This document shows, piece by piece, positions 1 through 53,527 of a DNA stretch of 53,527 bases. The notes under the pieces were generated by a model. That model saw nothing but the letters and a program-made list of their open reading frames with translations. It did no database searches and was not told where the DNA came from. Source of the stretch: an uncultured Gammaproteobacteria bacterium (lineage in GTDB: Bacteria; Patescibacteriota; Microgenomatia; UBA10105; UBA927). The translations under genes were made by a program, and so were the position numbers. The DNA lies in contig CAZGOA010000007.1 of NCBI GenBank assembly GCA_964527425.1, positions 1-53,527 of the forward strand, given 5' to 3'. How positions within the stretch are numbered: position 1 is the stretch's first letter; every line of letters begins with the position of its first letter.

Positions 1-1
1 A

Positions 2-631
2 AGGAAAAAATACGCTTAAAACTTTTGTCCTAAGATGTGTGGATCTCCTTCAATTCAAGCCTACGAAATGGACTTTTTAACGGTTAAGTTACTTCAGGAG
101 ATAACTCCAACGGATGATTGCCTAAATGGCTTCATATCCTTACTCCGCCGTACCTATTATAAAAGGGTTGCAAGACTACAAAAACGCAAAGATGAGGCTG
201 ACTCGGATATGAAACGGTTGCAGGGACTTAGACAGTCCTTAATTGAGAAGAACTTAAGCGGTATATACAGCGATGAAATCTTTAAAGAACAGAACAGGTT
301 GATTGAAGAGCAAATGGCAAAAGTTCAGGTTACCAAAGACGATGCTATTCTTTCCAAATACAATCTTGAGGCAATCGTTAATTTTATGAAGGATAAATTT
401 GCTGATTTAGGCAAAACCTACCAGCAATCTGATATTCACCAGATACGGGTGCTATTGTGTTCGATATTCCCCTCCGGAATGTCTTGGAGCTATCCGGGCT
501 TTTCGAACACCTCGGTTAGCCCGTTATTCCAATACATTCAGGGTTTTGCCACAAATAGCGCCCCATTTGGTGAGCATGGAGGGACTCGAACCCCCAACCG
601 ACTCCTTAAGAGGGAGTTGCTCTACCATTGA
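2..631 (+). mobile_element. C-terminal part of a large serine recombinase (zinc ribbon plus coiled coil), with an in-frame TAA at 17-19; 3' end runs antisense into tRNA-Lys
   Basis: Frame reads RKKYA*NFCPKMCGSPS (zinc-ribbon-like), then a long coiled coil (RLQGLRQSLIEKNLSGIYSDEIFKEQ) typical of resolvase/recombinase tails; overlaps the tRNA at 568-631. Confidence 0.65.
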
Positions 632-642
632 GCTACATGCCC
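568..642 (-). tRNA. tRNA-Lys(CTT), CCA encoded
   Basis: Reverse complement GGGCATGTAGCTCAATGGTAGAGC...ACTCC-CTCTTAA-GGAGT...GGTTCGAGTCC...CATGCTCACCA folds into a full cloverleaf. Confidence 0.95.
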
Positions 643-693
643 TGTCATGGGACAAAACCTAAGGTTTTTTCCCAACGATTTTCCTCTACATGT

Positions 694-857
694 ATTGCAA
701 GAGATCTTCTCTCATGACCACACTCTTGCAACTATTTGTATTTTATTATTCTAATTTTTTCTGATTCCATTTAAAAACAAGATTCTTTCCAGCTATCTTC
801 ACTTATTTGTGTCACGAGGTATCTACACACATTACCACACCCTCATGACTATTTGTA
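694..857 (-). repeat. Two 46-nt hairpin units with conserved 5' flank and loop but different, compensating stems
   Basis: Minus strand: TACAAATAGT-stem-TGTGGTnATGnGnGnAGAT-stem at 694-740 and 811-857. Confidence 0.7.
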
Positions 858-938
858 CCTTGCTACCATTCTTACTTTTGGCAACGGTACTTCTTGTCTT
901 AAAAATTACTATATTTTAAATTTCCTTTATATTAATTG

Positions 939-1012
939 CACCTCTGGAGGGATTTGAACCCCCAACCTCATCGTCCGAAGCGATGCGCTCTATCCAGTTG
1001 AGCTACAGAGGC
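939..1012 (-). tRNA. tRNA-Arg(TCG)
   Basis: Reverse complement GCCTCTGTAGCTCAACTGGATAGAGCG-CATCG-CTTCGGA-CGATG...GGTTCAAATCC...CAGAGGTG forms a cloverleaf. Confidence 0.95.
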
Positions 1013-1437
1013 ATAAAATTTTTATACCATCCATATTCTTTTGCTGTTTTCTTTTTATGACAGTTACTACATCTAACTACACATTTTTCAATCTCTTTAA
1101 TTACTTTCGTTAATACTTGATCTCTTTTTATTAATGACACATTAAATTTTTTATCTCTGGTATGATCGAATTCTAATACAACTGGATCTTTTTCTCCACA
1201 ATCGATACATGGATGGGTTAAGAAATAATTCAAAATATATCTTGTATTTTCATTTCTATTAAAATTATTTCTATTTTTTGCTTTTCTTAAATAGTAGCTC
1301 TTATTATTGTAATAATGTTTTTTCACTTCTAATCTTGTACAAATTTTACAAGCATTGTGCCTAATGCCTAAAGTTTTATCTTTAAAATTAAAAAAATCTA
1401 TTGTTTTTTCTAATTTGCATTTACAACACTTTTTCAT
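1003..1437 (-). CDS. Free-standing HNH endonuclease (N-terminal CxxC...CxxC, C-terminal CxxC-HNH)
   Basis: PCIDCGEKDPVVLEFDH...VRCSNCHKKKT motif; very low GC. Confidence 0.8.
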   Translation of the reverse strand: MKKCCKCKLEKTIDFFNFKDKTLGIRHNACKICTRLEVKKHYYNNKSYYLRKAKNRNNFNRNENTRYILNYFLTHPCIDCGEKDPVVLEFDHTRDKKFNVSLIKRDQVLTKVIKEIEKCVVRCSNCHKKKTAKEYGWYKNFMPL

Positions 1438-1610
1438 ATCTTTAGTTTAATTAAGTGAATTTTTGAAATCAATTTTAAAATTCGAAGTTATTAATACAAT
1501 ATAAGACTAAATATTTTATATATAACGCTATAGGTAGTGAGTCTTATACTTTAACCAACACTATAGATAGCTTGACAGGTGTTAAACATTCGTGTCAGTA
1601 TAGAATCTAT

Positions 1611-2216
1611 ATGATTCGGAAAATTGCCATAAGTATATTATGGTTTCCTGCATCGTTAGTACTTCTCTATATTAACCTTCTAGTACTACCAACATATCTT
1701 AAACCAAATTCATCTTTGGCTTTTGATAACATACTTAGTCCACTTGGTGATACTACTCCATATCATCTTGCATCCTCAAATACTTCAAAAGTATTAGGTA
1801 CACAGATTATTGCTGGTGATGCACGTATACATTTAATAGAAGATTTCTTAATCCGTCATAATTCGCCGCTTTCGCCATATGCGCAAAATTTTGTCGAGGA
1901 AGCTGATAAAAATGGTATTGACTTCCGATTAGCAGTATCGATTGCAATGTGTGAATCAAACTTGGGTAAACGCATACCGTCGCAGGATTCGCATAATGCG
2001 TGGGGAATTGCTGTGTACACCGGACAACAGCATGGTAAAAATTTTGAAGATTGGCCATCGGCGATAGCCTGGGTTTCTACCTACCTTAAAGAACGCTATC
2101 TCGATCGTGGTCATGATACGCTGCGCGAAATAGGCTCAATATATGCACCTCCTTCTGTAGAAAAAGGTCATTCGTGGGCACGCTGTGTGGAAGAATTCCA
2201 GAGTCGTATATTTTGA
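1611..2216 (+). CDS. Membrane-anchored lysozyme-fold / glucosaminidase-like protein, paralog 1
   Basis: N-terminal TM, then SPLSPYAQNFVEEADKNGIDFRLAVSIAMCESNLGK...NAWG. Confidence 0.65.
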   Translation: MIRKIAISILWFPASLVLLYINLLVLPTYLKPNSSLAFDNILSPLGDTTPYHLASSNTSKVLGTQIIAGDARIHLIEDFLIRHNSPLSPYAQNFVEEADKNGIDFRLAVSIAMCESNLGKRIPSQDSHNAWGIAVYTGQQHGKNFEDWPSAIAWVSTYLKERYLDRGHDTLREIGSIYAPPSVEKGHSWARCVEEFQSRIF

Positions 2217-2246
2217 TATAATAAGAGATAGAAGTAACCCATAGAC

Positions 2247-2275
2247 TTGACAAAACTTCATTTATAACCTATAAT
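2247..2275 (+). promoter_or_regulatory. Consensus sigma70 promoter
   Basis: TTGACA-N17-TATAAT. Confidence 0.8.
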
Positions 2276-2285
2276 ACTTGACAGA

Positions 2286-2324
2286 TCCTAAGGTGGAATT
2301 CGATGTCTGCTTTAGGGTTTTTTT
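2286..2324 (+). terminator. Intrinsic terminator-like hairpin immediately downstream of the promoter
   Basis: TCCTAAGGTGGA-attcgatg-TCTGCTTTAGGG followed by T7. Confidence 0.6.
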
Positions 2325-2377
2325 GTGGCCATTTTTTTAAACTAATCACTCTCCCTGCCGCAATGGTGCCACTTTAT

Positions 2378-2938
2378 ATGTTTCGTTCTTTAGCGATTAT
2401 ATTGTTAGTTATAAGTATTCTTAGTTTCACTCCACAAACTCATGCTCTTGAAAAAGTAGCAGGGAGTACTGGTCAGCTCATGATTCATTCTATAGCAGAA
2501 CGTTCTGATCCAGTTGATATGCGCGTACTCAAATTACAGGCATATTTTGAAAAATATAACTCTCCGTTAGCGCCATATGCAGATATATTTGTACAGCAAG
2601 CTGATGAACATGCACTTGACTGGAAGCTCGTCGCCTCTATTGCTGGTTTGGAATCCACTTTTGGTAAATTTATTCCACAAGGATCATATAACGCATGGGG
2701 ATGGGGTATACCTACCGGCGCTTCAAAAGGTCTGGGATTTTCTGATTGGGAAGACGGAATCGCAACTGTATCGGAAGGATTAAAACAAAAATATGTCGAT
2801 AGAGGCTTAACTACTCCCGAGCAAATGGGACGTATTTACGCTGCGTCACCTACGTGGGCAAGCAAGATTTATTTCTTTATGAACGAAATTGAAAAACAGC
2901 AGATTGAGAATAATGCAGTGCTGGCTATGAACTTATAG
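2378..2938 (+). CDS. Secreted lysozyme-fold / glucosaminidase-like protein, paralog 2
   Basis: Signal peptide, then NSPLAPYADIFVQQADEHALDWKLVASIAGLESTFGK...YNAWGWG; clearly paralogous to 1611-2216. Confidence 0.65.
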   Translation: MFRSLAIILLVISILSFTPQTHALEKVAGSTGQLMIHSIAERSDPVDMRVLKLQAYFEKYNSPLAPYADIFVQQADEHALDWKLVASIAGLESTFGKFIPQGSYNAWGWGIPTGASKGLGFSDWEDGIATVSEGLKQKYVDRGLTTPEQMGRIYAASPTWASKIYFFMNEIEKQQIENNAVLAMNL

Positions 2939-2941
2939 TCA

Positions 2942-3089
2942 TTGCAAATACTCGTTTAAAACACTATAATAAGTTCAATATTATCTCATTTGGACATCTT
3001 CTTGCCCTTTTATTAAATGAAGGGTCACCAAATGATTGTTGAAAGAAGATACTCGGAAAGGAGTGCGCCGTAGTATCGGCGCTTTTTTT
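2942..3089 (+). promoter_or_regulatory. rpsB promoter and structured leader (probable r-protein leader)
   Basis: TTGCAA-N17-TATAAT (2942-2970); several hairpins; GCGCCG-tagtat-CGGCGC-T7 directly before the ATG. Confidence 0.6.
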
Positions 3090-3809
3090 ATGAAACAAGT
3101 TTCATTAAATGACTTATTAACAGCTGGTAGCCATTTTGGCCATAAAGCCGAACGATGGCATCCTAAAGCAGAAGAATTTATCTATACCGAAAAAGATGGT
3201 ATTCATATCATTGATTTAGCTAAAACAAAAGCTGGTCTTGATAACGCAGCACAAGCATTGCGAGATATGGTTGCAGAAGGAAAAGAAGTTTTATTTGTGG
3301 GCACAAAACGTCAGGCAAAGGCTGTTGTTAAAGAAGCAGCCACAAAGGCTGGCGCTCCATTTTTAACTGAACGCTGGATTGGCGGATTTTTAACAAATTG
3401 GGAAGGAATTAAAAAAAATATTGATAAAATCAACAAATTAACACTTGATCGTGAGAGCGGCGGTTGGAAAAAGTTTCCAAAACACGAGCAATCCAAACTC
3501 GGTAGATATTTATCCCGTTTAAACATGGTTTATCAGGGAGTGTTAAAGCTTAATTCAAGCCCTGATGCTCTGTTTATAGTTGATATTCGAAAAGAATCTT
3601 CAGCTGTAGCAGAAGGGTTACGTATTGGCATTCCAATATTTGCAATCGTTGATACTAATTGTGATCCAACGGATGTAGACTACGTAATACCAGCCAACGA
3701 TGATGCTGTGGGATCAATTCAATATATCACTGATGTCATTGCAGAAGCGTATAATGAAGGAAAAGAAGCGAGAGCAAAAGAAGTTGAAACTGCTCAAGCA
3801 ACAGCGTAA
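3090..3809 (+). CDS. rpsB: 30S ribosomal protein uS2
   Basis: LLTAGSHFGH...W.PK, GIHIIDL, ERWIGGFLTNW, DTNCDP, PANDDA motifs. Confidence 0.97.
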   Translation: MKQVSLNDLLTAGSHFGHKAERWHPKAEEFIYTEKDGIHIIDLAKTKAGLDNAAQALRDMVAEGKEVLFVGTKRQAKAVVKEAATKAGAPFLTERWIGGFLTNWEGIKKNIDKINKLTLDRESGGWKKFPKHEQSKLGRYLSRLNMVYQGVLKLNSSPDALFIVDIRKESSAVAEGLRIGIPIFAIVDTNCDPTDVDYVIPANDDAVGSIQYITDVIAEAYNEGKEARAKEVETAQATA

Positions 3810-3830
3810 CTATTTTTGAAAGGATTATTT

Positions 3831-4292
3831 ATGAATATTTCACTCGATTTATTAAAAAAATTAAGAGAAGAAACCAGTGCGGGTGTTTCTGATTGTCGAA
3901 AAGCATTAGAAGATGCAGAAGGTAATTACGATAAAGCCAAGCAACTCTTAATGGAACGCGGGCTTGAAAAAGCTAAGAAAAAAGAAGGAAAAGAAACAGG
4001 AGATGGAATTATTGCATCATATATTCATAGCAATAATAAGGTCGGCGTACTCATCGAATTACGTTGTGAAACAGATTTCGTTGCACGAACAGATGACTTT
4101 AAGACATTAGCTAAAGAAATAACCTTACAAATTGCAGCAATGAAACCAAAAGACGTATCTGATTTATTATCAAGCGCCTACATCCGTGATCCAAAACTAA
4201 CTATTCAGGATCTTTTAAAAAGTACTATTGCAAAAGTAGGAGAGAATATTACTATTCCCCGTTTTACACGAATGGAATTAGGGGAAGAATAA
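3831..4292 (+). CDS. tsf: Elongation factor Ts (short form)
   Basis: LKKLREETSAGVSDCRKAL, ELRCETDFVART, GENITIPRFTR. Confidence 0.95.
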   Translation: MNISLDLLKKLREETSAGVSDCRKALEDAEGNYDKAKQLLMERGLEKAKKKEGKETGDGIIASYIHSNNKVGVLIELRCETDFVARTDDFKTLAKEITLQIAAMKPKDVSDLLSSAYIRDPKLTIQDLLKSTIAKVGENITIPRFTRMELGEE

Positions 4293-4433
4293 ATTAATTA
4301 TTTGGTATCTGAATCATTCTGGATTGGAGATATTCACCTTAACAAAAAAATGTAAGGGATTATTAGTTAGTAGATGAATTCTATTCTACAAACATACTTT
4401 TCAAAATACGCATAAAGATCTATACTTTTGTCT

Positions 4434-4997
4434 ATGATTGCAACAATAATTTCTCAAACCAAAGAAAAAATGCAAAAAGCGGTAGACGTGACAAAAGAAG
4501 ATCTTTCTACAATTAGATCAGGCAGAGCAACCCCTTCATTGGTTGAAAACGTTATTGTTTCTGCTTACAACGGGACCGCAAAAATGAAAATCATGGAATT
4601 AGCAACCATTACTACCATGGATTCTAAAACCATTGTTATTGCACCATATGATACTTCTATCATCAGTGAGCTGGAACGAGGGATAATGGAAGCAAATTTA
4701 GGTATGACACCAATAGTTGACGGTGAGGTAATTCGATTAACAATCCCACCACTTACAGAAGATCGAAGAAAAGAATATATAAAACTGGCAAAAGCCAAAA
4801 TCGAAGCAGGCAAAATTATGATTAGACAGATTCGACAGGATATGATGCAACATCTTAAAAAACAGGAAGATGAAAAAGAAATTGATGAAGATCAAAAGAG
4901 ACTTGGTGAAAAACAGATTCAGGAAACAACAGATCATATGGTTCAGGAATTGGATCTGTTGGGTACAAAAAAAGAAGAAGAGTTAATGCAGGTTTAA
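4434..4997 (+). CDS. frr: Ribosome recycling factor
   Basis: IRSGRATPSLVENV, IRLTIPPLTEDRRKE. Confidence 0.96.
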   Translation: MIATIISQTKEKMQKAVDVTKEDLSTIRSGRATPSLVENVIVSAYNGTAKMKIMELATITTMDSKTIVIAPYDTSIISELERGIMEANLGMTPIVDGEVIRLTIPPLTEDRRKEYIKLAKAKIEAGKIMIRQIRQDMMQHLKKQEDEKEIDEDQKRLGEKQIQETTDHMVQELDLLGTKKEEELMQV

Positions 4998-5009
4998 TAG
5001 TATTCCTAT

Positions 5010-6275
5010 TTGACCATACTCTCTTTACTCCGTACACTAATACTATCTATGTCGTTTAATCAATTTAATCCTTTCGGACAAACAAAAGCTAAAGCAATTG
5101 GGTTGCTTCTTACCTTACTTTTATTCATAGGTTTATATGTATTAGGCATTATTTCACTGGATATAATTATTATTGTGGTAGTTTTTGGGATTGTTTTAAC
5201 GTTTCTTGTATTTATCCATGAACTTGGTCATTATTCTGTTGCACGTTTAATTGGTGTCAAAGTTGAAGAATTTGGTTTTGGATTGCCGCCAAGAGTAATC
5301 GGTAAAAAAATCGGAGGAACAATTTATTCTCTCAATGCTCTTCCAATTGGCGGATTTGTTCGTTTGGCTGGTGAAGATGAAGAAGAAAATTCAATTGAAG
5401 CGCGTATTAAAAAGAACCATGGAAAAAATCTATCTCAGTTTTTCTGGGCTCGCACCAAACTGGAACGAATTGCGATATTAGTAGCAGGAGTCACGATGAA
5501 TTTTTTACTAGCTGTAGCAATTACAACTGGATTACTCATCTATGGGATTGATGAACCAGCTCCAAGAGTAAAAATTGTAGAGGTACAAAGCGGCAGTCCC
5601 GCAGAAATTGGTGGTCTTATGCCGGGTGATCTAGTCAAAGAAATCCGATACGTAGATGAAAAAGGAAACACAAAAAACGTATTAACACGTCTACCTTCAG
5701 AGTTGGCTGAAACCACCAGGGCAAACCTTGGAAAGGAGTTATCATTAATCCTTTTACGAAATGGTACAGAACAAACTATACAGGTTGTACCCAGAACGGA
5801 ATTTCCTGAAGGAGAGGGACCGATGGGTATAAAAATAGATTTTGATATACAAACACTTAAGTACCCTTGGTATATTGCTCCATTTAAAGCCGTAGAGCTT
5901 AGCATTACTCGAACAAGAGACATGATTGTTGCCATTGCTACATTACCATCCAGGGCATTGCAAGGACAAAATGTTCAACAAGAAGTTGCCGGACCCATTG
6001 GTATAGCTCAAATTACTGGTCAAGCAGTGCGTATTGGGCCTGTAGCTGTATTGAACCTGATGAGTATTTTATCTTTGAGTTTGGCATTTATAAACATTTT
6101 GCCTATACCAGCACTTGATGGTGGAAGAGTACTGTTTGTGGTTATTGAAGCCATTACTGGTAAACGAGTAAATCAGGGATTTGAGAGAACAGCACACCAA
6201 ATTGGTATGGTAGTTTTATTAGCACTAATATTGTTAGTGACGTTTAACGATATAACCCGACTATTTATTGGATAA
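5010..6275 (+). CDS. rseP: RseP-like M50 intramembrane zinc metalloprotease with PDZ domain
   Basis: HELGH, GGFVRL, NILPIPALDGGR motifs; conserved frr-rseP-proS context. Confidence 0.92.
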   Translation: MTILSLLRTLILSMSFNQFNPFGQTKAKAIGLLLTLLLFIGLYVLGIISLDIIIIVVVFGIVLTFLVFIHELGHYSVARLIGVKVEEFGFGLPPRVIGKKIGGTIYSLNALPIGGFVRLAGEDEEENSIEARIKKNHGKNLSQFFWARTKLERIAILVAGVTMNFLLAVAITTGLLIYGIDEPAPRVKIVEVQSGSPAEIGGLMPGDLVKEIRYVDEKGNTKNVLTRLPSELAETTRANLGKELSLILLRNGTEQTIQVVPRTEFPEGEGPMGIKIDFDIQTLKYPWYIAPFKAVELSITRTRDMIVAIATLPSRALQGQNVQQEVAGPIGIAQITGQAVRIGPVAVLNLMSILSLSLAFINILPIPALDGGRVLFVVIEAITGKRVNQGFERTAHQIGMVVLLALILLVTFNDITRLFIG

Positions 6276-6321
6276 ACCTTCCTCCCTAGTGCATTGCTCA
6301 TGAATTAATTATAATCACCTC

Positions 6322-7764
6322 ATGGGATTTGAAAAAAAAGAACTTAAAAAGAAATCAGATAACATTTCGGATTGGTATAATGATGTTGTATTAAAAGCTC
6401 AGATAGCAGACTATGGGCCTGCAAAAGGTACCATGGTTATTCGTCCGTACGGATATGCTATTTGGGAGCGTGTTCAGCAAATACTCGATAGATTATTTAA
6501 GGAAGCTGATGTGCAAAATGCATACTTCCCTTTATTATTTCCATATTCATTATTAGAAAAAGAAAAAGAACATGTTGAAGGATTTTCTCCGGAACTAGCA
6601 GTTGTTACCCAAGGTGGTGGAGAAGAATTAAAAGATCCACTAGTAGTACGGCCTACTTCTGAAACGATCATGTATGTCATGTATGCAAAATGGATCCAAA
6701 GTTGGAGAGATTTACCTGTACTTATTAATCAATGGAATAATGTTGTGCGTTGGGAGAAACGAACATATCTTTTTTTGAGAACTTCAGAATTTTTGTGGCA
6801 GGAAGGACATACTGCACATGCTACTGAACAAGAAGCAGAAGAGATGACAACACAAGCTCTCGAATGGTATCGCAAAGTATATGAAGAATATTATGCTATT
6901 CCCGTTATCCTTGGGAAAAAGAGTGAAAAGGAGAAATTTGCCGGTGCTAAACATACCTATACTGTAGAAGCATTAATGCCGGACGGAAAAGCACTTCAAG
7001 CCTGTACGTCACATAACCTTGGTCAAAATTTTTCTAAAGCATTTGATATCAGTTTTCAAACCAAGGAAGGCGCAAAAGAATATGTCCATCAAACATCCTG
7101 GGGATTTTCTACACGAAGTATCGGTGGATTATTTTTAACTCATGGTGATGATCAGGGACTCATACTACCGCCCAAAATTGCACCAATTCAAATAGTTGTC
7201 ATGCCTATACCCAAAAAAGGTGAAGATAATGATCTTCTAGATGCATACTGCCAAGATTTACGGGAAATGCTTTTTAATGGTGGAATACGTACAAAGTATG
7301 ATAAGAGAGAAGAACCAAGTGTGGGTCGACGATTTAACGAGTGGGAGATAAAAGGTGTTCCACTGCGCTATGAAGTGGGAACAAATGAAGTTAAAAATCG
7401 AACTGTAACGATAGTACGAAGGGATACAGGAGATAAAAAAACAATTGATCGATCTCATGTACTCGTTGAGACAGAACATATCCTCGATCAAATGCAAAAA
7501 GATCTCTATCAAAAAGCATTAACGTTTCAACAGGAACATACACATGAAGTAGAATCATATGAAGAATTTAAAGAAATTATGAGTACTAAACGAGGGTTCA
7601 TAAAAGCATTTTGGTGTGAAAATCCTCAATGTGAAGAAAAAATAAAAGAAGAAACGAAAGCAACTACGCGATGTTTGCCCATAAATACTATAGACGAAAC
7701 TGGAACATGTATATATTGTAAACAATCAGCAACACATAAATGGATTTTTGCTCAGGCATATTAA
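6322..7764 (+). CDS. proS: Proline--tRNA ligase, archaeal/eukaryotic type (no insertion editing domain)
   Basis: RPTSET, FLRTSEFLWQEGHT, QTSWGFSTR, C-terminal Zn-binding region. Confidence 0.96.
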   Translation: MGFEKKELKKKSDNISDWYNDVVLKAQIADYGPAKGTMVIRPYGYAIWERVQQILDRLFKEADVQNAYFPLLFPYSLLEKEKEHVEGFSPELAVVTQGGGEELKDPLVVRPTSETIMYVMYAKWIQSWRDLPVLINQWNNVVRWEKRTYLFLRTSEFLWQEGHTAHATEQEAEEMTTQALEWYRKVYEEYYAIPVILGKKSEKEKFAGAKHTYTVEALMPDGKALQACTSHNLGQNFSKAFDISFQTKEGAKEYVHQTSWGFSTRSIGGLFLTHGDDQGLILPPKIAPIQIVVMPIPKKGEDNDLLDAYCQDLREMLFNGGIRTKYDKREEPSVGRRFNEWEIKGVPLRYEVGTNEVKNRTVTIVRRDTGDKKTIDRSHVLVETEHILDQMQKDLYQKALTFQQEHTHEVESYEEFKEIMSTKRGFIKAFWCENPQCEEKIKEETKATTRCLPINTIDETGTCIYCKQSATHKWIFAQAY

Positions 7765-7765
7765 T

Positions 7766-8596
7766 ATGAAAACCATAGTCACTCATTTAGGACCAGATCT
7801 AGACGCTATAACCAGCGTTTGGCTCATTAAAACATTTTTTCCTAATTGGGAGGAAGCGAGTGTCGCATTTGTTCCTGCAGGTACAACGCTGAACAATATG
7901 GAACCAGACAGTGATCCTAACATAATTCATGTTGATACTGGCTTTGGACAATATGATCACCATCAAACAAATGCAGATATTTGTGCTGCAACACTGGTTT
8001 TTGATGAAGTGAAACAGATTCATGGGCCAGATCCTGCACTGGAGCGACTCGTTGCAAAAGTAAACGCTGATGATCACTTTAAACAAGTATTTTATCCAAA
8101 CCCGGCAGCAGATTATTGGGAGTTTGATTTAGGCGCTATAATCGGTGGCTGGCGTCTACTCAATCCAGAAGATAATATGCGAATATTATCGCTTGGAATG
8201 GATAGTTTAGATGCCGTTTATAAAAATCTCCAAAATAAAGTATGGGCAGAAAAAGAAATTAAAGAAAAAGGTAAAGAATTTAAAACCAAATGGGGGAATG
8301 CACTGGGTGTTGAAACAACAAATGATGATGTCATTCATCTTGGTCAAAAAACGGGCTACCAATTGGTTATTCGGAAAGACAGCAAAAAACAGTATGTACG
8401 TATAAAATCACTACCGCTTGATTCTATAGATTTAACCACTGTTTATACAACACTAAAAGAACGAGACACACAGGCTACCTGGTTTTTACATGCAAGTAAG
8501 CATATGATATTGAATGGCAGTACTAAAAATCCCACTATGAGGCCATCGAACTTGACTCTAGATCAATTGATTGAGATAGTGAAACAGAGTAAATAA
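7766..8596 (+). CDS. DHH/MYG1-like phosphoesterase or exonuclease
   Basis: THLGPDLDAI and VDTGFGQYDHHQ motifs. Confidence 0.6.
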   Translation: MKTIVTHLGPDLDAITSVWLIKTFFPNWEEASVAFVPAGTTLNNMEPDSDPNIIHVDTGFGQYDHHQTNADICAATLVFDEVKQIHGPDPALERLVAKVNADDHFKQVFYPNPAADYWEFDLGAIIGGWRLLNPEDNMRILSLGMDSLDAVYKNLQNKVWAEKEIKEKGKEFKTKWGNALGVETTNDDVIHLGQKTGYQLVIRKDSKKQYVRIKSLPLDSIDLTTVYTTLKERDTQATWFLHASKHMILNGSTKNPTMRPSNLTLDQLIEIVKQSK

Positions 8597-8615
8597 CTCT
8601 AATTAACCTTTTCAT

Positions 8616-8936
8616 ATGGATTCTTGTGTTTTTTGTAACATTATTGCTGGAACTATACCGAGTCAAAAATTATACGAAGATGAAGAAGTCATTGTAATTC
8701 CAGATATTTCTCCTCAAGCACCTACACATCTATTAGTTATTCCAAAATTGCATGTTAAAGAATTTATCGATGTTTCATCAAGTTTAATTACAAAAATTAT
8801 GGAAGTAACCAAAGCTATCATTAAAGAACAAAAAATAGAATCATACAGACTGGTAAATAACGGGAAAAATGTTGCTGTAGTTGACCATTTTCATCTCCAT
8901 ATATTAGGAAATATCGATAAATTTAGAAAACTATAA
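8616..8936 (+). CDS. HIT-family nucleotide hydrolase
   Basis: CVFCNII...QAPTHLLVIPK...HFHLHILG. Confidence 0.92.
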   Translation: MDSCVFCNIIAGTIPSQKLYEDEEVIVIPDISPQAPTHLLVIPKLHVKEFIDVSSSLITKIMEVTKAIIKEQKIESYRLVNNGKNVAVVDHFHLHILGNIDKFRKL

Positions 8937-9035
8937 GCTCCATTCCGCCTCTACCCATCATTAGACCTTCTAGGTTATAATCAGTTTTATAATCCATGCA
9001 CTATTACAGTGCTACATTGTTGGGAGGTGTTTTTT

Positions 9036-9224
9036 ATGGTGGTTGTTAAAGCACAACCAGGAGATACATCAGATTCTGTAATTCGAAAATTTACCCGCAA
9101 AGTATTAGCGGAAGGAATTCTTCAAGATTTAAAAAAGAAAGAATTCTATCAAAAACCAGCAGAAAAAAGAAAAGAACAAAAAAAAGAATTACAACGAAAA
9201 ATTAGACACGGACACAGGGGTTAA
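9036..9224 (+). CDS. rpsU: 30S ribosomal protein bS21
   Basis: VIRKFTRKVLAEGILQDLKKKEFYQKPAEKRK; strong SD GGGAGGTG. Confidence 0.9.
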   Translation: MVVVKAQPGDTSDSVIRKFTRKVLAEGILQDLKKKEFYQKPAEKRKEQKKELQRKIRHGHRG

Positions 9225-9230
9225 TCGTGT

Positions 9231-9680
9231 ATGCTACTTGCTCAAATTAAATCTGACATACAAACTTCATTAAAAGAAGGTAATTCGTTGCGTGTTTCTA
9301 CGCTGCGAATGACTTTATCTGCAATACGGAATAGTGCTATTAGTAAATATGGCGCACGCGGAGAAGAAGGGTTGACAGATCAGGATGTACTCGATGTCAT
9401 AAAAAAGCAGTCAAAGGAAAGAAAAGAATCTATTGAAGCATATAAACAAGCTGGTAGAACAGATTTAGTAGAAAAAGAACAGCAGGAATTGGATATCTTA
9501 GTTCAGTTTTTACCAAAAGAGTTAACAGATGAAGAACTAAAGGCAATCCTTCAGCCAATTATTGCAAGTGGTGAGAAGAATTTTGGACTTATTATGAAAC
9601 AATCAGTTTCTCTTGTACAAGGGAAAGCTGATGGTTCTCGTATTAGCGCAGTTGTAAAACAACTTCTTGGAAATTCTTAA
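9231..9680 (+). CDS. yqeY: GatB/YqeY domain protein
   Basis: LRMTLSAIRN, KQSKERKESIEAYKQAGRTDL, GKADGSRIS; follows rpsU. Confidence 0.9.
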   Translation: MLLAQIKSDIQTSLKEGNSLRVSTLRMTLSAIRNSAISKYGARGEEGLTDQDVLDVIKKQSKERKESIEAYKQAGRTDLVEKEQQELDILVQFLPKELTDEELKAILQPIIASGEKNFGLIMKQSVSLVQGKADGSRISAVVKQLLGNS

Positions 9681-9714
9681 TAAACATGTTAAAACCTTCT
9701 CAAGAAACGAACTC

Positions 9715-10107
9715 ATGATTACAATAAAATTCCAGGCAGCATCACATTATCCCGTTAATCGAAAACTTATAATTAAAGAAGTTAAAGACCTGCTTCATTC
9801 ACGTTTAAAAGGTGATTGTGAAGTCAGTATTTTGATAGGGGGTAATAGACAGATGAAATACCTTAATAAAACATACCGTAATATCGACGACACTACAGAT
9901 GTGTTATCGTTCCCTCAAAATGATCCGTCTCAACCCACAAAACCATTTACACCTCCTCCAGATGGTGTTTTATATTTAGGCGATATCGTAATTTCTTATC
10001 CCGAAGCAGTCAAAGAAGCAGCGAAGGATGATATGATGGTTGATGATAAAATAAATCAACTAGTGCTTCATGGATTAGATCATCTCATGGGAATTCACCA
10101 TGATTAG
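9715..10107 (+). CDS. ybeY: rRNA maturation endoribonuclease YbeY
   Basis: TDVLSFP, LGDIVIS, HGLDHLMGIHH zinc motif. Confidence 0.92.
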   Translation: MITIKFQAASHYPVNRKLIIKEVKDLLHSRLKGDCEVSILIGGNRQMKYLNKTYRNIDDTTDVLSFPQNDPSQPTKPFTPPPDGVLYLGDIVISYPEAVKEAAKDDMMVDDKINQLVLHGLDHLMGIHHD

Positions 10108-10166
10108 TTAGTAATAAAACGAATAGAAATAGTTTTTTCAAGTTTTATTCAAAAAAAAATTAAATC

Positions 10167-11600
10167 ATGTCTTTTTATAATACCTATCGACCTACTGTAT
10201 TAAGCGAAATAGATAATGCACAGGTTAGGAAAACAATCAGTTCGCTTTTATCTAAAAAGAAAGAAGATCTCCCGCATGCCTATTTATTTGTAGGACCAAG
10301 AGGTACCGGAAAAACGACAACAGCTCGTATTGTTGCAAAGCTGTTTAATTGTGTCTCACCGAATAAACAAGGAGAACCTTGCGGATTATGTGATCTGTGT
10401 GTTGCCATTACGAACGGTACTTCTATTGATATCTTAGAAATTGATGCCGCTTCTAATACAGGAGTCGACAATATCAGGGATTTAAAAGATAAAATTCAAC
10501 TTGCTCCGGCACAAGCAACATGGAAAGTCTATATTATCGATGAAGTACATATGCTCTCAACAGGAGCGTTTAATGCACTCTTAAAAACCCTTGAAGAACC
10601 CCCGCCACATACAGTGTTTATCTTGGCAACTACAGACCCACATAAAGTTCCTCAAACAATTCAATCGAGATGCTTACTCATTCAGTTTGCTAAACCAACC
10701 GTTGATGAAATAACAATAGCTCTCAAGCGTATAGTAACTGGTGAAAACATATCGATAGAAGATGAAGCATTTCGTCTGTTAGCTGAAGCTGCTGATGGAT
10801 CGTTTCGAGACGCTACAAAATTACTTGAACAAGCAAGCCTGTTGAATACGCATATTACAAAAAAGAATCTTGAGGAAATGCTAAAGACTTCTACTGATGA
10901 GTCAATACAACTTTTTATTACTAATTTACTGTCATATAAACCAGTCTTACTTATTCAACAGATTGACGCACTGATAAAAGACGGCACTGATATAAAAATG
11001 TTTTATGTAAACATTCTTAAGCAACTCCAAAAAAAACTTGTACATTCTGTAGTATCAAATAGTGCTGATGTAGTGAAACTAACATCGATTACTGATATTT
11101 TGCATCGGTATTACGCGGATGTGAGATCAACAAATTTTCCAGAACTCTCTTTACAAATTGCTGTGTTAACTGCCTGTGAACAAGCTTATGCAGGTCAACA
11201 GCAGTCTATGCAAACTCACGTTAATAAACAGACTCCTGTGTCACCTCCTGTTTCTAAACCTGTTATGTCCACACCACAAAAACAGAATATTTCACCATCT
11301 ACACAGACCACAAATATTTCACAAGTTCTCTCAGTTGCGGGACCTTTAAATCTTGAGCTTCTTACGACAAACTGGCCGCATGTCATTGATGAAGTAAAGA
11401 AGATACATCACGCTACATCTGGGGTACTTAGATCTGCAAAACCACAACAAGTAAATAAAGGAACCGTCATTATTGAAACGTTATATGCATTTCATCGTGA
11501 TAAACTAAATGAAACCGTAGCAAAAGATGCTATAATTAAAGCTATAAAATTATTATTTGGAGAAAAAGTTACGCTTGAGATTATGTTAGCGAAAAAGTAA
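10167..11600 (+). CDS. dnaX: DNA polymerase III subunit gamma/tau
   Basis: YRP, GPRGTGKTT, PCGLCDLC, EIDAASNTGV, DEVHMLS, SRC. Confidence 0.96.
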   Translation: MSFYNTYRPTVLSEIDNAQVRKTISSLLSKKKEDLPHAYLFVGPRGTGKTTTARIVAKLFNCVSPNKQGEPCGLCDLCVAITNGTSIDILEIDAASNTGVDNIRDLKDKIQLAPAQATWKVYIIDEVHMLSTGAFNALLKTLEEPPPHTVFILATTDPHKVPQTIQSRCLLIQFAKPTVDEITIALKRIVTGENISIEDEAFRLLAEAADGSFRDATKLLEQASLLNTHITKKNLEEMLKTSTDESIQLFITNLLSYKPVLLIQQIDALIKDGTDIKMFYVNILKQLQKKLVHSVVSNSADVVKLTSITDILHRYYADVRSTNFPELSLQIAVLTACEQAYAGQQQSMQTHVNKQTPVSPPVSKPVMSTPQKQNISPSTQTTNISQVLSVAGPLNLELLTTNWPHVIDEVKKIHHATSGVLRSAKPQQVNKGTVIIETLYAFHRDKLNETVAKDAIIKAIKLLFGEKVTLEIMLAKK

Positions 11601-11644
11601 GATGTAGAATAACTCTTAATAATTCAAGAAATCGGAGGTACTAT

Positions 11645-11911
11645 ATGCAAAATCCTTTTAAAATGCTGGGCGATATAAACCAAATGAGAAAACAAGCAGC
11701 TCAAATACAGCAAATGCTTGAAAAAGAAGAATACGAAATACATCAAGGTAATGTATATATCTTAATTTCTGGAAATCAACAAATTAAAAATGTAGAAATT
11801 GATGGCGTAAGGCAGGATACATTAATTCGCGCCTTTAATGATGCAATCAAAAAATCCCAACAAGCCGCTGCTTCCAAACTCGGTGATATATCAAAAATGA
11901 TGGGTAACTAA
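11645..11911 (+). CDS. ybaB: YbaB/EbfC nucleoid-associated protein
   Basis: Size, position after dnaX and sequence pattern. Confidence 0.8.
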   Translation: MQNPFKMLGDINQMRKQAAQIQQMLEKEEYEIHQGNVYILISGNQQIKNVEIDGVRQDTLIRAFNDAIKKSQQAAASKLGDISKMMGN

Positions 11912-11931
11912 TAGTTACTTAACTGTTTAAA

Positions 11932-12882
11932 ATGACAAGCATGAATGTCGTTGTAATTGGTTCGCTTGGATTTGATTACATAATGAATTTTTCCGGTCGC
12001 TTTACTGACCGGATCATGGAAGAAAAAATTCACAGTCTTTCGTTAAGTTTTCTCGTTGACACCTTAAGTAAACAATTTGGAGGAACCGCTGGAAATATTG
12101 CATATAGTCTTAAACTGCTCGGGATACAACCTGTTATGCTTGCCTGTGTTGGAAAAGATTTTTCACAGTACAAGCGATTTTTAAAACAAAAAAAAATTTC
12201 TACAGACTATATAAAAGACGTACCAGATCTATCTACCAGTTCATATTTTGTAATCACTGATTTGGCAAATAATCAAATTGGGTCTTATTATACCGGAGCA
12301 ATGAAACATGCAACGACATTATCTCTTAAATCAGTAAGACTACCAGTTAATTTTGTAGTTATAGCTCCAACAAACCCCAAAGCAATGATTAAGGCTGTTG
12401 GTGAATGTAAACAGTTACAAATTCCTTATATGTATGATCCGGCCTTTCAAATCTCTACATTTACTACCGATGAATTACTGGATGGTATTGAGCATGCAAG
12501 GATACTAATTGGAAATGATTATGAGATTGGCTTAATTGAAGAAACTCTAGGGATATCACACGATGAACTTATTACTAAAGTACCTCTACTGATTACAACA
12601 TTAGGAGATAAAGGTTCAATTATAGAAACACAAACCCAAGCTATCCATATAAAACCTGCAAAAGCAAAAGGAACAGTTGACCCAACTGGTGCTGGAGATG
12701 CGTATAGAGCAGGATTTTTAGCTGGCTATTTACAACAATTTCCTTTAGAAGTCTGTGGTCAGATGGGATCTACTGCTGCTGTGTATACCGTTGAACTATA
12801 TGGAACTCAAACTCATACGTATAAAAAAAGAGACTTTATTCGGCGTTATGATGAGAATTTCCACACCCAGTTGAATTTTTAA
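11932..12882 (+). CDS. PfkB-family nucleoside (adenosine-like) kinase
   Basis: GGTAGNIAYSL, DPTGAGDAYRAG motifs. Confidence 0.85.
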   Translation: MTSMNVVVIGSLGFDYIMNFSGRFTDRIMEEKIHSLSLSFLVDTLSKQFGGTAGNIAYSLKLLGIQPVMLACVGKDFSQYKRFLKQKKISTDYIKDVPDLSTSSYFVITDLANNQIGSYYTGAMKHATTLSLKSVRLPVNFVVIAPTNPKAMIKAVGECKQLQIPYMYDPAFQISTFTTDELLDGIEHARILIGNDYEIGLIEETLGISHDELITKVPLLITTLGDKGSIIETQTQAIHIKPAKAKGTVDPTGAGDAYRAGFLAGYLQQFPLEVCGQMGSTAAVYTVELYGTQTHTYKKRDFIRRYDENFHTQLNF

Positions 12883-12973
12883 TTCTAATACATTATTTCA
12901 CTACGCACATTGTATTAAGCAATAAATATTCGTGGTTGTGAGTAAATAATATCGGGTTGTATAATTAATACCT

Positions 12974-13756
12974 ATGAAATTTATACATCTTATTGCAGAT
13001 TATGGTACTGGTGACGGCGCTTTCGGAGAGGTTATACAAAAAATGTATAGTCTTTCTACAGATATTACAGTGTATCCAACTAGCGTACCGTCTTTTTCTA
13101 CTATAGCTACGGGATTTTGGACTGCTCAATATGCCTTAGTAAATCCTTTAAAAGACATGATGATTTATACAAACACTGCGCCAAGAAAAGATAAAAAAGA
13201 ATCCCGTGATAGAAACGAAGGCGAAAAACTCATTTATGCATTATTAAAAAACGGAGTCACTGTTGTTGGAGTAAACGCAGGACATTGTTTTTCATTCATT
13301 AAAGAACACATTAAATCAATTCATGTCGTAAATGTTGCAAATAAAGGATCGCAGTTTCGATCAAGAGACTTTTATCCGGAAGCAGTGATCGGGATATCCA
13401 AAGGGAATAAAGAATATATTGGTGAAGCAATAGATGTCTCAACTATTCCTGATATACCAAAACAACGAATTGCATGGATAGACGGGTATGGCAATATAAA
13501 AACAACAACTCGACTAAATGATGTTTCACTTACCTCAGGGCAACCTGTATTAGTAACTCTCAATAACATTAAACGCACAGCATACTTTACAGATGGCACC
13601 TTTTCTGTTCATGAAGGGCAATTAGCTTTTGCTCCAGGATCATCTGGAGGTGAGAATAAATGTATGGAATTATTTTTACGAGGTTTATCTGCCTGGAAAG
13701 AATTTGGGAAGCCAGAAGTAGAACAGGAATTTGATATTACACCGTTATCTGAATAA
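12974..13756 (+). CDS. SAM hydrolase / SAM-dependent halogenase family (DUF62-like)
   Basis: IHLIADYGTGD, QFRSRDFY, WIDGYGNIKT, MELF motifs. Confidence 0.75.
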   Translation: MKFIHLIADYGTGDGAFGEVIQKMYSLSTDITVYPTSVPSFSTIATGFWTAQYALVNPLKDMMIYTNTAPRKDKKESRDRNEGEKLIYALLKNGVTVVGVNAGHCFSFIKEHIKSIHVVNVANKGSQFRSRDFYPEAVIGISKGNKEYIGEAIDVSTIPDIPKQRIAWIDGYGNIKTTTRLNDVSLTSGQPVLVTLNNIKRTAYFTDGTFSVHEGQLAFAPGSSGGENKCMELFLRGLSAWKEFGKPEVEQEFDITPLSE

Positions 13757-13822
13757 CATCGTTTCTCTATTACACAACCTTCTTAACTGCAGCATATGTA
13801 CGCTGTTTAAATAGTCTTTACT

Positions 13823-14773
13823 ATGAATATCTGGCATTCATTAACAAAACCGATCATGATATTAGCTCCGATGGAAGATGTAACAGATACAGTGTTTCGT
13901 CAGATTGTTTTGGCTTGTGGTAAACCTGATCTTTTTTTTACCGAATTTACAAATGTAGAAGGACTGGCATCAGAAAAGGGAAGTGTAATTGTTTCACAAC
14001 GTCTTCAGTTTACAATTCAGGAAAAACCGATCATTGCACAGGTATGGGGGAAAGAACCGAATCATTATTATCAAGCAGCTATAAAAATTAAAAAAATGGG
14101 GTTTGACGGTATCGATATAAACATGGGATGTCCTGAAAAATCTGTGACTAAAAATGGGTGTTGCAGTGCCCTGATAAACAATCAATCCCTTGCCACTGAG
14201 ATTATTCGAGCAACACAAGAAGGGGCTGGTGGAGATCTCCCAGTGAGTGTAAAAACTCGCATTGGTTTTAACCACATCGTGACTGATAGTTGGATACCTT
14301 TTCTTTTATCACATGAATTGAGTGCGTTAACGATTCATGGAAGAACGGCAAAAGAACAATCAGCAGTTCCGTGTCACTGGGATGAAATTGCTAAAGCCGT
14401 AGAAATTCGCAATCAATTACAAAGTAACACTCTCATCATTGGTAATGGCGATGTAGTAACTCTTAAAGAAGCAAAAGAAAAAGTCGATACATATAAGGTT
14501 GATGGAGTCATGATAGGAAGAGGTATATTTCATAATCCGTATCTATTTTCTGGACGGAAACGTGAAGATATCTTGCAGAAAGAGTTTATTAACTTATTAC
14601 GTGCACATATTGATTTATATAAAAAAACCTGGGGTTCGAAAAAAAATTACGCTGTATTAAAAAAATACTACAAAATATATATCCAGGGATTTAAAGGCGC
14701 ACAAGAACTGAGAGAAAAACTGATGCTGACAAGTTCTTATGAGGAAGTAGAACAAGTACTGAATACCTACTAA
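13823..14773 (+). CDS. dus: tRNA-dihydrouridine synthase
   Basis: LAPMEDVTD, IDINMGCP, VSVKTRIG, HGRT, GNGD, VMIGRG. Confidence 0.93.
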   Translation: MNIWHSLTKPIMILAPMEDVTDTVFRQIVLACGKPDLFFTEFTNVEGLASEKGSVIVSQRLQFTIQEKPIIAQVWGKEPNHYYQAAIKIKKMGFDGIDINMGCPEKSVTKNGCCSALINNQSLATEIIRATQEGAGGDLPVSVKTRIGFNHIVTDSWIPFLLSHELSALTIHGRTAKEQSAVPCHWDEIAKAVEIRNQLQSNTLIIGNGDVVTLKEAKEKVDTYKVDGVMIGRGIFHNPYLFSGRKREDILQKEFINLLRAHIDLYKKTWGSKKNYAVLKKYYKIYIQGFKGAQELREKLMLTSSYEEVEQVLNTY

Positions 14774-15034
14774 TTATTGTTCTTTTGACTGCTCATACCA
14801 TTTATATAAGTCTGCGGCATCCTGATTAATAGCTGGCAATTCTTCCAGAAATTTATCTCTAATCTGAATTGAGGTGAGTTGATTTACCTGTAATGATTTA
14901 GCCCAATTGGTTAATTTTTCTACTAATTGTTTTGCTTGTTCAGGAGTTAACCCTGCAGCAAGTCCTACTTTTGATAAATTAATAGGATTAAATGGCTCAA
15001 CTTCACCATTTCTTTTTACGACTTGAGGCAACAT
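14774..15034 (-). CDS. Stand-alone ATP-cone domain protein
   Basis: VVKRNGEVEPFNPINL...TSIQIRDKFLEEL. Confidence 0.75.
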   Translation of the reverse strand: MLPQVVKRNGEVEPFNPINLSKVGLAAGLTPEQAKQLVEKLTNWAKSLQVNQLTSIQIRDKFLEELPAINQDAADLYKWYEQSKEQ

Positions 15035-15123
15035 ACATTCCACTATATCTATAAATAAAAAAATTGCCAAGGGTAATATTGATGGGTTCTTTTTTTATTT
15101 AAAATACGATATAACATTCTAAT

Positions 15124-15606
15124 ATGAGTACAGAACCTAATACTAATGAAACATGTCCAAAATGTAATAGTCCATTATCTGAAGTAACAACTACTCCAAC
15201 TGGAAGGAAACTTCAACGATGCAGTGCAGGAACATGGAATCCTGAAACTCGAAAAACTGAAGGCTGTGATTATGTAAAATGGTTACCTGTAGAACCAGAA
15301 ACGCTTGATGAACCATGTCCCAAATGCGGAGCTCCATTAGTATTAAATGTTACCCGATTTGGAAAGAAGATGAAAAAGTGCTCTACAAATATCTGGGATC
15401 CAGAAAAAAAACAATCAACGGGATGCAATTATGTTGAATGGATTAACGGCTCTACTGAACCTCTTGAAGAAGATTGTCCAGAGTGTGGTGAAAAATTAGT
15501 TCTCTTTACTACTAACAGCGGTAAGAGAATGAAAAAATGTTCAACTTCAGGGTGGGATAAGGATAAACGTCAAGCAACGGGCTGTACGTATGTCCAGTGG
15601 CTATAA
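15124..15606 (+). CDS. Stand-alone topoisomerase-type C4 zinc-ribbon repeat protein (3 repeats)
   Basis: Three CPxC...C..W.......GC.YV.W units. Confidence 0.8.
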   Translation: MSTEPNTNETCPKCNSPLSEVTTTPTGRKLQRCSAGTWNPETRKTEGCDYVKWLPVEPETLDEPCPKCGAPLVLNVTRFGKKMKKCSTNIWDPEKKQSTGCNYVEWINGSTEPLEEDCPECGEKLVLFTTNSGKRMKKCSTSGWDKDKRQATGCTYVQWL

Positions 15607-15717
15607 AAAAACTCTCATTGTCTTATACTTTCAAGCTTTGTTACTATCTATATAGTACATTTAAAACGAATGTACTAATTTCACTGTTTGCTTTGTTTCT
15701 AAATTACGGGAGGAATT

Positions 15718-16140
15718 ATGAATATTGAAGTGAATTATTTAGCGATATTGTTGGCTAGTGTAGCCTCTATGGTACTTGGGTTTTTATGGTACAGTCCAAT
15801 ATTATTTGGAAATCAATGGATGAAACTTCGAGGGTTTACTGCAGAATCCCTCAAAAAAGCCCAAAAAGAAATGGGTCCGCTGTATGGAGTTAGTTTTGTT
15901 GTTAGTTTGGTAACGGCCTATGTCTTATCTCATGTTATGACGTTATCTGGTGCCTATTTTGGATATCCCAAAATTACCACTGGATTAAACACTGCCATTT
16001 TTATGTGGTTAGGATTTATGATGCCAGTCCAATTAACAGCCACGATTTTTGGAAATAAAAAATGGGCACTATTTGGTATAGACACAGGATATCAATTAGC
16101 ATCAGTAATAGTCATGGCTTTAGTACTTGCATTATTCTAA
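15718..16140 (+). CDS. Four-TM membrane protein, DUF1761-like
   Basis: INY-like NYLAILLA, GFLWYSPILFGNQWMK, IDTGYQL. Confidence 0.75.
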   Translation: MNIEVNYLAILLASVASMVLGFLWYSPILFGNQWMKLRGFTAESLKKAQKEMGPLYGVSFVVSLVTAYVLSHVMTLSGAYFGYPKITTGLNTAIFMWLGFMMPVQLTATIFGNKKWALFGIDTGYQLASVIVMALVLALF

Positions 16141-16164
16141 TCATGAGCTGTATATAATACAGCT

Positions 16165-16497
16165 ATGACATTATTGTTAACCTCAAGAGTAACCACTGAA
16201 CAAATTGGCTTGGCTGCACAAGACCTTGATGGATATGTTAAATTTGTGGTTGACCTTAAACAAAAAATAATGACTATCGGGAGTGCGCGTCAAGTTCAAG
16301 GAAAAGAGCTATTGTTAAATAAGGGTAGCAGTCAACAAGATTTGTGGAGTGGGGGAATAGATTTAGAAAGTCATCAAATTGACTATGATTCTATGAATAA
16401 TATTCGTCCAACTCAAGGAAATACCAGTAGAGAAGTGTTGTCACAAGAAATACGTGATCAAATGAAAAAAATAGTATTAGATTTTTTAACCTTATGA
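16165..16497 (+). CDS. DUF5674-like protein
   Basis: YVKFVVDL, GSSQQDLWSGG, DYDSMNNIRPTQGNTSREV. Confidence 0.65.
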   Translation: MTLLLTSRVTTEQIGLAAQDLDGYVKFVVDLKQKIMTIGSARQVQGKELLLNKGSSQQDLWSGGIDLESHQIDYDSMNNIRPTQGNTSREVLSQEIRDQMKKIVLDFLTL

Positions 16498-16777
16498 ACG
16501 CTGAAGATATTATTTTAAATATTTCTGTTAATCTTAATCGCATTGCCCGTTGGTCTTTAGAGGGTGGAGAAAGCGAATACATCAATTTTTAGATGAAACA
16601 AAAATGTATATTGATCAATTACATACAACACCTAAATCTGATCTGTTTAACAAAACATTTAAACGATTTTACAAAGAATTTATGTTTTTATCTTCACAAA
16701 AAACATATTCCCCTGAGTGGATAGAATCGATCGCAACATGGGATAATATTCTTCAACATCGAGCGAAACTTACTTAG
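16494..16777 (+). pseudogene. Helical hypothetical protein split by a -1 frameshift near 16565
   Basis: ATGA-coupled start gives MNAEDIILNISVNLNRIARWSLEG, stopping at 16592; the other frame continues RKRIHQFLDETK...WDNILQHRAKLT. Confidence 0.55.
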
Positions 16778-16918
16778 TTCTTGTAAGGCAAATACATCTT
16801 GACCATAACGTTACGTGATAGTTTACAATTACGTCATAAGAGATGCGATGAAGTATTACAGTGAACACAACTAAACATTATTTCCGTGAGGATCCAACGG
16901 ACATTGCATGATAAATTA

Positions 16919-17509
16919 TTATTTATTTGAAGACCGTGTTGCGCAAAGATTACTCCATAACCCTTTTTTTTCGTTGCGTGCTAACTCTTCAGCTTGTAAA
17001 AATATTGATTGATTTTTTATATCTGGCGGATAAGAACTAGAAACAGCATATCCTTCACGGACTAAATATTCATTTATAAGAACGCTGTCTAACCAAACAT
17101 ATCTTAATAATCTTCCATATCTATCTGTTTCTGATACATCTTTTTCCAGTTCTACAGTTTTGCCTTCTACTAACTGTTTATTTATTTCTGATGCTTCTTT
17201 TCCATAACACATAACAGACTTTTTTCTATGAACTGTTTCTGGAGTGTCTATTCCTATATATCTTACCGTTTCGCCTGTTTCTAATGTAATGGTATCTCCA
17301 TCAACAACGCGCTCTACTTTTGCAAATACCCCTGATGTTTTTAATGCTGCAGATGTCGTTGAAGATGAAAGTACTACTGCTGTACTAGGAGTGGGTTCTA
17401 CCGTAAGAATTGGTTCTTCCTGGCTATATTCGGTGAATAACAATAATAAAGCAGTGACGAGCGAAAGAAGGAGAGTGATATTTTTTTTAGATAGTTTTTT
17501 ATATTTCAT
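16919..17509 (-). CDS. Membrane-anchored thermonuclease (SNase-like)
   Basis: VVDGDTI, VRYIGIDTPE, DRYGRLLRYVW, EGYA. Confidence 0.92.
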   Translation of the reverse strand: MKYKKLSKKNITLLLSLVTALLLLFTEYSQEEPILTVEPTPSTAVVLSSSTTSAALKTSGVFAKVERVVDGDTITLETGETVRYIGIDTPETVHRKKSVMCYGKEASEINKQLVEGKTVELEKDVSETDRYGRLLRYVWLDSVLINEYLVREGYAVSSSYPPDIKNQSIFLQAEELARNEKKGLWSNLCATRSSNK

Positions 17510-17568
17510 TTTTAAAACCTTCTAGCAGATAATACTATACACCACTATACATGTGGTACTATTTACTC

Positions 17569-18432
17569 ATGAAGAAAATACATCTTTCCATAACCATACA
17601 TGCGCCTGTTAACACTGTGTGGGAGACTGTTATCGGTAAAGAAACGTATCCGTTGTGGACAGAAACATTCCATCCAGGATCAGACATCAAAGGTACATGG
17701 CAAAAGGGTGAAAAAGTATACTTTATCGGACCTAATGAGAATGGAAATAATGATGGTATGGTAAGTGAAATTGCAGAATTTATCCCTCATGAATTTATTT
17801 CCATAAAGCACCTTGGATTTCTTCAAGATGGTGTTGAAGATACAGAAAGTCCTGCTATAAAAGCATGGGCACCATCGTATGAAAACTACACTCTAAAAGA
17901 ACGTGATGGAAAAACAGAATTTACTGTAGATATGGATGCATCTGAGGAATATTATGACTACTTTAACGAAACTTGGCCAAAAGCGTTAGAAAAACTCAAA
18001 GAAGTTTCAGAAACCGGAAAAAGTTCAACTATAAGTACTATTGCCTGGGTTAAAGCACCAATTGAAAAAGTTTGGGAATACTACACTTCTCCAAACCACA
18101 TTATAAAATGGGCGTTTGCCTCAGATGATTGGGAAGCACCACATGCAGAAAATGATGTCAAAGTGGGAGGCAGATTTAAAACAACAATGGCAGCCAAAGA
18201 TAAAAGTGCGCAATTTGATTTTACCGGTACATATACAGAGGTTAAACCACAAGCACTTCTCGCTTATACGCTTGATGATGGTAGAAAAGTGACGGTACAG
18301 TTTTCAAAGACTCCAACCTCTGTGCAAGTTATTGTCATGTTTGATATGGAACATGAAAATACAAGAGAATTACAAAAAGAAGGCTGGCAGGCGATATTAA
18401 ATAACTTTAAAAAATATGTGGAGAAGAACTAA
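17569..18432 (+). CDS. Tandem SRPBCC (Aha1-like) domain protein
   Basis: Two units: APVNTVWE...W...WPKALEKLK and APIEKVWEYYT...GWQAILNNFKKYVE. Confidence 0.8.
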   Translation: MKKIHLSITIHAPVNTVWETVIGKETYPLWTETFHPGSDIKGTWQKGEKVYFIGPNENGNNDGMVSEIAEFIPHEFISIKHLGFLQDGVEDTESPAIKAWAPSYENYTLKERDGKTEFTVDMDASEEYYDYFNETWPKALEKLKEVSETGKSSTISTIAWVKAPIEKVWEYYTSPNHIIKWAFASDDWEAPHAENDVKVGGRFKTTMAAKDKSAQFDFTGTYTEVKPQALLAYTLDDGRKVTVQFSKTPTSVQVIVMFDMEHENTRELQKEGWQAILNNFKKYVEKN

Positions 18433-19416
18433 TTATCCTCTCATAACAAGAAATACTGTATAGGCTATATATCCAAGAAGCATAATTATACCTTCTTTTC
18501 TGCCGATTGAGTGCTTTTTCCATACAAAAATTGAGAAAAAGAGGATAGAAGTAGAAAGAATAACGATTGCAATATCTACAATTTGAAATCCTTTTATAGG
18601 AACAGACTTAAACAGGGCTGTAGTACTCAGGATTAATAACACGTTAAAAATATTTGATCCTACAATATTTCCCACTGCTATATCCGGATCTTTTTTTCTC
18701 GCTGCTGCAATATTGGTAAACAGTTCAGGAAAACTTGTTCCGGCAGAAATAAGTGTTAACCCTATTAACGTGTCACTTAAACCTAATAAACGTGCAATGC
18801 TGACGGCATTATCTACAGCAAGCTGGCTCCCTAACGTTAAACCAAGCAAGCCTGCTCCAATATATAAACAAATTGATAACATTGATCGTTTGTTGATAAT
18901 AATATCTGCATCTCCCGTAGCTTTTGAAATACCGAAGGTATAGTAGAGAAAGATAATAAAAAAACTTAAGAGTATTAACCCTCCTGATCTATTTATTTCT
19001 CCGACAATACTTTGACTACTTAAAACCGAAAAATCAAATGTCCAATTATTTATAAACGAACTGAGTCCTAACATTGCGGCAATAAGTATTGCTAGTAAAG
19101 ATAATGGAATTTCTTTCCACGTCGTGTTTTTATGAACTACTAACGGATATATTGAAGCGCTAAGTCCAACAATGAGCAAAATATTAAATATATTTGATCC
19201 TAAAACATTTCCTAAAGCAATATCTGTACTACCACGATACGCACTCATGAGAGACACCACGAGTTCTGGTGCAGAAGTCCCGAATGCTACTACTGTCAAT
19301 CCAATAACAATAGGTCGAATACGAAATTTGCCTGCTAGAGAGGAAGCTCCATCCACTAAATAATCAGCGCCCTTAATTAATACTATAAGTCCAATAATAA
19401 ATAGAATAAATGCCAT
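18433..19416 (-). CDS. Calcium/sodium antiporter (CaCA, YrbG-like)
   Basis: Alpha repeats GTSAPELVVS / GTSFPELFT and GNVLGSNIFN / GNIVGSNIFN. Confidence 0.92.
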   Translation of the reverse strand: MAFILFIIGLIVLIKGADYLVDGASSLAGKFRIRPIVIGLTVVAFGTSAPELVVSLMSAYRGSTDIALGNVLGSNIFNILLIVGLSASIYPLVVHKNTTWKEIPLSLLAILIAAMLGLSSFINNWTFDFSVLSSQSIVGEINRSGGLILLSFFIIFLYYTFGISKATGDADIIINKRSMLSICLYIGAGLLGLTLGSQLAVDNAVSIARLLGLSDTLIGLTLISAGTSFPELFTNIAAARKKDPDIAVGNIVGSNIFNVLLILSTTALFKSVPIKGFQIVDIAIVILSTSILFFSIFVWKKHSIGRKEGIIMLLGYIAYTVFLVMRG

Positions 19417-19502
19417 ACTGTATCTACAGAGATTACCATATTTTATAAATAGTTCGATAGTAATACATTTCACTTGCATAAGCCTCGTGGTACAATCCCT
19501 AC

Positions 19503-20570
19503 ATGTCTTTAAAAATCGGAATTGTGGGATTACCAAACGCAGGAAAGTCAACACTTTTTAATGCGCTACTAAAAAAACAGGCTGCTTTAGCAGCAAATTA
19601 TCCATTTGCAACAATAGAACCAAATGTGGGTATTGTTCCTGTTCCTGATGAACGGCTAGTCAAATTAGCAGATGTTGTAGAACAAACAGAAGGGAAACGA
19701 CCACCGCTAAAACAAGCAACTGTTGAGTTTGTGGATATTGCGGGTCTTGTTGCTGGAGCATCTGAAGGGCAGGGGTTAGGAAACAAATTTTTATCGCATA
19801 TACGTGAAGTAGATTTGATATGTCATGTTACCAGGTATTTTGAAGACCAGGATGTTATTCATGTTGCTGGTGATGTTAATCCGGAAAGGGACAAAGGGAT
19901 TATTGAGACAGAGCTCATCTTATCTGATTTACAAACGCTTTCTAAACAAACAGAAACACGAGGAACAAAAGATAAGAGACTTATTCGAAAATGGGAACTT
20001 ATCCAAACGCTTAAACTTGCACTGGAAGATGGAAAAAGTGCAAGAGATGTAATAACCGATGAAGAAGATATAGAGGTACTTAAGGATTTGAATTTACTAA
20101 CAATGAAACCAGTTCTTTCAGTACGAAATATTGGAGAAGGACAAATAACTTCCCAAATGAACGATGAGATGCATACTGTGATTATTTCAGCCAAAATAGA
20201 AGCAGAACTCTCTTCTCTTTCTGATGAGGAACAAAAAGAGTATTTATCAACTTTAGGATGGGCATCTTCAGGACTTGACCGACTAATTCAAACAGCATAC
20301 AAAAAACTTGGACTTCTATCGTTTTTAACCTGTGGTGTTATAGAATCTCGAGCTTGGACCATAAAAAAAGGGACTTTGGCTCCCCAGGCTGCTGGAACCA
20401 TTCATACTGATTTTGAAAAAAAATTCATTAAAGCAGATATTATTAACTGGCAGGATTTTGTTGATCTTGGTGGTTGGGTAAAGGCAAGAGAAGTAGGGAA
20501 AGTTCGCCTTGAAGGTAGGGATTATGAAATACAGGATGGAGATGTAGTTGAGTTCAAAATAGGTTCATAA
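19503..20570 (+). CDS. ychF: Redox-regulated ATPase YchF
   Basis: GIVGLPNAGKSTLFNAL, NYPFATIEPN, DIAGLV, QDGDVVEF. Confidence 0.97.
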   Translation: MSLKIGIVGLPNAGKSTLFNALLKKQAALAANYPFATIEPNVGIVPVPDERLVKLADVVEQTEGKRPPLKQATVEFVDIAGLVAGASEGQGLGNKFLSHIREVDLICHVTRYFEDQDVIHVAGDVNPERDKGIIETELILSDLQTLSKQTETRGTKDKRLIRKWELIQTLKLALEDGKSARDVITDEEDIEVLKDLNLLTMKPVLSVRNIGEGQITSQMNDEMHTVIISAKIEAELSSLSDEEQKEYLSTLGWASSGLDRLIQTAYKKLGLLSFLTCGVIESRAWTIKKGTLAPQAAGTIHTDFEKKFIKADIINWQDFVDLGGWVKAREVGKVRLEGRDYEIQDGDVVEFKIGS

Positions 20571-20575
20571 TACTA

Positions 20576-20654
20576 CTTGACAATATACTTGACAAATAAC
20601 TTTACAATTAGTATACTCATTGTATTACAATAAGCTTTACAATTAACTTGACAA
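20576..20654 (+). promoter_or_regulatory. Fic-gene promoter embedded in six direct repeats (C/T)(T/A)T(G/T)ACAA
   Basis: TTGACA(20589)-N17-TATACT(20612); repeats start at 20576, 20588, 20600, 20623, 20635, 20647. Confidence 0.7.
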
Positions 20655-21673
20655 TGTTTACTCCTAACTACATAATTACGCCAGAATTGTTATCTGAAAT
20701 TACCCAGATTGAACGTCTTTACGGTCAAATTGAAGCATTAAAGATCCCTGAACAATTAGAACTAAACTTAACCAGAAACAATCTTATTCAATCATCGTAT
20801 GCTTCCAATAGAATAGAAGGAAACCCGTTAACCTTACCTGAAGTAACTAATTTGCTCCTTGATGATCGTGTACCTGTGAATAGAAGTGAGAAAGAGGTAG
20901 TGAATTATTTTGATATTATTAATCAATTATCTACCTATACGGATACCCAATTTAGTTTAGAATTACTAAAAGAAATTCATAAAAAATTATTAACTGGTGT
21001 TGATGAAACCGCCGGAACTATTCGTAATGTTGCTGTTATTGTCGGGAAATATACAGGAGAAGTAGGCAACGTAACGTTAAAAGTTAAACATAATCCACCG
21101 TTTCATACTGAGAAAGAAATAAGCACAAGCTTAAATGAACTTTTTGCTTGGATTGAAAATACGCCTCAAATTCCTGCTGTACTGCTTGCAGGTATTTTTC
21201 ATCATCAATTTGTGTATATTCATCCATTTGAAGATGGAAATGGTAGAGTTTGTAGAATTTTAACTGCTCTTATATTTCTGAAACAAAAGTACAAAATCAA
21301 TAAATATTTTATTTTAGATGATTATTATGATATTGATCGTCATCAATATTCTGATGCACTTCATAGTGCAGATTCGAATGATAAGACAGAATGGTTAACA
21401 TACTTTGCTGAAGGGATGAAACATTCATTAACCAGTGCACTCTTTAAATTACAGGAAGTAATGAAAACCCTTCCTGTAAAGCATAGACCAACAGAGAAAG
21501 AACAATCTGTACTGACGATGTTTCAAGCACAACAAGAAATTACATCACAAGATGTGGCAAAGAGTCTTAATGTTAGTAGACAGCAAGCACATAATCTTCT
21601 TTCATCCCTTGTTGAAAAAGGATTTCTTGTAAAAGAGGGAAGTACGAAATCGAGCTATTATACGTTAAAATAA
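20654..21673 (+). CDS. Fic-family protein with C-terminal winged HTH
   Basis: HPFEDGNGRVCR Fic motif; ITSQDVAKSLNVSRQQAHNLLSSLVEKG HTH. Confidence 0.93.
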   Translation: MFTPNYIITPELLSEITQIERLYGQIEALKIPEQLELNLTRNNLIQSSYASNRIEGNPLTLPEVTNLLLDDRVPVNRSEKEVVNYFDIINQLSTYTDTQFSLELLKEIHKKLLTGVDETAGTIRNVAVIVGKYTGEVGNVTLKVKHNPPFHTEKEISTSLNELFAWIENTPQIPAVLLAGIFHHQFVYIHPFEDGNGRVCRILTALIFLKQKYKINKYFILDDYYDIDRHQYSDALHSADSNDKTEWLTYFAEGMKHSLTSALFKLQEVMKTLPVKHRPTEKEQSVLTMFQAQQEITSQDVAKSLNVSRQQAHNLLSSLVEKGFLVKEGSTKSSYYTLK

Positions 21674-21694
21674 GAGTACCCAAATTAAATATAT

Positions 21695-21778
21695 GCCGTG
21701 GTGGTGAAATTGGCAGACACGTACGCTTTAGGGGCGTATGGGGGTAACCCCTTGGAGGTTCAAGTCCTCTCCACGGCA
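21695..21778 (+). tRNA. tRNA-Leu(TAG)
   Basis: GCCGTGG...TACGC-TTTAGGG-GCGTA, long variable arm, GGTTCAAGTCC...CCACGGCA. Confidence 0.95.
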
Positions 21779-21806
21779 CAAGGTAAGTTTAATGTGCGCG
21801 CCAATA

Positions 21807-21860
21807 TTGACAATTCCTTGAATTCGGCCTAATATAAGGATTATATTCCTTAAGTTAGGC
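21807..21860 (+). promoter_or_regulatory. Promoter with an overlapping inverted repeat (putative operator)
   Basis: TTGACA-N17-TAATAT; GCCTAA..AAGGA/TCCTT..TTAGGC palindrome at 21827-21860. Confidence 0.55.
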
Positions 21861-21867
21861 GTAAAAT

Positions 21868-22998
21868 ATGGATAAAAACATTCCTCGACAGATTACCTCA
21901 GCTATTGAGAATGATTTGTTTCAAGGCAAAGTTCTGATTATTACAGGTGCTCGGCAAGTTGGTAAAACTACACTCATAGAATCTATACTCACAGGTAAGA
22001 AAAAGGTAATTAGTTTTAATGCTGACAATCTTACAGATCGGACAAAACTAGAAAATCAAGATTTTGAAAAGTTAAACCATCTTGTCGGTGACAATAACAT
22101 AATTTTTATTGATGAATCTCAAAAAATAGTTAATATTGGTAACACGTTAAAGATTTTGGTTGACAACTATAAGAAATCAAAACAAATTATTGCGACCGGC
22201 TCATCTAGTTTAAATCTTCTTACAAATACCCAAGAACCATTAACAGGTAGGAAATTTGTTTATGAGTTATTCAGTCTCTCTGTTCAAGAAATGTTCCCTG
22301 ATCTATCTTTGCTTGATATCGAAAAGGTATTACCTACTTTATTGATTTATGGCTCATACCCTGGAATTTATACCAGTGATGAAGTCAATAAACGTCGGTT
22401 ATTAACAGAAATTACCAGTAGTTATTTATATCAAGATATTCTCGAATTAGAACAGGTGAGGAATCCTGCAGTACTACAAAAACTTTTATCTGCTCTCGCA
22501 TTGCAGCTTGGTTCGGAAGTATCCCTAACGGAACTGGGAAATTTAGTGGGTTTAGATTTAAAAACAGTAGAGCGGTATATTGATCTATTAGAAAAAAACT
22601 ATGTCATTTTCCGATTGCCTCCGTATTATTCAAACCAGAGGAAAACACTATCAAAATTAAATAGAATATATTTTTATGATTTAGGTATTAGAAATACGTT
22701 AATAAATAATTTCAATCCAATAAATTTACGAACCGATGTTGGTGCTCTTTGGGAGAACTTCCTTATTGTAGAGCGAATGAAACTAAGGCAATATCGTAGT
22801 ATAAATGCTTCTCAATACTTCTGGCGTACTTACGATAAAGCAGAAATTGACTTAGTAGAAGAGCGAGAAGGTAAATTGTTTGGATACGAATTTAAATGGG
22901 GACAAGAGCGAACAGCACCAAAAAGTTGGTTAGAATATCCCAATGCCACATTTACTTTAGTAAACAAGGATAATTTTATTGATTTTCTTTCGAAATAA
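21868..22998 (+). CDS. AAA_14-type ATPase with DUF4143 and C-terminal PD-(D/E)xK-like domain
   Basis: GARQVGKTT, IFIDESQ, ATGSSS, LTGR, KIYF-like RIYFYDLGIRN, EIDL...YEFKW. Confidence 0.88.
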   Translation: MDKNIPRQITSAIENDLFQGKVLIITGARQVGKTTLIESILTGKKKVISFNADNLTDRTKLENQDFEKLNHLVGDNNIIFIDESQKIVNIGNTLKILVDNYKKSKQIIATGSSSLNLLTNTQEPLTGRKFVYELFSLSVQEMFPDLSLLDIEKVLPTLLIYGSYPGIYTSDEVNKRRLLTEITSSYLYQDILELEQVRNPAVLQKLLSALALQLGSEVSLTELGNLVGLDLKTVERYIDLLEKNYVIFRLPPYYSNQRKTLSKLNRIYFYDLGIRNTLINNFNPINLRTDVGALWENFLIVERMKLRQYRSINASQYFWRTYDKAEIDLVEEREGKLFGYEFKWGQERTAPKSWLEYPNATFTLVNKDNFIDFLSK

Positions 22999-23100
22999 AA
23001 TAAGAGATAGCATAATCTAAGGGATGAACTTGGAAGGTTTAATAGATTCAAACATCATCCCAGATAGTGCACGAGGATATAAATATTGATTGGATAATAT

Positions 23101-23238
23101 TTAAAGCTTATTGTAGAACTTTATTGAAAGCAATACTGAAGCAAAAACCCAAAGAGCAATAAGCGGATAAAATCCGAAATGGAAAAACACGATAGCTTCT
23201 AACCCCATATCTTTTGTGAGTAACCTCAAGAGACCCAT
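23101..23238 (-). CDS. Possible 45-aa membrane peptide or gene remnant
   Basis: MGLLRLLTKDMGLEAIVFFHFGFYPLIALWVFASVLLSIKFYNKL; fills an otherwise empty 300-bp gap. Confidence 0.25.
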   Translation of the reverse strand: MGLLRLLTKDMGLEAIVFFHFGFYPLIALWVFASVLLSIKFYNKL

Positions 23239-23314
23239 TGAAAAGATATATCCCGTTGGTAACGATAATAAAAATGATGTTGCTTGTTATTGATAAAAAT
23301 TCTAGACTTTGGGT

Positions 23315-24226
23315 ATGATCTTATTTTCTGGTTCTAGTAATCAACCTCTTAGTAAAGAAATATCCCGGCTGTTAAATGTTCATTTGGGAGATCGTGAAAT
23401 CGATCATTTTGCTGATGGAGAAATTCGTCCCTGGGTTAAAGAAAGTGTACGGGATAAAACAGTATTCGTTATTCAATCTTTTTCTCAACCATTGAGCGAA
23501 TACATTATGGAATGTATTCTGTTAGCTGACGCAATAAAAAGAGGCGCTCCAAAACGCATGATTGGTGTTATTCCGTATTTTGGGTATGCCCGGCAAGATA
23601 AACAGCATAGAGTAGGAGAACCAGTTTCTGCACGAGTTATTGCCAAATTACTAGAGGTTGTTCCATTTCAGGAAGTCATAACTATTGATTTACATAATGA
23701 TGCAATTGTAGGATTTTTTCGAATTCCTGTAGTTCATTTATCCGCCTTACCCATCATTGCTGATTACCTAAAAACAACTGATTTAACTGATAGTGTAGTA
23801 GTTTCTCCTGATGTAGGAGGAGTAAAACGTGCCAGAAATCTTGCATTTATATTGAATCTTCCTTTGGTAGTAATGGAAAAGGGTCGCAAACTTGATAAAA
23901 CTGATGACAGTGAAGTCTATCAAATTATAGGTGATGTGAAAGGAAAAAAGATTATTCTTATTGATGATATTATTTCAACTGGCGGCACTATCGTTAATGG
24001 TGCTACTTCTCTGAGAGAACAGGGCGCTCAGTCAGTTACGGTCTGTGCAAGTCATGGCGTATTATCAGGAGATGCTATCAATAAATTGAATCAAGCACCC
24101 ATTGAAAAAGTAGTTGTCAGTGATTCGATACATCATCCAGATCTAGAACGTAATGAAAAATTTCAAATAGTTTCTGTAGCTCCTATATTAGCTCAAACAA
24201 TTAAATCTATAGTTCATAATGAATAA
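23315..24226 (+). CDS. prs: Ribose-phosphate pyrophosphokinase
   Basis: FADGEI, PYFGYARQD, SPDVGGVKRA, DDIISTGGT. Confidence 0.96.
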   Translation: MILFSGSSNQPLSKEISRLLNVHLGDREIDHFADGEIRPWVKESVRDKTVFVIQSFSQPLSEYIMECILLADAIKRGAPKRMIGVIPYFGYARQDKQHRVGEPVSARVIAKLLEVVPFQEVITIDLHNDAIVGFFRIPVVHLSALPIIADYLKTTDLTDSVVVSPDVGGVKRARNLAFILNLPLVVMEKGRKLDKTDDSEVYQIIGDVKGKKIILIDDIISTGGTIVNGATSLREQGAQSVTVCASHGVLSGDAINKLNQAPIEKVVVSDSIHHPDLERNEKFQIVSVAPILAQTIKSIVHNE

Positions 24227-24332
24227 ATTATTTTCCTTCTCATTTCTAAAGTGAGTGTGGTGTTTTCTTTAAAACGTATTGATAACCTTGCTGATACGTT
24301 GAGAATGAAATACTATCTGTAGTACTACAAGT

Positions 24333-24944
24333 ATGGATTTGTTACCTAAATCATTACAGCGTGTTATCGAGTCGTTTGAAAAACTACCCGGTATCGGACC
24401 GAAATCCGCTCAAAGACTTGCGTTTTATTTACTGCACATGCCGCAAGAAGAACTGGCAAAATTTGGGGATCATATTAAAACGCTAAAAACATCGACGGTG
24501 CTTTGTGAGATCTGTAAACATACAACCGAGGTAAGTCCGTGTGCAGTATGCCGCAATTCCGGAAGAGATCAGACAATTATCTGTGTTGTAGAACAACCAA
24601 CCGATGTTCTCTCTATTGAGAAAGTTGGAATTTTTAAGGGACTGTATCACGTACTACACGGGTCTATTGATCCACTCAATAATATCGGGCCGGATGAAAT
24701 TTTTTTATCTCAGCTAATAACCCGGATTAAAAATAGTTCTCAAATTCAAGAAATAATTCTTGCTGTTAACCCGAATATGGAAGGGGAGGCAACAAGTATG
24801 TATATCCAAAAAGAGATACAACGCCTCACTATGCCACATATTACAATCACTCGTCTAGCACATGGATTACCTGTTGGGGCTGATTTAGAATACGCGGATG
24901 AAGTAACATTAAGGAGAGCACTTGAAGGAAGACGACAGTACTAA
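24333..24944 (+). CDS. recR: Recombination mediator RecR
   Basis: LPGIGPKSAQRLAF, C4 zinc finger, ITRLAHGLPVGADLEYAD. Confidence 0.97.
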   Translation: MDLLPKSLQRVIESFEKLPGIGPKSAQRLAFYLLHMPQEELAKFGDHIKTLKTSTVLCEICKHTTEVSPCAVCRNSGRDQTIICVVEQPTDVLSIEKVGIFKGLYHVLHGSIDPLNNIGPDEIFLSQLITRIKNSSQIQEIILAVNPNMEGEATSMYIQKEIQRLTMPHITITRLAHGLPVGADLEYADEVTLRRALEGRRQY

Positions 24945-24946
24945 CA

Positions 24947-25264
24947 ATGTTTAAAAAAATGATTGAAAAAAAAGATATTGAACAAGTTCTAGACACAATT
25001 CCTGATCCTGAAATAGGGATTTCTATTTTGCAATTGGGATTAGTATATGACATTCAAATTGATCATGAGAAGCAGATTGTTACTGTAACAATGACGTTAA
25101 CCAGTATTGGATGCCCTCTTTTTGACCAGATAGCAGGGCCAATCCGTGAGAACATAATGAAATTGGGTACTATAACAGATGTAAAAGTAGATTTAACATT
25201 TGAACCACCATGGTCTCCTGATAAAATGAGTGAAGAAGCAAAAATGCAATTAGGATTTGTTTAA
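24947..25264 (+). CDS. DUF59 / SufT-like Fe-S assembly protein
   Basis: DPEIGISILQLGLVY, TLTSIGCP, FEPPWSPDKMS. Confidence 0.9.
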   Translation: MFKKMIEKKDIEQVLDTIPDPEIGISILQLGLVYDIQIDHEKQIVTVTMTLTSIGCPLFDQIAGPIRENIMKLGTITDVKVDLTFEPPWSPDKMSEEAKMQLGFV

Positions 25265-25284
25265 TTCAATAATTGACTTACACT

Positions 25285-25767
25285 ATGGCAAACAAAGCAA
25301 CTCGTTCTCCCATCCTAGGATCTTTTGAAGATATAGGTGAGCAGGTGAAGCAAGAAATCACTCAACTGCCTAAGGATATATTAGGTAGTGCACTGGAATC
25401 TGTAGGATTGAGTACTGGTGGAAAATCTCAACAGCAACAACAACATCAACAATTTGAACAACCACAAGATTCTTCAAGTCCATGGCATCAAATTGACCAA
25501 GAGAAAGACAATCAAACAAAAAAAACTATTGCTAGAGAAGCTTTACGGGCATTAGTTAGTTCTTCAGAACCTAAAAAACAATCTGTTTATGATGAAAAAA
25601 TGCAAGAAGAAGAACAAAAGAAACTGATGGAGAAAGAACGACAAGAACTAGAGAAAAGACAACACGTAGCACTACCTTCATCGGGAGCAAGAAAGGTACC
25701 TGGAATAAAATCTGCGATTAAATCTAAGCAAAGTAATGAAATTGGTAAAAATGTTAAGCAGGATTAA
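25285..25767 (+). CDS. Hypothetical Q/K/E-rich protein
   Basis: Open frame with coiled-coil composition; weak N-terminal similarity to 33821-34447. Confidence 0.6.
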   Translation: MANKATRSPILGSFEDIGEQVKQEITQLPKDILGSALESVGLSTGGKSQQQQQHQQFEQPQDSSSPWHQIDQEKDNQTKKTIAREALRALVSSSEPKKQSVYDEKMQEEEQKKLMEKERQELEKRQHVALPSSGARKVPGIKSAIKSKQSNEIGKNVKQD

Positions 25768-25928
25768 AATCTTCTGCGTACTTTTGAGATAGAATTTTAT
25801 ACAATTTAGTAAACGTATTTTTAGTGAATGTTAGATTATTAAAGTAATTTTTTACTGTCCAATTATTACAAAAGTACCAAAGCGCTGTGGGCGGGATAGT
25901 ATTCATATTTGGGAAAGCAGACGTTCGT

Positions 25929-25992
25929 CCTATCGTAAAATCGATAAATACCCGTTAGAACTTATAGTATTTCCGCTCCGGGAGCGGTTTTT
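25929..25992 (+). repeat. Conserved intergenic motif plus hairpin, copy 1
   Basis: CCGTTAG..AACTTATAGTATTTCCG..TCCGGGAGCGG shared with 34525-34588; followed by T5. Confidence 0.65.
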
Positions 25993-26052
25993 CTACTGTT
26001 TTGTATAAAAGACTCATAGCATTAGCTGACTACAATATATTATAATTTCGGT

Positions 26053-27471
26053 ATGTTACAGCTGTACAACACGATGACTAAACAATTAGAAGCGTTTAGA
26101 TCAATCGAAGAAAAAAAAGTTGGGATGTATACCTGTGGTATTACGGCATATGACTATGCGCATATTGGACATGGTAGAAAATATGTTGGTGATGATGTAT
26201 TACGTCGAACCTTAACTCTCTTAGGATATTCTGTAACACACGTACAAAACGTTACTGATGTGGGACATTTGGTATCAGATGGAGATGAAGGTGAAGACAA
26301 ATTAGAAAAAGGCGCCAAAAAAACTGGAAAAACAGTGTGGGAGGTAGCAAAGTTTTTTACTGATGATTTTTATACATCAATGGATCTGTTAAATAATTTG
26401 CGTCCAACTATTGTTTGTAAAGCAACTGATCATATCGCTGAACAAATAGCATTAATTGAGAAATTACTTAAGAAGGGTCATGCATATGAAACTCCTGAAG
26501 CACTATATTTTGATGTAACTACATTTGCTGAATACGGAAGACTATTTGGACAATCACTTGAAGAGAAGCAGGTTGCGGTAAGAGAAGAAGTAAAAACAGG
26601 GGAGCACAAAAAAAATCCGGCCGACTTTGCATTATGGTTTAAACGGGTAGGACGATTTGCAGATCACGCGATGCATTGGGAAAGCCCATGGGGAGATGGA
26701 TTTCCGGGCTGGCATATAGAATGTAGTGCTATGAGTATGAAGTATCTTGGCTCAACATTTGATATTCATACTGGTGGGATTGATCATATTCCTGTTCATC
26801 ATCCAAACGAAATCGCACAAAGTGAAGGAGCTACGAATCAACCATTCGTTCACTACTGGATTCATTATGCTCATCTCATGGTAGATAATCAAAAAATGAG
26901 CAAATCACTTGGAAATTATTATCGTATTGCTGATATTATCGACCAAGGATTTAATCCATTAAGCTTACGGTATTTATACTTAACTACTCATTACAGAAAA
27001 CCACTTAATTTTACCATTGATGCATTGAAAGCAGCTGATAACGCCCTGCAAGAATTACGAAAATATATGCGATCCATCATGCATCACGCGAAAACACACC
27101 AACGTGAGTCTTTATCTGATGAAAAATTAACAAAAACGACAAACTATCATGATGCATTTATTCAGGCACTCTGTAATGACATTAACACTCCTCAGGCATT
27201 AGCTGTTGTTTGGGAAACAGTAAAATCTAATATTCCTCCAGGAGATAAATTTGATTTACTGGAAGAATTTGATTCTGTTCTGGGGTTAGAACTATGCGTA
27301 AAGTCAGAACTTGTTGCCATTCCAGACCATATTAAAACACTTGTTAATAAACGGGAATCATATAGAACTCAAAAATTATTCGACAAGGCTGATACTGTGC
27401 GAATAGAAATTGAACAAGAAGGATATACCGTAAAAGATTCTCCTACTGGACCGATTATTGAGAAGAAATAG
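26053..27471 (+). CDS. cysS: Cysteine--tRNA ligase
   Basis: [34 protein letters not shown]. Confidence 0.97.
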
Positions 27472-27846
27472 TTAATTAAAACGCAAAACAGTAAATGTTT
27501 TCTTTTGCGTATCGAATGTAGAAGCATCTACTGATAATCTGACAGTACTTCCAACTCGAATATTGTTTAAACTCACACCGGATCCAGGGAAAGCTGTAAA
27601 GGTACCCATACTGGCTGCACTGTCATTATCCGCAAACCGAACATTATCAACTGTAAGACTGCCAACATCGACGAGTGAAACGGTACCAGTTAACTGCATC
27701 GAATTCTGGACAGTTGCTTTTGCGCGGATATCTTTACTCACACTGTCAGTAGAACTTGTTTGTCCCAATATAGTAATAAACGCTATTGATAATAAAACAA
27801 ACCCAACACTCAATATAAAAAATAGTGTATAGTTTTTACTAGGCAT
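27472..27846 (-). CDS. Hypothetical membrane-anchored small beta protein
   Basis: N-terminal TM followed by a beta-rich domain. Confidence 0.6.
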   Translation of the reverse strand: MPSKNYTLFFILSVGFVLLSIAFITILGQTSSTDSVSKDIRAKATVQNSMQLTGTVSLVDVGSLTVDNVRFADNDSAASMGTFTAFPGSGVSLNNIRVGSTVRLSVDASTFDTQKKTFTVLRFN

Positions 27847-27999
27847 CTATTTTATTGTTCCATTATTTTATAAAAAAAGCAATTACAACATGTCTATAGT
27901 AAACAGACAAAAAATTGACGTAGTTTGACCCATTGAAAACATTTAAAACATCGTGGTATTACTAATATACGGGAACATTTTTTCCGGTACTTATTTTTT

Positions 28000-29895
28000 A
28001 TGACTCAGATCAGCAACAGATCATCTCAACAATCTTCAAAAGGTCTGGGTATCTTTCAAACGACAAAAGATATTTACTATTATTATCGTTTAGGAAGACC
28101 CGAAGGAGCTGTGTTACAGGTTTTATCTTCTACAGATCCGTTAAATGTTCAAACCTTTCATACATATGGTACGTTTAAAAACAGAAATGGAGAAAATCGC
28201 ACTATTGATGGTGTAGAGTCATTTAGAATTTCTGAATTGGGCTCTGTATATGCGTTAACATACAAAGATAAATCAAATACTTCTGATGAATTACAACTTG
28301 CACTTTCAAAAGATCTGCAATCGTTTACCAGTATTACGAACATTAAAGGGATTAAAGAGACAGGGATGATTATTCCAAATCACTATGATAGTAAATCGTT
28401 TGTGATGGTATATGGAGAGCATGATTTACGAATTGCTACGTCAGATGATGTATTAACATGGAAGATACGTGAAGAGCCAATTGTTCATGCAATACAGGAT
28501 CATTTTGGAACATTATCTCTTATTGTCGGTGCTGTTATTCCATTAGATGTGGGTTACGCTGTTTTATATTATGCACGAGGAATTGGGGGATCACATTGGT
28601 CTATCCACGGCATCATTCTTGATAAAAAGAACCCGTCACACGTTTTATGGGAAGCAGATACTTTATGGGAATTACACAACGGCTGGGAAGAAAAACATGT
28701 CTCTCCATTAGGAATGATTTATCGAAATAATCAGTTATATTCTTATTGGGATTTTGAAAGCGAAGGTATTTTTGCAATGGAGCATCCAGCATTTAGTGGA
28801 ATGATTCATAAGAAAGCATCTTTTGCAAATTTACAACTCAATAGAATGGAACAAAATCCAGTTATAAAACCAAATTCTGAAAATTTCTGGGAATCTAAAC
28901 AAGTATTTAATGCTGCTGCAGTATATGAACAAGGAAAAGTACATTTAGTCTATAGAGCAATAGGGGATTATGATACATCTGTTTTAGGGTATGCTTCCAG
29001 TGAAGACGGCGTTCATTTTGATGACAAACATCCTGATCCAATTTATATTCCCACACAGCCGTTTGAAATGCCGCAAGGTGGTATACCCTGGTTTGCAAGC
29101 GGGCCTGGTAATTTAGTAAAAAGTCCATACGAATCAGGCGGGGGAGGATATGGTGGTTGTGAAGATCCAAGACTCACAAAAATAGAGGATCGCTATTACA
29201 TGACATATATTGCGTATGATGCAGCAAACCCCCCTCGAGTTGCACTCTCATCAATTAGTGTTAGTGATTTTCATAATAAGAACTGGAATTGGGAAACACC
29301 TGTATTAATCTCTCCTCCGGGAGTTGTAGATAAAAATTGTGTAATATTCCCAGAAAAAATTAATGGGAAGTATGCCATTATGCATCGCATTTACCCGAAT
29401 ATTTTAGTAGATTATGTTGATCATTTACGCTTTGATGGTGAAACGTTTTTGAGAGGAGAATACAAAATAAAACCAAGTAGAATGCTGTGGGATTCACGTA
29501 AAGTAGGAGCCGGTCCACCGCCTTTAAAAACAAAATATGGATGGCTCTTGATTTATCATGCTGTAGGTGAAAAAGATTCAGGTCGATATAAAATTGGAGC
29601 AATGCTATTGGATTTAAAAGATCCTACAAAAGTTATTGCCAGATCAATTGTTCCAATTCTTTCTCCAGATCATCCACATGATAACGAGGGGTTTAAATCT
29701 GGTGTTGTATATCCATGCGGAGCGATAGTTAAGGACGATCAATTAATTGTATATTACGGAGGTGCTGACACAGTTGTCTGTGGTGCTTCTACCAATCTTG
29801 AATCATTTCTTAATGAACTAATGGTTACAGGGTCTACAACAACAAAACCTATATATATACCTAAACTGCAATTTGCGTTTGCTACGGAAGAATAA
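28000..29895 (+). CDS. GH130-like glycoside phosphorylase/hydrolase with a degenerate N-terminal propeller
   Basis: VFNAAA, GCEDPR, DKNCVIFPEKINGKY, WLLIYH, GVVYPCG, YYGGAD. Confidence 0.85.
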   Translation: MTQISNRSSQQSSKGLGIFQTTKDIYYYYRLGRPEGAVLQVLSSTDPLNVQTFHTYGTFKNRNGENRTIDGVESFRISELGSVYALTYKDKSNTSDELQLALSKDLQSFTSITNIKGIKETGMIIPNHYDSKSFVMVYGEHDLRIATSDDVLTWKIREEPIVHAIQDHFGTLSLIVGAVIPLDVGYAVLYYARGIGGSHWSIHGIILDKKNPSHVLWEADTLWELHNGWEEKHVSPLGMIYRNNQLYSYWDFESEGIFAMEHPAFSGMIHKKASFANLQLNRMEQNPVIKPNSENFWESKQVFNAAAVYEQGKVHLVYRAIGDYDTSVLGYASSEDGVHFDDKHPDPIYIPTQPFEMPQGGIPWFASGPGNLVKSPYESGGGGYGGCEDPRLTKIEDRYYMTYIAYDAANPPRVALSSISVSDFHNKNWNWETPVLISPPGVVDKNCVIFPEKINGKYAIMHRIYPNILVDYVDHLRFDGETFLRGEYKIKPSRMLWDSRKVGAGPPPLKTKYGWLLIYHAVGEKDSGRYKIGAMLLDLKDPTKVIARSIVPILSPDHPHDNEGFKSGVVYPCGAIVKDDQLIVYYGGADTVVCGASTNLESFLNELMVTGSTTTKPIYIPKLQFAFATEE

Positions 29896-29901
29896 TAGGT
29901 C

Positions 29902-30912
29902 GTGTTGAATAGTTTCTTCCAACTTATGGATGTAAAATCACCCGTATTATTTAAGAGAGACCCAAACAATCCCATACTTCTTCCTGATAAAACACATGAC
30001 TGGGAAGCACAAGGTGCATTTAATGGATCTCCCGTAGTTATAGGAGATTCTTTAACAGTATTATATAGAGCGTTATCTTTCCCTCAGTCATTTGAAGGAC
30101 ATGAGATGGAAGTATCGCGCATTGGGATGGCTACATTTAATAAAAAGGGGGGTGTTACTTCACGAACCATATGCATCGCACCTGAAGAACCGTGGGAACG
30201 ATATGGTTGTGAAGATCCTCGAGTAACATTTTTTGAGAATAATTATTATATCTGTTATACAGGTCTTTCGACATATCCGTTTAACCCAGCAGGTATAAAA
30301 ATTGCAATGGCAAAAACAGCAGATTTTGAATCGATAGAACGACATCTGGTAACACCTTTTAATGCAAAAGCAATGGCACTTTTCCCAGAGCGAATAAACG
30401 GAAAAGTTGCAGCACTATTAACTGTAGACTCAGATATTCCACCATCTTCAATCTGTGTGGCACTAGCAGACTCTATTTCAGATTTTTGGAATTATGACTA
30501 TTGGGATAGATGGTATACATATAAACAACGCAATACGCTACCACTCCTTCGATCTCTTGCTGATCACATAGAAGTAGGATGCCCACCGTTAAAAACAGAG
30601 GATGGATGGTTAATTATTTATTCGTATATTTCTGCATATTTAACGAATACGAAAGTATTTGCGGTAGAAGCCGTTTTGTTGGACAGTGATAATCCATTAA
30701 AAATAAAGGCACGACTCCCATATTCATTATTACATCCTGAAGCTCCGTATGAAAAAAAAGGAGTTATTGATAATATTGTGTTTCCGACAGGATTATTACT
30801 AAATGGAGATATACTTTCACTCTATTATGGAGGTGCAGATCGAGTCTGTGCTGTAGCAACCTGTTCACTCAACGATTTATTAACTGCACTTAAAAAACAT
30901 CCAGTCAAATGA
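29902..30912 (+). CDS. GH130-like glycosidase
   Basis: GAFNG, YGCEDPR, NAKAMALFPERING, NIVFPTG, YYGGAD. Confidence 0.85.
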   Translation: MLNSFFQLMDVKSPVLFKRDPNNPILLPDKTHDWEAQGAFNGSPVVIGDSLTVLYRALSFPQSFEGHEMEVSRIGMATFNKKGGVTSRTICIAPEEPWERYGCEDPRVTFFENNYYICYTGLSTYPFNPAGIKIAMAKTADFESIERHLVTPFNAKAMALFPERINGKVAALLTVDSDIPPSSICVALADSISDFWNYDYWDRWYTYKQRNTLPLLRSLADHIEVGCPPLKTEDGWLIIYSYISAYLTNTKVFAVEAVLLDSDNPLKIKARLPYSLLHPEAPYEKKGVIDNIVFPTGLLLNGDILSLYYGGADRVCAVATCSLNDLLTALKKHPVK

Positions 30913-31638
30913 TTAACTGAAAAAGAGCACACAAGGCTTTGCTGTGTACCAGAGGAAACTTGCAGGAACTTGATGCAGGGGTGGACGTGTAGCTTCTATA
31001 CTCCTCATTATTTGCTGTTTTTTAACCCCAGAAAAGCTGAGAATAAATTGATCAATTTGCTCCATACATTTAATCGTAACGGAAAACCGTTTTGGATACG
31101 GATTTTCACCATCAAGCTCAATGCCTACCACATCCTGATTTGTATCAACATAGGTGGTATAAAATAACGCTTCACTATTCGTATTTGGAAATATTCCTGC
31201 AACATGTCCATCCTGTCCCATTCCCATGAGTGCAAGAATTGTTCCATTCCTTTCTTTACAGGAGGCAATAGCTGTCTGCAATCGTTTACCATATAAAGAA
31301 GCCATTGCATATTGATCTTTTTCAGTGGGACTTGTATCGAGCCAGCTTATTCCAGTATTTATTGATTCTTGATAGAGTTCGGGATTGTAATTTGTTATCT
31401 GTAAGAAGTTACTATGTTCAGTGCTAAAGCGTTCATCAATTGGCGCAAGTACTATATCTTTATTGTTTGATTGCTTCACTCTTTGTGCTAAAAATATCGT
31501 AACAATATCTGCATTAGATCCACCTGAGTAAAACAGCAAAAGTGGGCGTGAAGCTGTATCAACGAGATGAGATAAATACTCAGCGCAGGCTGTATTATGA
31601 TCCTGTTTAGTTTTATATGATTTTTTTTCTGTAATCAT
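30913..31638 (-). CDS. 6-phosphogluconolactonase / glucosamine-6P deaminase-like protein
   Basis: YSGGS, IDERF, GMGQDGHVAGIFP. Confidence 0.75.
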   Translation of the reverse strand: MITEKKSYKTKQDHNTACAEYLSHLVDTASRPLLLFYSGGSNADIVTIFLAQRVKQSNNKDIVLAPIDERFSTEHSNFLQITNYNPELYQESINTGISWLDTSPTEKDQYAMASLYGKRLQTAIASCKERNGTILALMGMGQDGHVAGIFPNTNSEALFYTTYVDTNQDVVGIELDGENPYPKRFSVTIKCMEQIDQFILSFSGVKKQQIMRSIEATRPPLHQVPASFLWYTAKPCVLFFS

Positions 31639-31684
31639 CCGTGATACGATTATACCAGTTGTACTTTATATACTATACCTAAGC

Positions 31685-32488
31685 ATGAAACGCATAGTTA
31701 TTGCATTGTTCAGTTTCAGTATTCTCTTTTTTGGAACATTTCCTGCATATGCTTCATCTGAGACTGCATATGCAGATTATTTATTTCAATTTGATCAATA
31801 TAGGCAGAATTATACCGACTTTCAAATTGCGCGCAATGAATATTTAAAATTTAAGTCGCTCGCCTCAGAAACTGCAGCGATTGAAAAAACTCAAGAGATG
31901 ATGGCTTCGAGAGCTCAGTTATTGAGAGCCTATCTGTTATTACTGAATGAAAAACTCAAAGAAACAACCACTTTAAGTGAATCTGAAAGAGATTTTTATT
32001 TTGATAGTATCCAAACTGAAAATTCTTTCCTAGAAAATCATGCGGTATTTGTTAATTCTATTGATACGATAGATGATTTAGTAAAGGCATCTAAACAACT
32101 AGAGGATCGATATAAAGTACTACAGTCGACTATGAGGCAAACTGTTCTCATGCTCAATCTTGCACGTTTGCGTATTCTTTCTGATGAATATGTTTCTCGT
32201 TTACAGGATGCTAAAAATTTAGTTGATGAGGCAAAAAAAGAACTTAATTCTGAACAAACAGCAACGCTGGATAGATGGCTTCTACAGATAGGGAACAAAC
32301 GAACATTATATCTTCAAAAACAAGATCAAATTGTTCAGGGAATAACTGGATTAAAAGGGTCAAATACTCAACAGCTTGATAAACAATATCAAGAAACGAC
32401 AAAAAAACTCACAGAAGCACATCATGAATTAAAAGCTGGTACTGCGTTTATGGCTGAACTGGCTAATGCTATGAAATATCGAAATTAA
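31685..32488 (+). CDS. Secreted all-helical hypothetical protein
   Basis: Signal peptide (PAYA) followed by coiled coils. Confidence 0.7.
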   Translation: MKRIVIALFSFSILFFGTFPAYASSETAYADYLFQFDQYRQNYTDFQIARNEYLKFKSLASETAAIEKTQEMMASRAQLLRAYLLLLNEKLKETTTLSESERDFYFDSIQTENSFLENHAVFVNSIDTIDDLVKASKQLEDRYKVLQSTMRQTVLMLNLARLRILSDEYVSRLQDAKNLVDEAKKELNSEQTATLDRWLLQIGNKRTLYLQKQDQIVQGITGLKGSNTQQLDKQYQETTKKLTEAHHELKAGTAFMAELANAMKYRN

Positions 32489-32494
32489 TACTGT

Positions 32495-32896
32495 ATGGAA
32501 GAGCAACAACAATCACAACAGCCTCAAATTCCGGTTACACCACAGCCGAGCACCCCTGTATCTGAGGCTACACCATCGGTTACTAAAAAAATACCTGTTA
32601 CCTGGGAAAAAATAATCCCGCTTGTATTGGCATGTCTGGCAATATTAACGGGAATTGGTGTTTTTATGGCTATTCAAGGAATTAATAACCGCACTTTTGA
32701 ACCTAAACCAATAACTATTGTTGTCACACCTACACCTAGCCCAACGCCTATTAGAAATATAACAAATCTTTCTACATCAAGTGCATATACTGCATTTACT
32801 GATGCTGTTGCCTCTCTTAGTTCAAACATTCAAGAATTTGAAAAAGAAGATCCAAGTCTTTCTCCCCCGACACTGGTATTGCCTCTCGGCTTTTAA
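32495..32896 (+). CDS. Single-TM hypothetical protein with Pro/Thr-rich linker
   Basis: TM helix and TPTPSPTP linker. Confidence 0.65.
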   Translation: MEEQQQSQQPQIPVTPQPSTPVSEATPSVTKKIPVTWEKIIPLVLACLAILTGIGVFMAIQGINNRTFEPKPITIVVTPTPSPTPIRNITNLSTSSAYTAFTDAVASLSSNIQEFEKEDPSLSPPTLVLPLGF

Positions 32897-32929
32897 ATTT
32901 GACCTCAGTATGATACACTTTACAGCATT

Positions 32930-33787
32930 ATGATGAGCCATGCTGTACATCGCCGTGAAGACGGCACAATCGAACTAACTGTTACTGTCCCCTGGGCAGA
33001 TATTACGAAAGTATATGATCATGTGGTTGATCATGCTGTCGAACATGCAGAGCTTCCGGGATTTCGGAAAGGAAAAGCACCGAAAGCAATGGTTGAAGAA
33101 AAACTCGATAAGACAAAACTTTATGAGGATGTTATTCGTGAGTTATTACCAAATGTCTATAATGATGTTGTCACAAAAGAGAAGCTCAAACCGATTATTT
33201 CACCAAAAGTAGAACTCAAAGAAGCCAAAGAAGGTTCTGATTGGCAATTAGTTATTCATACCTGTGAAAAGCCGAAAGTAACACTTGGTGATTATAAAAA
33301 AGCTGTTAAAGAAGGAAAAACCGGAAGAAATAAAAAAATCTGGGTTCCTGGACAAGAAGATAAAAAGGAGCAAAAAGAAGATAAAGGTCCAGGACTTGAT
33401 GAAATATTATCCTGGGTGTTACCAACCGTAAACCTCACTATTCCGTCAATGCTCATTGAACAAGAAGTAAATCGCTTATTGTCTGGTCTGATTGACCAAA
33501 CGAAATCACTTGGATTAACAGTGGAGCAATATTTAAGTGCTACTGGTAAAAATTCCGATTCGATTAGAAAAGAATATGAAGATCAGTCTCGAAAAACAAT
33601 TTCATTAGAATTTGGTCTGGAGGAAATTGCAGACAAAGAGGGGATTATTATTGGAGATGATGATATCGAAACTGTCATTAAAACTGCAAAAACTGACGAA
33701 GAAAAAAAGTCTTTGGAGGGACAACGTTACTATATTGCTTCTGTACTTAGACGACAAAAAACGTTAGATTTCTTAAGTGCACTATAA
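32930..33787 (+). CDS. tig: Trigger factor lacking the FKBP PPIase domain
   Basis: ELPGFRKGKAP ribosome-binding signature directly followed by a SurA-like C-domain; only 285 aa. Confidence 0.85.
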   Translation: MMSHAVHRREDGTIELTVTVPWADITKVYDHVVDHAVEHAELPGFRKGKAPKAMVEEKLDKTKLYEDVIRELLPNVYNDVVTKEKLKPIISPKVELKEAKEGSDWQLVIHTCEKPKVTLGDYKKAVKEGKTGRNKKIWVPGQEDKKEQKEDKGPGLDEILSWVLPTVNLTIPSMLIEQEVNRLLSGLIDQTKSLGLTVEQYLSATGKNSDSIRKEYEDQSRKTISLEFGLEEIADKEGIIIGDDDIETVIKTAKTDEEKKSLEGQRYYIASVLRRQKTLDFLSAL

Positions 33788-33820
33788 CCAAATACATGGT
33801 ATTACTATTAAGTAAGATCT

Positions 33821-34447
33821 ATGAACTCACAGCAGCAACATCCCTTTCAGCCAAAACAACAGCAAAAGGCTGCTCCAAAACCTTTTGTTCCACATGATAA
33901 TGTTATTGAAACATTACGTGATGTTGGATCTGGTATTACTCAATCAGTAAGTTCTGATCTTATTTCTAAGACTGCAAGTACTGCTTTAGATTCATTATTT
34001 GGAAATCCTCCGCGAAGTGGTGAATATGGAAAAAATCCGTTTGAGTTTCCGTTTAGACAACAAAAAAAAGAAACACCAGAACAAACTAAAAATAGAGAAT
34101 TATTAAGTCCGCAAAATATCAGTAAAGAGCAGGCTCAAGTCAGACAACAAATTGAAGCTATACGACAAGAATTAGCAATGCTTGCAAAAGAACTTGGGAC
34201 GTTAAATCAAGAAGTACAAAAAGCAATTCATGAAGTTCCAGTTGATCCGGGCACCTACCACTTGAACTTTTTTGAACGTTTACGAGCAACTATTATATTG
34301 CTCCGCAAAAGTGTTAGAGATAGTAGTACGTGGCTTAACCTGTCAAATAGTAAGAAAAAACAAAAAGGATATTGGGGGATGTATAAAAAACATGGAACCA
34401 AATTTGGGCTTTCTTCTGACAGAACACCAGCAACTCAGACCGGTTAA
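33821..34447 (+). CDS. CPR-type hypothetical protein (DUF5660-like)
   Basis: PVDPGTYHLNFFERL, KKQKGYWGMYKKHGTKFGLS. Confidence 0.65.
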   Translation: MNSQQQHPFQPKQQQKAAPKPFVPHDNVIETLRDVGSGITQSVSSDLISKTASTALDSLFGNPPRSGEYGKNPFEFPFRQQKKETPEQTKNRELLSPQNISKEQAQVRQQIEAIRQELAMLAKELGTLNQEVQKAIHEVPVDPGTYHLNFFERLRATIILLRKSVRDSSTWLNLSNSKKKQKGYWGMYKKHGTKFGLSSDRTPATQTG

Positions 34448-34499
34448 TTCTATTATTTAACTATACCCAAGATCAAGATAATATAATACGTTTTAATTT

Positions 34500-34590
34500 C
34501 CTATTGATGCAAAATAGCAAGTATCCGTTAGCATAAACTTATAGTATTTCCGATCCCGGATCGGTAGCCTCAACCGATCCGGGAGCGGAA
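34500..34590 (+). repeat. Conserved intergenic motif plus long GC hairpin, copy 2
   Basis: TTCCG-a-TCCCGGATCGGT-agcctca-ACCGATCCGGGA-g-CGGAA (34548-34590); 17-nt identity with 25959-25975. Confidence 0.7.
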
Positions 34591-34631
34591 AATTCATGTA
34601 TTTTGACAAAGTGTATATATAATAGAGTTAT

Positions 34632-34704
34632 GGCCAGTTAGCTCAGTTGGTAGAGCGTTGCATTCACATTGCAAATGTCAGGGGTTCGAGTCCCTTACTG
34701 GCCA
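34632..34704 (+). tRNA. tRNA-Val(CAC)
   Basis: GGCCAGT...TTGCA-TTCACAT-TGCAA...GGTTCGAGTCC...ACTGGCCA. Confidence 0.95.
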
Positions 34705-34757
34705 CAAATCAGATATTTAATACTCTTAATCTAAATAAATCACTTTAGATTAATCAA

Positions 34758-35327
34758 ATGATAATGAAATTTAAAAGCTTATCAATAGTAGAGCAGACTT
34801 CTGATAAATTAGTTATTGAACACGATGAGCAAACTAAATCAGTAATATTTTTCATTCTTTTTGTAAGTATTGGATTGGTGTTGAGTATACTTTCATTTAT
34901 TCCATATAGAGAAATTGAACAAGGTATAGCGCTTATGAGCGTATTAACAACACTCGGCTTATTCGGATTATTATTTGCAAAAAAAACAATTTATACAGTA
35001 GATAAAACTTCTAATACAATTAAGATCTTCAAAAAAAGCATACTAAAAAATGATGAAGTAATAATTGACTTACATTTATTACAAACTATACAACTAGTTA
35101 CATTTATAATTAAAAGCTTACGTTACCCCAGAGGAATGCACGTATTAGGAGGATATGCAGTTTTTTTACAGTATAATCATAAACATATACTATTATTTCG
35201 GGAAAGTGATCTTAGCAATACTTTTTATATATGTAATGAATTGGGATATTTTCTTAAGAAACCAGTTGAAGAAATAGAAAAAATTGATTGGTTTATCAGC
35301 AGTAAATGGAATTATTTCTCTCCGTAG
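34758..35327 (+). CDS. Hypothetical two-TM protein, very AT-rich
   Basis: Two TM helices plus a beta-rich domain; lies right after tRNA-Val. Confidence 0.6.
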   Translation: MIMKFKSLSIVEQTSDKLVIEHDEQTKSVIFFILFVSIGLVLSILSFIPYREIEQGIALMSVLTTLGLFGLLFAKKTIYTVDKTSNTIKIFKKSILKNDEVIIDLHLLQTIQLVTFIIKSLRYPRGMHVLGGYAVFLQYNHKHILLFRESDLSNTFYICNELGYFLKKPVEEIEKIDWFISSKWNYFSP

Positions 35328-35413
35328 ATAATTAATTGTAGTACAAACTCAAAATGCATATGTTGTACCGCTCATTTGACACAAGCCTTTATACGGTGTA
35401 GATAGTAGATACT

Positions 35414-35992
35414 ATGAATCCCATTACCATTGCAATTGCGGGAGTATTATTTATTGTCGGTCTGGTTGTAGGAAGAACGACGACTGAAACAAATAGCGTA
35501 AACTCTACTGTAACTGAAGAAAGTACTGCTTCTGCATCCCCGATAGAGGAGTCTACTGCTTCTCCATCGAGTACTATAGCTATTAGTCCAATTAACCAGG
35601 AAACTCTGAAGCCAACAAGCGAACCTACTAATGCAGTATCTCAGCCTTTGACACAGTCATTCAATGATTTTGTATATCCTGGCTCGACAACAAATCAATC
35701 TTCACCTGATGCAATTACATTAACTTCGATTGATGATGTGCAAACTATTACCAATTGGTATGAACAAAAAATACAAAGTTTTGGATCGAAAGCTGCTGCT
35801 AAAACCAATTCTAATGGTAATGTGGAAAACAAGATAAGTGCTACAAAAAACGGAGAATCTATTTCTATTACGATACGTAAAACACCTTCATCTTCTGAGG
35901 TTACAATTGAGGTGAGTTTCAGTAAGAAAGATAGTAATGATAATAACGTGCGAATTGAAATTCATAATGAACAAAAAACGGTAGAAAGTTGA
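35414..35992 (+). CDS. Membrane-anchored protein with Ser/Thr linker and small alpha/beta domain
   Basis: N-terminal TM, S/T/P-rich stalk. Confidence 0.65.
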   Translation: MNPITIAIAGVLFIVGLVVGRTTTETNSVNSTVTEESTASASPIEESTASPSSTIAISPINQETLKPTSEPTNAVSQPLTQSFNDFVYPGSTTNQSSPDAITLTSIDDVQTITNWYEQKIQSFGSKAAAKTNSNGNVENKISATKNGESISITIRKTPSSSEVTIEVSFSKKDSNDNNVRIEIHNEQKTVES

Positions 35993-36003
35993 TTTTCCGT
36001 GTC

Positions 36004-36072
36004 TTGACACAGAGAATAAGTGATTGTACTATCCTTTCTATAATCGTCTGCCCCCGATAGCGGGGGTTTTTT
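36004..36072 (+). promoter_or_regulatory. Extended -10 promoter followed by a terminator-like hairpin
   Basis: TTGACA-N17(TG)-TACTAT (36004-36032); CCCCCG-atag-CGGGGG-T6 (36051-36072). Confidence 0.65.
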
Positions 36073-36086
36073 ATTGGAACAATACT

Positions 36087-36800
36087 ATGAGAAAAGCAAC
36101 GACTAAAACTGTAGCAGGACAAAAAACGTTTCAAACAAGAGATTTTTCTGCTATTAAAAATCACGTACTTTTTTTCTCACAACAACTTACACAAAAAATT
36201 AAACACGCATTTTCTTCACTATCACAAGATAGATATCAACAGAACAATCGAAAATTTAAAAAGATTATTCCACTTGCAATTCTTTTTATTGCAATTGGTG
36301 TTACTATTTTGATATCTGCAAGAGCACTACGTGCTTCTACTCAAACAACCTCACAAGATGCTCGTGTTCAAATAAAAGGTCCAAAAGCCTCAACGACAAT
36401 AAACAAAGAATTTTCATTCCCACTACTTGATGCCAAGGGCAAAGAAATAACCAGATTAACGTATCTAGTTGAATCTGCAGAACTTCGAGATGAAATTATT
36501 GTGAAAGGAACAAGAGCAACTGCTATTCAAGGAAGAACATTTCTTATAGTCAGTATAAAAATATCTAACAATTTTGACAAAGCACTGCAAATTAATGCAC
36601 GCGACTATATTCGATTAGCGGTAAATGGAGAGAATGAAGAACTTCTGGCTGCAGATATTCATAATGATCCTGTTCAAGTACAGCCTATTTCTGTGAAAAC
36701 TACCAGAATTGGATTCCCGATTAATGATACAGATAAAAATATCACACTTAAAGTCGGTGAAATCAAGGGAGATAAAGAAGATATAAATCTTAGTTTCTAA
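36087..36800 (+). CDS. Single-TM protein with an extracellular Ig-like (DUF4352-like) domain
   Basis: TM, then FLIVSIKISN...INARDYIRL...VQPISVKTTRIGFPI. Confidence 0.6.
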   Translation: MRKATTKTVAGQKTFQTRDFSAIKNHVLFFSQQLTQKIKHAFSSLSQDRYQQNNRKFKKIIPLAILFIAIGVTILISARALRASTQTTSQDARVQIKGPKASTTINKEFSFPLLDAKGKEITRLTYLVESAELRDEIIVKGTRATAIQGRTFLIVSIKISNNFDKALQINARDYIRLAVNGENEELLAADIHNDPVQVQPISVKTTRIGFPINDTDKNITLKVGEIKGDKEDINLSF

Positions 36801-36823
36801 TTGTAAGTCTAATAAATACGCGT

Positions 36824-37057
36824 ATGGCACACCAATCGCAACCACACATCGAAACCTACTCTACAAACTCAATCTCTGAAACGTTAGTTGATGAAATCAG
36901 ACAAGCTCTAAAAACAGTCAGTCCTTATGGAAGTGTTGAGATATATGTTCAAGACAGTGTTGTCACTCAAATAACTGTTCGTAACATAAAAAAAACGACA
37001 CAAGTTACCAAACAAAAACTAGAAAATAAAATAAATGGAGTCAGAATTGCATATTGA
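36824..37057 (+). CDS. DUF2292 (YezD-like) small protein
   Basis: EIRQALKTVSPYGSVEIYVQDSVVTQITVRNIKK. Confidence 0.75.
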   Translation: MAHQSQPHIETYSTNSISETLVDEIRQALKTVSPYGSVEIYVQDSVVTQITVRNIKKTTQVTKQKLENKINGVRIAY

Positions 37058-37175
37058 CACAAATTACTTATTGACAACAACATCAAAGTAACACAATAAT
37101 CAACAAAGATAGGCAAAATAGATTAAACTGATCTATACTAGATAAAATAACGTAAAAAACGAAGACCGACCGTAC

Positions 37176-37228
37176 ACGGAGGCTTCTTATCCTGAATTAG
37201 TTTCGGGATCGGAAGCCTCCGTTTTTTT
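37176..37228 (+). terminator. Strong intrinsic terminator in the leader of the repeat-protein gene
   Basis: ACGGAGGCTTC...GAAGCCTCCGT plus T-tract; inner stem ATCCTGA/TCGGGAT. Confidence 0.8.
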
Positions 37229-37337
37229 GTACATAACCAAGAAATTGGGCAGGAAGTACAAGTAAACGTGGGAGAAGTGAATATTTGTCTCGATGTAAAT
37301 CGAGAACATCACAATCGAAGGAGGTGAAACAAAAATT

Positions 37338-38531
37338 ATGACACAACAAATTAAAAAATTCGTGTCGGTCCTTGCCGCGGCATCATTGTTTGTTACCCAA
37401 GCACATGCAGCTACTATTTTAGTAACTGGAAATGGCTCAGAAAGTGACAATGACGTTAACTTTAATCAGTCAAGTTCAACCGCAGTCGTACAGACCAACG
37501 TTGCAACTGTAACAAATTCTGTTAACTCAAGTTCAACAACTGGAGGTAACGAAGCTAATGATAATACGGGCGGGGACGTCGTCATTTCTACAGGTGACGC
37601 AAAATCTACAACAAAAGTTGAAAACATGCTTAATCAAAATATGGCATCTATTGACTGCTGTGAAGAGGATGATGTTCACGTAGAAGTATCCGGTAATGGA
37701 TCAGACTCAGATAATGAAGTAAAACTTGATTTGGAAACAGGAAAAACCTTATTCCAGACCAATGTCGCATCAGTTGTTAACGCTGTTAACTCAGACGCAA
37801 AAACTGGCCGCAACGAAGCCAACCGTTCAACCGGTGGTGATGTCACCATCGTAACCGGTGATGCTACGGCAAAGAGCGACGTTTCAACTTCAGCAAATTC
37901 TAACCGAGCAATGGTTGGAGGAGGTCACCACAATGATGGAGGATCTCTCTCAGCATGGATTGTCGGAAACGGCTCAGACTCAGAAAATGACATCGATCTC
38001 GATGTTGTTAAAGGTCTTGCACTCGTTCAGGACAATTTAGCTTTAGTAGTAAATGCTGTTGATTCTGATGCTTACACTGGTAAAAACGAAGCTAACGATA
38101 ATACCGGAGGCGAAGTTGTTATCGGTACCGGAGACGCAAAAGCAGAAGCCATGGTTGAAAACATGGTTAACTTCAATGCTGCAAGTATTGACTGCGACTG
38201 CGTATTCGACACATCTGCAAAAATTTCCGGAAACGGATCTGACTCAGAAAACGAAATAGAAGCTGAAATCGAAGATGCACGTGAAGTGTTTCAAGATAGT
38301 TTAGCTACTCTCGCTAATGAAGTCGAAGCAGATGCCCGAACAGGCAAAAACGAAGCTGATTTCAACACTGGTAGTGTAGAAGGATCTGATCCTCGCATTA
38401 TCACTGGAGATGCTCATTCAACAACGGAAGTTGGTAACGCATCAAACATGAACGTGTTTGGTGGTGAATGGGATTTCCCAGAAGTTGAAGTTAACTTCAA
38501 CTGGGCTCACTTTATATCTTTCTGGATGTAA
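37338..38531 (+). CDS. Secreted repeat protein A: four ~90-aa GNG...TG.N.A..NTGG..TGDA repeats
   Basis: Signal peptide (QAHA), four aligned repeats, CC/CxC linkers, SD AGGAGGTGA. Confidence 0.85.
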   Translation: MTQQIKKFVSVLAAASLFVTQAHAATILVTGNGSESDNDVNFNQSSSTAVVQTNVATVTNSVNSSSTTGGNEANDNTGGDVVISTGDAKSTTKVENMLNQNMASIDCCEEDDVHVEVSGNGSDSDNEVKLDLETGKTLFQTNVASVVNAVNSDAKTGRNEANRSTGGDVTIVTGDATAKSDVSTSANSNRAMVGGGHHNDGGSLSAWIVGNGSDSENDIDLDVVKGLALVQDNLALVVNAVDSDAYTGKNEANDNTGGEVVIGTGDAKAEAMVENMVNFNAASIDCDCVFDTSAKISGNGSDSENEIEAEIEDAREVFQDSLATLANEVEADARTGKNEADFNTGSVEGSDPRIITGDAHSTTEVGNASNMNVFGGEWDFPEVEVNFNWAHFISFWM

Positions 38532-38538
38532 TTTGAGA

Positions 38539-38591
38539 GTTGGAACTGTCAGTGCTATGTGTTCACTTCCACATAGCACTTGACAGCCAAC
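38539..38591 (+). promoter_or_regulatory. Long intergenic stem-loop without U-tract (mRNA stabiliser or processing site)
   Basis: GTTGG-aa-CTGTCA-GTGCTATGTG-ttcacttc-CACATAGCAC-t-TGACAG-CCAAC. Confidence 0.65.
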
Positions 38592-38692
38592 ATAATTAAA
38601 CAGAACAAACTAAATAGCAGTATCTACATTCTAAACATATTTAGAGTGTGGAGGTTGGAATTTAGTATTAACTCAAGAGGAGATACATACTT

Positions 38693-40909
38693 ATGAAAAA
38701 AATGTTTGCATTACTATTGGCTATCGTTTTAACAGTACATACTGCTACTCCAATTGTTTTTGCAATTAGTCCTCCAGCACCTCCAACAGCTCCTACCGCA
38801 CCAGCAGAGCCTACTCCACAAGCACCTGAACCAACACCTCCATCTCAACCTGATGCACCAACACCACCTAGTCAGCCAACACCATCGATAGGTGATCAAC
38901 AAAATGAGGAAGATGAAGATCAAAACGTAGATCAAAATGAAAACAATAATACTGAAGAACATGAAGATGAACAAGAACACAGTCAACCTGCAACAGCCGC
39001 TCAAGAACAACCAACACCTACACCAACCCCATCCACTGGAGGAGGAAATGTCGGTGATACTCGCATAATAACCGGAGATGCAAATAACACCGCTGCAGTA
39101 CTCACTGAAGCAAACACCAACGGGTCTGTTTCTACACCTGATGGAGGAAGTGGTGCAAGTATAGTAAATCAGGGAAATGGCAGTAATTCTGATAACACTT
39201 CATCTGCATCCATAATCGAAGATGACCAAACAATTCAAAACAATAATGCAGTTGTAAACAACGATCTTCAACTTGATTCTGATACAGGGAACAATGACAG
39301 CTCAAAAAATGTTGGAAATACTATTGTCAAAACTGGTGATGCAAATGTTTCAGGCACGGTCATCACAGCTGTAAATACAAACGTTGATGGCGTTATGGTA
39401 TCTGAGTTTAATATTGCAGATGATCATCAAGGAGATATAATTTTAGATTTTGGCAATAATTGTATCTCTGGTTGTGGTACTGGAAGCACACTTGCAAAAA
39501 ACACAGGTAATGGTTCTAATTCTGATAATGCTGCAACAGTTGATTCGACATCAAATACAGCTTCATTTCAAAACAATGATGCAACAGTTGGTAACAATCT
39601 GGTCCTTGACGCAAATTCTGGAAATAACCAGGCAAATGCTAATACAGGAGGAGACAGTGTTATTTATACCGGAGATGCCAATGTGTCTGCAAACGCCTTA
39701 ACGTTTGCCAATAACAATTTTTCTGGAAACGTGGTTTATGGAGTAGTAAATATCTACGGCGATTTAGTAGGGGATATTATTTTCCCTGAGGAACAAATGA
39801 CGAACTGCTGTGGAACAACTAATCAAACAGCACAAAATTCTGGAAATGGCAGTAACTCTACAAATAATGCCAATACGACAACAACGAATACTGACCTTGC
39901 ATTTCAAAATAATGACGCGGTCATTGATAACAATTTAATACTTGATGCAGAAACTGGAAATAATGATGTAAGTAGAAATACAAATGGTGATAACAGAGTC
40001 TATACAGGTGACTCCAATGTCACAGCAAATGTAGTAAATGTTGCAAACAATAACTTAAACGGTGGAAACATGTGGCTTGTGATTATTAACGAAGCAGGGA
40101 AATGGATCGGAAAAATAATGGGAGCTGACCCTGGTGCATCTATGGCTGCATCTGAAGGTACTATCTTAACAACGAATGAAAAAGGAGAGATAGTTGCATC
40201 CAATCAAGGAAATGGATCTGGTTCAAGCAACGATGCCAATACTAACTCAACAAATAATTCTACAACTGTTCAAAATAATGCTGCAAACATCCAAAATACT
40301 CTTGACTTATCAGCAAATACAGGTGGAAATCAAGCAAGCAACAATACTGGTGGAAACTCAAGTATTGTTACCGGCGATGCAAACATCATTGCCAACATGA
40401 TCAACTTTGTGAACAATAATATCGTTGGAGACAGCAAGTTATTCGTCACAGTAGTAAATGTCTTTGGCAGCTGGCTTGGTGACTTTGTAACACCAGGTCA
40501 AACCAAGGAACAAAACGTCATTGCTCAGTCAAATGATACTGAAGAGACAACGACGACAACTCAACAATATCAACAAACAGTTGTGACACCTACCCCAACT
40601 ACTACTCAAGAAGGTTCAACAGCAGTTACTGTTTCACCCTCTACACAAGTATCGTTAGTACAACGTAGAGCCGCAGTGTTAGGAACACAACAACGAGAAA
40701 TTGAGAACACAGGTAATAATTCTGCAGTCACCTTTGATGGAGAACAAATAGAGATTGCACCTGAGGCAACTATTACACCAGTCGTTGCCGGTAAAAAAGT
40801 CATAACCCTAAACTTAGCCTGGTTGATCATGCTAATCCCAGGTGTTATAATACTTGCTGTCGGAAGAAAAGTAGTACGCTTTACACTTCGACGCATGCCC
40901 CGCTCTTAA
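38693..40909 (+). CDS. Secreted repeat protein B: Pro-rich stalk, four full repeats plus one partial, C-terminal TM anchor
   Basis: Signal peptide, PTAPTAP region, GNGSNS.N/TGDAN repeats, TM followed by RKVVRFTLRR. Confidence 0.85.
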   Translation: MKKMFALLLAIVLTVHTATPIVFAISPPAPPTAPTAPAEPTPQAPEPTPPSQPDAPTPPSQPTPSIGDQQNEEDEDQNVDQNENNNTEEHEDEQEHSQPATAAQEQPTPTPTPSTGGGNVGDTRIITGDANNTAAVLTEANTNGSVSTPDGGSGASIVNQGNGSNSDNTSSASIIEDDQTIQNNNAVVNNDLQLDSDTGNNDSSKNVGNTIVKTGDANVSGTVITAVNTNVDGVMVSEFNIADDHQGDIILDFGNNCISGCGTGSTLAKNTGNGSNSDNAATVDSTSNTASFQNNDATVGNNLVLDANSGNNQANANTGGDSVIYTGDANVSANALTFANNNFSGNVVYGVVNIYGDLVGDIIFPEEQMTNCCGTTNQTAQNSGNGSNSTNNANTTTTNTDLAFQNNDAVIDNNLILDAETGNNDVSRNTNGDNRVYTGDSNVTANVVNVANNNLNGGNMWLVIINEAGKWIGKIMGADPGASMAASEGTILTTNEKGEIVASNQGNGSGSSNDANTNSTNNSTTVQNNAANIQNTLDLSANTGGNQASNNTGGNSSIVTGDANIIANMINFVNNNIVGDSKLFVTVVNVFGSWLGDFVTPGQTKEQNVIAQSNDTEETTTTTQQYQQTVVTPTPTTTQEGSTAVTVSPSTQVSLVQRRAAVLGTQQREIENTGNNSAVTFDGEQIEIAPEATITPVVAGKKVITLNLAWLIMLIPGVIILAVGRKVVRFTLRRMPRS

Positions 40910-40952
40910 AAAGTAAATACTGCCGATATACCCCTGCCTAAGAAAGAAGTAT

Positions 40953-41531
40953 ATGAAAAAAATTGCTGTACTTATTGTTGTGTGTTTACTTATTACTGGA
41001 ATTACCTATGCAGAAGGGTTAACAATTGAGGGAAATGGATCAGGATCCAACAACTCGATTAATGTAAATTCTTCATCTACTACTACTAATTCCCAATCAT
41101 CAACAACTACTATCAATAATACTGTTAATGCGAATGCTAATACTGGTGGAAATACAGCCAATGGAAATAACGGAAATACAACCATCGTAACAGGGGATGC
41201 AACGACGAATGTAAATGTTAATAACAATAGTGGATCTAACACGATTGATACAAATAAAGATCCAAAAGTGACACCTACAGGAGTACCACAACCAACACCT
41301 ACCCAAACTCCAGATAACGGAAAAGATAATGAACATAATGGTGGAGATAGCCCAATCAATACTGGCGGAAGCTCACCAAATAATACCAATGGATCCAGTT
41401 CTAACAATTCTAATGGTGAAATATTAGGACTAGCGGCAACGAGTAGTGATATGACATCTACTATATCTACTCTTGCTGGAGTATTATGCCTCGCTCTCGG
41501 AAGTCTTATTCTCAAATCAAAAACTCTATAA
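40953..41531 (+). CDS. Secreted repeat protein C: one repeat plus a sortase-type sorting signal
   Basis: Signal peptide, one repeat, PTP linker, GEILG-LAATS, TM, KSK tail. Confidence 0.8.
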   Translation: MKKIAVLIVVCLLITGITYAEGLTIEGNGSGSNNSINVNSSSTTTNSQSSTTTINNTVNANANTGGNTANGNNGNTTIVTGDATTNVNVNNNSGSNTIDTNKDPKVTPTGVPQPTPTQTPDNGKDNEHNGGDSPINTGGSSPNNTNGSSSNNSNGEILGLAATSSDMTSTISTLAGVLCLALGSLILKSKTL

Positions 41532-42154
41532 CTCCTAAAAAAAGGGTATTAAGAAGTAATCGTACACTGTCACGATTATCAATTTTTCGTCAATCTATTG
41601 GTATTTCTCGTTTGAGGATTTTTAAAAAAACCACCGGGATTATTATTCTATTGTTAGGAGTTTTTTTTCTTTTCTTACCTCAAATCATATCATTATTCCC
41701 TCAAGAAACAATCAGCACAGAACCAATTCTTGCAGATAGAGCATTTAGTCAGTCATCTGCAGAAGATCAGATCCCTACAAGAATAATTATTCCATCTGTA
41801 TCTATTGATTTACCAATAACTATTGCACCGTTAAAAAACGGATATTGGATACCATCTGAGACTACTGCGTCATTCGGAGAAGGATCATCACTACCAACAG
41901 GAAACAGTAATACAGTTATATTTGCTCATGCGAGAGAAGGTCTATTTTTACCCCTTCGAAACGTTAAGGAACAAGATACCGTATATGTTATGACAGCAAA
42001 TAGTTATGTTTCATACACAATAGAAACAATTACTGAAGTAAAACCAACTGATGTCTATACGGTAAAGCCTACTGATGATAAACGTTTGACTCTTTTTACG
42101 TGCTCCGGATTTTTAGATCAAAAGCGACTACTTGTTGTCGCAAAGCCTACTTAA
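41486..42154 (+). CDS. Sortase (class D/E/F-like); start uncertain
   Basis: N-terminal TM, NTVIFAHAR (His), LTLFTC (Cys), KRLLVVA (Arg). Confidence 0.92.
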   Translation: MPRSRKSYSQIKNSITPKKRVLRSNRTLSRLSIFRQSIGISRLRIFKKTTGIIILLLGVFFLFLPQIISLFPQETISTEPILADRAFSQSSAEDQIPTRIIIPSVSIDLPITIAPLKNGYWIPSETTASFGEGSSLPTGNSNTVIFAHAREGLFLPLRNVKEQDTVYVMTANSYVSYTIETITEVKPTDVYTVKPTDDKRLTLFTCSGFLDQKRLLVVAKPT

Positions 42155-42160
42155 CTACAC

Positions 42161-42195
42161 AAAAAAGCCCTGACATAGAGACAGGGCTTTTTTTT
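42161..42195. terminator. Bidirectional intrinsic terminator
   Basis: A6-GCCCTG-loop-CAGGGC-T8 between convergent genes. Confidence 0.85.
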
Positions 42196-42211
42196 CTGTA
42201 CGATTAACCAA

Positions 42212-42823
42212 TTAGAGAGATGGATTAAAATCGTTTGATCCACCTGCTACAACAACATCAACGGTTGCATGTCCAACTCCTGAATCAATACTGTTAGATG
42301 AGCTACCTGTTGTGTCTTTTACTTTGTTTTTACCAGTTTTTGCTTTGTTAGAAATACTGGTTAAACTTTCAGTTACTGAGCCTTGTAGTACTTTTAATTT
42401 ATTTTTTAAATTAAGAACTACACTTTGACTGGATTTTTTACCATTGTCTTTTACTGTAACTGAACTTGAATCATCACATCCACATGATGCGACTGATGCA
42501 TGATTATTGCCTCCTACAACAGAGACATTCACTTTTGCTTTTGCATCGCCAGATGTGATTGCATTGGTACTATCATCACCGGTTGTTCCGTTAATGGAAT
42601 TTCCGCCAGTGTTTGCAGAATTTGAAATTTCGTTAACAACAACTGTTGCTGATGTTTGTTCAACAACGGTCATATGCTTATCGGTAATTTCTACATTTGA
42701 TGTAGAGTTAGCACCATTTCCGTCTACTACAACTTCATTATCAGCATAAGCAACTGGTACAAATGAAACAGCAAAGAGTGATGCTGTCGCAATGGTTGTT
42801 CCTAGTGTCTGTTTTATATTCAT
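42212..42823 (-). CDS. Secreted repeat protein D: two repeats with a CGC linker
   Basis: Signal peptide (VAYA), GNGANSTSNV...NTGGN...TSGDA repeats, SD GGGAGGTGA. Confidence 0.85.
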   Translation of the reverse strand: MNIKQTLGTTIATASLFAVSFVPVAYADNEVVVDGNGANSTSNVEITDKHMTVVEQTSATVVVNEISNSANTGGNSINGTTGDDSTNAITSGDAKAKVNVSVVGGNNHASVASCGCDDSSSVTVKDNGKKSSQSVVLNLKNKLKVLQGSVTESLTSISNKAKTGKNKVKDTTGSSSNSIDSGVGHATVDVVVAGGSNDFNPSL

Positions 42824-42888
42824 GTTTATCACCTCCCTTCATACAATTTTTATCTATCGACCTTCTATTTCAATCGTAAACACACCAC

Positions 42889-42920
42889 AAAAAAACCTGG
42901 GCCGGTTAAGGCTCAGGTTT
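42889..42920 (-). terminator. Terminator-like hairpin in the leader of repeat protein D
   Basis: Minus strand: AAACCTGAGCC-ttaacc-GGCCCAGGTTT followed by a T-tract. Confidence 0.6.
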
Positions 42921-43118
42921 ACAATATATGGATGGTGGGCAGTTCCATACCATGAAAAAAGCAATTACTACAGAAACAAAACTTGATCCGTAATAATTGC
43001 TACACTTCTTAGCAATTACTTAAAGAAGTGTTTGTATCATAATGTACTCTTCTTTCATCAGTCAATTATGTAAATATGTATCAAACAGAATCAAACACAT
43101 CAGTGATACAATCTTCAT

Positions 43119-43634
43119 ATGATTCCACTTATATTCTTGTTTATTCAATTACTACTCGCAGTTTTGTTTCTTTTTTTAAGTATTGCTCTATTTACAGGCG
43201 CGCCTTACGTACCATCTAAAAAGAAGACCGCTGAACAGATGATTGATATTGCCGATATTAAGACTACTGATATTGTGTATGATCTGGGATCTGGAGACGG
43301 AAGATTATTGTTGTTAGCGGCAAAAAAAGTACCCAAAAAAATTATTGGTATAGAAATAAATCTGCTACTGGTGTTATTAACCCGTTTGCGATGTCTCCTG
43401 TCACCGTATCGATCAACCATATACTGTACATGGGGGAATTTTTGGAACGTTCACTTACATGATGCAGATGTTGTTTTTGTTTATTTATTACCGTGGAAAA
43501 TGGATGCGCTCAAGCGCAAACTGTTAAAGGAATTGAAACCCGGAACGAGGATTATTTCTAATAGTTTTATATTTCCTGATTTGAAAGTCGCAGCCACAGA
43601 CAATAAAAATGGCATATATCTCTATATTCGTTAA
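43119..43634 (+). CDS. Membrane-anchored class I SAM-dependent methyltransferase
   Basis: GAPYVPS, VYDLGSGDGR, GIEIN, DVVFVYL. Confidence 0.88.
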   Translation: MIPLIFLFIQLLLAVLFLFLSIALFTGAPYVPSKKKTAEQMIDIADIKTTDIVYDLGSGDGRLLLLAAKKVPKKIIGIEINLLLVLLTRLRCLLSPYRSTIYCTWGNFWNVHLHDADVVFVYLLPWKMDALKRKLLKELKPGTRIISNSFIFPDLKVAATDNKNGIYLYIR

Positions 43635-43963
43635 TGTTGTTCTTTTTTAATAAGATTCCAGTGATACCAATATAAAGGAATCCCAACCAGTAGCATAGAT
43701 AAAGCCCCTGCTACCTCATAGTGAAATTGTCTCTGCGATTCCTCTAGCTGATACCGAATTTGTTCTGCTTCAAATACTTGTTCATCCTGTCCTTTTAAGA
43801 CTGGTGGTCGGGGATACACAGATGCTTGTTTAAAAACAGTTCTGGTTAATACAATATTTATTCCTCTTATACATCCAGTAACCATAATGATTAAACCTAT
43901 ACACGCAAACAGGTAGAGATATATTAATCGAATCCAGTGAGTTGACGAAGTATTTTTTTTCAT
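43631..43963 (-). CDS. Two-TM protein, DUF5671-like
   Basis: RLIYLYLFACIGLI...LLVGIPLYWYHW. Confidence 0.7.
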   Translation of the reverse strand: MKKNTSSTHWIRLIYLYLFACIGLIIMVTGCIRGINIVLTRTVFKQASVYPRPPVLKGQDEQVFEAEQIRYQLEESQRQFHYEVAGALSMLLVGIPLYWYHWNLIKKEQH

Positions 43964-43982
43964 ACTAAAACTATATCGTATC

Positions 43983-44702
43983 TTAGAATCGAATGCGAGA
44001 AATTGTTATATCAATCCACACACGACCCATATCTTGTATTGCTTGAAGAAGTAGCGACCATTTAACACGAAGCGATTTTGTTTTGGGGGATGCAAAATGA
44101 GAGACTGGAATAGAATGTATGTTGTATCCTTTATGGGCTGCTCTAATAATACGTTCTGCTTCATCAAAAACACCTTTTGAATGTATAGGTATAGACTTGA
44201 TGATTTTCTTATGAAGATATTTAATGCTTCCGGCATCATAGGTGTTAACCCCAAATAACAGTTTGGTCAACAAATTATATGTTTCTGAAATGAATAACCT
44301 GATGGTTGAATATGCTTTGTTTGTCCGTTGTCCAATCACAATATCTGATTTAGTCTGGGAAGCTGCACGGAGTAGTTTGATAACATCTTCAGGATCCCAT
44401 TCACTATCTAAACTAAACAACACTATATGATCAAATAACGCTTCTTTATATAAGTGTCTATATGTTTTTGCAATGCCAAGATTTTTTTTATGACTAAGAA
44501 ATCGAATATGTCTGTTTTGCTTTTGTAGAATTTTTACTAAATCTTGACTGTTGTCAGTACTTCCGTCATCGATAAGCACTATTTCATATTGTTTTGTAAA
44601 ATCTTTAAGCAGTAAATCCAATCTAGAAATAACACCCTCAAGTGTGCGACGATTGTTATAGACAGGCGAAACAACAGAAACTGACCAATCAGAATACTTC
44701 AT
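43983..44702 (-). CDS. Family 2 glycosyltransferase (polyprenol-phosphate sugar synthase-like)
   Basis: SVVSPVYN, IDDGSTD, NLGIA, DSEWDP. Confidence 0.88.
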   Translation of the reverse strand: MKYSDWSVSVVSPVYNNRRTLEGVISRLDLLLKDFTKQYEIVLIDDGSTDNSQDLVKILQKQNRHIRFLSHKKNLGIAKTYRHLYKEALFDHIVLFSLDSEWDPEDVIKLLRAASQTKSDIVIGQRTNKAYSTIRLFISETYNLLTKLLFGVNTYDAGSIKYLHKKIIKSIPIHSKGVFDEAERIIRAAHKGYNIHSIPVSHFASPKTKSLRVKWSLLLQAIQDMGRVWIDITISRIRF

Positions 44703-44731
44703 GTGTTTTGATTATACTGACTTTATAAACT

Positions 44732-46249
44732 ATGTTACATTCACTAGAACACTTTGTATCTACTTTGGAAAAAAATACCATATTTCGTGTACTTTCACTA
44801 CTGTTAGTCAGCTTTATAGGGATATATCTTATCCGTTCTGTTGTTACGTCAGGATATTACTATATTTTTGATAATGATGAACTGTATCATACACAGGTAA
44901 CGTATTTATTATCTAATGGCTATAAACCATTTACGGATATCTACCTCACTGTTTACCCGCCACTGTATCACTGGTTTATACAACCATTGTTTACGATTGG
45001 TGGATTTTCATTTGATACGATGTATCTGGCGAGGATTCTGATGATTGGTTTATTTTTACTACGTGTAGTATTACTCGGAATATTTGCCTATTTATTGTTT
45101 GGAAAACGAGTGGGATTGCTTGCTCCTGTTCTTCTTTTACTTTCTCCATTTGCAGTTTTTGCTGAAATGCAAATGAGACCGGATAATCTCATGTTGACTG
45201 TTTTTCTTACTGGATTAGTCATATCAACGTATGCCTGGAAATCAGGTAAAACAATTGCACATATTTTGGGCAGTTTTTTTATTATGCTTTCTCTCCTCAT
45301 ACTCATGAAAATATTCCCTTCTGTTGTTATGTTTTTTTTCGTATCGTTTGTATGGTTACTGAAAGAGAGAAAGTGGAATCAGATTGCTGGAATAGGAACA
45401 GGTATTCTGACTGCCTGGCTACTGTATCTATTTCCATTTCTTATTACCAATACATTTACAGAAATGATACAACAAGTGTTCGTTGAATCATTTTCTTCAT
45501 ATAGTGGAGTGTTTGAGTATCCTGTTCCATTAGGATTCTTTTATAGACCCGGTAATCCTGCGTTATATGGATTACCCGGAAAACCATTCAATTGGATATT
45601 TAGCTGGATCGTATTAATCGCGTCAGGAGCTGGTGTTTTTCACTTGTTTGAACAATTTTTTGAGATAAAAACCAAGTGGAAAAAGCCGATTGTGTTAATA
45701 CTATTACTGAGCTTTCTTGGACAATTTGCTTTTTTATTTCTCGTTGAATCAGTGTTTATTCAGCATTATATTACGGTTAACTGGCTATTTGCTTTACTTA
45801 CGGCTGTCGTGTGTATCTATGTGTTTCGATATGCTCAAAAAATTCCACTTGGAACGGTTTCTTATGCGAGCTTTTTGATTGTTGGATTAGTCATTCTTAT
45901 CGTTCAAAGCAGCAAAGCAAATTATGCCCGTTCGACCATTCGATCTGATGAACTGGTATATCGCTTTAATGCTATATGGTCGCTTATTCCAGAAAACGAA
46001 TCTGTATTCCCAAATATGTTATTTAGACGGTTAGGATATCCTGTTCCCGCTGGTCACTTTATCGGAAATATGCCAGAGAGTATATTAAATCGACTGCCTT
46101 CTATACCTGTAAGCTTAGTTAGAAACAATACAAAATATGTGTATATTGATACCTATTATTTTGAAAGAATACCAAAAGATGCTCAGCAATATATACAATC
46201 AATGTACTCCGCATCTCAACAAGATCCACAACTTTACATCAGAAAATAA
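44732..46249 (+). CDS. Multi-TM GT-C fold glycosyltransferase (ArnT/PMT-like)
   Basis: DNDELYH acidic loop after TM1, YPPL, RPD, about 12 TMs. Confidence 0.7.
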   Translation: MLHSLEHFVSTLEKNTIFRVLSLLLVSFIGIYLIRSVVTSGYYYIFDNDELYHTQVTYLLSNGYKPFTDIYLTVYPPLYHWFIQPLFTIGGFSFDTMYLARILMIGLFLLRVVLLGIFAYLLFGKRVGLLAPVLLLLSPFAVFAEMQMRPDNLMLTVFLTGLVISTYAWKSGKTIAHILGSFFIMLSLLILMKIFPSVVMFFFVSFVWLLKERKWNQIAGIGTGILTAWLLYLFPFLITNTFTEMIQQVFVESFSSYSGVFEYPVPLGFFYRPGNPALYGLPGKPFNWIFSWIVLIASGAGVFHLFEQFFEIKTKWKKPIVLILLLSFLGQFAFLFLVESVFIQHYITVNWLFALLTAVVCIYVFRYAQKIPLGTVSYASFLIVGLVILIVQSSKANYARSTIRSDELVYRFNAIWSLIPENESVFPNMLFRRLGYPVPAGHFIGNMPESILNRLPSIPVSLVRNNTKYVYIDTYYFERIPKDAQQYIQSMYSASQQDPQLYIRK

Positions 46250-46255
46250 TCCTAC

Positions 46256-46361
46256 TTGACCAGTTTGATAGATCATTCTAGACTAGTTCTTTAGAATATA
46301 TGAAATGGGGAATTAAAAAAACTATATAACGTAAAAACAAAGAGCCGCCGGCTCTTTTTTT
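46256..46361 (+). promoter_or_regulatory. Promoter, 9-codon uORF and terminator ahead of the argG operon
   Basis: TTGACC-N17-TAGACT; ATG AAA TGG GGA ATT AAA AAA ACT ATA TAA (46300-46329); AAAGAGCC-gcc-GGCTCTTT plus T-tract. Confidence 0.55.
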
Positions 46362-46378
46362 GTATTTAAAGGAGATAT

Positions 46379-48001
46379 ATGGATTCAACACACTATACTA
46401 AAGTATCCTCATACGAGGCAAAAGCAGGTGAAGTAAAAAAAGTAGTTTTACTATTTTCAGGGGGACTTGATACCTCATGTATGTTAACGTGGATTAAAGA
46501 AGAATTTAATGCGGAAGTAATTGCATTAACTCTGGATTTGGGACAGCAGGATGATAGTCTCGAAGCTATTAAGAAAAAAGCGCTTGCGTTAGGAGCAAAA
46601 AAAGCCTACGTTATCGATGTAAAAGATGAATTTGCAAATGATTATCTTACACACTTAATCAAAGCAAATGGTTCGTACCAGGGCGATTATCATATATCAA
46701 CAATAAGCAGATATTTAATGGCAAAATGGTCAGTCATTATTGCCTATAAAGAAAAAGCTGATGCGATTGCTCACGGATGCACAGGGAAAGGAAATGATCA
46801 GGTACGTATCGATGCAGCGGCCTTAGCACTTGATCCTAATATCAAAATAATTGCCCCCGTTAGAGAATGGGATATGAGTAGAGATGAGGAAATTGAATAT
46901 GCAAAAAAAAGGGGAATAGAAACACCAGCAAAAAAAGACTTCCCTTATTCAAGTGATGACAATATGTGGGGTATTACGTGGGAAGGTGGAGAGATAGAAG
47001 ATCCAAAAGAAATACCGCAAAGTGAACGATTCCTTACTGCTACAACACTCTTAGAAAAAACTCCTGATGTTCCTGAAAATATTACCCTAAGCTTTCGGAA
47101 AGGTATACCGTATGCAATAAATGGAACTTCAATGAAGTTATCTGAGCTGATTATGAAACTCAATACTATTGCAGGTGCCCATGGCGTTGGAGTTGTTCAT
47201 CACGTAGAAGACAGAGTCATAGGTTTAAAAAGCAGAGGTGTATATGAGCATCCAGCAGGTCATACAATCATTCAGGCTCACAAAGCATTGGAAAAATATG
47301 TATCATCCCGGCTTGAGAATGAACTCAAAGAAATGATGGATATTAAATGGGCTTACTTATGTTATGGAGCTCAATGGATGGATCCAGTACTCAGTGATAT
47401 TCATGCTTTTAATGATAAAATAAATGAAAAAGTATCAGGCGAAGTAACAGTAAAACTTTTTAAAGGTCATGCAACTGTTGTCGCACTTAATTCACCGTTT
47501 GGGCTTCATCATGCTTCATTTAATAGAACTGGAGGAGCAGCCTTTAATACACAAACATCAGCACCATTTATCGAAGTGTACAGTATGCAGGCACGGCTTT
47601 CACAGCAACGAGCTGAAAAAACTGCACTAATTTCTATTGGTAAACCGGAAGACAAACAAGAGCTCGTTTCGTCTATAAAAAAACTGGCACAACTACAGTA
47701 TCAATTATTTGCAACCGAAAAAACTCACAGATTTCTGATGGAAGAACATATTCCCTCTCTCCTTGTTCATAAAATCAGCTCTTCAAAACAACCGAACATC
47801 GGAACTATCTTTACCAATCGAGGATTTGATTTAATTATTAATATTCCACTCAGTGATAAAGGGAAAAAAGAAGAGACCGATGGAAATATAATACGGAAAT
47901 ATGCAGTTGAATCTAATACTCCACTGGCAACTGAAGTTGATGTAGCAAAGCAGATGATTGATAAATTGTATAAAGTCAAATTTGGAAATATGGAACAGTA
48001 A
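46379..48001 (+). CDS. argG: Argininosuccinate synthase fused to a C-terminal MGS-like (CarB allosteric-type) domain
   Basis: LLFSGGLDTS, AHGCTGKGNDQVR, YSSDDNMWG, LKSRGVYEHP; tail TALISIG...LFATEKT...DLIINIP...DGNIIRKYAVE. Confidence 0.88.
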   Translation: MDSTHYTKVSSYEAKAGEVKKVVLLFSGGLDTSCMLTWIKEEFNAEVIALTLDLGQQDDSLEAIKKKALALGAKKAYVIDVKDEFANDYLTHLIKANGSYQGDYHISTISRYLMAKWSVIIAYKEKADAIAHGCTGKGNDQVRIDAAALALDPNIKIIAPVREWDMSRDEEIEYAKKRGIETPAKKDFPYSSDDNMWGITWEGGEIEDPKEIPQSERFLTATTLLEKTPDVPENITLSFRKGIPYAINGTSMKLSELIMKLNTIAGAHGVGVVHHVEDRVIGLKSRGVYEHPAGHTIIQAHKALEKYVSSRLENELKEMMDIKWAYLCYGAQWMDPVLSDIHAFNDKINEKVSGEVTVKLFKGHATVVALNSPFGLHHASFNRTGGAAFNTQTSAPFIEVYSMQARLSQQRAEKTALISIGKPEDKQELVSSIKKLAQLQYQLFATEKTHRFLMEEHIPSLLVHKISSSKQPNIGTIFTNRGFDLIINIPLSDKGKKEETDGNIIRKYAVESNTPLATEVDVAKQMIDKLYKVKFGNMEQ

Positions 48002-48003
48002 TC

Positions 48004-48993
48004 ATGAAAAGTAAAAAAAATACACTTGAATATTATCACGTAAAACAGTTACTACTCGAAAAAATTAAAAAACAAGGTGGATGGGTGAATTGTCATTCAC
48101 ACATTGATAGAGCGTTTACTATTTCAAAAGATAATTTTCATTTATTTTACCGTCCAAGACCAGAAAAATGGAAGTTAAATGCAGAATTGAGAAGACATTC
48201 GACAACAGATCAAATCTATGATCGAATGGCAAAAGCAATTGAATACATGTTACATCAGGGTGTTCACGCAATAGGTTCTTTTATAGATGTTGATTATGAC
48301 ATTAAAGATAAAGGTATAAAAGCAGCCACAAAAATCCGGGAAAAATATAAAAACGACATTACGATTAAATATTTAAATCAATCAAGTTATGGAATACTTA
48401 ATAAAGAAGCAAGAGAGTGGTTTGAAGTTGGAGCTGATTTTGCAGACATAATTGGTGGATTATTAAAAGCTGATCAGGGAAAAGAAGAAGAACATTTAGA
48501 TATTTTACTAGAAGCAGCCTACAAACGAAAGAAAATGGTGCATATTCATGTAGATGAACAAAATATTACAGAAGAAAAAGAAACAGCAATATTAATTAAA
48601 AAAACTATTGAACACAACATGCAGAATAAGGTTGTTGGTATTCATGGAATCTCAATTAATACTCATCCCAAACACTATAGAGAAACACTTTATAGTGATA
48701 TAAAAAAGGCAGGAATAATGTTTATCTCGTGTCCAATGTCTTGGCTCAATGAACGAAGAAGTGAAGAATTAACACCAACGCATAATCCTATAACTCCTGT
48801 TGATGAGATGCTTCCATTTGATATTACAGTTGGTATTGGTACAGATAACATTGCAGATATTTGGATGCCGTTTAATGATGCAGACATGTGGAATGATTTG
48901 AGAGTACTTATAGAGGCAGCACGAATTTATGATATTGAAACGCTTGTTAATATTTCTACAGTGAATGGAAGAAAAATATTAGGTTTATCTTAA
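48004..48993 (+). CDS. Cytosine-deaminase-like metal-dependent amidohydrolase
   Basis: NCHSHIDRA, HIHVDE, GIHG, GTDNIAD.WMPF. Confidence 0.8.
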   Translation: MKSKKNTLEYYHVKQLLLEKIKKQGGWVNCHSHIDRAFTISKDNFHLFYRPRPEKWKLNAELRRHSTTDQIYDRMAKAIEYMLHQGVHAIGSFIDVDYDIKDKGIKAATKIREKYKNDITIKYLNQSSYGILNKEAREWFEVGADFADIIGGLLKADQGKEEEHLDILLEAAYKRKKMVHIHVDEQNITEEKETAILIKKTIEHNMQNKVVGIHGISINTHPKHYRETLYSDIKKAGIMFISCPMSWLNERRSEELTPTHNPITPVDEMLPFDITVGIGTDNIADIWMPFNDADMWNDLRVLIEAARIYDIETLVNISTVNGRKILGLS

Positions 48994-50052
48994 ATGAACT
49001 TATACGATATTTCTAAGCCGTTTGACTATAACACTAGGTTAGGGCCATTTTGGAAAGGTAAGATACCTCAAGTTCCTGTATGTAATAAGCCGTTTTCTTT
49101 TTTAGGACAGACAGTAAATTCATTATTTGGAGCATCTGCATTTCCATTAACTCATGGATGTAACGGAGTACGACTACTTTCTCAATTAGGATACGACATT
49201 ATTACGTATCGATCTGTCAGAAGTAAGCAGTGGTTAGGACAACCCTATCCACACTGGAGATATGTTGATATTACTAAACAATTAAGTGTTGAGGATCTAA
49301 ATAATCCCGTAAGAGGGGATGATAAACCGTTTTCGTTACAAGATGTCTCAACAGCAAATAGTTTTGGCATTCAGTCAGCTAAACCTGAGAATTGGCAACG
49401 CGATGTAGAGAAAGCAAAACATACCTTACAAAAAGGTCAGATACTAATTCTTTCTATCATGTTTACTCCCGAAGAAGGAAAGAATGTTATTAAAGATGCT
49501 GCTGAAGTTGCTCGGTACGCCAAGGAAACGTCAGTAATAGCGTTTGAGATTAATTTAGCGCATCCCAACTCTGGTATGAAATCACTCGTTTACGAAGATA
49601 TTGAAACAAGTGTAGCAATTTGTAAATCTATAAAAAAAATAATTACTGATAGACCATTAATTGCAAAAGTAGGATATTACAAAAACCAACAACTTCTGAC
49701 AGAATTTCTTAAACAAACGAATGGATTGATAGAAGGTATCTCGTCAACCAACACTTACGCTATGACGATCATTGATGCACAAGGGAAAGAACTATTCCCA
49801 AATCGACCAAAAGCAGGAGTTTCAGGGAACGCCATACGAACACTGTCCAAGCATCAAGCTAAAACGATAATAGATCAGAAAAAAGCATTAAGGCTTGACC
49901 ATTTAGCAGTAATTGGTATCGGAGGGGTTATCAAGCCAGAACATATACAACAGTATATTGATCTGGGTGTTGACGCTGTACAGGCAGCAACTGGTATTTG
50001 GGCAGATCCATTATTGGCAATTAAATACAAACGTACGTTATCTCTTAATTGA
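48994..50052 (+). CDS. Dihydroorotate dehydrogenase-like FMN protein with an altered active-site loop
   Basis: NSFG, EINLAHPN (vs consensus ExNxSCPN), STNT, IGIGGV, VQAATG. Confidence 0.75.
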   Translation: MNLYDISKPFDYNTRLGPFWKGKIPQVPVCNKPFSFLGQTVNSLFGASAFPLTHGCNGVRLLSQLGYDIITYRSVRSKQWLGQPYPHWRYVDITKQLSVEDLNNPVRGDDKPFSLQDVSTANSFGIQSAKPENWQRDVEKAKHTLQKGQILILSIMFTPEEGKNVIKDAAEVARYAKETSVIAFEINLAHPNSGMKSLVYEDIETSVAICKSIKKIITDRPLIAKVGYYKNQQLLTEFLKQTNGLIEGISSTNTYAMTIIDAQGKELFPNRPKAGVSGNAIRTLSKHQAKTIIDQKKALRLDHLAVIGIGGVIKPEHIQQYIDLGVDAVQAATGIWADPLLAIKYKRTLSLN

Positions 50053-50871
50053 AAGTGTTTTGATAGTAGAACGAATAGCATCTGTAGTCCACAATGGGAA
50101 GGAAACTACAGAAAATGGAGTTTCATTAACTCCTTCCATTTCTAATAGATCATCTTGTGAATAAGAAAAAGCACCAACTGTAACTCTAGACAATGCCCCT
50201 TTAATTCTTTGTTGTGCAATAGGATCATTCGTTTCATTCAGTAATGTTTTTGCCGCTTGTGCAAGACTTTGGATACTATCATCCAATAGAAACACACGTG
50301 TGTTTGTTGATGCTTCCTCAAGTGAAAACTGTCGGATTATTTTTGTTAACTTATCTTTTGAATCCGTACAAACAACAACTGTACCCTCTCTAAATCCATT
50401 CTTTTCAAGCCATTGGGAAGTTACAGCTCCTGCTTTTGGTCTTCTTGCGGTGAAATATCCACCAAATGTTCCATGGTATTTCTCAAAAAGTGAACTAAGA
50501 AGTGATACCCCGGAAACAGCTCCAGCCATCGGTGGGTAGTTAAGATGAATGTCTTCACTTTCAAGAATTATACTGCGTGCTTGTTCAAAAAGCATGTTAT
50601 CTGTTTGTTGTGTATCTTGATCTTGTTTACGTCTATTTGCAATTTGAGGGACATCAAACGTCTGTCGGTGATAACCAGAGATTCTGATTTCTTCTTCAGG
50701 AATATCCAATTTGAGTAATTCATTATATGTACGTACCTGATCTACCATTATCTCTGCCAGCACTTGATCTACATCAAATACAACTACTACATTTGTTAAA
50801 TCTGGATTTTCTTGAGCTAATATAAGCTCTAGAAAACGTTGTCGAGAAATTCCAGTTTCTTCAATTGCCAT
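50038..50871 (-). CDS. HAD-superfamily nucleotidase-like phosphatase
   Basis: VVFDVDQVL, YFTARR, FLLDDS. Confidence 0.6.
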   Translation of the reverse strand: MAIEETGISRQRFLELILAQENPDLTNVVVVFDVDQVLAEIMVDQVRTYNELLKLDIPEEEIRISGYHRQTFDVPQIANRRKQDQDTQQTDNMLFEQARSIILESEDIHLNYPPMAGAVSGVSLLSSLFEKYHGTFGGYFTARRPKAGAVTSQWLEKNGFREGTVVVCTDSKDKLTKIIRQFSLEEASTNTRVFLLDDSIQSLAQAAKTLLNETNDPIAQQRIKGALSRVTVGAFSYSQDDLLEMEGVNETPFSVVSFPLWTTDAIRSTIKTLSIKR

Positions 50872-50877
50872 ATGGGC

Positions 50878-51684
50878 TTATAGTATCACTTTCGAGCTGA
50901 TATTACCATCTTTCCCGATGATAGCTGCTGCAGCGTATTTTCCTTCTTCGATTGCTCTTTCAATATTTTTATCTTGATCATATGACAGTGAAAAATGTAA
51001 CGCAAAATTATCTCCAGCTCCTGTAACATCCACTACCGATGAAACATTTGGTGCTTTAAAAAAGAGCGATGCCTCTGAATGTCTCAATATTTCACCGCCA
51101 TGTTTTCCTTTCGTTATTATAACCGCTTGAATTTCTTTACTCATTGGCTGTGTTTCCTTAATAATTGCCCATTCTTCTTCATTAGAAAATAATAATTTTG
51201 CTTTATCAAATAATGGTATATACAAATACTCAGGATGTTTAATTATTTGAGGACCGGGAATATAGATTATATTTCTGTTGTGTATGAGAGGATAGATTTT
51301 TTGTAGTAGTGAAAGAGGGGAATTTACAATAAATATAAGATCAAAAGATTGTATATATGCTTTAGGAGGATTAATTTTGGGAAAATAGGGAAGTGATCCA
51401 TTATCTTTCCAAATTCTTTGGGTGCTTAGGTGTTCAATATCGATTGGAATATGGCATGTGGGTATAGATGATGCATGCAAAAAACTATACAGGAATTGCA
51501 CTGAATTTTTTTTAAGTATTTGTTTATACCAACGTCCGTTTTTATCGTCTGACAATACTGTTAACAGATGTGATTCTATTCCTAACGTAGAAGCATTTAG
51601 AGAAAGTGCTCCGGCTGCTCCTCCAGGATACTGTTTACCTTTAATATAATCTACTGTAGCAAAACCTACAAAAAGACATTTCAT
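50878..51684 (-). CDS. PfkB-family kinase
   Basis: YPGGAAG, SNEEEW, ITKGKHG, DVTGAGDNF. Confidence 0.85.
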   Translation of the reverse strand: MKCLFVGFATVDYIKGKQYPGGAAGALSLNASTLGIESHLLTVLSDDKNGRWYKQILKKNSVQFLYSFLHASSIPTCHIPIDIEHLSTQRIWKDNGSLPYFPKINPPKAYIQSFDLIFIVNSPLSLLQKIYPLIHNRNIIYIPGPQIIKHPEYLYIPLFDKAKLLFSNEEEWAIIKETQPMSKEIQAVIITKGKHGGEILRHSEASLFFKAPNVSSVVDVTGAGDNFALHFSLSYDQDKNIERAIEEGKYAAAAIIGKDGNISSKVIL

Positions 51685-51753
51685 GCTCCGTATTGTAGCA
51701 TGGATGTTGTGCCTCTTTTACAAAAAAAATCCCTGAGTTAAGATAGTGGGTGA

Positions 51754-52389
51754 ATGAAGAATAATATTATCGAGATGTTGAAATCGGTGGGTGCAATTAT
51801 TACAGATAGTCACGTTGTGTACACATCAGGAAAACATGGAAGTGTGTATATCAATAAAGATGCATTATATCCTCATACCGCTCTATCTTCTCAGGTAGGT
51901 CAGATGTTTGCAGAACTAAATAAACAATTAGATATCGATGTGGTTGTCGCTCCAGCATTAGGTGGCATTATTTTGTCTCAATGGACAGCATATCATTTAT
52001 CAGCAATAAAAAAGAAAGAAATACTTGGTGTTTATACTGAAAAGGATGCTGATAAAAATCAGATTTTTACCAGAGGATATGATTCGTACATAAAAGGGAA
52101 AAAAATATTAGTTATTGAGGATTTAACGACAACAGGAGGGTCTGTTCTGAACGTTGTTACACGTGTGCGTGATACTGGTGGAACAGTGGTTGGAGTCTCA
52201 GTTATGGTAAACAGAAATCCTGATCAAGTAAATGAATCACTTTTTAATGCACCGTTTTCAGCTTTAGGATTAGTAAGGGCAGAAGCATTTGATGAAGTCA
52301 ATTGTCCGTTGTGTAAAAAATCCATTCCTGTCAATACAACTGTTGGTCATGGTAAAAAATATCTCGAATCTAAACGTAGTACTAATTGA
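51754..52389 (+). CDS. pyrE: Orotate phosphoribosyltransferase
   Basis: SHVVYTSGKHGSVYINKD, LVIEDLTTTGGS, C-terminal CPLC. Confidence 0.85.
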   Translation: MKNNIIEMLKSVGAIITDSHVVYTSGKHGSVYINKDALYPHTALSSQVGQMFAELNKQLDIDVVVAPALGGIILSQWTAYHLSAIKKKEILGVYTEKDADKNQIFTRGYDSYIKGKKILVIEDLTTTGGSVLNVVTRVRDTGGTVVGVSVMVNRNPDQVNESLFNAPFSALGLVRAEAFDEVNCPLCKKSIPVNTTVGHGKKYLESKRSTN

Positions 52390-52587
52390 CTTAACAGTAT
52401 CAATATAGTACTATTTTTTTGTTATGATGCTTCATTGCACCACCACTAAACAGATTACTCCCAACTCCTTGGGGAGATGTGTGGTGGCTTTCACCTAAAA
52501 ACCACGACATACCTTCCCAAGAAAAGAGGGAAGGTACAACTAACAACAATATAGTGTGTGTTAGAGAAAGGTATAAAGGTGAGAGAT

Positions 52588-52920
52588 ATGACACAACGTC
52601 TTCCTCTCAATGTTTCACATTACGACGATAGAACGATCGTCACATTTTTAACTCATAAAGGAGGGAATACATTAGAAACAATGTTTAAATACCTTGTTGA
52701 AGAATTTCCCTTAGCTCCTGCTGTTGAGTTATTAAAAGTAGTAGATCCAGATATTGAACACTTTTTGTCTGATAATCCTACCGTTTTAGAAGAACAGGAA
52801 TCTAAAGACGCTGTATTAGTTTCAAAAAAAATGAATGCTGATGTCTGGAATAGAATTGATGAGTTTCGAAAATCCTACAAGCGTTGGCGAAAGGAAGTAT
52901 CAACAAGTCGATATGTATAA
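52588..52920 (+). CDS. Hypothetical protein
   Basis: Open frame with SD-like AAGGTGA upstream. Confidence 0.55.
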   Translation: MTQRLPLNVSHYDDRTIVTFLTHKGGNTLETMFKYLVEEFPLAPAVELLKVVDPDIEHFLSDNPTVLEEQESKDAVLVSKKMNADVWNRIDEFRKSYKRWRKEVSTSRYV

Positions 52921-52933
52921 TAATAGTATTCAA

Positions 52934-52999
52934 ATGATTAGCAACAACGCTACTGCTATCTGCACTACCACTACCACACTCGCGCGGGGGTTTTTGTGA
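52934..52999 (+). CDS. Thr-rich leader peptide MISNNATAICTTTTTLARGFL
   Basis: Six Thr codons, five consecutive (ACT ACC ACT ACC ACA), directly upstream of a terminator and thrS. Confidence 0.8.
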   Translation: MISNNATAICTTTTTLARGFL

Positions 53000-53023
53000 T
53001 GAACTACATCAGATAAAACAAAG

Positions 53024-53048
53024 AACCTCCCGAAAAGGAGGTTTTTTT
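53024..53048 (+). terminator. Attenuator terminator of the thrS leader
   Basis: AACCTCC-cgaaaa-GGAGGTT followed by further Ts. Confidence 0.8.
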
Positions 53049-53089
53049 ATGGTATGTTTGCAGATGAAAAGCTATAATAAGGAGAATTT

Positions 53090-53527
53090 ATGAATAAACA
53101 ATCGCCAGAATATCTTAACAATTTACGTCATTCGTGTGCTCATTTACTTGCTGCGGCAGTGATGAAGCTCTGGCCGGATACGAAACGCACTATTGGTCCG
53201 GCTATAGAAAATGGATTTTATTTTGATTTTGAGTTTAGCAAGCCTGTGTCTGAGGAAGATTTTCCTAAAATTGAGGAGACCATGAGACAATTAGTAAAAG
53301 AATGGAAGTCATTTGAAAAACACGAATTATCTCGTGAGGAAGCACTAAAAGAATATCCTAACAATCCGTATAAAGAAGAACTCATTAATGAATTTACAGA
53401 GAATGGCAAACTCCCTGTAAGTTTTTATAAATCTGGAGAATATTGGGATCTGTGCAAAGGTGGACATGTACAGTATCCAAGCTCTGAAGTTAAGCATTTT
53501 AAACTACTCAGTGTTGCTGGAGCATAT
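53090..53527 (+). CDS. thrS: Threonine--tRNA ligase, 5' part (runs off the window)
   Basis: LRHSCAHLLAAAV...TIGPAIENGFYFDF...DLCKGGHV; SD AAGGAG. Confidence 0.95.
   Translation, partial: MNKQSPEYLNNLRHSCAHLLAAAVMKLWPDTKRTIGPAIENGFYFDFEFSKPVSEEDFPKIEETMRQLVKEWKSFEKHELSREEALKEYPNNPYKEELINEFTENGKLPVSFYKSGEYWDLCKGGHVQYPSSEVKHFKLLSVAGAY

Follow-up and report, generated by a model that had tools for sequence, protein, structure and literature searches.

The tRNA-Arg(tcg) and tRNA-Lys(ctt) genes of the 53,527-nt stretch of DNA analyzed here (GCA_964527425.1 CAZGOA010000007.1:1-53527, hereafter the window), which carries the label of an uncultured Gammaproteobacteria bacterium, are separated on the minus strand by a 295-nt spacer, and the question that this locus raises is what the structured sequence within that spacer is and what it may do for the tRNAs. 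The initial annotation had placed there two hairpin units 117 nt apart on the minus strand, with stems that differ but stay paired and with a shared 19-nt loop. The two units are present as described, and the flanking tRNA genes are called by both ARAGORN and the Rfam tRNA model. The pattern TACAAATAG-N9-TGTGGTNATGNGNGNAGAT, with ≤3 mismatches allowed, occurs twice in the window compared with 0.00 occurrences expected from 100 shuffles, and it occurs twice in the entire 1.18-Mb, 17-contig genome. The pairing of the stems holds fully for unit B, which has 9 perfect base pairs, and in part for unit A, which has 8 pairs and a terminal G.A mismatch. The fold of hairpin 1 in unit A is more stable in the sense orientation than in the antisense orientation (-14.2 vs -8.2 kcal/mol), and the fold of the spacer beats those of shuffled sequences on both strands, with a z of -4.2 for the minus strand. 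The imperfect third hairpin reported at about 855-890 is also found in the minimum-free-energy fold, and no BLAST or model match in another genome extended to it; judging from these comparisons, it does not belong to the conserved family described below.

When the window spacer was used as a BLAST query against about 60 related genomes, the sequence that matched was not the 19-nt loops but a 38-nt block at 647-684 (GGAAAATCGTTGGGAAAAAACCTTAGGTTTTGTCCCA), downstream of unit B. This block, which contains the hairpin that we call hairpin 2, was recovered at 85-95% identity in 12 of the approximately 60 genomes, representing several families of the class, and it was located just upstream of a same-strand tRNA or protein gene in every locus except L011. 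It is preceded by a hairpin (hairpin 1), the stem sequence of which changes from locus to locus. A covariance model, R1, was built from the alignment of the 12 instances with a two-hairpin consensus. In the window's genome (G000), R1 matched 644-742 with 85.9 bits over all 99 model positions and 769-859 with 30.7 bits, so that the two units are not equivalent; in the rest of that genome, the search at E≤1 returned nothing but a weak reverse-strand echo of hairpin 2. A relic with a weak score of 14.6 bits precedes tRNA-Gly(tcc) on contig 11. The stretch 644-742 (minus strand) is, by its match to the model, an intact copy of a structured RNA motif of about 95-100 nt, having all of its parts and ending 5 nt before tRNA-Lys. 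Unit A (769-859) is a tandem duplicate, as is seen when it is aligned with unit B and with the positional ortholog from the sister genus G210; it has kept hairpin 1, but its linker has decayed, and so has its hairpin 2, in which the G-C clamps are lost. The variable half of the element had thus been recognized at the outset, but its most conserved part, the linker and hairpin 2, had been missed. The coordinates are listed in Table 1, including a promoter match from which transcription would begin near 741, where the A-rich box of unit B lies.

Table 1. Positions of the element, its decayed duplicate, and neighboring features in the window.
Feature	Position	Strand	Basis and remarks
tRNA-Arg(tcg)	938-1012	minus	ARAGORN; Rfam tRNA model, 66.3 bits; upstream neighbor on the same strand
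Imperfect "third" hairpin	855-890	minus	In the minimum-free-energy fold
Unit A, A-rich box TACAAATAG	849-857	minus	Sequence; model positions 1-10 of the R1 match 769-859
Unit A, hairpin 1	812-848	minus	8 bp with one U.G; 19-nt loop; sequence and fold
Unit A, parts: 5' arm; loop; 3' arm; CACA	848-840; 839-821; 820-812; 811-808	minus	
Unit A, decayed linker and hairpin 2 (CACAAATAAGTGAAGATAGCTGGAAAGAATCTTGTTTTT...)	769-811	minus	Alignment to unit B and the G210 ortholog
Sigma-70-like promoter match TTTAAA-16-TAGAAT	748-775	minus	Consensus scan only, no proof of function
Unit B, A-rich box TACAAATAG	732-740	minus	Box of the intact copy
Unit B, hairpin 1	695-731	minus	9 perfect bp; 19-nt loop
Unit B, parts: 5' arm; loop; 3' arm; TACA	731-723; 722-704; 703-695; 694-691	minus	
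Single-stranded linker UACAUGUAGAGGAAAAUCGU	675-694	minus	85-95% identity to copies in other families
Hairpin 2, U-GGGAAAAAACC / UUA / GGUUUUGUCCC-A	648-674	minus	12 bp; conserved internal A.G mismatch
5-nt spacer UGACA, hairpin 2 to tRNA +1	643-647	minus	Sequence
tRNA-Lys(ctt)	568-642	minus	ARAGORN; Rfam tRNA model, 72.5 bits; RNA behind the element

The anatomy of the family was derived from 222 model hits, of which 166 are distinct. The 5' part is an A-rich box, AWAAAUYY, corresponding to TACAAATAG in the window. It is followed by hairpin 1, with a stem of 7-11 bp of free sequence and a loop of 12-22 nt that includes one variable core of about 12 nt and usually has GUG at its start and GWGAAUA/GAAUA or GAAGAUC at its end; the shared 19-nt loop is therefore not a hallmark of the family, across which it is reduced to its 5' GUG and 3' GAAUA or GAAGAUC. 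Between the hairpins lies a conserved purine-rich linker, AGGGAAAAUCGUU, with the family consensus ACACnnAUUAGGGAAAAUCGUU. Hairpin 2, GGGAAAAAACC-GUA-GGUUUUGUCCC with U/A flanks, is near-invariant and more conserved than any other part of the element, having a stem of 11-12 bp, a loop of 3-4 nt, and an A.G mismatch that is kept at the fifth position. After hairpin 2, a spacer of about 4 nt leads to the downstream RNA. The purine-rich sequence GGGAARA is present in both the linker and the hairpin-2 arm, the first seven bases of which recur in the linker. In most G-type copies, the linker tracks the A/G change at position 6 of the arm, but it shows no such correspondence at position 4; a switch in which the linker would compete with the hairpin-2 arm for pairing with the 3' arm was therefore set aside, and the repetition seems rather to reflect subfamily structure or a binding motif present twice.

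The two helices are supported by covariation. In 101 distinct rows, 97.7% of the cells are paired, a figure somewhat inflated because the alignments A2 and A3 were fitted to the model, and 15 of the 18 pairs show changes on both sides. Compensatory changes are seen in all 7 modelled pairs of hairpin 1, and in hairpin 2, 8 of the 11 pairs covary, with 99.4% of the cells paired. None of 500 shuffles reached the observed values, and shifted registers were 31-65% paired. Furthermore, an independent mutual-information scan returned the helix pairs as the top column pairs. Among the 88 informative copies, hairpin 1 folds better in the sense orientation in 69 and in the antisense orientation in 19 (Wilcoxon, 2e-9), and it contains 93 G.U pairs; because the sense folds prevail and G.U pairs are so frequent, the structure is read as one of sense-strand RNA. 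The proposal of an RNA-level structure on the tRNA-sense strand is thereby borne out, whereas both the context and the strand specificity of the G.U pairs disfavor the alternative of a single-stranded DNA site.

The element is undescribed, with no matching Rfam family or paper. At the gathering threshold, Rfam 15 identified only 3 tRNAs in the window, and at E≤10 on 540-1040, its matches over 644-859 were at chance level (rliD, 14.6 bits, where the cut-off is 50; YrlA, 14.4 bits, where it is 69). This comparison took in tRNA, hammerhead, twister, pistol, hatchet, HDV-like, and CRISPR direct-repeat models, and Rfam likewise matched none of the related loci. A degenerate tRNA or pseudo-tRNA was rejected, since ARAGORN and the Rfam tRNA model see only the two flanking tRNAs, and the suggestion of an unannotated RNA thus stands. 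The literature, including two 2026 preprints on intergenic motif discovery, yielded no description of the element, and to our knowledge, no described bacterial motif is placed ahead of tRNAs (4 nt before +1) as well as of mRNAs (immediately before the Shine-Dalgarno site). In being conserved, intergenic, backed by covariation, and restricted to a lineage, the element resembles the orphan Weinberg-type motifs of Rfam (PMC5737381), from which it differs in that the Rfam 15 models do not match it.

Absence of further instances had been named as the finding that would speak against the motif, and the covariance model recovered more than 150 copies. R1 matched 40 of 301 Microgenomatia genomes, most of the class having no detectable copy, and the number of copies per genome ranged from 1 to about 15, with 15 in each of two genomes that were searched singly; the counts from the large searches are lower bounds, the filters being strict and the number of candidates scored being limited. 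In a sample of the phylum (401 genomes), a single weak match was obtained outside the class, among about 375 other Patescibacteria. As far as these searches indicate, the element is restricted to the class Microgenomatia.

To describe what lies downstream, we used 126 distinct copies of at least 75 nt. Of these, 61 end just before a same-strand tRNA, and 28 different anticodons are represented. In a larger set, the end of the model falls between -1 and +7 nt from the tRNA +1 in 62 of 71 cases, and the gap to the tRNA is 3-11 nt, most often 4. Approximately 25-35 copies have a strong Shine-Dalgarno site and a start codon within a few nucleotides. Eight kinds of downstream protein were confirmed by Pfam, namely HU, YbaB/EbfC, L7/L12, S21, Hsp20, ATP synthase c (AtpE), an RRM protein, and DUF5679. 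S20 and other small downstream proteins were recognized by visual inspection. In 15 cases, the copy has a tRNA on either side, with the upstream one only 11-48 nt away; a full promoter would not fit into this distance, and these copies are thus probably internal spacers within polycistronic precursors. Upstream of tRNA-Pro or unidentified RNAs, 2-3 units follow one another in tandem about every 85 nt, and the units of these arrays are short and do not have the canonical hairpin 1. Good TATAAT boxes are often found 5-12 nt or about 55 nt upstream of the A-rich box. Given these positions in tRNA leaders and spacers, co-transcription with the tRNAs, as proposed initially, is very likely. A link to the flanking "HNH" or "recombinase" ORFs was not found, neither ORF matching the corresponding Pfam family. 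The copies elsewhere precede tRNAs and housekeeping mRNAs.

Several other roles were considered and rejected. The A-rich box TACAAATAG is unlikely to act as a -10 box, because its information peaks on the A-run (AAA), a -35 signal is absent, some copies lie just 11-30 nt after an upstream tRNA, and a separate TATAAT is often found further upstream. An intrinsic terminator or attenuator does not fit, as hairpin 2 is followed by GAAU, UGAC, or a similar sequence and then by the tRNA, not by a U-run; a terminator scan of 643-937 returned none. Replacement of a missing RNase P was dismissed, since all 6 genomes searched, with or without the element, have a full-length, divergent match to RNase P RNA. 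An antisense or guide function gave only chance-level target matches in the window's genome. The DUF5679 zinc-ribbon, the gene of which recurs downstream, was tried as a dedicated partner, yet this family occurs in 238 of the 301 genomes without correlation with the element and is absent from the assembly of the window's genome.

On the comparisons made here, the element is best regarded as a conserved structured cis-RNA, unusual in serving both tRNAs and mRNAs; for each known family that could be tested, it lacked the defining features. The reading that we favor, to which we give an evenly balanced chance of being correct, is that of a cis-acting leader or spacer RNA module for expression and processing that is recognized by a housekeeping factor. 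In transcripts, the element would form a 5' leader or, where several tRNAs are transcribed together, an internal spacer; RNase P would cut it off tRNA precursors, and mRNAs would retain it as a structured 5' UTR immediately ahead of the ribosome-binding site. Because hairpin 1 has drifted while the linker and hairpin 2 have stayed almost invariant, the latter two are the putative binding site of a trans-acting factor, for which an RNase, RNA polymerase, the ribosome, or an abundant RNA-binding protein may be considered as candidates. A housekeeping factor is more likely than a dedicated accessory protein, since the consensus is kept even in the window's genome, which has only one copy. The downstream RNA would probably be affected in its yield, its stability, or the definition of its 5' end. 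It may further be suggested, tentatively and as more likely wrong than right, that the linker and hairpin 2 dock a housekeeping factor through which Microgenomatia co-ordinate tRNA output with that of their most abundant small proteins at the RNA level. If this is true, the co-ordinated proteins would include HU, YbaB, L7/L12, S20, S21, Hsp20, and ATP synthase c, and the element would be the leader of a post-transcriptional "growth regulon" or, equivalently, a natural RNA-processing insulator giving defined, context-independent 5' ends to whatever RNA follows. The element would act most like a shared 5' leader or processing signal, its nearest analogs being the boxB-boxA and put leaders, CIRCE, the t-elements, and the synthetic RiboJ and Csy4 insulators.

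The history of the locus bears on the first alternative, in which the element would be a selfish or neutral repeat, MITE- or REP-like or spread by gene conversion, that builds up without benefit to the host in harmless transcribed spacers close ahead of tRNAs and highly expressed genes. Across the family of the window's genome, synteny of the tRNA-Arg(tcg)/tRNA-Lys(ctt) pair is kept. Its spacer measures 0-7 nt in three genomes without the element, 139 nt in the sister genus G210 with one element, 295 nt in the window with one intact and one decayed element, and 309-340 nt in three genomes that have a GIY-YIG nuclease ORF instead; therefore, the element is an optional occupant of this spacer. 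It is also dispensable, with no detectable copy in most genomes of the class and none seen upstream of 41 of the 43 tRNAs of the window's genome, many of which have a plain TATAAT box 7-12 nt upstream and most of which are without a structured leader. In one MAG, the likeness of four copies, some of which are in tandem, spans about 150 nt and takes in the Shine-Dalgarno site and 45 nt of upstream sequence. These near-identical copies point to amplification or gene conversion and are also in keeping with a selfish repeat, for which the patchy distribution and the variation in copy number described above speak as well. Sequence subfamilies cross taxonomic lines, the window copy being nearer to copies of another family (86%) than to its own positional ortholog, and tandem duplicates and upstream copies truncated in the hairpin-2 loop recur. 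From these comparisons, the element is one that has been duplicated, homogenized, and lost over time.

Several observations speak against a purely selfish repeat. Neither terminal inverted repeats nor target-site duplications, which mark MITE, IS200/IS605-derived, and REP elements, were seen in the aligned copies, the two hairpins are unrelated to each other, an associated transposase was not seen in the loci read, and viral contigs contained zero copies, which also led us to reject a phage origin. The element shares with MITE, REP, and Correia repeats its short length, multiple intergenic copies, hairpin potential, and homogeneity of copies within a genome, and some of those repeats themselves carry promoters or RNase sites. 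It differs from them in its fixed orientation and distance to the downstream RNA, its 3' end being precisely placed relative to the tRNA +1 or the Shine-Dalgarno site, and in the deep compensatory divergence of hairpin 1, which would reflect long evolution in place under structural selection. Since the linker and hairpin 2 are near-invariant across families while hairpin 1 drifts by compensatory changes, sequence-specific purifying selection on these two parts is indicated, beyond what recent spread alone would produce.

A second alternative, which we consider distinctly unlikely, is that the excised leader or spacer is a stable trans-acting sRNA, for example, a protein sponge, with tandem arrays raising its dose. 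Its ends would be made by tRNA 3'-end processing or a transcription start on one side and by RNase P on the other, and this would suit the 15 copies that have tRNAs on both sides, the arrays of 2-3 units before tRNA-Pro or unidentified RNAs, the repetition of GGGAARA in the linker and the hairpin-2 arm, and the presence of hairpins that would protect both ends. However, the approximately 25-35 copies that are 5' UTRs abutting a Shine-Dalgarno site would not be released by RNase P, the window's genome has a single copy, and a complementary target was not found in that genome.

Improbable, as the third alternative, is a signal at the level of transcription, either as nascent RNA bound to RNA polymerase, in the manner of put or of boxB-boxA antitermination or anti-pausing, or as a CIRCE-like DNA operator, in which three GGGAAAA boxes (two direct and one inverted) would bind a global regulator. 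The promoters near many copies and the resemblance of the downstream genes to a growth-related regulon speak for this reading, as does the repetition of GGGAAAA at a 12-nt period. Like the boxB-boxA signals of rrn leaders and the put RNA of phage HK022, the element is a promoter-proximal cis RNA with stem-loops and a conserved single strand that can precede any downstream gene; unlike them, it has no boxA consensus, it is not found before 16S rRNA, and many of its copies are inside tRNA clusters, distant from promoters. For antitermination, 16S rRNA is the prime client, and tRNAs are too short to need it. R1 matches were absent near the 16S rRNA genes of G210 (C12:489026) and the window's genome (C3:103754), and antitermination of the rrn type was rejected. 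CIRCE, the operator of HrcA, is comparable in having conserved inverted repeats between promoter and start codon that are common to a set of genes, and CIRCE itself also works as an RNA hairpin, but the element serves tRNAs, has the A.G asymmetry and a second, variable hairpin, and has hairpin-2 pairs that covary within single genomes, the closing pair changing from U-A to C-G. This covariation fits base pairing rather than half-site recognition, and the strand-specific G.U pairs in hairpin 1 also argue against a DNA operator.

Finally, a new self-cleaving ribozyme or a tRNA-minihelix mimic ("t-element") steering 5' trimming by RNase P or RNase Z is very improbable, in that the compact two-helix fold with invariant junction nucleotides, the 12-bp hairpin 2 resembling an acceptor stem stacked on a T stem, and the fixed short distance to the functional RNA are set against the absence of matches to ribozyme families even at E≤10, a hairpin-2 loop of 3-4 nt that is not a T-loop, the lack of CCA after the hairpin, a stem length that varies between 11 and 12 bp, and the presence of RNase P in any case. 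The t-elements of plant mitochondria, mascRNA/MALAT1, and the 3'ETS-leuZ of E. coli are comparable to the element in that the ends of an RNA adjacent to a tRNA or tRNA-like fold are set by tRNA-processing enzymes, and they differ from it in that the element is not tRNA-like, lies on the 5' side, and is also found before mRNAs.

Arrays with spacers were considered as well. A CRISPR array does not fit: an array holds 2-3 units, L049 has the same sequence between its units, and the best match to a direct-repeat model (E=4.7) lies elsewhere. In TIGR arrays, of which the units number about 5-15, box C/D motifs flank the two spacers of 8-12 nt in each unit, and TIGR systems have been reported in parasitic bacteria (PMC12045711). 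The element is similar to these in its variable palindromic stems, short conserved loop motifs, and tandem arrays, and it is dissimilar in having 1-3 units, one variable loop core, and an invariant second hairpin that follows. TIGR-Tas was rejected, as PF01798 (Nop domain) was not matched in the element-bearing genomes G000, G223, G210, and G169, with archaeal controls being positive.

If the favored reading of a cis-acting leader or spacer module is correct and the element defines or stabilizes any downstream 5' end, it would be a natural counterpart of the RiboJ and Csy4 insulators and, if insulator-like, a compact candidate part for expression design. The CPR/Patescibacteria are uncultivated, and the control of gene expression in them is almost unexplored. 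A covarying motif with more than 150 copies in one class, associated with tRNA genes and with genes of small, typically abundant proteins, may therefore offer a handle on RNA processing and regulation in Microgenomatia. With respect to annotation, the tRNA spacers and 5' UTRs of such MAGs hold a recognizable RNA feature that is left blank by current pipelines. An exact-pattern scan of approximately 186,000 species genomes returned 91 stretches, all in MAGs, which are labelled as Gottesmanbacteria, Roizmanbacteria, Levybacteria, Microgenomates, generic Patescibacteria, or Gammaproteobacteria, with two labelled as Saccharibacteria. The Gammaproteobacteria label on element-bearing MAGs is probably wrong. 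Mis-binning in the source data is suggested by several of the MAG labels and by a MAG in which 16S rRNA was matched four times.

Three relatives belonging to the family of the window's genome carry, in the spacer between tRNA-Arg(tcg) and tRNA-Lys(ctt), a small, free-standing ORF of about 82 aa for a GIY-YIG nuclease in place of the two-hairpin leader element; the copy at locus L157 matched PF01541 with E=1e-17. The spacer seems to be an insertion hot spot. In the window, the initial annotation had named the ORFs flanking this tRNA pair 'HNH' and 'recombinase'. The former label was not confirmed, because the 144-aa Cys-rich ORF had no match to Pfam HNH (top match UPA-FIIND, E=0.026), its HNH-like CxxC...H...N...CxxCH pattern being judged by eye. 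The 'recombinase' label likewise could not be substantiated for the coiled-coil-like ORF at the contig start, to which no Pfam family was assigned (top match DUF2732, E=0.1). Two neighbouring paralogous ORFs are probably cell-wall hydrolases, as judged from glucosaminidase-domain matches (PF01832) that were weak and both under the curated cut-off (E=2e-5 and 3e-3, in table order).

Features around the tRNA pair, and related loci in this and other genomes
Feature	Location	Strand	Remarks
Cys-rich ORF, 144 aa	window 1003-1437	-	directly upstream of tRNA-Arg, overlapping it by 10 nt
ORF truncated by contig start	window 1-631	+	extends antisense into tRNA-Lys
Paralogous ORF	window 1572-2216	+	PF01832
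Paralogous ORF	window 2303-2938	+	PF01832
GIY-YIG spacer ORF	L155:1154-1493		relative G023
GIY-YIG spacer ORF	L157:1186-1494		relative G030
GIY-YIG spacer ORF	L159:1169-1500		relative G012
Weak element relic	G000:C11:36554-36634 (L167:355-435)	-	14.6 bits with R1, the element's covariance model; upstream of tRNA-Gly(tcc)
DUF5679/RNase P RNA	G017:C1:707463-708015
DUF5679/RNase P RNA	G223:C6:393572-395727
DUF5679/RNase P RNA	G210:C33:175432-178865
DUF5679/RNase P RNA	G310:C1:404291-406246

Across the whole genome of the window (G000; 43 tRNAs), a clear TATAAT box lies just 7-12 nt upstream of +1 of many tRNA genes, suggesting very short 5' leaders. At tRNA-Gly(tcc), this genome retains a weak relic with hairpin 2 reading GGAAGAAAAC-GCUA-GUUUUCUGCC; the element at this tRNA is intact in five other genomes.

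Further conserved sequences, probably structured, were found 3' of element arrays: GGTCAGCGCTCTATGTTACTGAGGAGG... (L049:1100-1575(-), L051, L052, L144, L082, L083, L104 and L139) and, preceding tRNA-Pro, GGTCCGAATTACGnAGAC, which is conserved in the leaders of L050, L053, L054 and L055. No Rfam family matched these sequences, and they may represent another, new RNA or a leader. One array unit (L054:1521-1595, minus strand) contains a G+C-rich palindromic insert of 38 nt (CCCGCCTGCAACGCGTTGC...GCGGGCAGGC), which sits precisely at the junction of linker and hairpin 2.

Two element copies (L099:6873-6968 and L126:5256-5351) come from MAGs that bear the label Saccharibacteria, which is another class; their presence there could be due to horizontal transfer or a wrong label, or could mean that the element ranges more widely. 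In another MAG, G210, four 16S rRNA matches were obtained, with scores of about 1508-1552 bits on contigs C1, C38 and C39 versus a lower 1348 bits on the main 990-kb contig C12, a pattern that suggests contaminating contigs in the bin. The same MAG is one of four genomes in which the genes for the DUF5679 zinc-ribbon protein and for RNase P RNA are 0.1-3 kb apart, and this proximity is a conserved neighbourhood.

Follow-up and report, generated by a model that had tools for sequence, protein, structure and literature searches.

Why should an argininosuccinate synthase carry, at its C-terminus, the allosteric domain of a carbamoyl-phosphate synthetase, and which pathway does such a protein serve? 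The question is raised by a gene at positions 46379–48001 of contig CAZGOA010000007.1 (assembly GCA_964527425.1), of which a stretch of 53,527 nucleotides, here called the window, was analyzed. Hundreds of ultrasmall bacterial species (Patescibacteria/CPR) conserve the fusion, at the head of their pyrimidine gene clusters, and it may open an undescribed pyrimidine route. Public databases annotate the fusion proteins as plain "argininosuccinate synthase", and our literature searches found no paper that connects ArgG with an MGS-like domain.

Domain architecture of the fusion protein

The open reading frame (+ strand, ATG to TAA, 540 amino acids) encodes a full ArgG that continues in frame into a CarB-type MGS-like allosteric domain; the Pfam and NCBIfam matches agree with the initial annotation, which had read it as a complete ArgG of about 412 residues followed by about 125 residues of a CarB-type MGS domain. 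The argininosuccinate synthase catalytic module (residues 20–412; 46436–47614, + strand) matches Pfam Arginosuc_synth at residues 21–181 (1.4e-60) and Arginosuc_syn_C at residues 190–407 (2e-58), and the protein exceeds the cutoffs of the NCBIfam ArgG equivalog PRK00509 (468 bits vs. 334) and of TIGR00032 (418 bits vs. 268). The MGS-like domain with its putative phosphate/ribose site (residues 412–535; 47612–47983, + strand) matches Pfam MGS PF02142 at residues 428–518 (1.1e-13; 51.5 bits vs. a gathering score of 24.1); residues 405–534 match positions 926–1050 of the 1058 positions of the CarB model PRK05294 (3e-13), and positions 929–1050 of TIGR01369 are matched as well. For residues 414–540, no NCBIfam match to the mgsA enzyme family was obtained at E ≤ 0.01; CarB models and, weakly, PurH models were the only ones found. 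PDB sequence matches of the C-terminal part were likewise confined to carbamoyl-phosphate synthetases (human CPS1, 2yvq, 6.4e-06; E. coli CarB). The motifs ISIG..DK, ATEKT..FL, DLIINIP and DGNIIRKYAVE, on which the domain had originally been recognized, are all present in the translation. In the AF2 model the folded MGS domain spans residues 412–535, so that the boundary first drawn at 47618 (residue 414) was about right; residues 377–411, the C-terminal arm of the ArgG module and the linker to the MGS domain, have low pLDDT. A Foldseek search with the full model returned ArgG and CPS entries only, and never both domains in one structure.

The ArgG module retains the P-loop SGGLDTS at residues 27–33 (ATP pyrophosphatase pattern S-G-G-x-D-T-S), which is invariant in 64 relatives, and ArgG signature 2 (G-x-T-x-K-G-N-D-x-x-R) in the form GCTGKGNDQVR at residues 133–143. 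The signature residues T135, N139, D140 and R143 are invariant and align to Thermus thermophilus T116, N120, D121 and R124, which are aspartate and citrulline contacts (structure 1j1z); the positions aligned to T. thermophilus Y84, R92, S173, E184, E258 and Y270 are invariant as well. A literature search for ArgG residue roles found nothing, and some residue assignments at the ArgG and CarB sites are provisional.

Recurrence and selection

So unusual an architecture, and nothing further, speaks for an artefact, either a misassembly or a recent in-frame deletion by which argG came to be joined to carB's 3' end; loss of carAB sequence through such a deletion, with the fusion as its scar, was one of the two readings in the initial annotation. 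The search for the same architecture elsewhere, and the dN/dS analysis that had been suggested with it, point the other way. ArgG plus MGS was found in 120 of the 120 best homologue clusters, and the C-terminal domain is encoded by 293 stretches of species-representative genomes, mostly of Patescibacteria, nearly always within a single ORF of 535–562 amino acids, so the fusion is not unique to this assembly. What looked like a split ArgG/MGS pair in locus L061 turned out to be an effect of masking, a run of N translated as XXXX. The ArgG-MGS operon occurs in 20 or more sequencing runs, which come from 12 or more studies, and the junction is covered without indels by contigs of three independent metagenome runs. 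Median dN/dS over 42 pairs, computed by the Nei-Gojobori method, was 0.070 for the ArgG part and 0.106 for the MGS part; the latter value rules out relaxed selection on the added domain. The ArgG-linked MGS domains form a clade of their own, apart from the CarB domains, and in L001, L021 and L046 an intact carA-carB pair lies a few genes downstream of the fusion. Recurrence and the separate clade contradict the deletion scar, and with hundreds of species, purifying selection and independent contigs over the junction also against it, the artefact reading is refuted and keeps practically no weight. The fusion is old within Patescibacteria and has been kept by selection.

The putative ligand site

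Residues S419, K426, T446, T449, K465 and N488 align to E. coli CarB S948, K954, T974, T977, K993 and N1015, in an alignment of the MGS domain that is weak by itself (E = 0.19) and ends at residue 1036. Among 72 full-length single-ORF fusions extracted for residue conservation, K426, T446 and K465 never vary (72/72), and T449 and N488 are retained in 71/72 and 70/72, respectively; taken together, the six positions from S419 to N488 are conserved in 64–72 of 72 species, and the conserved putative phosphate/ribose site also includes D501. CarB K954, T974 and N1015 are presumably UMP/IMP contacts. Of their neighbors, T977 and K993 are crucial for UMP inhibition and binding in E. coli CarB, and the substitution S948F abolishes the response to UMP and IMP; the ornithine site of CarB is located at the interface with the carbamoyl-phosphate domain (PMC6245113). 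This ornithine site comprises T1042 and partner residues, and an ornithine response of ArgG-MGS is unlikely because the partner domain is absent from the protein. ArgG-MGS has a lysine at the position of CPS1 Trp1410, a residue of the N-acetylglutamate site; since lysine is kept there, the domain would be of the bacterial nucleotide type and not of the N-acetylglutamate type. The other reading in the initial annotation, an allosteric ArgG under nucleotide feedback, is the one that fits the site residues conserved in 70–72 of 72 fusions and the MGS dN/dS of about 0.11, and judged from these sequences the protein is very probably a functional ArgG with a ligand-binding regulatory domain.

Gene context in the window

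ArgG-MGS is the first gene of its operon. The 5' boundary is marked by a terminator-like GC hairpin with a T-run (46339–46357, + strand; 8-bp stem, T tail) that ends the upstream glycosyltransferase gene, and a Shine-Dalgarno-like AAGGAG, read off the sequence at 46369–46374 (+ strand), lies 4 nt 5' of the ATG. Only 2 nt past the ArgG-MGS stop begins an amidohydrolase of 329 amino acids (48004–48993, + strand; NCBIfam PRK06886, a "hypothetical" family), and directly past its stop a divergent flavoenzyme of 352 amino acids with the fold of dihydroorotate (DHO) dehydrogenase (48994–50052, + strand); this protein has AHPN in place of the catalytic SCPN of its relatives, and thus lacks the catalytic cysteine. 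A terminator-like hairpin at 50117–50133 separates the end of the operon from a convergent gene, and 1.7 kb beyond the DHO dehydrogenase-fold gene follows an orotate phosphoribosyltransferase-like gene of 211 amino acids (51754–52389, + strand), whose best family match, pyrE_Therm, reaches 123 bits, below the cutoff of 150. The 53.5-kb window contains no argH, argF or other arg genes, and no carAB, pyrB or pyrC. Rfam found tRNAs and nothing else in the window, and a promoter scan did not rise above shuffled expectation. That ArgG-MGS heads a pyrimidine and not an arginine gene cluster had not been remarked upon in the initial annotation.

Gene clusters in relatives

In relatives the cluster has a conserved order: ArgG-MGS, sometimes a DDAH-fold hydrolase, an AtzC/cytosine-deaminase-like amidohydrolase, DHO dehydrogenase, PyrF and PyrE. 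Neighbors were scored within ±10 kb at the 34 loci flanked on each side by 6 kb or more of sequence; 32 of them have the amidohydrolase, 27 DHO dehydrogenase and 23 OMP decarboxylase, and the counts for CarB, ATCase, DHOase and ArgH are 5, 4, 3 and 2. CarB, ATCase and DHOase are all absent within 10 kb in 19 of the 21 loci that have DHO dehydrogenase together with pyrE or pyrF. The amidohydrolase lies at most three genes downstream of ArgG-MGS in 56 of 65 loci, with gaps mostly of −4 to +20 nt, and a gene of the DDAH/arginine-dihydrolase fold is placed directly 3' of ArgG-MGS in 17 loci; if the latter makes citrulline from arginine, remaking arginine through ArgG would be futile. Of 82 loci, 9 have ArgH within 10 kb, and in L043, L054, L061 and L072 it is the immediate neighbor of ArgG-MGS, which suggests that ordinary arginine synthesis is at least an additional role.

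In four loci (L001, L021, L046 and L072) the fusion and the amidohydrolase occur together with all of the canonical genes carAB-pyrB-pyrC-pyrD, so the pair is not a simple replacement of that set; the coexistence of dihydroorotase and amidohydrolase there also weakens the latter's candidacy as a plain dihydroorotase substitute. An OTCace-family gene in L001, considered as the ornithine carbamoyltransferase of an ornithine cycle, is a true ATCase (TIGR00670, 343 bits).

The closest solved relatives of the amidohydrolase are AtzC (4.7e-16) and the cytosine deaminase CodA (1.8e-13). Its metal ligands H31, H33, H182, H214 and D281 are conserved; an HxxE deaminase motif was considered as a further conserved feature and rejected, position 185 being E or Q. 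Gene fusions connect the members of the cluster further: the amidohydrolase is fused to DHO dehydrogenase in L003 and to an MGS domain in P0165, and MGS-DHO dehydrogenase and AsnRS-like-MGS-DHO dehydrogenase-PRTase fusions also occur, so that one MGS subtype has four fusion partners: ArgG, the amidohydrolase, DHO dehydrogenase and an AsnA/AsnRS-like enzyme.

A possible role in UMP synthesis

The operon in the window, and the pyr clusters of its relatives that mostly lack carAB, pyrB and pyrC, suggest that ArgG-MGS works for UMP synthesis, either instead of arginine synthesis or in addition to it; it is likely that the protein belongs functionally to a UMP-synthesis module. The reading that we favor, with somewhat less than even confidence as a whole, is a nucleotide-regulated ArgG committed to UMP synthesis, probably supplying argininosuccinate as a pyrimidine precursor. 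ArgG-MGS is predicted to convert citrulline, aspartate and ATP to argininosuccinate, AMP and PPi, and argininosuccinate would be an ATP-activated carrier in which the carbamoyl group of citrulline is already bonded to aspartate. Release of ornithine by the neighboring amidohydrolase, or by the DDAH-fold enzyme where present, could then yield carbamoyl-aspartate or dihydroorotate, from which DHO dehydrogenase, PyrE and PyrF would carry the synthesis through to UMP. The MGS domain, apparently taken from a carbamoyl-phosphate synthase, may keep its nucleotide-monophosphate pocket and, by analogy with CarB, exert feedback of the UMP/IMP type on the entry step. The sequences directly show the architecture and its recurrence, purifying selection, the conserved site residues, the gene order and the gene fusions, whereas we infer the identity of the ligand, the allostery and, above all, the conversion of argininosuccinate to a pyrimidine precursor; the ornithine-releasing bypass chemistry is put forward tentatively.

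With similar caution, Patescibacteria that have the cluster may build the pyrimidine ring with no need of carbamoyl phosphate, ATCase or a canonical dihydroorotase, by way of citrulline-aspartate ligation and under UMP feedback through a copied MGS domain. Citrulline would be imported or formed from arginine by the DDAH-fold enzyme; the AtzC-like amidohydrolase would remove ornithine from argininosuccinate or from its six-membered cyclic form, in some lineages perhaps with the assistance of an ATP-dependent AsnA/AsnRS-like cyclo-ligase; and copies of the CarB-derived MGS domain on ArgG, the amidohydrolase, DHO dehydrogenase and the AsnRS-like enzyme could convey UMP feedback. Literature searches for a CPR pyrimidine bypass, or for argininosuccinate-to-dihydroorotate chemistry, returned nothing relevant.

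The main competing explanation, which we consider plausible though doubtful, is a conventional arginine-biosynthetic ArgG, with ArgH encoded elsewhere, that has acquired a nucleotide-sensing domain; pyrimidine or purine nucleotides would then set the partition of shared aspartate and carbamoyl groups, the UMP super-operon would reflect co-regulation only, and the adjacent amidohydrolase would be a cytosine-deaminase-like salvage enzyme. The equivalog score and the full set of motifs in the ArgG part are consistent with it, as are the loci with ArgH adjacent (four) or within 10 kb (nine); one preprint reports that argG and argH are enriched along with pathways of de novo nucleotide synthesis in a genus of Saccharimonadia, and in mammals ASS1 and CAD are established competitors for aspartate (PMC12363443). 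Cytosine-deaminase-like salvage also fits the JGI name of the amidohydrolase (cytosine/creatinine deaminase), its co-operonic pairing with a uridine kinase, on the opposite strand, in 11 loci, and the UPRT genes present in the clusters. However, the fusion keeps far closer company with the amidohydrolase than with ArgH (32 vs. 2 of the well-covered loci), the DDAH/arginine-dihydrolase-fold gene that comes next in 17 loci is odd for an arginine-producing operon, the fusions of the amidohydrolase with DHO dehydrogenase and with MGS connect it with the de novo branch and with the regulator that ArgG-MGS also carries, and most clusters contain pyrD, pyrE and pyrF, yet have no visible source of dihydroorotate.

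Two further explanations are improbable, the second slightly more so than the first. The MGS domain could act without binding a small molecule, as a structural, oligomerization or docking module that, for instance, gathers the MGS-bearing pyrimidine enzymes; four different enzymes of one cluster bear the same subtype, and the domain follows the ArgG C-terminal arm, which forms tetramer contacts in known structures, but the positions that do not vary coincide exactly with those aligned to the CarB phosphate/ribose site and do not form a surface patch. ArgG-MGS, ArgH and the DDAH-fold arginine hydrolase could also form an arginine-citrulline cycle that resembles the purine nucleotide cycle, with a net conversion of aspartate to fumarate and NH3, in which fumarate would be the electron acceptor of a class-1 DHO dehydrogenase in organisms that have neither a TCA cycle nor quinones. 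L072 and L063 each have all three types of enzyme, the DHO dehydrogenase genes are class-1-like with the SCPN motif, and aspartate ammonia-lyase-like genes, also fumarate-yielding, are part of the clusters of L010, L024 and L049. Against such a cycle, ATP would be spent to AMP and PPi for each fumarate whereas aspartase needs none, ArgH is seldom near the fusion, and the most tightly linked gene, the amidohydrolase, is left unexplained.

Textbooks treat de novo pyrimidine synthesis as universal; CPR bacteria, in which carAB, pyrB and pyrC are missing, are for that reason usually recorded as unable to carry it out. Should the ring derive from argininosuccinate, as in the UMP-synthesis reading favored here, metabolic reconstructions would understate the autonomy of a large part of bacterial diversity; a pathway regarded as universal would gain a new entry, enzymology would gain an ornithine-releasing argininosuccinate hydrolase or cyclase as a new activity, and dependence on a host for arginine or citrulline would be predicted. 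On the conservative reading too, the fusion would be the first ArgG with a dedicated allosteric domain, and would clearly illustrate the copying of a regulatory module among enzymes that have carbamoyl and aspartate metabolism in common.

Comparison with known systems

Residues 20–412 are 41–44% identical to solved ArgG/ASS1 enzymes (EC 6.3.4.5; Legionella 6xnq/7k5z, T. thermophilus 1j1z) with a TM score of 0.87 (44% and 0.87 for Legionella 7k5z), and share their P-loop, signature 2 and substrate-contact positions; in contrast, none of the solved ArgG structures has an MGS-like domain, which is added here as 125 C-terminal amino acids, and the genomic context consists of pyrimidine genes and not of arg genes. 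The best family match of this domain is the allosteric domain of E. coli CarB (residues 937–1073) and human CPS1; in CarB it regulates a carbamoyl-phosphate synthase and includes an ornithine site, whereas in ArgG-MGS it is attached to another enzyme and an ornithine site is impossible. AtzC (N-isopropylammelide isopropylaminohydrolase) and CodA both remove amines hydrolytically from an sp2 carbon flanked by nitrogens, in AtzC an alkylamine from a ring carbon; the amidohydrolase of the window is approximately 75–100 amino acids shorter, has no N-terminal beta-sandwich, and falls into the separate NCBIfam family PRK06886. In CPS-less organisms, arginine-derived carbamoyl groups feed pyrimidines; the CPS-less Thermococcales, with the arginine synthetase ArcE and OTC, share with the proposed route the logic that the ureido carbon of arginine or citrulline, and not CPS, feeds pyrimidine synthesis (PMC13260591). 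The Thermococcales route proceeds through free carbamoyl phosphate, OTC and ATCase, whereas the proposed argininosuccinate route would bypass both carbamoyl phosphate and ATCase.

Architecture of the Fusion Protein

The reading frame at 46379-48001 (+), 540 amino acids from ATG to TAA, joins a complete argininosuccinate synthase in frame to a CarB-type MGS domain; here the initial annotation was correct in both description and coordinates, as indicated by the ORF itself, Pfam, NCBIfam, and an AlphaFold2 model. The two ArgG domains recognized by Pfam span residues 21-181 and 190-407 (both with E about 1e-60); an MGS-like domain follows at residues 428-518 (51.5 bits; gathering score 24.1). In NCBIfam, the N-terminal 412 residues matched the argininosuccinate synthase equivalog with 468 bits (cutoff 334), and residues 405-534 aligned with positions 926-1050 of the 1058-position CarB model; the NCBIfam methylglyoxal synthase model did not match the C-terminal part, and the PurH match was weak. 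Carbamoyl-phosphate synthetases were the only solved structures matching this part in a sequence search. The AlphaFold2 model (64 homologs as input; mean pLDDT 81.9) has a confident ArgG body, a disordered segment (377-411) equivalent to the ArgG C-terminal arm, and a confident alpha/beta domain (412-535). With this model, Foldseek retrieved ArgG structures first (Legionella ArgG: TM 0.87, 44% identity) and then CPS1/CarB; no solved structure combining both parts was found among these matches in the PDB. Homologs of the fusion are publicly annotated as 'argininosuccinate synthase' only, and no description of the domain combination was found in the searchable literature.

Invariant across 64 homologs of the ArgG module are the P-loop SGGLDTS (27-33), the signature GCTGKGNDQVR (133-143), and the positions aligned to Thermus thermophilus Y84, R92, T116, N120, D121, R124, S173, E184, E258, and Y270, residues involved in citrulline and aspartate binding in that enzyme (structure 1j1z). 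In the MGS module, a HMMER alignment that is weak on its own (E = 0.19) paired S419, K426, T446, T449, K465, N488, and D501 with E. coli CarB S948, K954, T974, T977, K993, N1015, and D1025. Among 72 species-level fusions, K426, T446, K465, and D501 were conserved in all, T449 in 71, N488 in 70, and S419 in 64. In CarB, residues 937-1073 form a sheet whose C-terminal edge accommodates IMP; UMP inhibition and binding depend critically on T977 and K993, and the S948F substitution abolishes the response to UMP and IMP (review PMC6245113). Since the invariant columns coincide with this known site, the CarB-type domain carries an intact nucleotide-site signature, joined to an ArgG that is under selection and has its active site intact; very probably, this domain recognizes a phosphorylated, UMP/IMP-type ligand and regulates ArgG. 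Ornithine, initially named among the CarB ligands, is not expected to elicit a response, because its site in CarB is the interface with the carbamoyl-phosphate domain (review PMC6245113), which the fusion lacks.

Recurrence and Selection

The same architecture recurs in other genomes: it was found in 120 of the 120 best homolog clusters (56-99% identity, 518-572 aa), whose named members are Patescibacteria (Parcubacteria, Microgenomates, Torokbacteria). Each GTDB species, represented by one genome, was scanned with a profile built from the last 136 residues, which yielded 293 confirmed stretches; in nearly all of the best 80 loci, which were retained, ArgG and MGS share a single ORF of 535-562 aa. 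One apparently split ArgG/MGS pair (locus L061) was rejected, the break being a masked run of N. An exact match to the operon was present in at least 20 public sequencing runs, drawn from at least 12 metagenome studies of bioreactors, sludge, and wastewater, and contigs from three of four runs examined cross the ArgG-MGS junction without indel. Median dN/dS, from pairwise Nei-Gojobori estimates on 42 unsaturated pairs, was 0.070 in the ArgG portion and 0.106 in the MGS portion, which is thus under strong purifying selection, not relaxed. Recurrence, junction-spanning contigs, and low dN/dS together exclude a misassembly as well as the initially considered scar of a carAB-removing deletion; the probability that the fusion is an artefact is negligible.

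Many MAGs with the Patescibacteria-type cluster (L009, L011, L014-L016, L018, L020, and many others) carry record titles such as 'uncultured Gammaproteobacteria' or 'Pseudomonadales' or, in a few cases, Limisphaerales, Acidiferrales, or Sulfotelmatobacter; such discordant titles probably reflect placeholder or mis-binned taxonomy.

Gene Neighborhood and Partner Enzymes

In the window, the fusion opens a compact operon; 5' of its ATG are an AAGGAG box and, further out, a terminator-like hairpin (46339-46357). An amidohydrolase gene (48004-48993, +) starts 2 nt past the fusion's stop, directly followed by a DHO_dh-fold (dihydroorotate dehydrogenase-fold) gene (48994-50052, +) and the next terminator-like hairpin (50117-50133); a pyrE-like phosphoribosyltransferase gene (51754-52389, +) lies 3' of the operon. 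No argH, carAB, pyrB, pyrC, or pyrF was found in the 53.5-kb window, the remainder of which is CPR-type housekeeping (CysRS, ProRS, DnaX, YchF, GH130). The DHO_dh-fold protein has the motif EINLAHPN, with the catalytic Cys replaced by His and Ser by Ala, and its score against solved DHODH B is only 22 bits; all canonical PyrD of the loci, and 22 of 23 divergent DHO_dh relatives, carry N-x-S-C-P-N, which includes the catalytic cysteine. Elsewhere in the window, ORFs at 37338-38531 (397 aa), 38693-40909 (738 aa), and 50038-50871 (-) (277 aa) lack Pfam and NCBIfam matches, the last being convergent on the operon and found in near-identical relatives only. A tRNA-Leu(TAG) at 21695-21779 was called by ARAGORN and not by the Rfam gathering-threshold scan (four tRNAs vs. 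three), and two adjacent GH130 (mannoside phosphorylase family) genes lie at 28000-29895 and 29902-30912, the first with an N-terminal extension of about 385 aa without family match.

Across relatives, the fusion heads a UMP-synthesis cluster, other members of which also acquire the same MGS domain. ORFs were called in 82 non-redundant loci and labeled from seed proteins verified by Pfam and NCBIfam. Where each side offered at least 6 kb of sequence (34 loci), the amidohydrolase was present in 32, DHO_dh in 27, OMP decarboxylase in 23, a PRTase in 15, and a DDAH/ADI-fold protein in 12; CarB occurred in five, ATCase in four, dihydroorotase in three, and ArgH in two. DHO_dh occurs together with pyrE or pyrF in 21 loci, 19 of which have no CarB, ATCase, or DHOase within 10 kb. 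Among 65 loci with downstream sequence, 35 have the amidohydrolase and 17 the DDAH-fold gene directly 3' of the fusion, mostly at gaps of -4 to +20 nt.

Several clusters have further members. In a variant (L005 11636-14319; also L009, L018, L032, L082) without a DHO_dh gene nearby, ArgG-MGS is followed by a 454-aa amidohydrolase (8-oxoguanine deaminase-like, below cutoff), a protein of about 438 aa with only a weak radical-SAM match, and PRTases. A small CBS-pair protein (153-181 aa), possibly a further adenine nucleotide-sensing partner, is encoded immediately 5' of ArgG-MGS in 10 loci (e.g., L001 9277-9774; L005, L008, L010, L014, L021, L024, L046), usually directly after the F-type ATP synthase operon. 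Genes resembling aspartate ammonia-lyase (488 bits, slightly below the subfamily cutoff) are part of some clusters, beside DHO_dh (L010 12503-13810; L024 12892-14172; L049 15964-17274), and could provide aspartate or fumarate.

The amidohydrolase matches NCBIfam PRK06886 'hypothetical protein' (411 bits), and its close homologs are Patescibacterial as well; its closest solved relatives are cytosine deaminase and AtzC, which hydrolytically removes isopropylamine from N-isopropylammelide. Its metal ligands (H31, H33, H182, H214, D281) are retained across 56 members. In locus L003, an amidohydrolase with 50% identity to that of the window is fused to DHO_dh. In L023 (11857-12474, -) and 10 other loci, uridine kinase is encoded together with a PRK06886-type amidohydrolase, opposite in strand to ArgG-MGS, which ties the amidohydrolase to UMP supply by salvage too. 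The DDAH-fold protein scores just under the cutoffs of the Mycobacterium tuberculosis-type dimethylargininase and arginine dihydrolase models, and is therefore a predicted arginine-type guanidino hydrolase.

An exhaustive MGS-domain profile search (2600 matches at E <= 1e-3, 621 at <= 1e-10) found the same subtype on an amidohydrolase of the window family (P0165, 31% identity), on DHO_dh (P0143), in CarB and CarB-ATCase proteins, and on a class-II aaRS core resembling AsnRS/AsnA, either without further domain (L019 11392-12882; L034 11389-12879; L043 5561-7054; L085 8861-10360) or continued into DHO_dh and PRTase (metagenomic proteins P0155 and P0129; 1134 aa). The AsnRS/AsnA-like proteins lack an anticodon-binding domain and are encoded inside the same clusters; they may be ATP-dependent ring-closing or amidating pathway enzymes. 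In a rough NJ tree, ArgG-linked MGS domains form one clade and AsnRS-like/DHO_dh-linked domains its sister, with CarB domains outside both. A Peribacteria CarB (L080 7040-10447, 1135 aa), whose MGS scores 94-111 bits to the ArgG-linked subtype vs. 54-91 in other CPR CarB, may lie near the donor lineage.

Proposed Pyrimidine Route and Alternatives

We tentatively propose, as a reading with a substantial though less than even chance, that pyrimidine synthesis is entered here through ArgG. Argininosuccinate has an N-C-N unit already joined to aspartate; hydrolysis at its guanidino carbon, by chemistry of the AtzC or the amidinotransferase/DDAH superfamily type, would free ornithine and leave carbamoyl-aspartate, and release of ornithine from a six-membered cyclic form would give dihydroorotate. 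The clusters encode the last three steps (PyrD, PyrE, PyrF) and usually none of the first three. AsnA activates the beta-carboxylate of aspartate, and the AsnA-like enzyme is placed where ATP-driven ring closure would be required. A citrulline-forming DDAH-fold enzyme beside ArgG would make little sense if its product were recycled to arginine, and a feedback domain on ArgG would be logical if ArgG were the committed step.

ArgH adjoins the fusion in four loci and lies within 10 kb in nine, and for a Saccharimonadia genus a preprint describes co-enrichment of argG and argH with nucleotide pathways; ordinary arginine synthesis must therefore be counted as a parallel role at the least. The fusion-amidohydrolase pair precedes a complete carAB-pyrB-pyrC-pyrD operon in some relatives, a salvage deaminase would fit the 11 loci where the amidohydrolase shares an operon with uridine kinase, and the absence of canonical genes was assessed within 10 kb of the fusion. 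Thus the main rival, tenable if somewhat doubtful, is a conventional ArgG in which nucleotides, through the new domain, govern how aspartate and carbamoyl groups are divided between arginine and pyrimidines. That the MGS domain is a purely structural module is improbable, and an arginine-citrulline cycle making fumarate for DHO dehydrogenase is, if anything, slightly more so.

Comparison With Known Systems

In every testable respect, the fusion protein belongs to the ArgG family, and its C-terminal domain, except for the ornithine site, to the CarB-type MGS-like family. The pyrimidine-entry reading, if confirmed, would be categorically new. Thermococcales without CPS obtain the pyrimidine carbamoyl group from arginine (PMC13260591), and the biological need is therefore real; their route passes through OTC and carbamoyl phosphate, whereas the proposed ArgG-MGS route would pass through argininosuccinate.

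Follow-up and report, generated by a model that had tools for sequence, protein, structure and literature searches.

De novo pyrimidine synthesis canonically begins with CarAB, PyrB and PyrC, and CarB ends in an allosteric domain that responds to UMP, IMP and ornithine. In the ArgG-ArgH pathway and the urea cycle, argininosuccinate is split into arginine and fumarate. Citrulline has been termed a pyrimidine precursor in H. influenzae (PMC3739930), and argininosuccinate anhydrides are real species that are measured routinely (PMC11016166). Here we describe an operon of an uncultured bacterium that we read, with rather better than even confidence, as opening de novo pyrimidine synthesis in a non-canonical way: a PRK06886-type amidohydrolase (Amh) would convert argininosuccinate into dihydroorotate and ornithine. 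This proposed route occurs in two distant phyla, and we found no published description of it.

The genes lie in a window of 53,527 nucleotides, the whole stretch of DNA analysed (Table 1). The ORF coordinates agree exactly with the packing given in a preliminary description of the locus, namely 2 bp between argG-MGS and the amidohydrolase gene and 0 bp between the latter and the DHODH-like gene. Of the genes said to follow this triad, pyrE and the PfkB kinase were recovered, and the HAD phosphatase label is weakly supported. Neither the HAD-like nor the PfkB gene has a counterpart in any related locus, and the module excludes both. The PRPP loop of PyrE reads ILVIEDLTTTGGS, and PyrE orthologues with 57-68% identity adjoin pyrF in related clusters; PyrE would take the next step after dihydroorotate oxidation, from orotate to OMP.

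Table 1. Genes of the locus, with positions in the window
Feature	Coordinates	Strand	Remarks
ArgG-MGS	46379-48001	+	argininosuccinate synthase, ~residues 18-412; CarB-type MGS-like domain, ~residues 405-535
PRK06886-type amidohydrolase (Amh)	48004-48993	+	AtzC/cytosine-deaminase-like, without N-terminal beta-sandwich
DHODH-like, divergent class-1-like homologue	48994-50052	+	PF01180, 45 bits
277-aa ORF, labelled "HAD phosphatase"	50038-50871	-	NT5C, E = 0.11
PfkB kinase	50878-51684	-	70.8 bits
PyrE, Thermus type	51754-52389	+	TIGR01367, 123 bits (cut-off 150.25); PF00156, 42 bits

Each of the five relatives fetched has ArgG-MGS beside Amh, as do most of about 60 Patescibacteria loci (80 loci fetched), where PyrD, PyrE and PyrF are usually present too; an arrangement kept this widely is not due to chance. 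Amh and DHODH are fused into single ORFs (L017, 715 aa, and P0182), and MGS-Amh fusions were found adjoining DHO_dh genes. Some clusters contain an AsnA-like-MGS enzyme. The upp gene is present in some clusters.

The host genome comprises 1.18 Mb in 17 contigs and is 94.7% complete. The absence of carAB, pyrB, pyrC and argH from the window, reported earlier, is confirmed and extends to all 17 contigs. Retained are OTCase, which is the sole carbamoyltransferase (TIGR00658, 412 bits), class-2 PyrD, PyrF, PyrG and CtlX. Arginine deiminase, CPSase and carbamate kinase, sought in the host genome as a source of citrulline, were not found there, and CtlX may be a consumer of citrulline.

The ArgG domain scores above cut-off with both NF001770 (468 bits, cut-off 334) and TIGR00032 (417.6 bits), contains both the P-loop FSGGLDTS and the substrate motif AHGCTGKGNDQVR, and has 6xnq as its best PDB match (343 bits). 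It clusters with plain arginine-pathway ArgGs, outside the main ArgG-MGS clade. Because this domain is intact and canonical, ArgG-MGS is expected to make argininosuccinate from citrulline, Asp and ATP, which would be the committed, nucleotide-regulated step. The MGS domain matches PF02142 (51.5 bits), and the C-terminus aligns to CarB positions 929-1050. CarB residues K954, T974, T977 and K993, which have roles in the E. coli CPS-IMP structure, are conserved, whereas I and P stand in place of T1016 and T1017. Since the phosphate-binding residues are conserved, a pyrimidine or purine mononucleotide probably throttles ArgG-MGS at this CarB-type domain.

Amh is recognised by NF005365/PRK06886, a "hypothetical protein" model (411 bits, cut-off 340). 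Every cytosine-deaminase model falls far below its cut-off (best 89.9 versus 403), which argues against a plain cytosine deaminase. By sequence, its nearest solved relatives are AtzC, the N-isopropylammelide isopropylaminohydrolase (2qt3, 107.8 bits; also 4CQB), followed by CodA/5-methylcytosine deaminase. In a Foldseek search, the AF2 model (pLDDT 93.5) matched CodA and AtzC with TM scores of 0.78-0.84, the top structural neighbours being CodA (1K6W) and 5-methylcytosine deaminase (4R7W) at 0.81-0.84, with AtzC at 0.78-0.79; no dihydroorotase was among the top 50 neighbours. Amh and AtzC have in common the C-terminal motif (G/S)DNI.D.W.PF..GDM, but Amh is only ~21% identical to AtzC, lacks its N-terminal beta-sandwich of ~50-70 residues and stands outside any triazine-degradation context. 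With CodA, whose substrates are pyrimidine-shaped, Amh shares the mononuclear-metal ligands HxH / H / D and the second-shell His, and H31, H33, H182, H214 and D281 do not vary among 72 sequences. Unlike CodA, it has no N-terminal domain and its gene context is biosynthetic rather than salvage. Moreover, the position of CodA E217 is Gln in most members (Glu in the host genome) and that of D314 is an invariant Asn; with the catalytic Glu and the second Asp replaced in most Amh proteins, the chemistry would not be simply CodA-like.

The DHODH-like gene had been named a "variant DHODH". It proved to be an ordinary divergent PyrD and no special component of the route: His190 (EINLAHPN), at the catalytic Cys position, is found in the host only, all 28 orthologues having (S/A)CPN, and the family also occurs in canonical carB-pyrB-pyrC clusters without Amh (G004, G036, G039). 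The copy in the window may, from this substitution, be impaired or altered. The host has a second PyrD, a class-2 enzyme fused to VKOR (contig C3:97910-99400), and it is probably this enzyme that would oxidise dihydroorotate.

The phylogenetic profiling suggested by the preliminary description revealed that Amh excludes pyrB and pyrC in two phyla. Both genes are missing in 37 of 40 Amh-positive genomes, 35 of which still have PyrD and PyrF, and among 91 Flavobacteriales PyrB is missing in 14/14 Amh-positive genomes versus 2/77 Amh-negative ones (Fisher p = 1.1e-14). The remaining three of the 40 (G007, G054 and G057) carry pyrB and pyrC as part of a complete canonical set, so that the replacement by Amh is not a strict one. 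All 40 encode ArgG or ArgH, either of which forms argininosuccinate. The lack of argH holds for the host genome but fails as a general rule, since many relatives have ArgH and a second, plain ArgG elsewhere, the two often adjoining (e.g. G007, G017, G019, G029, G057); among the 30 profiled CPR genomes with Amh, 17 have ArgG-MGS without ArgH, including the complete chromosomes G047 and G058. Five Bacteroidota (G069, G071-G074) have ArgH but lack ArgG, CarB and PyrB; no PyrC scored above cut-off in any of them, the one PyrC-model match, in G069, reaching 250 bits against 279. ArgH adjoins Amh in two of these five and is its immediate neighbour in 9 Bacteroidota loci. Two genomes (G011 and G014) keep PyrD, PyrE and PyrF without carB, pyrB, pyrC, ArgG-MGS or Amh and have only the AsnA-like-MGS enzyme; a further, different route therefore exists, and it could operate in other genomes too.

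It had been put forward from the window that pyrimidine synthesis could start from argininosuccinate, with neither CPSase nor ATCase and with nucleotide feedback through the MGS domain. Gene content, synteny, fusions and a mutually exclusive distribution are demonstrated, and the proposal withstood all in-silico tests run on it, among them the refuting findings named beforehand, a full carAB-pyrBC and argH set elsewhere in the genome and a plain cytosine deaminase; its chemistry is what we infer. Between them, ArgG-MGS and Amh probably supply the precursor of the pyrimidine ring by way of argininosuccinate, which Amh would convert into L-dihydroorotate and ornithine. By analogy with the release of isopropylamine from a triazine by AtzC and of ammonia from cytosine by CodA, Amh would hydrolytically displace the ornithine amine from C2. 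The likeliest substrate would be the cyclic anhydride with a six-membered ring, which is a 2-(N-alkylamino) analogue of dihydroorotate. That this anhydride is the physiological substrate is conjecture, and ring closure plus amine displacement in one active site is a lot to ask. Ornithine would serve as carrier of the carbamoyl unit, whereby CPSase, ATCase and dihydroorotase would be bypassed; after PyrD, the enzymes PyrE, PyrF and PyrG would carry the route on. In Bacteroidota, ArgH would run in reverse, forming argininosuccinate from arginine and fumarate and thus feeding Amh.

Alternatively, Amh could be a non-orthologous dihydroorotase acting on N-carbamoyl-aspartate that some overlooked ATCase activity provides, perhaps that of the OTCase-like carbamoyltransferase. 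ArgG-MGS would then be only a regulated arginine enzyme, placed in this operon since the arginine and pyrimidine pathways both draw on carbamoyl phosphate. Amh does occupy the pyrC position beside PyrD, to which it is sometimes fused, it belongs to one superfamily with DHOases, and G000 carries an OTCase/ArgF'-like gene, as do Blattabacterium, Weeksella and relatives, where it adjoins carB. We nevertheless consider this reading unlikely: G071-G074 and many CPR genomes have neither carB nor any carbamoyltransferase and yet keep Amh, PyrD and PyrF, the sequence and fold of Amh go with AtzC and CodA, the top 50 structural neighbours including no DHOase, and both ArgG-MGS without ArgH and ArgH without ArgG beside Amh would be left unexplained.

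Slightly less probable still is an altered chemistry, in which ArgG-MGS would join Asp to another ureido donor such as urea, giving guanidinosuccinate, and Amh would deaminate 2-imino-dihydroorotate with release of ammonia; or Amh would stop at N-carbamoyl-aspartate, the ring being closed otherwise. A true deaminase would suit the CodA-like fold and the 2-imino analogue proposed earlier, and the AsnA-like-MGS enzyme of some clusters could be an ATP-dependent ring closer. However, the ArgG domain scores at equivalog level for argininosuccinate synthase, has every substrate motif and groups in the host with plain arginine-pathway enzymes, the partner in Bacteroidota is ArgH, whose sole known adduct is argininosuccinate, and the ring would have to close without any available DHOase.

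We give little credence to Amh as an arginine-metabolism accessory, either a repair enzyme reopening spontaneous argininosuccinate anhydrides or another arginine/citrulline hydrolase, with an incidental pyrimidine link. Its place beside argG in CPR and argH in Bacteroidota, and the CtlX and arginine-deiminase-like genes adjoining it in Weeksella, would fit, but no relation to pyrB would be expected, whereas the two are mutually exclusive in the 91 Flavobacteriales; Amh also occurs in genomes with an incomplete arginine pathway, having ArgG or ArgH but not both, and its fusions to DHODH, or to MGS beside DHO_dh, indicate pyrimidines. Least probable of all is a role in salvage, with Amh deaminating cytosine, isocytosine or a related aminopyrimidine to supply Upp in organisms that lack pyrB and pyrC and depend on salvage. 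Amh is of the CodA family with intact metal ligands and upp lies within some clusters, but the deaminase scores, the missing N-terminal domain and the Asn at D314 speak against this reading; nor does it explain why PyrD, PyrE and PyrF are kept, which holds even for Blattabacterium genomes of 0.6 Mb, or why Amh is fused to DHODH and linked to ArgG/ArgH.

Taken as an argininosuccinate route, the operon can be compared with several known systems. Like CarAB-PyrB-PyrC, it would hand dihydroorotate to PyrD-PyrE-PyrF; it heads pyr clusters in the same place, would incorporate aspartate whole and has a CarB-type allosteric domain at its regulated entry. This domain resembles that of CarB in its Pfam MGS match and the four conserved residues, but has ArgG as its fusion partner here and the AsnA-like enzyme or Amh in other lineages, never a CPSase in these cases. 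In contrast to the canonical route, the proposed one would dispense with carbamoyl phosphate, ATCase and DHOase, draw C2/N3 from the ureido/guanidino group of citrulline/arginine, carried on ornithine, and spend ATP at ArgG (to AMP + PPi) instead of at CPSase, its ring-forming enzyme being an amidohydrolase of the AtzC/CodA rather than the DHOase branch. With ArgG-ArgH and the urea cycle it would share the first enzyme, the intermediate argininosuccinate and the regeneration of ornithine, but argininosuccinate would be diverted to the pyrimidine ring in a host without ArgH. Cleavage of the guanidino C-N(ornithine) bond would recall arginase, which acts on arginine, whereas Amh has an amidohydrolase and not a ureohydrolase fold. 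Finally, the chemistry proposed for Amh is that of AtzC, hydrolytic displacement of an N-alkylamine at an sp2 carbon of a six-membered N-heterocycle to give C=O, with a dihydropyrimidine carboxylate carrying ornithine as the proposed substrate in place of an s-triazine.

The ORF map of the window reproduced exactly the coordinates and spacing claimed for its last genes, in which an argininosuccinate synthase fused to a CarB-type MGS-like domain (ArgG-MGS), an amidohydrolase (Amh) and a divergent PyrD homologue (DHODH-like) are separated by 2 and 0 bp. The PyrE-like product scored 123.4 bits against the Thermus-type model TIGR01367 (cut-off 150.25) and contains the PRPP loop VIEDLTTTGGS; its orthologues are conserved beside pyrF in related loci. 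Two minus-strand genes, a 277-amino acid ORF and a PfkB-family kinase gene, separate pyrE from the DHODH-like gene. The "HAD" label of this ORF, which displays the DxD motif FDVDQVL, rests on a sub-threshold match to an NT5C nucleotidase (E = 0.11). As homologues of the two genes were found in none of about 85 related loci, both were ruled out as members of the module; they are a local insertion and may act together in salvage, as a nucleoside kinase and a nucleotidase.

Genes of the window (contig C7) and related genes retained on other contigs of the same genome
Feature	Contig	Position	Strand	Profile match
ArgG-MGS	C7	46379-48001	+	
Amh (amidohydrolase)	C7	48004-48993	+	
DHODH-like	C7	48994-50052	+	
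277-aa ORF	C7	50038-50871	-	
PfkB kinase	C7	50878-51684	-	
PyrE-like	C7	51754-52389	+	
OTCase, sole carbamoyltransferase	C1	48277-49194	-	TIGR00658, 412 bits
VKOR-fused class-2 PyrD	C3	97910-99400	-	NF003652, 279 bits
PyrF	C5	76917-77735		
PyrG	C2			
CtlX, citrulline-utilisation hydrolase	C5	46745-47683	-	NF046062, 382 bits

The ArgG domain of the fusion scored 468.1 bits against NF001770 (cut-off 334) and 417.6 bits against TIGR00032 (cut-off 268.2), and aligned end to end with solved ArgG structures, the best PDB matches being 6xnq (343 bits) and 1j1z (304 bits). Both the P-loop LLFSGGLDTS (N-type ATP-pyrophosphatase motif SGGxDTS) and the substrate motif AHGCTGKGNDQVR (citrulline/aspartate motif TGKGNDQVR) are present, with residue roles that we assume from the T. 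thermophilus and human ASS structures. The MGS domain (PF02142, 51.5 bits vs a gathering score of 24.1) corresponds to CarB model positions 929-1050. The CarB residues K954, T974, T977 and K993, taken here to contact the IMP/UMP phosphate in E. coli CPSase, are kept in all aligned sequences of ArgG-MGS and of a second fusion, AsnA-like-MGS. The ArgG of Blattabacterium and two other Flavobacteriales displays an N-terminal extension of about 190 residues, for a total of 582-596 (L110:512-2302, L111:7896-9647 and L112:641-2389).

Amh matched NF005365/PRK06886, a family named "hypothetical protein" by NCBI, with 411.4 bits (cut-off 340) over profile positions 8-324 of 327. It is not a plain cytosine deaminase, an identity that would have refuted the original proposal, since every CodA-type model stayed far under its cut-off (NF005759, 89.9 vs 403 bits; NF005748, 76.6 vs 438; NF006685, 70 vs 483). 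CodA, of about 425 residues, has an N-terminal beta-sandwich; the match of the 329-residue Amh begins near CodA residue 57, and its AlphaFold (AF2) model (pLDDT 93.5) is a bare TIM barrel devoid of this sandwich. Five residues, H31, H33, H182, H214 and D281, are invariant in an alignment of 72 Amh sequences. On E. coli CodA, H31, H33, H182 and D281 correspond to the metal ligands H61, H63, H214 and D313, and Amh H214 to H246. The equivalent of CodA E217 is a glutamate in the window protein and a glutamine in most of the 72 members, while that of CodA D314 is an invariant asparagine throughout the family. The closest solved relative by profile is AtzC (2QT3, 107.8 bits), narrowly above the cytosine deaminases. 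Foldseek neighbours of the model include 5-methylcytosine deaminase, CodA and AtzC (TM 0.78-0.84), with no dihydroorotase among the top 50. A full-text search of the published literature returned no account of an argininosuccinate-to-dihydroorotate reaction or of a PRK06886 function; amidohydrolases are mentioned in the GapMind 2026 preprint, those being of another family (DapE replacement).

The assembly containing the window totals 1.18 Mb in 17 contigs, has a completeness of 94.7% and belongs to the Microgenomates group of Patescibacteria (CPR). The absence of carA, carB, pyrC and argH, first noted in the window, extends to the whole genome, in which HMM searches and tblastn with the proteins of close relatives found none of them. 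For PyrC, neither TIGR00857 nor tblastn and phmmer with the E. coli type-II and CPR proteins gave a match in this genome, and Amh was the sole related amidohydrolase detected by the PyrC queries; for ArgH, the best match was PurB at 32 bits. The same holds for pyrB, the only carbamoyltransferase being a bona fide OTCase, whose gene is isolated within a large cluster of glycosyltransferase and cell-envelope genes. The genome also yielded no source of carbamoyl phosphate. Two tblastn searches of limited, single-query sensitivity, with the E. coli carbamate kinase YbcF and with an arginine-deiminase-like protein from Weeksella, gave no match in it either. Given this gene content, the genome lacks the early pathway, retains the late one in full, and provides no lyase to act with ArgG. 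The second PyrD of the genome, of 496 residues, is a quinone-type DHODH with an N-terminal VKOR-like membrane domain; similar frames of about 500-560 residues occur in seven relatives (G004, G028, G041, G044, G045, G051 and G063).

Among 41 relatives, six encode Amh, and ArgG-MGS lies immediately upstream in all five of those examined. The pair is followed by carA-carB-pyrB-pyrC-pyrD in G007, by a canonical pyrD and then pyrE and pyrF in G029, and by the DHODH-like gene, pyrF, pyrE and upp in G019 and G017. A wider scan, restricted to one genome per GTDB species, yielded 449 Amh loci, the best 80 of which were examined for context. In nearly all Patescibacteria loci among these 80, ArgG-MGS adjoins Amh, colinear or divergent (Daviesbacteria, Roizmanbacteria, Woesebacteria, Levybacteria, Pacebacteria and Saccharibacteria), and most of these loci also contain PyrD, PyrE and PyrF. 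The family is likewise found in Blattabacterium, Weeksellaceae, Chitinophagaceae and other Bacteroidota, where no ArgG neighbour was observed at the Amh loci; ArgH is the immediate neighbour in nine of them. Cluster look-ups of ten representatives gave sources that were patescibacterial, marine or unnamed. Thus, two argininosuccinate-handling enzymes flank Amh in two phyla, ArgG in CPR and ArgH in Bacteroidota. In Weeksella, Amh is accompanied by CtlX (L087:10948-11886) and an arginine-deiminase-like gene; CtlX also adjoins ArgG-MGS in three CPR loci (L027, L029 and L037), and may either supply citrulline or drain it.

Gene fusions extend these associations. Amh and the DHODH-like domain share a single ORF in L017:8989-11136 (715 aa) and in P0182 (657 aa), a Rosetta-stone link that indicates consecutive steps. 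In five 50%-identity clusters (P0135, P0138, P0143, P0153 and P0168), Amh itself bears an N-terminal MGS domain (473-487 aa; loci L119:8001-9443 and L122:8001-9455). The neighbour in two of these lineages is a DHO_dh gene in convergent orientation; the contigs of P0138 and P0135 are too short for informative context. Judging from the neighbouring FtsH, SmpB and RecG genes on contigs of up to 280 kb, the organisms bearing this fusion appear to be non-CPR. A distant marine relative, P0285, adjoins citrate synthase and dUTPase. Depending on the lineage, the MGS domain is therefore carried by ArgG, by the AsnA-like enzyme or by Amh, the placement expected if it marks the committed step in a branch leading to pyrimidines.

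The distribution of carB, pyrB, pyrC, pyrF, DHO_dh, argG and argH was then profiled over 75 genomes, comprising the 41 relatives and 34 genomes reached via Amh-positive loci. Only three of the 40 Amh-positive genomes possess pyrB and pyrC (G007, G054 and G057). DHODH and PyrF are kept in 35 of the other 37, the exceptions being G068 and the fragmentary G020, and ArgG or ArgH is present in all 40. Among PyrF-positive CPR genomes, PyrB was found in 3/28 with Amh vs 15/20 without (p = 9e-6, for a case-control comparison that ignores kinship). Among 91 Flavobacteriales evenly drawn across the order, it was absent from all 14 genomes with Amh and present in 75 of the 77 without (Fisher p = 1.1e-14). 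To the question, raised at the outset, of whether the module replaces pyrB and pyrC, profiling thus answered with near-exclusive distributions in both CPR and Flavobacteriales. Very probably, Amh takes over the roles of ATCase and DHOase when pyrimidines are made de novo.

The fate of argininosuccinate is addressed by the same profile. In 17 of the 30 profiled CPR genomes with Amh, the complete chromosomes G047 and G058 among them, ArgG-MGS occurs without ArgH, and argininosuccinate would lead nowhere if it had no other use. Where a CPR genome does encode ArgH, a second, plain ArgG of about 420 residues is often found right beside it (as in G007, G017, G019, G029, G042, G044 and G057), leaving the fused copy spare for another role; on this ground, we ruled out that ArgG-MGS is merely the arginine enzyme of the lineage. 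In the ArgG tree, 56 ArgG-MGS sequences form one clade, with the caveat that the fused domain of the genome studied here, together with the G020 and G022 copies, groups among the plain CPR ArgGs (98/92 support). The fusion thus evidently relies on a standard ArgG domain, an argument for argininosuccinate as its actual product.

One alternative keeps a bypass and changes its chemistry: another ureido donor, or ring closure by two enzymes, may be involved. Two genomes (G011 and G014) have PyrD, PyrF and PyrE and no carB, pyrB, pyrC, ArgG-MGS or Amh, their sole candidate entry enzyme being AsnA-like-MGS; another entry route therefore exists. This AsnRS-core/AsnA-like protein fused to a CarB-type MGS domain may close the ring at the expense of ATP, or may constitute a second bypass. 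It heads pyr clusters in both genomes (L093:4384-5859 and L094:4985-6505) and in G017 (L012:10180-11598), and also occurs in L030, L032 and L050. In G017, a complete 1.0-Mb genome, it follows an Amh gene split by a stop or a frameshift (G017:C1:1005291-1006182, L012:9241-10180), perhaps a sign that one entry route is being exchanged for the other.

A second alternative, that Amh is a new DHOase acting on ordinary carbamoyl-aspartate, fails in genomes devoid of both CarB and any carbamoyltransferase, such as G071-G074 and many CPR genomes. These four, with G069, are Bacteroidota of 2.4-5.7 Mb that have ArgH, PyrD and PyrF, lack ArgG, CarB and PyrB, and yielded no PyrC match over the cut-off (one in G069 reached 250 bits vs 279). 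A repair or arginine-accessory role would suit the ArgG and ArgH neighbours but gives no reason to expect that PyrB is excluded. If Amh were a salvage deaminase, neither the fusions nor the fact that symbiont genomes of 0.6 Mb keep PyrD, PyrE and PyrF would be explained.

The DHODH-like protein of the window matches PF01180 with 45.1 bits vs a gathering score of 27. The catalytic base of DHODHs, within the loop N-x-S-C/S-P-N, is a cysteine in class 1 and a serine in class 2. The window copy reads EINLAHPN, with His190 at this position (window 49540-49572), whereas the 28 orthologues and the other PyrD of the genome all display (S/A)CPN; the histidine is private to this copy, which may be decaying or repurposed. 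In G004, G036 and G039, members of the same family lie in canonical carB-pyrB-pyrC-pyrF clusters that have no Amh; the family is therefore an ordinary, if divergent, PyrD. Since its orthologues keep the cysteine and occur in such clusters, the "variant DHODH" was ruled out as a special component of the pathway. Five CPR relatives (G002, G006, G008, G016 and G027), of which G008 is listed as 100% complete, have carB, pyrB, pyrC and pyrF and no PF01180 match at E <= 1e-6, and may possess an unrecognised DHODH. In a complete Roizmanbacteria chromosome, a 633-residue protein joins a DHODH-like domain to a C-terminal PRTase-CE-like domain (L062:4668-6569).

For the gene content, synteny, fusions and exclusive distribution, all observed directly, the entry of argininosuccinate into pyrimidine synthesis is the best-supported explanation. 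The core of the preliminary description is thereby upheld, without the DHODH variant, the HAD-like protein and the PfkB kinase as special parts. Amh probably converts argininosuccinate into dihydroorotate and ornithine. We also lean towards a broader reading, that of a widespread second pyrimidine entry, in which ornithine would carry the carbamoyl unit, ArgG or reverse ArgH would form argininosuccinate, and PRK06886, as an "argininosuccinate cyclohydrolase", would release dihydroorotate and ornithine. This would be the sole route to UMP in many Patescibacteria, in the Blattabacterium symbionts of cockroaches and in some free-living Flavobacteriales and Chitinophagaceae, with the MGS domain as a mobile marker of the committed step, attached in turn to ArgG, the AsnA-like enzyme or the hydrolase.

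In teaching, the six steps to UMP count among the most conserved pathways in biology, and Patescibacteria are usually called nucleotide auxotrophs. If true, a detour through argininosuccinate that avoids CPSase, ATCase and dihydroorotase would constitute a new enzymatic reaction and a new connection between the urea/arginine cycle and nucleotide synthesis. The first steps of a pathway regarded as universal would then not be universal after all, and the view of CPR bacteria as unable to make pyrimidines would change. For Patescibacteria, Blattabacterium and some Flavobacteriales, "holes" long present in genome-scale models would be filled, the persistence of a lone ArgG or ArgH in reduced genomes explained, and a function given to a "hypothetical protein" family.

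In the proposed mechanism, argininosuccinate would be formed from citrulline and aspartate by ArgG, or from arginine and fumarate by ArgH run backwards, as in Bacteroidota without ArgG. The lyase reaction of ArgH is readily reversible. The closest statement in print comes from Sinha et al. 2013 (PMC3739930), in which the citrulline of an H. influenzae medium is called a pyrimidine precursor; aspartate and fumarate are further components of this medium. Hydrolysis of the guanidino C-N(ornithine) bond would yield ornithine and N-carbamoyl-aspartate; dihydroorotate is favored as the product of Amh because no DHOase is present. To this end, the free guanidino nitrogen would first close onto the beta-carboxyl group, giving a 2-(N-ornithino) analogue of dihydroorotate; anhydrides of argininosuccinate do exist and are routinely followed by mass spectrometry (PMC11016166). 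The amine at C2 of this cyclic intermediate would then be displaced hydrolytically to give dihydroorotate directly, the same type of reaction, amine displacement, being performed by AtzC on N-isopropylammelide.

Follow-up and report, generated by a model that had tools for sequence, protein, structure and literature searches.

The thrS gene is controlled by a T-box in Firmicutes and, in Escherichia coli, by an operator that is bound by ThrRS itself. The T-box upstream of thrS and thrZ in Firmicutes shares with the arrangement that we propose here the regulated gene, the signal (uncharged tRNA-Thr) and an output in which a terminator competes with an antiterminator, but it reads the tRNA directly through an RNA of 200–300 nt and without translation. 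In thrL of E. coli (RF00506), consecutive Thr codons do the sensing, again with terminator set against antiterminator; thrL, however, controls threonine biosynthesis (thrABC) and not a synthetase, and responds to Ile codons as well. The attenuator of the E. coli pheST operon (pheM) combines a synthetase operon, a cognate-codon leader peptide and mutually exclusive antiterminator and terminator hairpins, and its synthetase is also transcribed from another source, all of which has a counterpart in the present locus. It differs in that it responds to Phe instead of Thr, belongs to a gamma-proteobacterium and has a leader that is led by a Shine-Dalgarno (SD) sequence, and there is no sequence relationship.

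Leader peptides upstream of aminoacyl-tRNA synthetase genes have also been described in actinobacteria, for example the leaderless ones preceding leuS and trpS of Streptomyces (PMC1262725) and those of the thrL-thrS and alaL-alaS pairs of S. lividans (PMC8079986). The position before a synthetase gene, in one case thrS, resembles what is seen here, and so may the leaderless translation. The thrS leader of S. lividans contains just two Thr codons and lacks a U-tract, and termination is regarded as unclear in the original study (PMC8079986), whereas the element described below has five Thr codons, a canonical terminator and a covarying antiterminator, and comes from an unrelated phylum. Along similar lines, hisS paralogs in Bacillus are preceded by His leader peptides (Naville & Gautheret 2010, PMC2965389). 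There, too, a cognate-codon leader stands before a synthetase in place of a T-box and shows a patchy, fast-evolving distribution, but the amino acid, the phylum and the sequences are different.

Members of the CPR (Patescibacteria) have tiny genomes with few recognisable regulators and mostly cannot be grown alone, and to our knowledge little has been established about how they gauge the nutrients available from their environment or hosts. Here we analyze the end of a 53.5-kb window, that is, the whole stretch of 53,527 nucleotides under study, where a small open reading frame with tandem Thr codons precedes thrS. In our view the element likely acts as a transcription attenuator of the classical, ribosome-mediated kind, which would report the supply of charged tRNA-Thr to thrS and, judging from a syntenic relative, to a thrS-infC-rpmI-rplT cluster. 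The mechanism is textbook; the interest lies in a new phylum, a new target gene and a family of this size. The initial annotation had regarded such control as undescribed for CPR, and a literature search, conducted outside subscription journals, likewise found no prior account of a Thr attenuator before thrS in this group.

None of the known RNA families accounts for the element. An Rfam search of the last 2 kb of the window at E ≤ 10 gave only sub-threshold matches, which were driven by the terminator hairpin, and 20 leader-bearing loci searched at the gathering score gave tRNAs only. For the T-box (RF00230), neither the 2 kb surrounding the element, searched at E ≤ 10, nor the 20 related loci, searched at the gathering score, gave a match. 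Thr_leader (RF00506), whose gathering score is 55, reached 17 bits (E = 4.9) and had no match in the 20 related loci, and Phe_leader (RF01859), for which the gathering score is also 55, reached 19–20 bits, with the match confined to the terminator hairpin.

Table 1. Features at the 3' end of the window, in positions of the whole stretch.
Feature	Position (strand)	Remarks
Promoter-like TTGACT-17-TACTAT	52386..52414 (+)	9 nt 5' of the uORF-A ATG; invariant in L161 and L162
uORF-A, MMLHCTTTKQITPNSLGRCVVAFT	52424..52498 (+)	Thr codons at 52439-52447; second, upstream Thr-codon leader
Leader A structured core	52466..52536 (+)	Conserved helix, 52466-91 with 52498-523
ORFx	52588..52920 (+)	110 aa; SD (52575-85) predicted to pair with anti-SD 52488-96 in the minimum free energy (MFE) structure
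TATAAT, -10-like hexamer, candidate leader promoter P_B	52916..52921 (+)	12 nt 5' of the uORF-B ATG; overlaps the ORFx TAA stop
uORF-B, leader peptide ORF	52934..52999 (+)	21 codons, encodes MISNNATAICTTTTTLARGFL; ATG 52934, TGA 52997-52999; no SD
Five tandem Thr codons, ACT ACC ACT ACC ACA	52964..52978 (+)	Proposed regulatory codons of uORF-B
Region 2, antiterminator 5' strand, GGGGGUUUUUGU	52986..52997 (+)	Adjoins and overlaps the uORF-B stop codon
Small hairpin UGAUG-AACUA-CAUCA	52997..53011 (+)	Enclosed by the antiterminator; predicted by folding
Region 3, shared strand, ACAAAGAACCUCC	53018..53030 (+)	Partner is region 2 or region 4
Intrinsic terminator	53020..53048 (+)	11-bp stem, 53020-30 with 53037-47; loop CGAAAA; U7; -13.6 kcal/mol
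TATAAT, -10-like hexamer, candidate thrS promoter P_C	53073..53078 (+)	11 nt 5' of the thrS ATG
SD AAGGAG of thrS	53079..53084 (+)	Conserved in L161 and L162; would sit on read-through transcripts
thrS	53090..53527 (+)	First 146 codons, extends past the window end; ATG 53090; ThrRS without TGS/N1 domains

All features that the initial annotation had reported are present where it placed them when the sequence is read directly, with a minor correction for the thrS ATG, which lies at 53090. The terminator core consists of AACCTCC (53024–53030), the CGAAAA loop and GGAGGTT (53037–53043), with seven T at 53042–53048. A pattern scan reported a terminator hairpin on the minus strand only, which is an artefact of the tool: the plus-strand hairpin was missed because its stem takes up part of the T-run and the tail rule is thus unmet. 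The alternative helix that had been claimed to sequester the 5' arm of the terminator over 12 bp is borne out by computation, in which GGGGGTTTTTGT (52986–52997) and ACAAAGAACCTCC (53018–53030) form an uninterrupted stretch of 10 pairs, including two G-U pairs, and 2 further pairs past a 1-nt bulge. This antiterminator has an energy of -11.7 kcal/mol alone and of -14.2 kcal/mol including the small hairpin that it encloses. The duplex between region 2 and the terminator arm reaches -12.9 kcal/mol compared to -5.0 for shuffled sequences (z = -4.5), the folding of leader B as a whole lies at z = -2.85 relative to shuffles, and the window contains (ACN)5 twice where 0.04 occurrences would be expected. 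The features of leader B are beyond chance, and the comparative evidence across relatives is the decisive part of this.

Among the defining marks of ribosome-mediated attenuators are a cognate-codon ORF, an intervening terminator, a mutually exclusive antiterminator and a geometry that couples them. The first three are present. As to the geometry, region 2 starts 7 nt past the Thr run and ends at the stop codon of uORF-B, and, given established footprint sizes, a ribosome halted at that codon would cover region 2 while one stalled on the Thr codons would leave it free. The gene that the leader would regulate can be assigned as thrS by similarity. Its product is 54–79% identical to ThrRS from Patescibacteria MAGs, and the fragment matches tRNA_SAD with 22 bits, a score that misses the cut-off owing to truncation of the gene at the window end; a full-length relative (L001, 75% identical) has tRNA_SAD, the class II core and HGTP_anticodon.

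How could such a leader act? With ample Thr-tRNA, a ribosome translating the 21-codon peptide with its five consecutive Thr codons would reach the UGA (52997–52999), where its footprint would hide region 2 (52986–52997). Regions 3 and 4 would then pair into the 11-bp terminator, which together with its U7 would halt RNA polymerase some 40 nt short of thrS. Under a shortage of Thr-tRNA, the ribosome would instead stall at the first Thr codons (52964 onward), and the exposed region 2 would take region 3 before region 4 is synthesized, so that no terminator would form and the polymerase would enter thrS on a transcript that bears the SD of that gene (AAGGAG). Folding predictions reproduce both outcomes: nascent RNA lacking region 4 is predicted to fold as the antiterminator (-14.2 kcal/mol), and with a ribosome placed at the stop codon the terminator is predicted to fold (-13.6 kcal/mol). 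What counts against the attenuator model is that the full-length leader at equilibrium favors the terminator together with a hairpin at 52990–53019 (-20.8 versus about -14 kcal/mol), the pair probability of the terminator being 0.99. Read-through would therefore depend on kinetic trapping, as it does in classical attenuators. What the analysis shows directly are the sequence features, the alternative pairings with their energies, and conservation and covariation among relatives; the positions of the ribosome, this kinetic competition, the use of the promoters and the response to threonine are what we infer.

The two closest syntenic relatives, L161 and L162, were used for a direct comparison. 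Their uORF-B homologues, MINNNTTAIYTTTTTLARGSL in L162 and MFMNNHLYFYTTTTTIQGGSL in L161, keep the run of five Thr codons through synonymous third-position changes (ACT/ACC/ACA to ACA/ACA/ACT), three of them in L161, and the flanking codons diverge. A loss of the run in relatives had been named as an observation that would speak against attenuation, and the opposite is seen. Region 3 and the terminator are invariant in both relatives. Region 2 varies (GGGGGTTTTT, GGGGTTCTTT in L162 and GGAGGTTCTTT in L161), but all variants are complementary to AAAGAACCTCC, and the changes in L162 and L161 maintain or improve the pairing. Even the enclosed hairpin is retained in L161, as GATGA-ATTAT-TCATC, despite the change in sequence.

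On a larger scale, the comparison covered 136 distinct thrS loci, drawn from Patescibacteria MAGs and metagenomes. At 39 of them, roughly a quarter, there is a short uORF in which three or more Thr codons follow one another. Two related loci, L054 and L062, carry the label Saccharibacteria. The runs comprise 3–7 Thr codons in the relatives compared to the 5 seen here. Among 75 GTDB loci, 13 have a run of at least four Thr codons in a small ORF upstream of thrS, against 0.11 in shuffles and 1 of 210 other upstream regions, and small ORFs upstream of thrS at these 75 loci contain no run of at least four of any other amino acid. On the minus strand the run appears as Val runs (6 loci), but we dismissed this reading: the start codons, the position of the stops, the -10 boxes and the U-tracts are all consistent with the plus strand. 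The initial annotation had suggested looking for cognate-codon uORFs at further thrS loci and at other synthetase genes: the former exist, but proS (6322) and cysS (26053), the other synthetase genes in the window, have none. Each of these two begins 6 nt after a -10 hexamer.

A hairpin and U-tract follow 29 of 40 Thr-uORFs, and in 45% of the Thr-uORF set the antiterminator duplex is significant relative to shuffles (p < 0.05). Sequence flanking the stop codon forms a more stable duplex with the terminator arm of its own locus than with those taken from other loci (-10.3 versus -7.7 kcal/mol; z = -6.2, p ≤ 5e-5 by permutation), and the distance of region 2 from the uORF stop is at most 15 nt in 19 of 21 loci. 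Median distances are 9 nt from the Thr run to the stop, 29 nt from the stop to the terminator and 58 nt from the terminator to the thrS ATG. The leader is linked to thrS irrespective of the upstream genes, which differ among loci. Recurrence, terminators, covarying antiterminators and geometry thus speak for the ribosome-mediated Thr attenuator that was originally proposed. Against it, the Thr uORF is missing in several fairly close relatives (L001, L007, L081), one of which, L081, retains terminator and -10 box and lacks the Thr run. With its gain, loss and decay among close relatives, this patchy distribution makes the family a useful case for studying attenuator turnover.

Less clear-cut is where transcription starts. 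The TATAAT at 52916 had been taken as the promoter of the leader; the hexamer is there, but it reads TATAAC in both L162 and L161, hence is not conserved in the lineage, and it is partly set by the stop codon of ORFx. For these reasons uORF-B may also, or instead, be translated from the ORFx transcript. Its ribosomes would accordingly come either from a near-leaderless transcript beginning after TATAAT 52916 or from ORFx, where translation ends 13 nt upstream. Both the unconserved hexamer and the lack of an SD in uORF-B count against the attenuator model. The missing SD would be explained by two observations: -10 hexamers across the family peak 6–10 nt ahead of uORF ATGs, with one 4–14 nt 5' of 51% of the Thr-uORFs compared to a background of 3–9%, and gene starts of the leaderless type are common in the window.

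A second hexamer, the TATAAT at 53073, is fully conserved in the close relatives along with the SD and ATG of thrS. The surrounding TATAATAAGGAGAATTTATG is 100% conserved in L161 despite an insertion of about 104 nt immediately 5' of it, and in the family a -10 hexamer peak lies 6–8 nt 5' of the thrS ATG, seen in 54% of leader-bearing loci. These findings suggest that thrS probably has its own promoter and that attenuation would be an added input and not the sole control. Transcription of thrS from this position had been named as a possible refutation; the promoter is indeed probable, but it does not abolish the attenuator, which would probably act as one of two transcriptional inputs and add starvation-induced expression over a constitutive level. 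A small ORF bridging the terminator and the thrS start (53049–53093) was considered as well and dropped, as it is not conserved outside this lineage.

A probable promoter 3' of the terminator raises the question whether the leader, while being a true Thr sensor, has an output other than read-through in cis. Its RNA or peptide could act in trans, as the attenuator-derived RNA rnTrpL does in Sinorhizobium (PMC6614838), or it could work by promoter interference or on translation or mRNA stability. The often leaderless appearance of the thrS promoter fits this, as does the absence of an SD from thrS in most relatives, which makes translation from a read-through transcript less certain. In the present locus, however, AAGGAG lies 3' of the -10 box and would serve mainly read-through transcripts, the closeness of the leader to thrS and its strict linkage to that gene fit control in cis, and there is no known trans target. 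We regard this explanation as unlikely.

More doubtful still is that we are looking at an ordinary gene boundary, with the hairpin terminating the ORFx unit, thrS transcribed only from TATAAT 53073 and the Thr uORF being a chance frame. A terminator followed by a promoter is the typical layout of independent units, and the conserved hexamer at 53073, the frequent -10 hexamer 6–8 nt before thrS in the family, the unconserved hexamer at 52916 and the L081 locus, which has terminator and -10 box without a Thr uORF, would all agree with it. But chance does not account for a Thr-specific enrichment (39/136 loci; about 0.1 expected; controls 1/210), for changes in the Thr run that are synonymous only, for an antiterminator strand that sits by the uORF stop at 19 of 21 loci, or for the way in which terminator and antiterminator covary across loci. 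The leader also remains with thrS while the upstream genes vary. Finally, sensing without translation, by a T-box-like tRNA-binding RNA or a ThrRS-bound operator with the ACN repeat as an RNA motif, is very improbable: both mechanisms are established for thrS and in many relatives the ACN run finds a complement in a GUNGU stretch 3' of it, but no T-box was matched in the last 2 kb of the window or in the 20 leader-bearing loci, nor, above threshold, any other Rfam family apart from tRNAs in these loci, the leaders span just 100–130 nt, and the ACN run always lies inside an ATG-to-stop frame with the stop 2–6 codons later, its third positions free and its first and second positions fixed, which is the signature of codons.

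If the attenuator reading is correct, CPR would track tRNA charging with a ribosome on a mini-ORF, the oldest and cheapest device known for this task, which would stand in for T-boxes or protein autoregulation, and a coupling of transcription and translation would be implied for these organisms. As a compact module of about 130 nt, the element is directly testable in reporters or in vitro.

About 500 nt further upstream, at 52386–52587, there is a second Thr-codon leader that the initial annotation did not contain. Homologues of its uORF-A with 2–5 Thr codons occur in L005, L013, L030, L084 and L125, each 5' of a small ORF followed by thrS. Leader A is highly structured, with an MFE of -56.4 kcal/mol (z = -5.6). 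Its conserved helix comprises 23 pairs that are 88.8% paired, 15 of them with compensatory changes, while slid controls reach 44–53%. It has competitors in a hairpin (52510–52518 with 52528–52536) and in a pairing of the Thr codons with GUGUGGUGG (52479–52487). Masking the Thr codons in equilibrium folding left the SD-sequestered state unchanged and gives no ON/OFF direction.

Taken together, these observations hint at a broader picture: CPR may carry widespread, fast-evolving and mostly leaderless Thr attenuators before thrS, at about a quarter of the sampled loci, and in the present locus leaders A and B might be stacked in series as a two-tier sensor of charged tRNA over a constitutive leaderless promoter, feeding thrS-infC-rpmI-rplT. 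We offer this combined view tentatively and lean slightly against it. Within it, leader A appears to gate the translation of the small orphan ORF and leader B would be the transcription attenuator. If it holds, it would provide direct evidence that transcription-translation coupling is used for regulation in these reduced organisms, and no cis-regulatory system that responds to an amino acid would have been described in CPR before it.

The ORFx product has no known domain and no Pfam match, and only two homologues, both close, are found among 5.8 billion proteins. In L161, where thrS is followed by infC-rpmI-rplT, the frame of uORF-A is retained despite a 3-nt indel, and the competing hairpin in leader A shows a compensatory change from C-G to U-A.

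The leader upstream of thrS (leader B) is a real and conserved element. Judged from sequence and folding, it most probably acts on this gene as a leader-peptide attenuator that responds to Thr. Direct reading of positions 52300-53527 of the window confirmed all features listed in the initial annotation at their coordinates. The terminator stem reaches 11 bp (-13.6 kcal/mol), and the antiterminator comprises ten uninterrupted pairs, including two G-U, and two more past a bulge (-11.7 kcal/mol, or -14.2 kcal/mol including a small enclosed hairpin at 52997-53011). The fold of leader B is better than that of 200/200 shuffles (z = -2.85), and runs of the type (ACN)5 occur twice in the window against 0.04 expected. 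The other run (40547-40560) lies within a 738-aa ORF (38693-40909) for which a Pfam search returned no match.

Coordinates of leader A, ORFx, leader B and genes with a start-proximal -10 hexamer in the window
Feature	Position	Strand	Basis
Promoter-like TTGACT-17-TACTAT (leader A)	52386-414	+	pattern scan
uORF-A MMLHCTTTKQITPNSLGRCVVAFT, nine nt after the promoter-like site	52424-98	+	
ORFx, 110 aa, between leaders A and B	52588-52920	+	
TATAAT	52916-21	+	direct reading
Leader uORF (uORF-B), peptide MISNNATAICTTTTTLARGFL	ATG 52934 to TGA 52997-99	+	direct reading
Five Thr codons ACT ACC ACT ACC ACA	52964-78	+	direct reading
Alternative pairing GGGGGTTTTTGT with ACAAAGAACCTCC	52986-97 with 53018-30	+	direct reading
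Terminator hairpin AACCTCC-CGAAAA-GGAGGTT, then seven T	53024-48	+	direct reading
Second TATAAT	53073-78	+	direct reading
AAGGAG (SD) before thrS	53079-84	+	direct reading
thrS ATG	53090	+	direct reading
Genes with TATAAT-like hexamer 6-8 nt before first ATG, no SD	6322, 11941, 12974, 19503, 26053, 43119	+	
Genes of the same kind	51684, 44702, 43963	-	

Folding shows two mutually exclusive helices that have the shared strand (region 3) in common. Nascent RNA that ends before the 3' arm of the terminator (region 4) has the antiterminator as its minimum-energy fold; masking the sequence up to about 53012 lets the terminator form, which the full leader also favours at equilibrium (pair probability 0.99). 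With footprints of standard size, a ribosome halted at the UGA would cover the antiterminator 5' strand (region 2, 52986-97), and one stalled while its A site holds any of Thr codons 1-3 would reach only ~52976-85. Low Thr-tRNA would cause stalling, antiterminator formation and read-through into thrS, and sufficient Thr-tRNA or absent translation would lead to termination. This logic is that of the E. coli pheST (pheM) and thrL attenuators.

Conservation of the Thr run in relatives, on which the initial annotation had made its reading depend, was found in the two syntenic close relatives L161 and L162. Both carry the uORF (MINNNTTAIYTTTTTLARGSL in L162 and MFMNNHLYFYTTTTTIQGGSL in L161, compared with MISNNATAICTTTTTLARGFL) and all five Thr codons stay Thr. 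In L161 three third positions of the run have changed, all synonymously, and the majority of flanking residues are altered, a pattern expected of a run that is read as codons. The region 2 variants found on comparing the window, L162 and L161 (GGGGGTTTTT, GGGGTTCTTT, GGAGGTTCTTT) each pair with the invariant AAAGAACCTCC, to which L161 region 2 is perfectly complementary over 11 bp. Both relatives keep the terminator, with an extra G-C pair closing its loop in L161, and TATAATAAGGAGAATTTATG upstream of thrS is identical in all three. A ~104-nt insertion in L161 (3575-3680) separates the terminator from the thrS -10 box and leaves both flanks unchanged, the terminator on one side and TATAAT-SD-ATG on the other. 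A 14-codon ORF, MVCLQMKSYNKENL (53049-53093), starts directly after the terminator U-tract and ends in an ATGA overlapping the thrS start codon; L161 has a longer ORF at this position, and among the relatives compared no conservation was seen beyond the window's own lineage.

The design extends to a wider family. From GTDB genomes and from metagenomes 80 thrS loci each were fetched, which gave 136 distinct loci with 54-79% ThrRS identity. Small ORFs with at least four consecutive Thr occur within 400 nt upstream of thrS in 13 of 75 GTDB loci, compared with 0.11 loci in shuffles and 1/210 upstream regions of other genes at the same loci; runs of at least four of any other amino acid were absent from same-strand small ORFs upstream of thrS in these 75 loci. 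With the threshold lowered to three Thr, 39/136 distinct loci qualify. The peptides (for example MKFLVRTTTTTTTIPAGE, MQLQTTTTTAL and MKQTKFSQLTTTTIPQ) are alike in little but the design M-x(4-15)-T(3-7)-x(1-6)-stop, and the third positions of their Thr codons vary freely.

A hairpin with U-tract follows 29/40 uORFs, and for 45% of these uORFs the best duplex that the post-Thr segment can form with the terminator 5' arm is stronger than in shuffles (p < 0.05). Terminators vary by lineage (CCUCC/GGAGG, CCCGC/GCGGG, CCCCCG/CGGGGG) and the sequence surrounding the uORF stop varies in step: own-locus pairings average -10.3 kcal/mol versus -7.7 when permuted (z = -6.2, p <= 5e-5). The geometry is constant, with medians of 9 nt from Thr run to stop, 29 nt from stop to terminator arm and 58 nt from terminator to thrS ATG; in 19/21 loci the antiterminator strand lies no more than 15 nt from the stop. 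Upstream genes vary, from tRNA-Val on either strand to unrelated ORFs, and the leader is always with thrS.

Several loci depart from the common layout. Upstream of thrS in the closest ThrRS relative (L081 1274, 79%), the stretch from about -170 to -1 contains a promoter, a homologous CTCGCGCG segment, the terminator AAAACCTCCC-AGTTTA-GGGAGGTTTTTT and a TATAAT, and no Thr-run uORF. The region has the look of a decayed attenuator, which speaks for fast turnover. At L036 (about -384 to -75) the run …EEKVFTTTTI* continues an open frame of at least 100 aa, and antiterminator and terminator come after it as elsewhere. Either translation begins at an internal start or a real protein supplies the leader with its C-terminus. 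In L070, L142 and L150, where thrS retains the N-terminal TGS domain (MTHIKITL…), homologous Thr-rich uORFs (…TTSITTTTA*) lie ~60 nt before the true start, and a strict scan found no terminator after them. tRNA-Val(GAC) often adjoins thrS on either strand (L006, L008, L009, L012, L021, L034, L035, L081, L083, L084, L109, L147); in L016 and L034 no more than ~15 nt separate a tRNA 3' end from the start of the Thr uORF, and a degenerate tRNA-like copy overlaps the leader in L109.

An Rfam search of the last 2 kb of the window and of 20 related loci detected no T-box. The same search placed the window element outside Thr_leader and Phe_leader, and the 20 leader-bearing loci matched no family but tRNA. 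Leader peptides have been predicted before Streptomyces leuS and trpS (PMC1262725), Bacillus hisS paralogs (PMC2965389) and S. lividans thrS, the latter with two Thr codons only and unclear termination (PMC8079986). The initial annotation was not aware of a description for CPR, and the literature searched, with subscription journals outside its scope, yielded none of leader-peptide attenuation in CPR/Patescibacteria. Leader B adds to a well-known kind of regulator in a phylum for which we found no such regulation described.

How is the leader peptide translated? Only 3% of the family's Thr uORFs have an SD. Their ATGs are instead preceded by -10 hexamers, with a peak at 6-10 nt (51% within 4-14 nt versus 3-9% at control distances). 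At least ten window genes, including proS and cysS, have such a hexamer 6-8 nt before the first ATG, which suggests that leaderless mRNAs are a common expression mode in this organism and makes a leaderless leader peptide plausible; other window genes are SD-led. The TATAAT at 52916, a candidate leader promoter, is not conserved in the window lineage, reading TATAAC in both L161 and L162, and it overlaps the ORFx stop codon. The uORF could equally well be translated by ribosomes that terminate on ORFx 13 nt upstream.

The initial annotation had counted transcription of thrS from the TATAAT at 53073 against attenuation. An own promoter 3' of the terminator is indeed very likely, because a -10 peak 6-8 nt before the thrS ATG is seen across the family and held in 54% of leader-bearing loci. 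Attenuation is not refuted by this; we read the arrangement as dual input from a basal promoter and attenuator-controlled read-through. The thrS SD of the window lies between -10 box and ATG and would be used mainly by read-through transcripts.

The 146-aa thrS fragment in the window matches tRNA_SAD; a full-length relative (75% identical ThrRS) contains tRNA_SAD, the class II core and the HGTP anticodon-binding domain, and lacks TGS. The initial CPR assignment appears reasonable, since the closest ThrRS relatives come from MAGs that carry the labels Woesebacteria, Roizmanbacteria and other Microgenomates/Patescibacteria. The labels of many MAGs with CPR-type ThrRS and Thr leaders (L002, L003, L013-L015, L040 and others) name Gammaproteobacteria, Pseudomonadales, Vitreimonas, Weeksellaceae or archaea; they seem unreliable and were left unused.

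A second Thr-codon leader (leader A, 52386-52587) lies ~500 nt upstream of leader B. The structured region after its uORF (MFE -56.4 kcal/mol, z = -5.6) ends at the SD of ORFx. Leader A is nearly invariant in L161 and L162, the comparison showing an in-frame uORF indel and a compensatory C-G to U-A change in the 52510-36 hairpin. Five more lineages (L005, L013, L030, L084, L125) have homologous leaders with 2-5 Thr codons, each preceding a small ORF and then thrS. Over seven sequences, a 23-pair helix (52466-91 with 52498-523) is 88.8% paired versus 44-53% in slid controls, with compensatory changes in 15/23 pairs. It competes with a Thr-codon:GUGUGGUGG pairing and with the 52510-36 hairpin, and in the minimum-energy fold a predicted anti-SD (52488-96) pairs with the ORFx SD. 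Under equilibrium folding this SD stays sequestered with the Thr codons either masked or free. A U-tract follows the leader A hairpin in some relatives (L013, L084) and is absent from the window.

No Pfam domain was found in ORFx, and a search of 5.8 billion proteins yielded only two homologs, in L162 (96% identity) and L161 (79%), which are the source of the two syntenic contigs. The gene order in L161 is phosphoribosyltransferase gene, ORFx, thrS, infC, rpmI, rplT. The equivalent position is taken by a weakly similar 72-aa ORF in L005 and by small ORFs unrelated to ORFx in the other loci with a leader A homolog; therefore the act of translating ORFx may be more important than its product.
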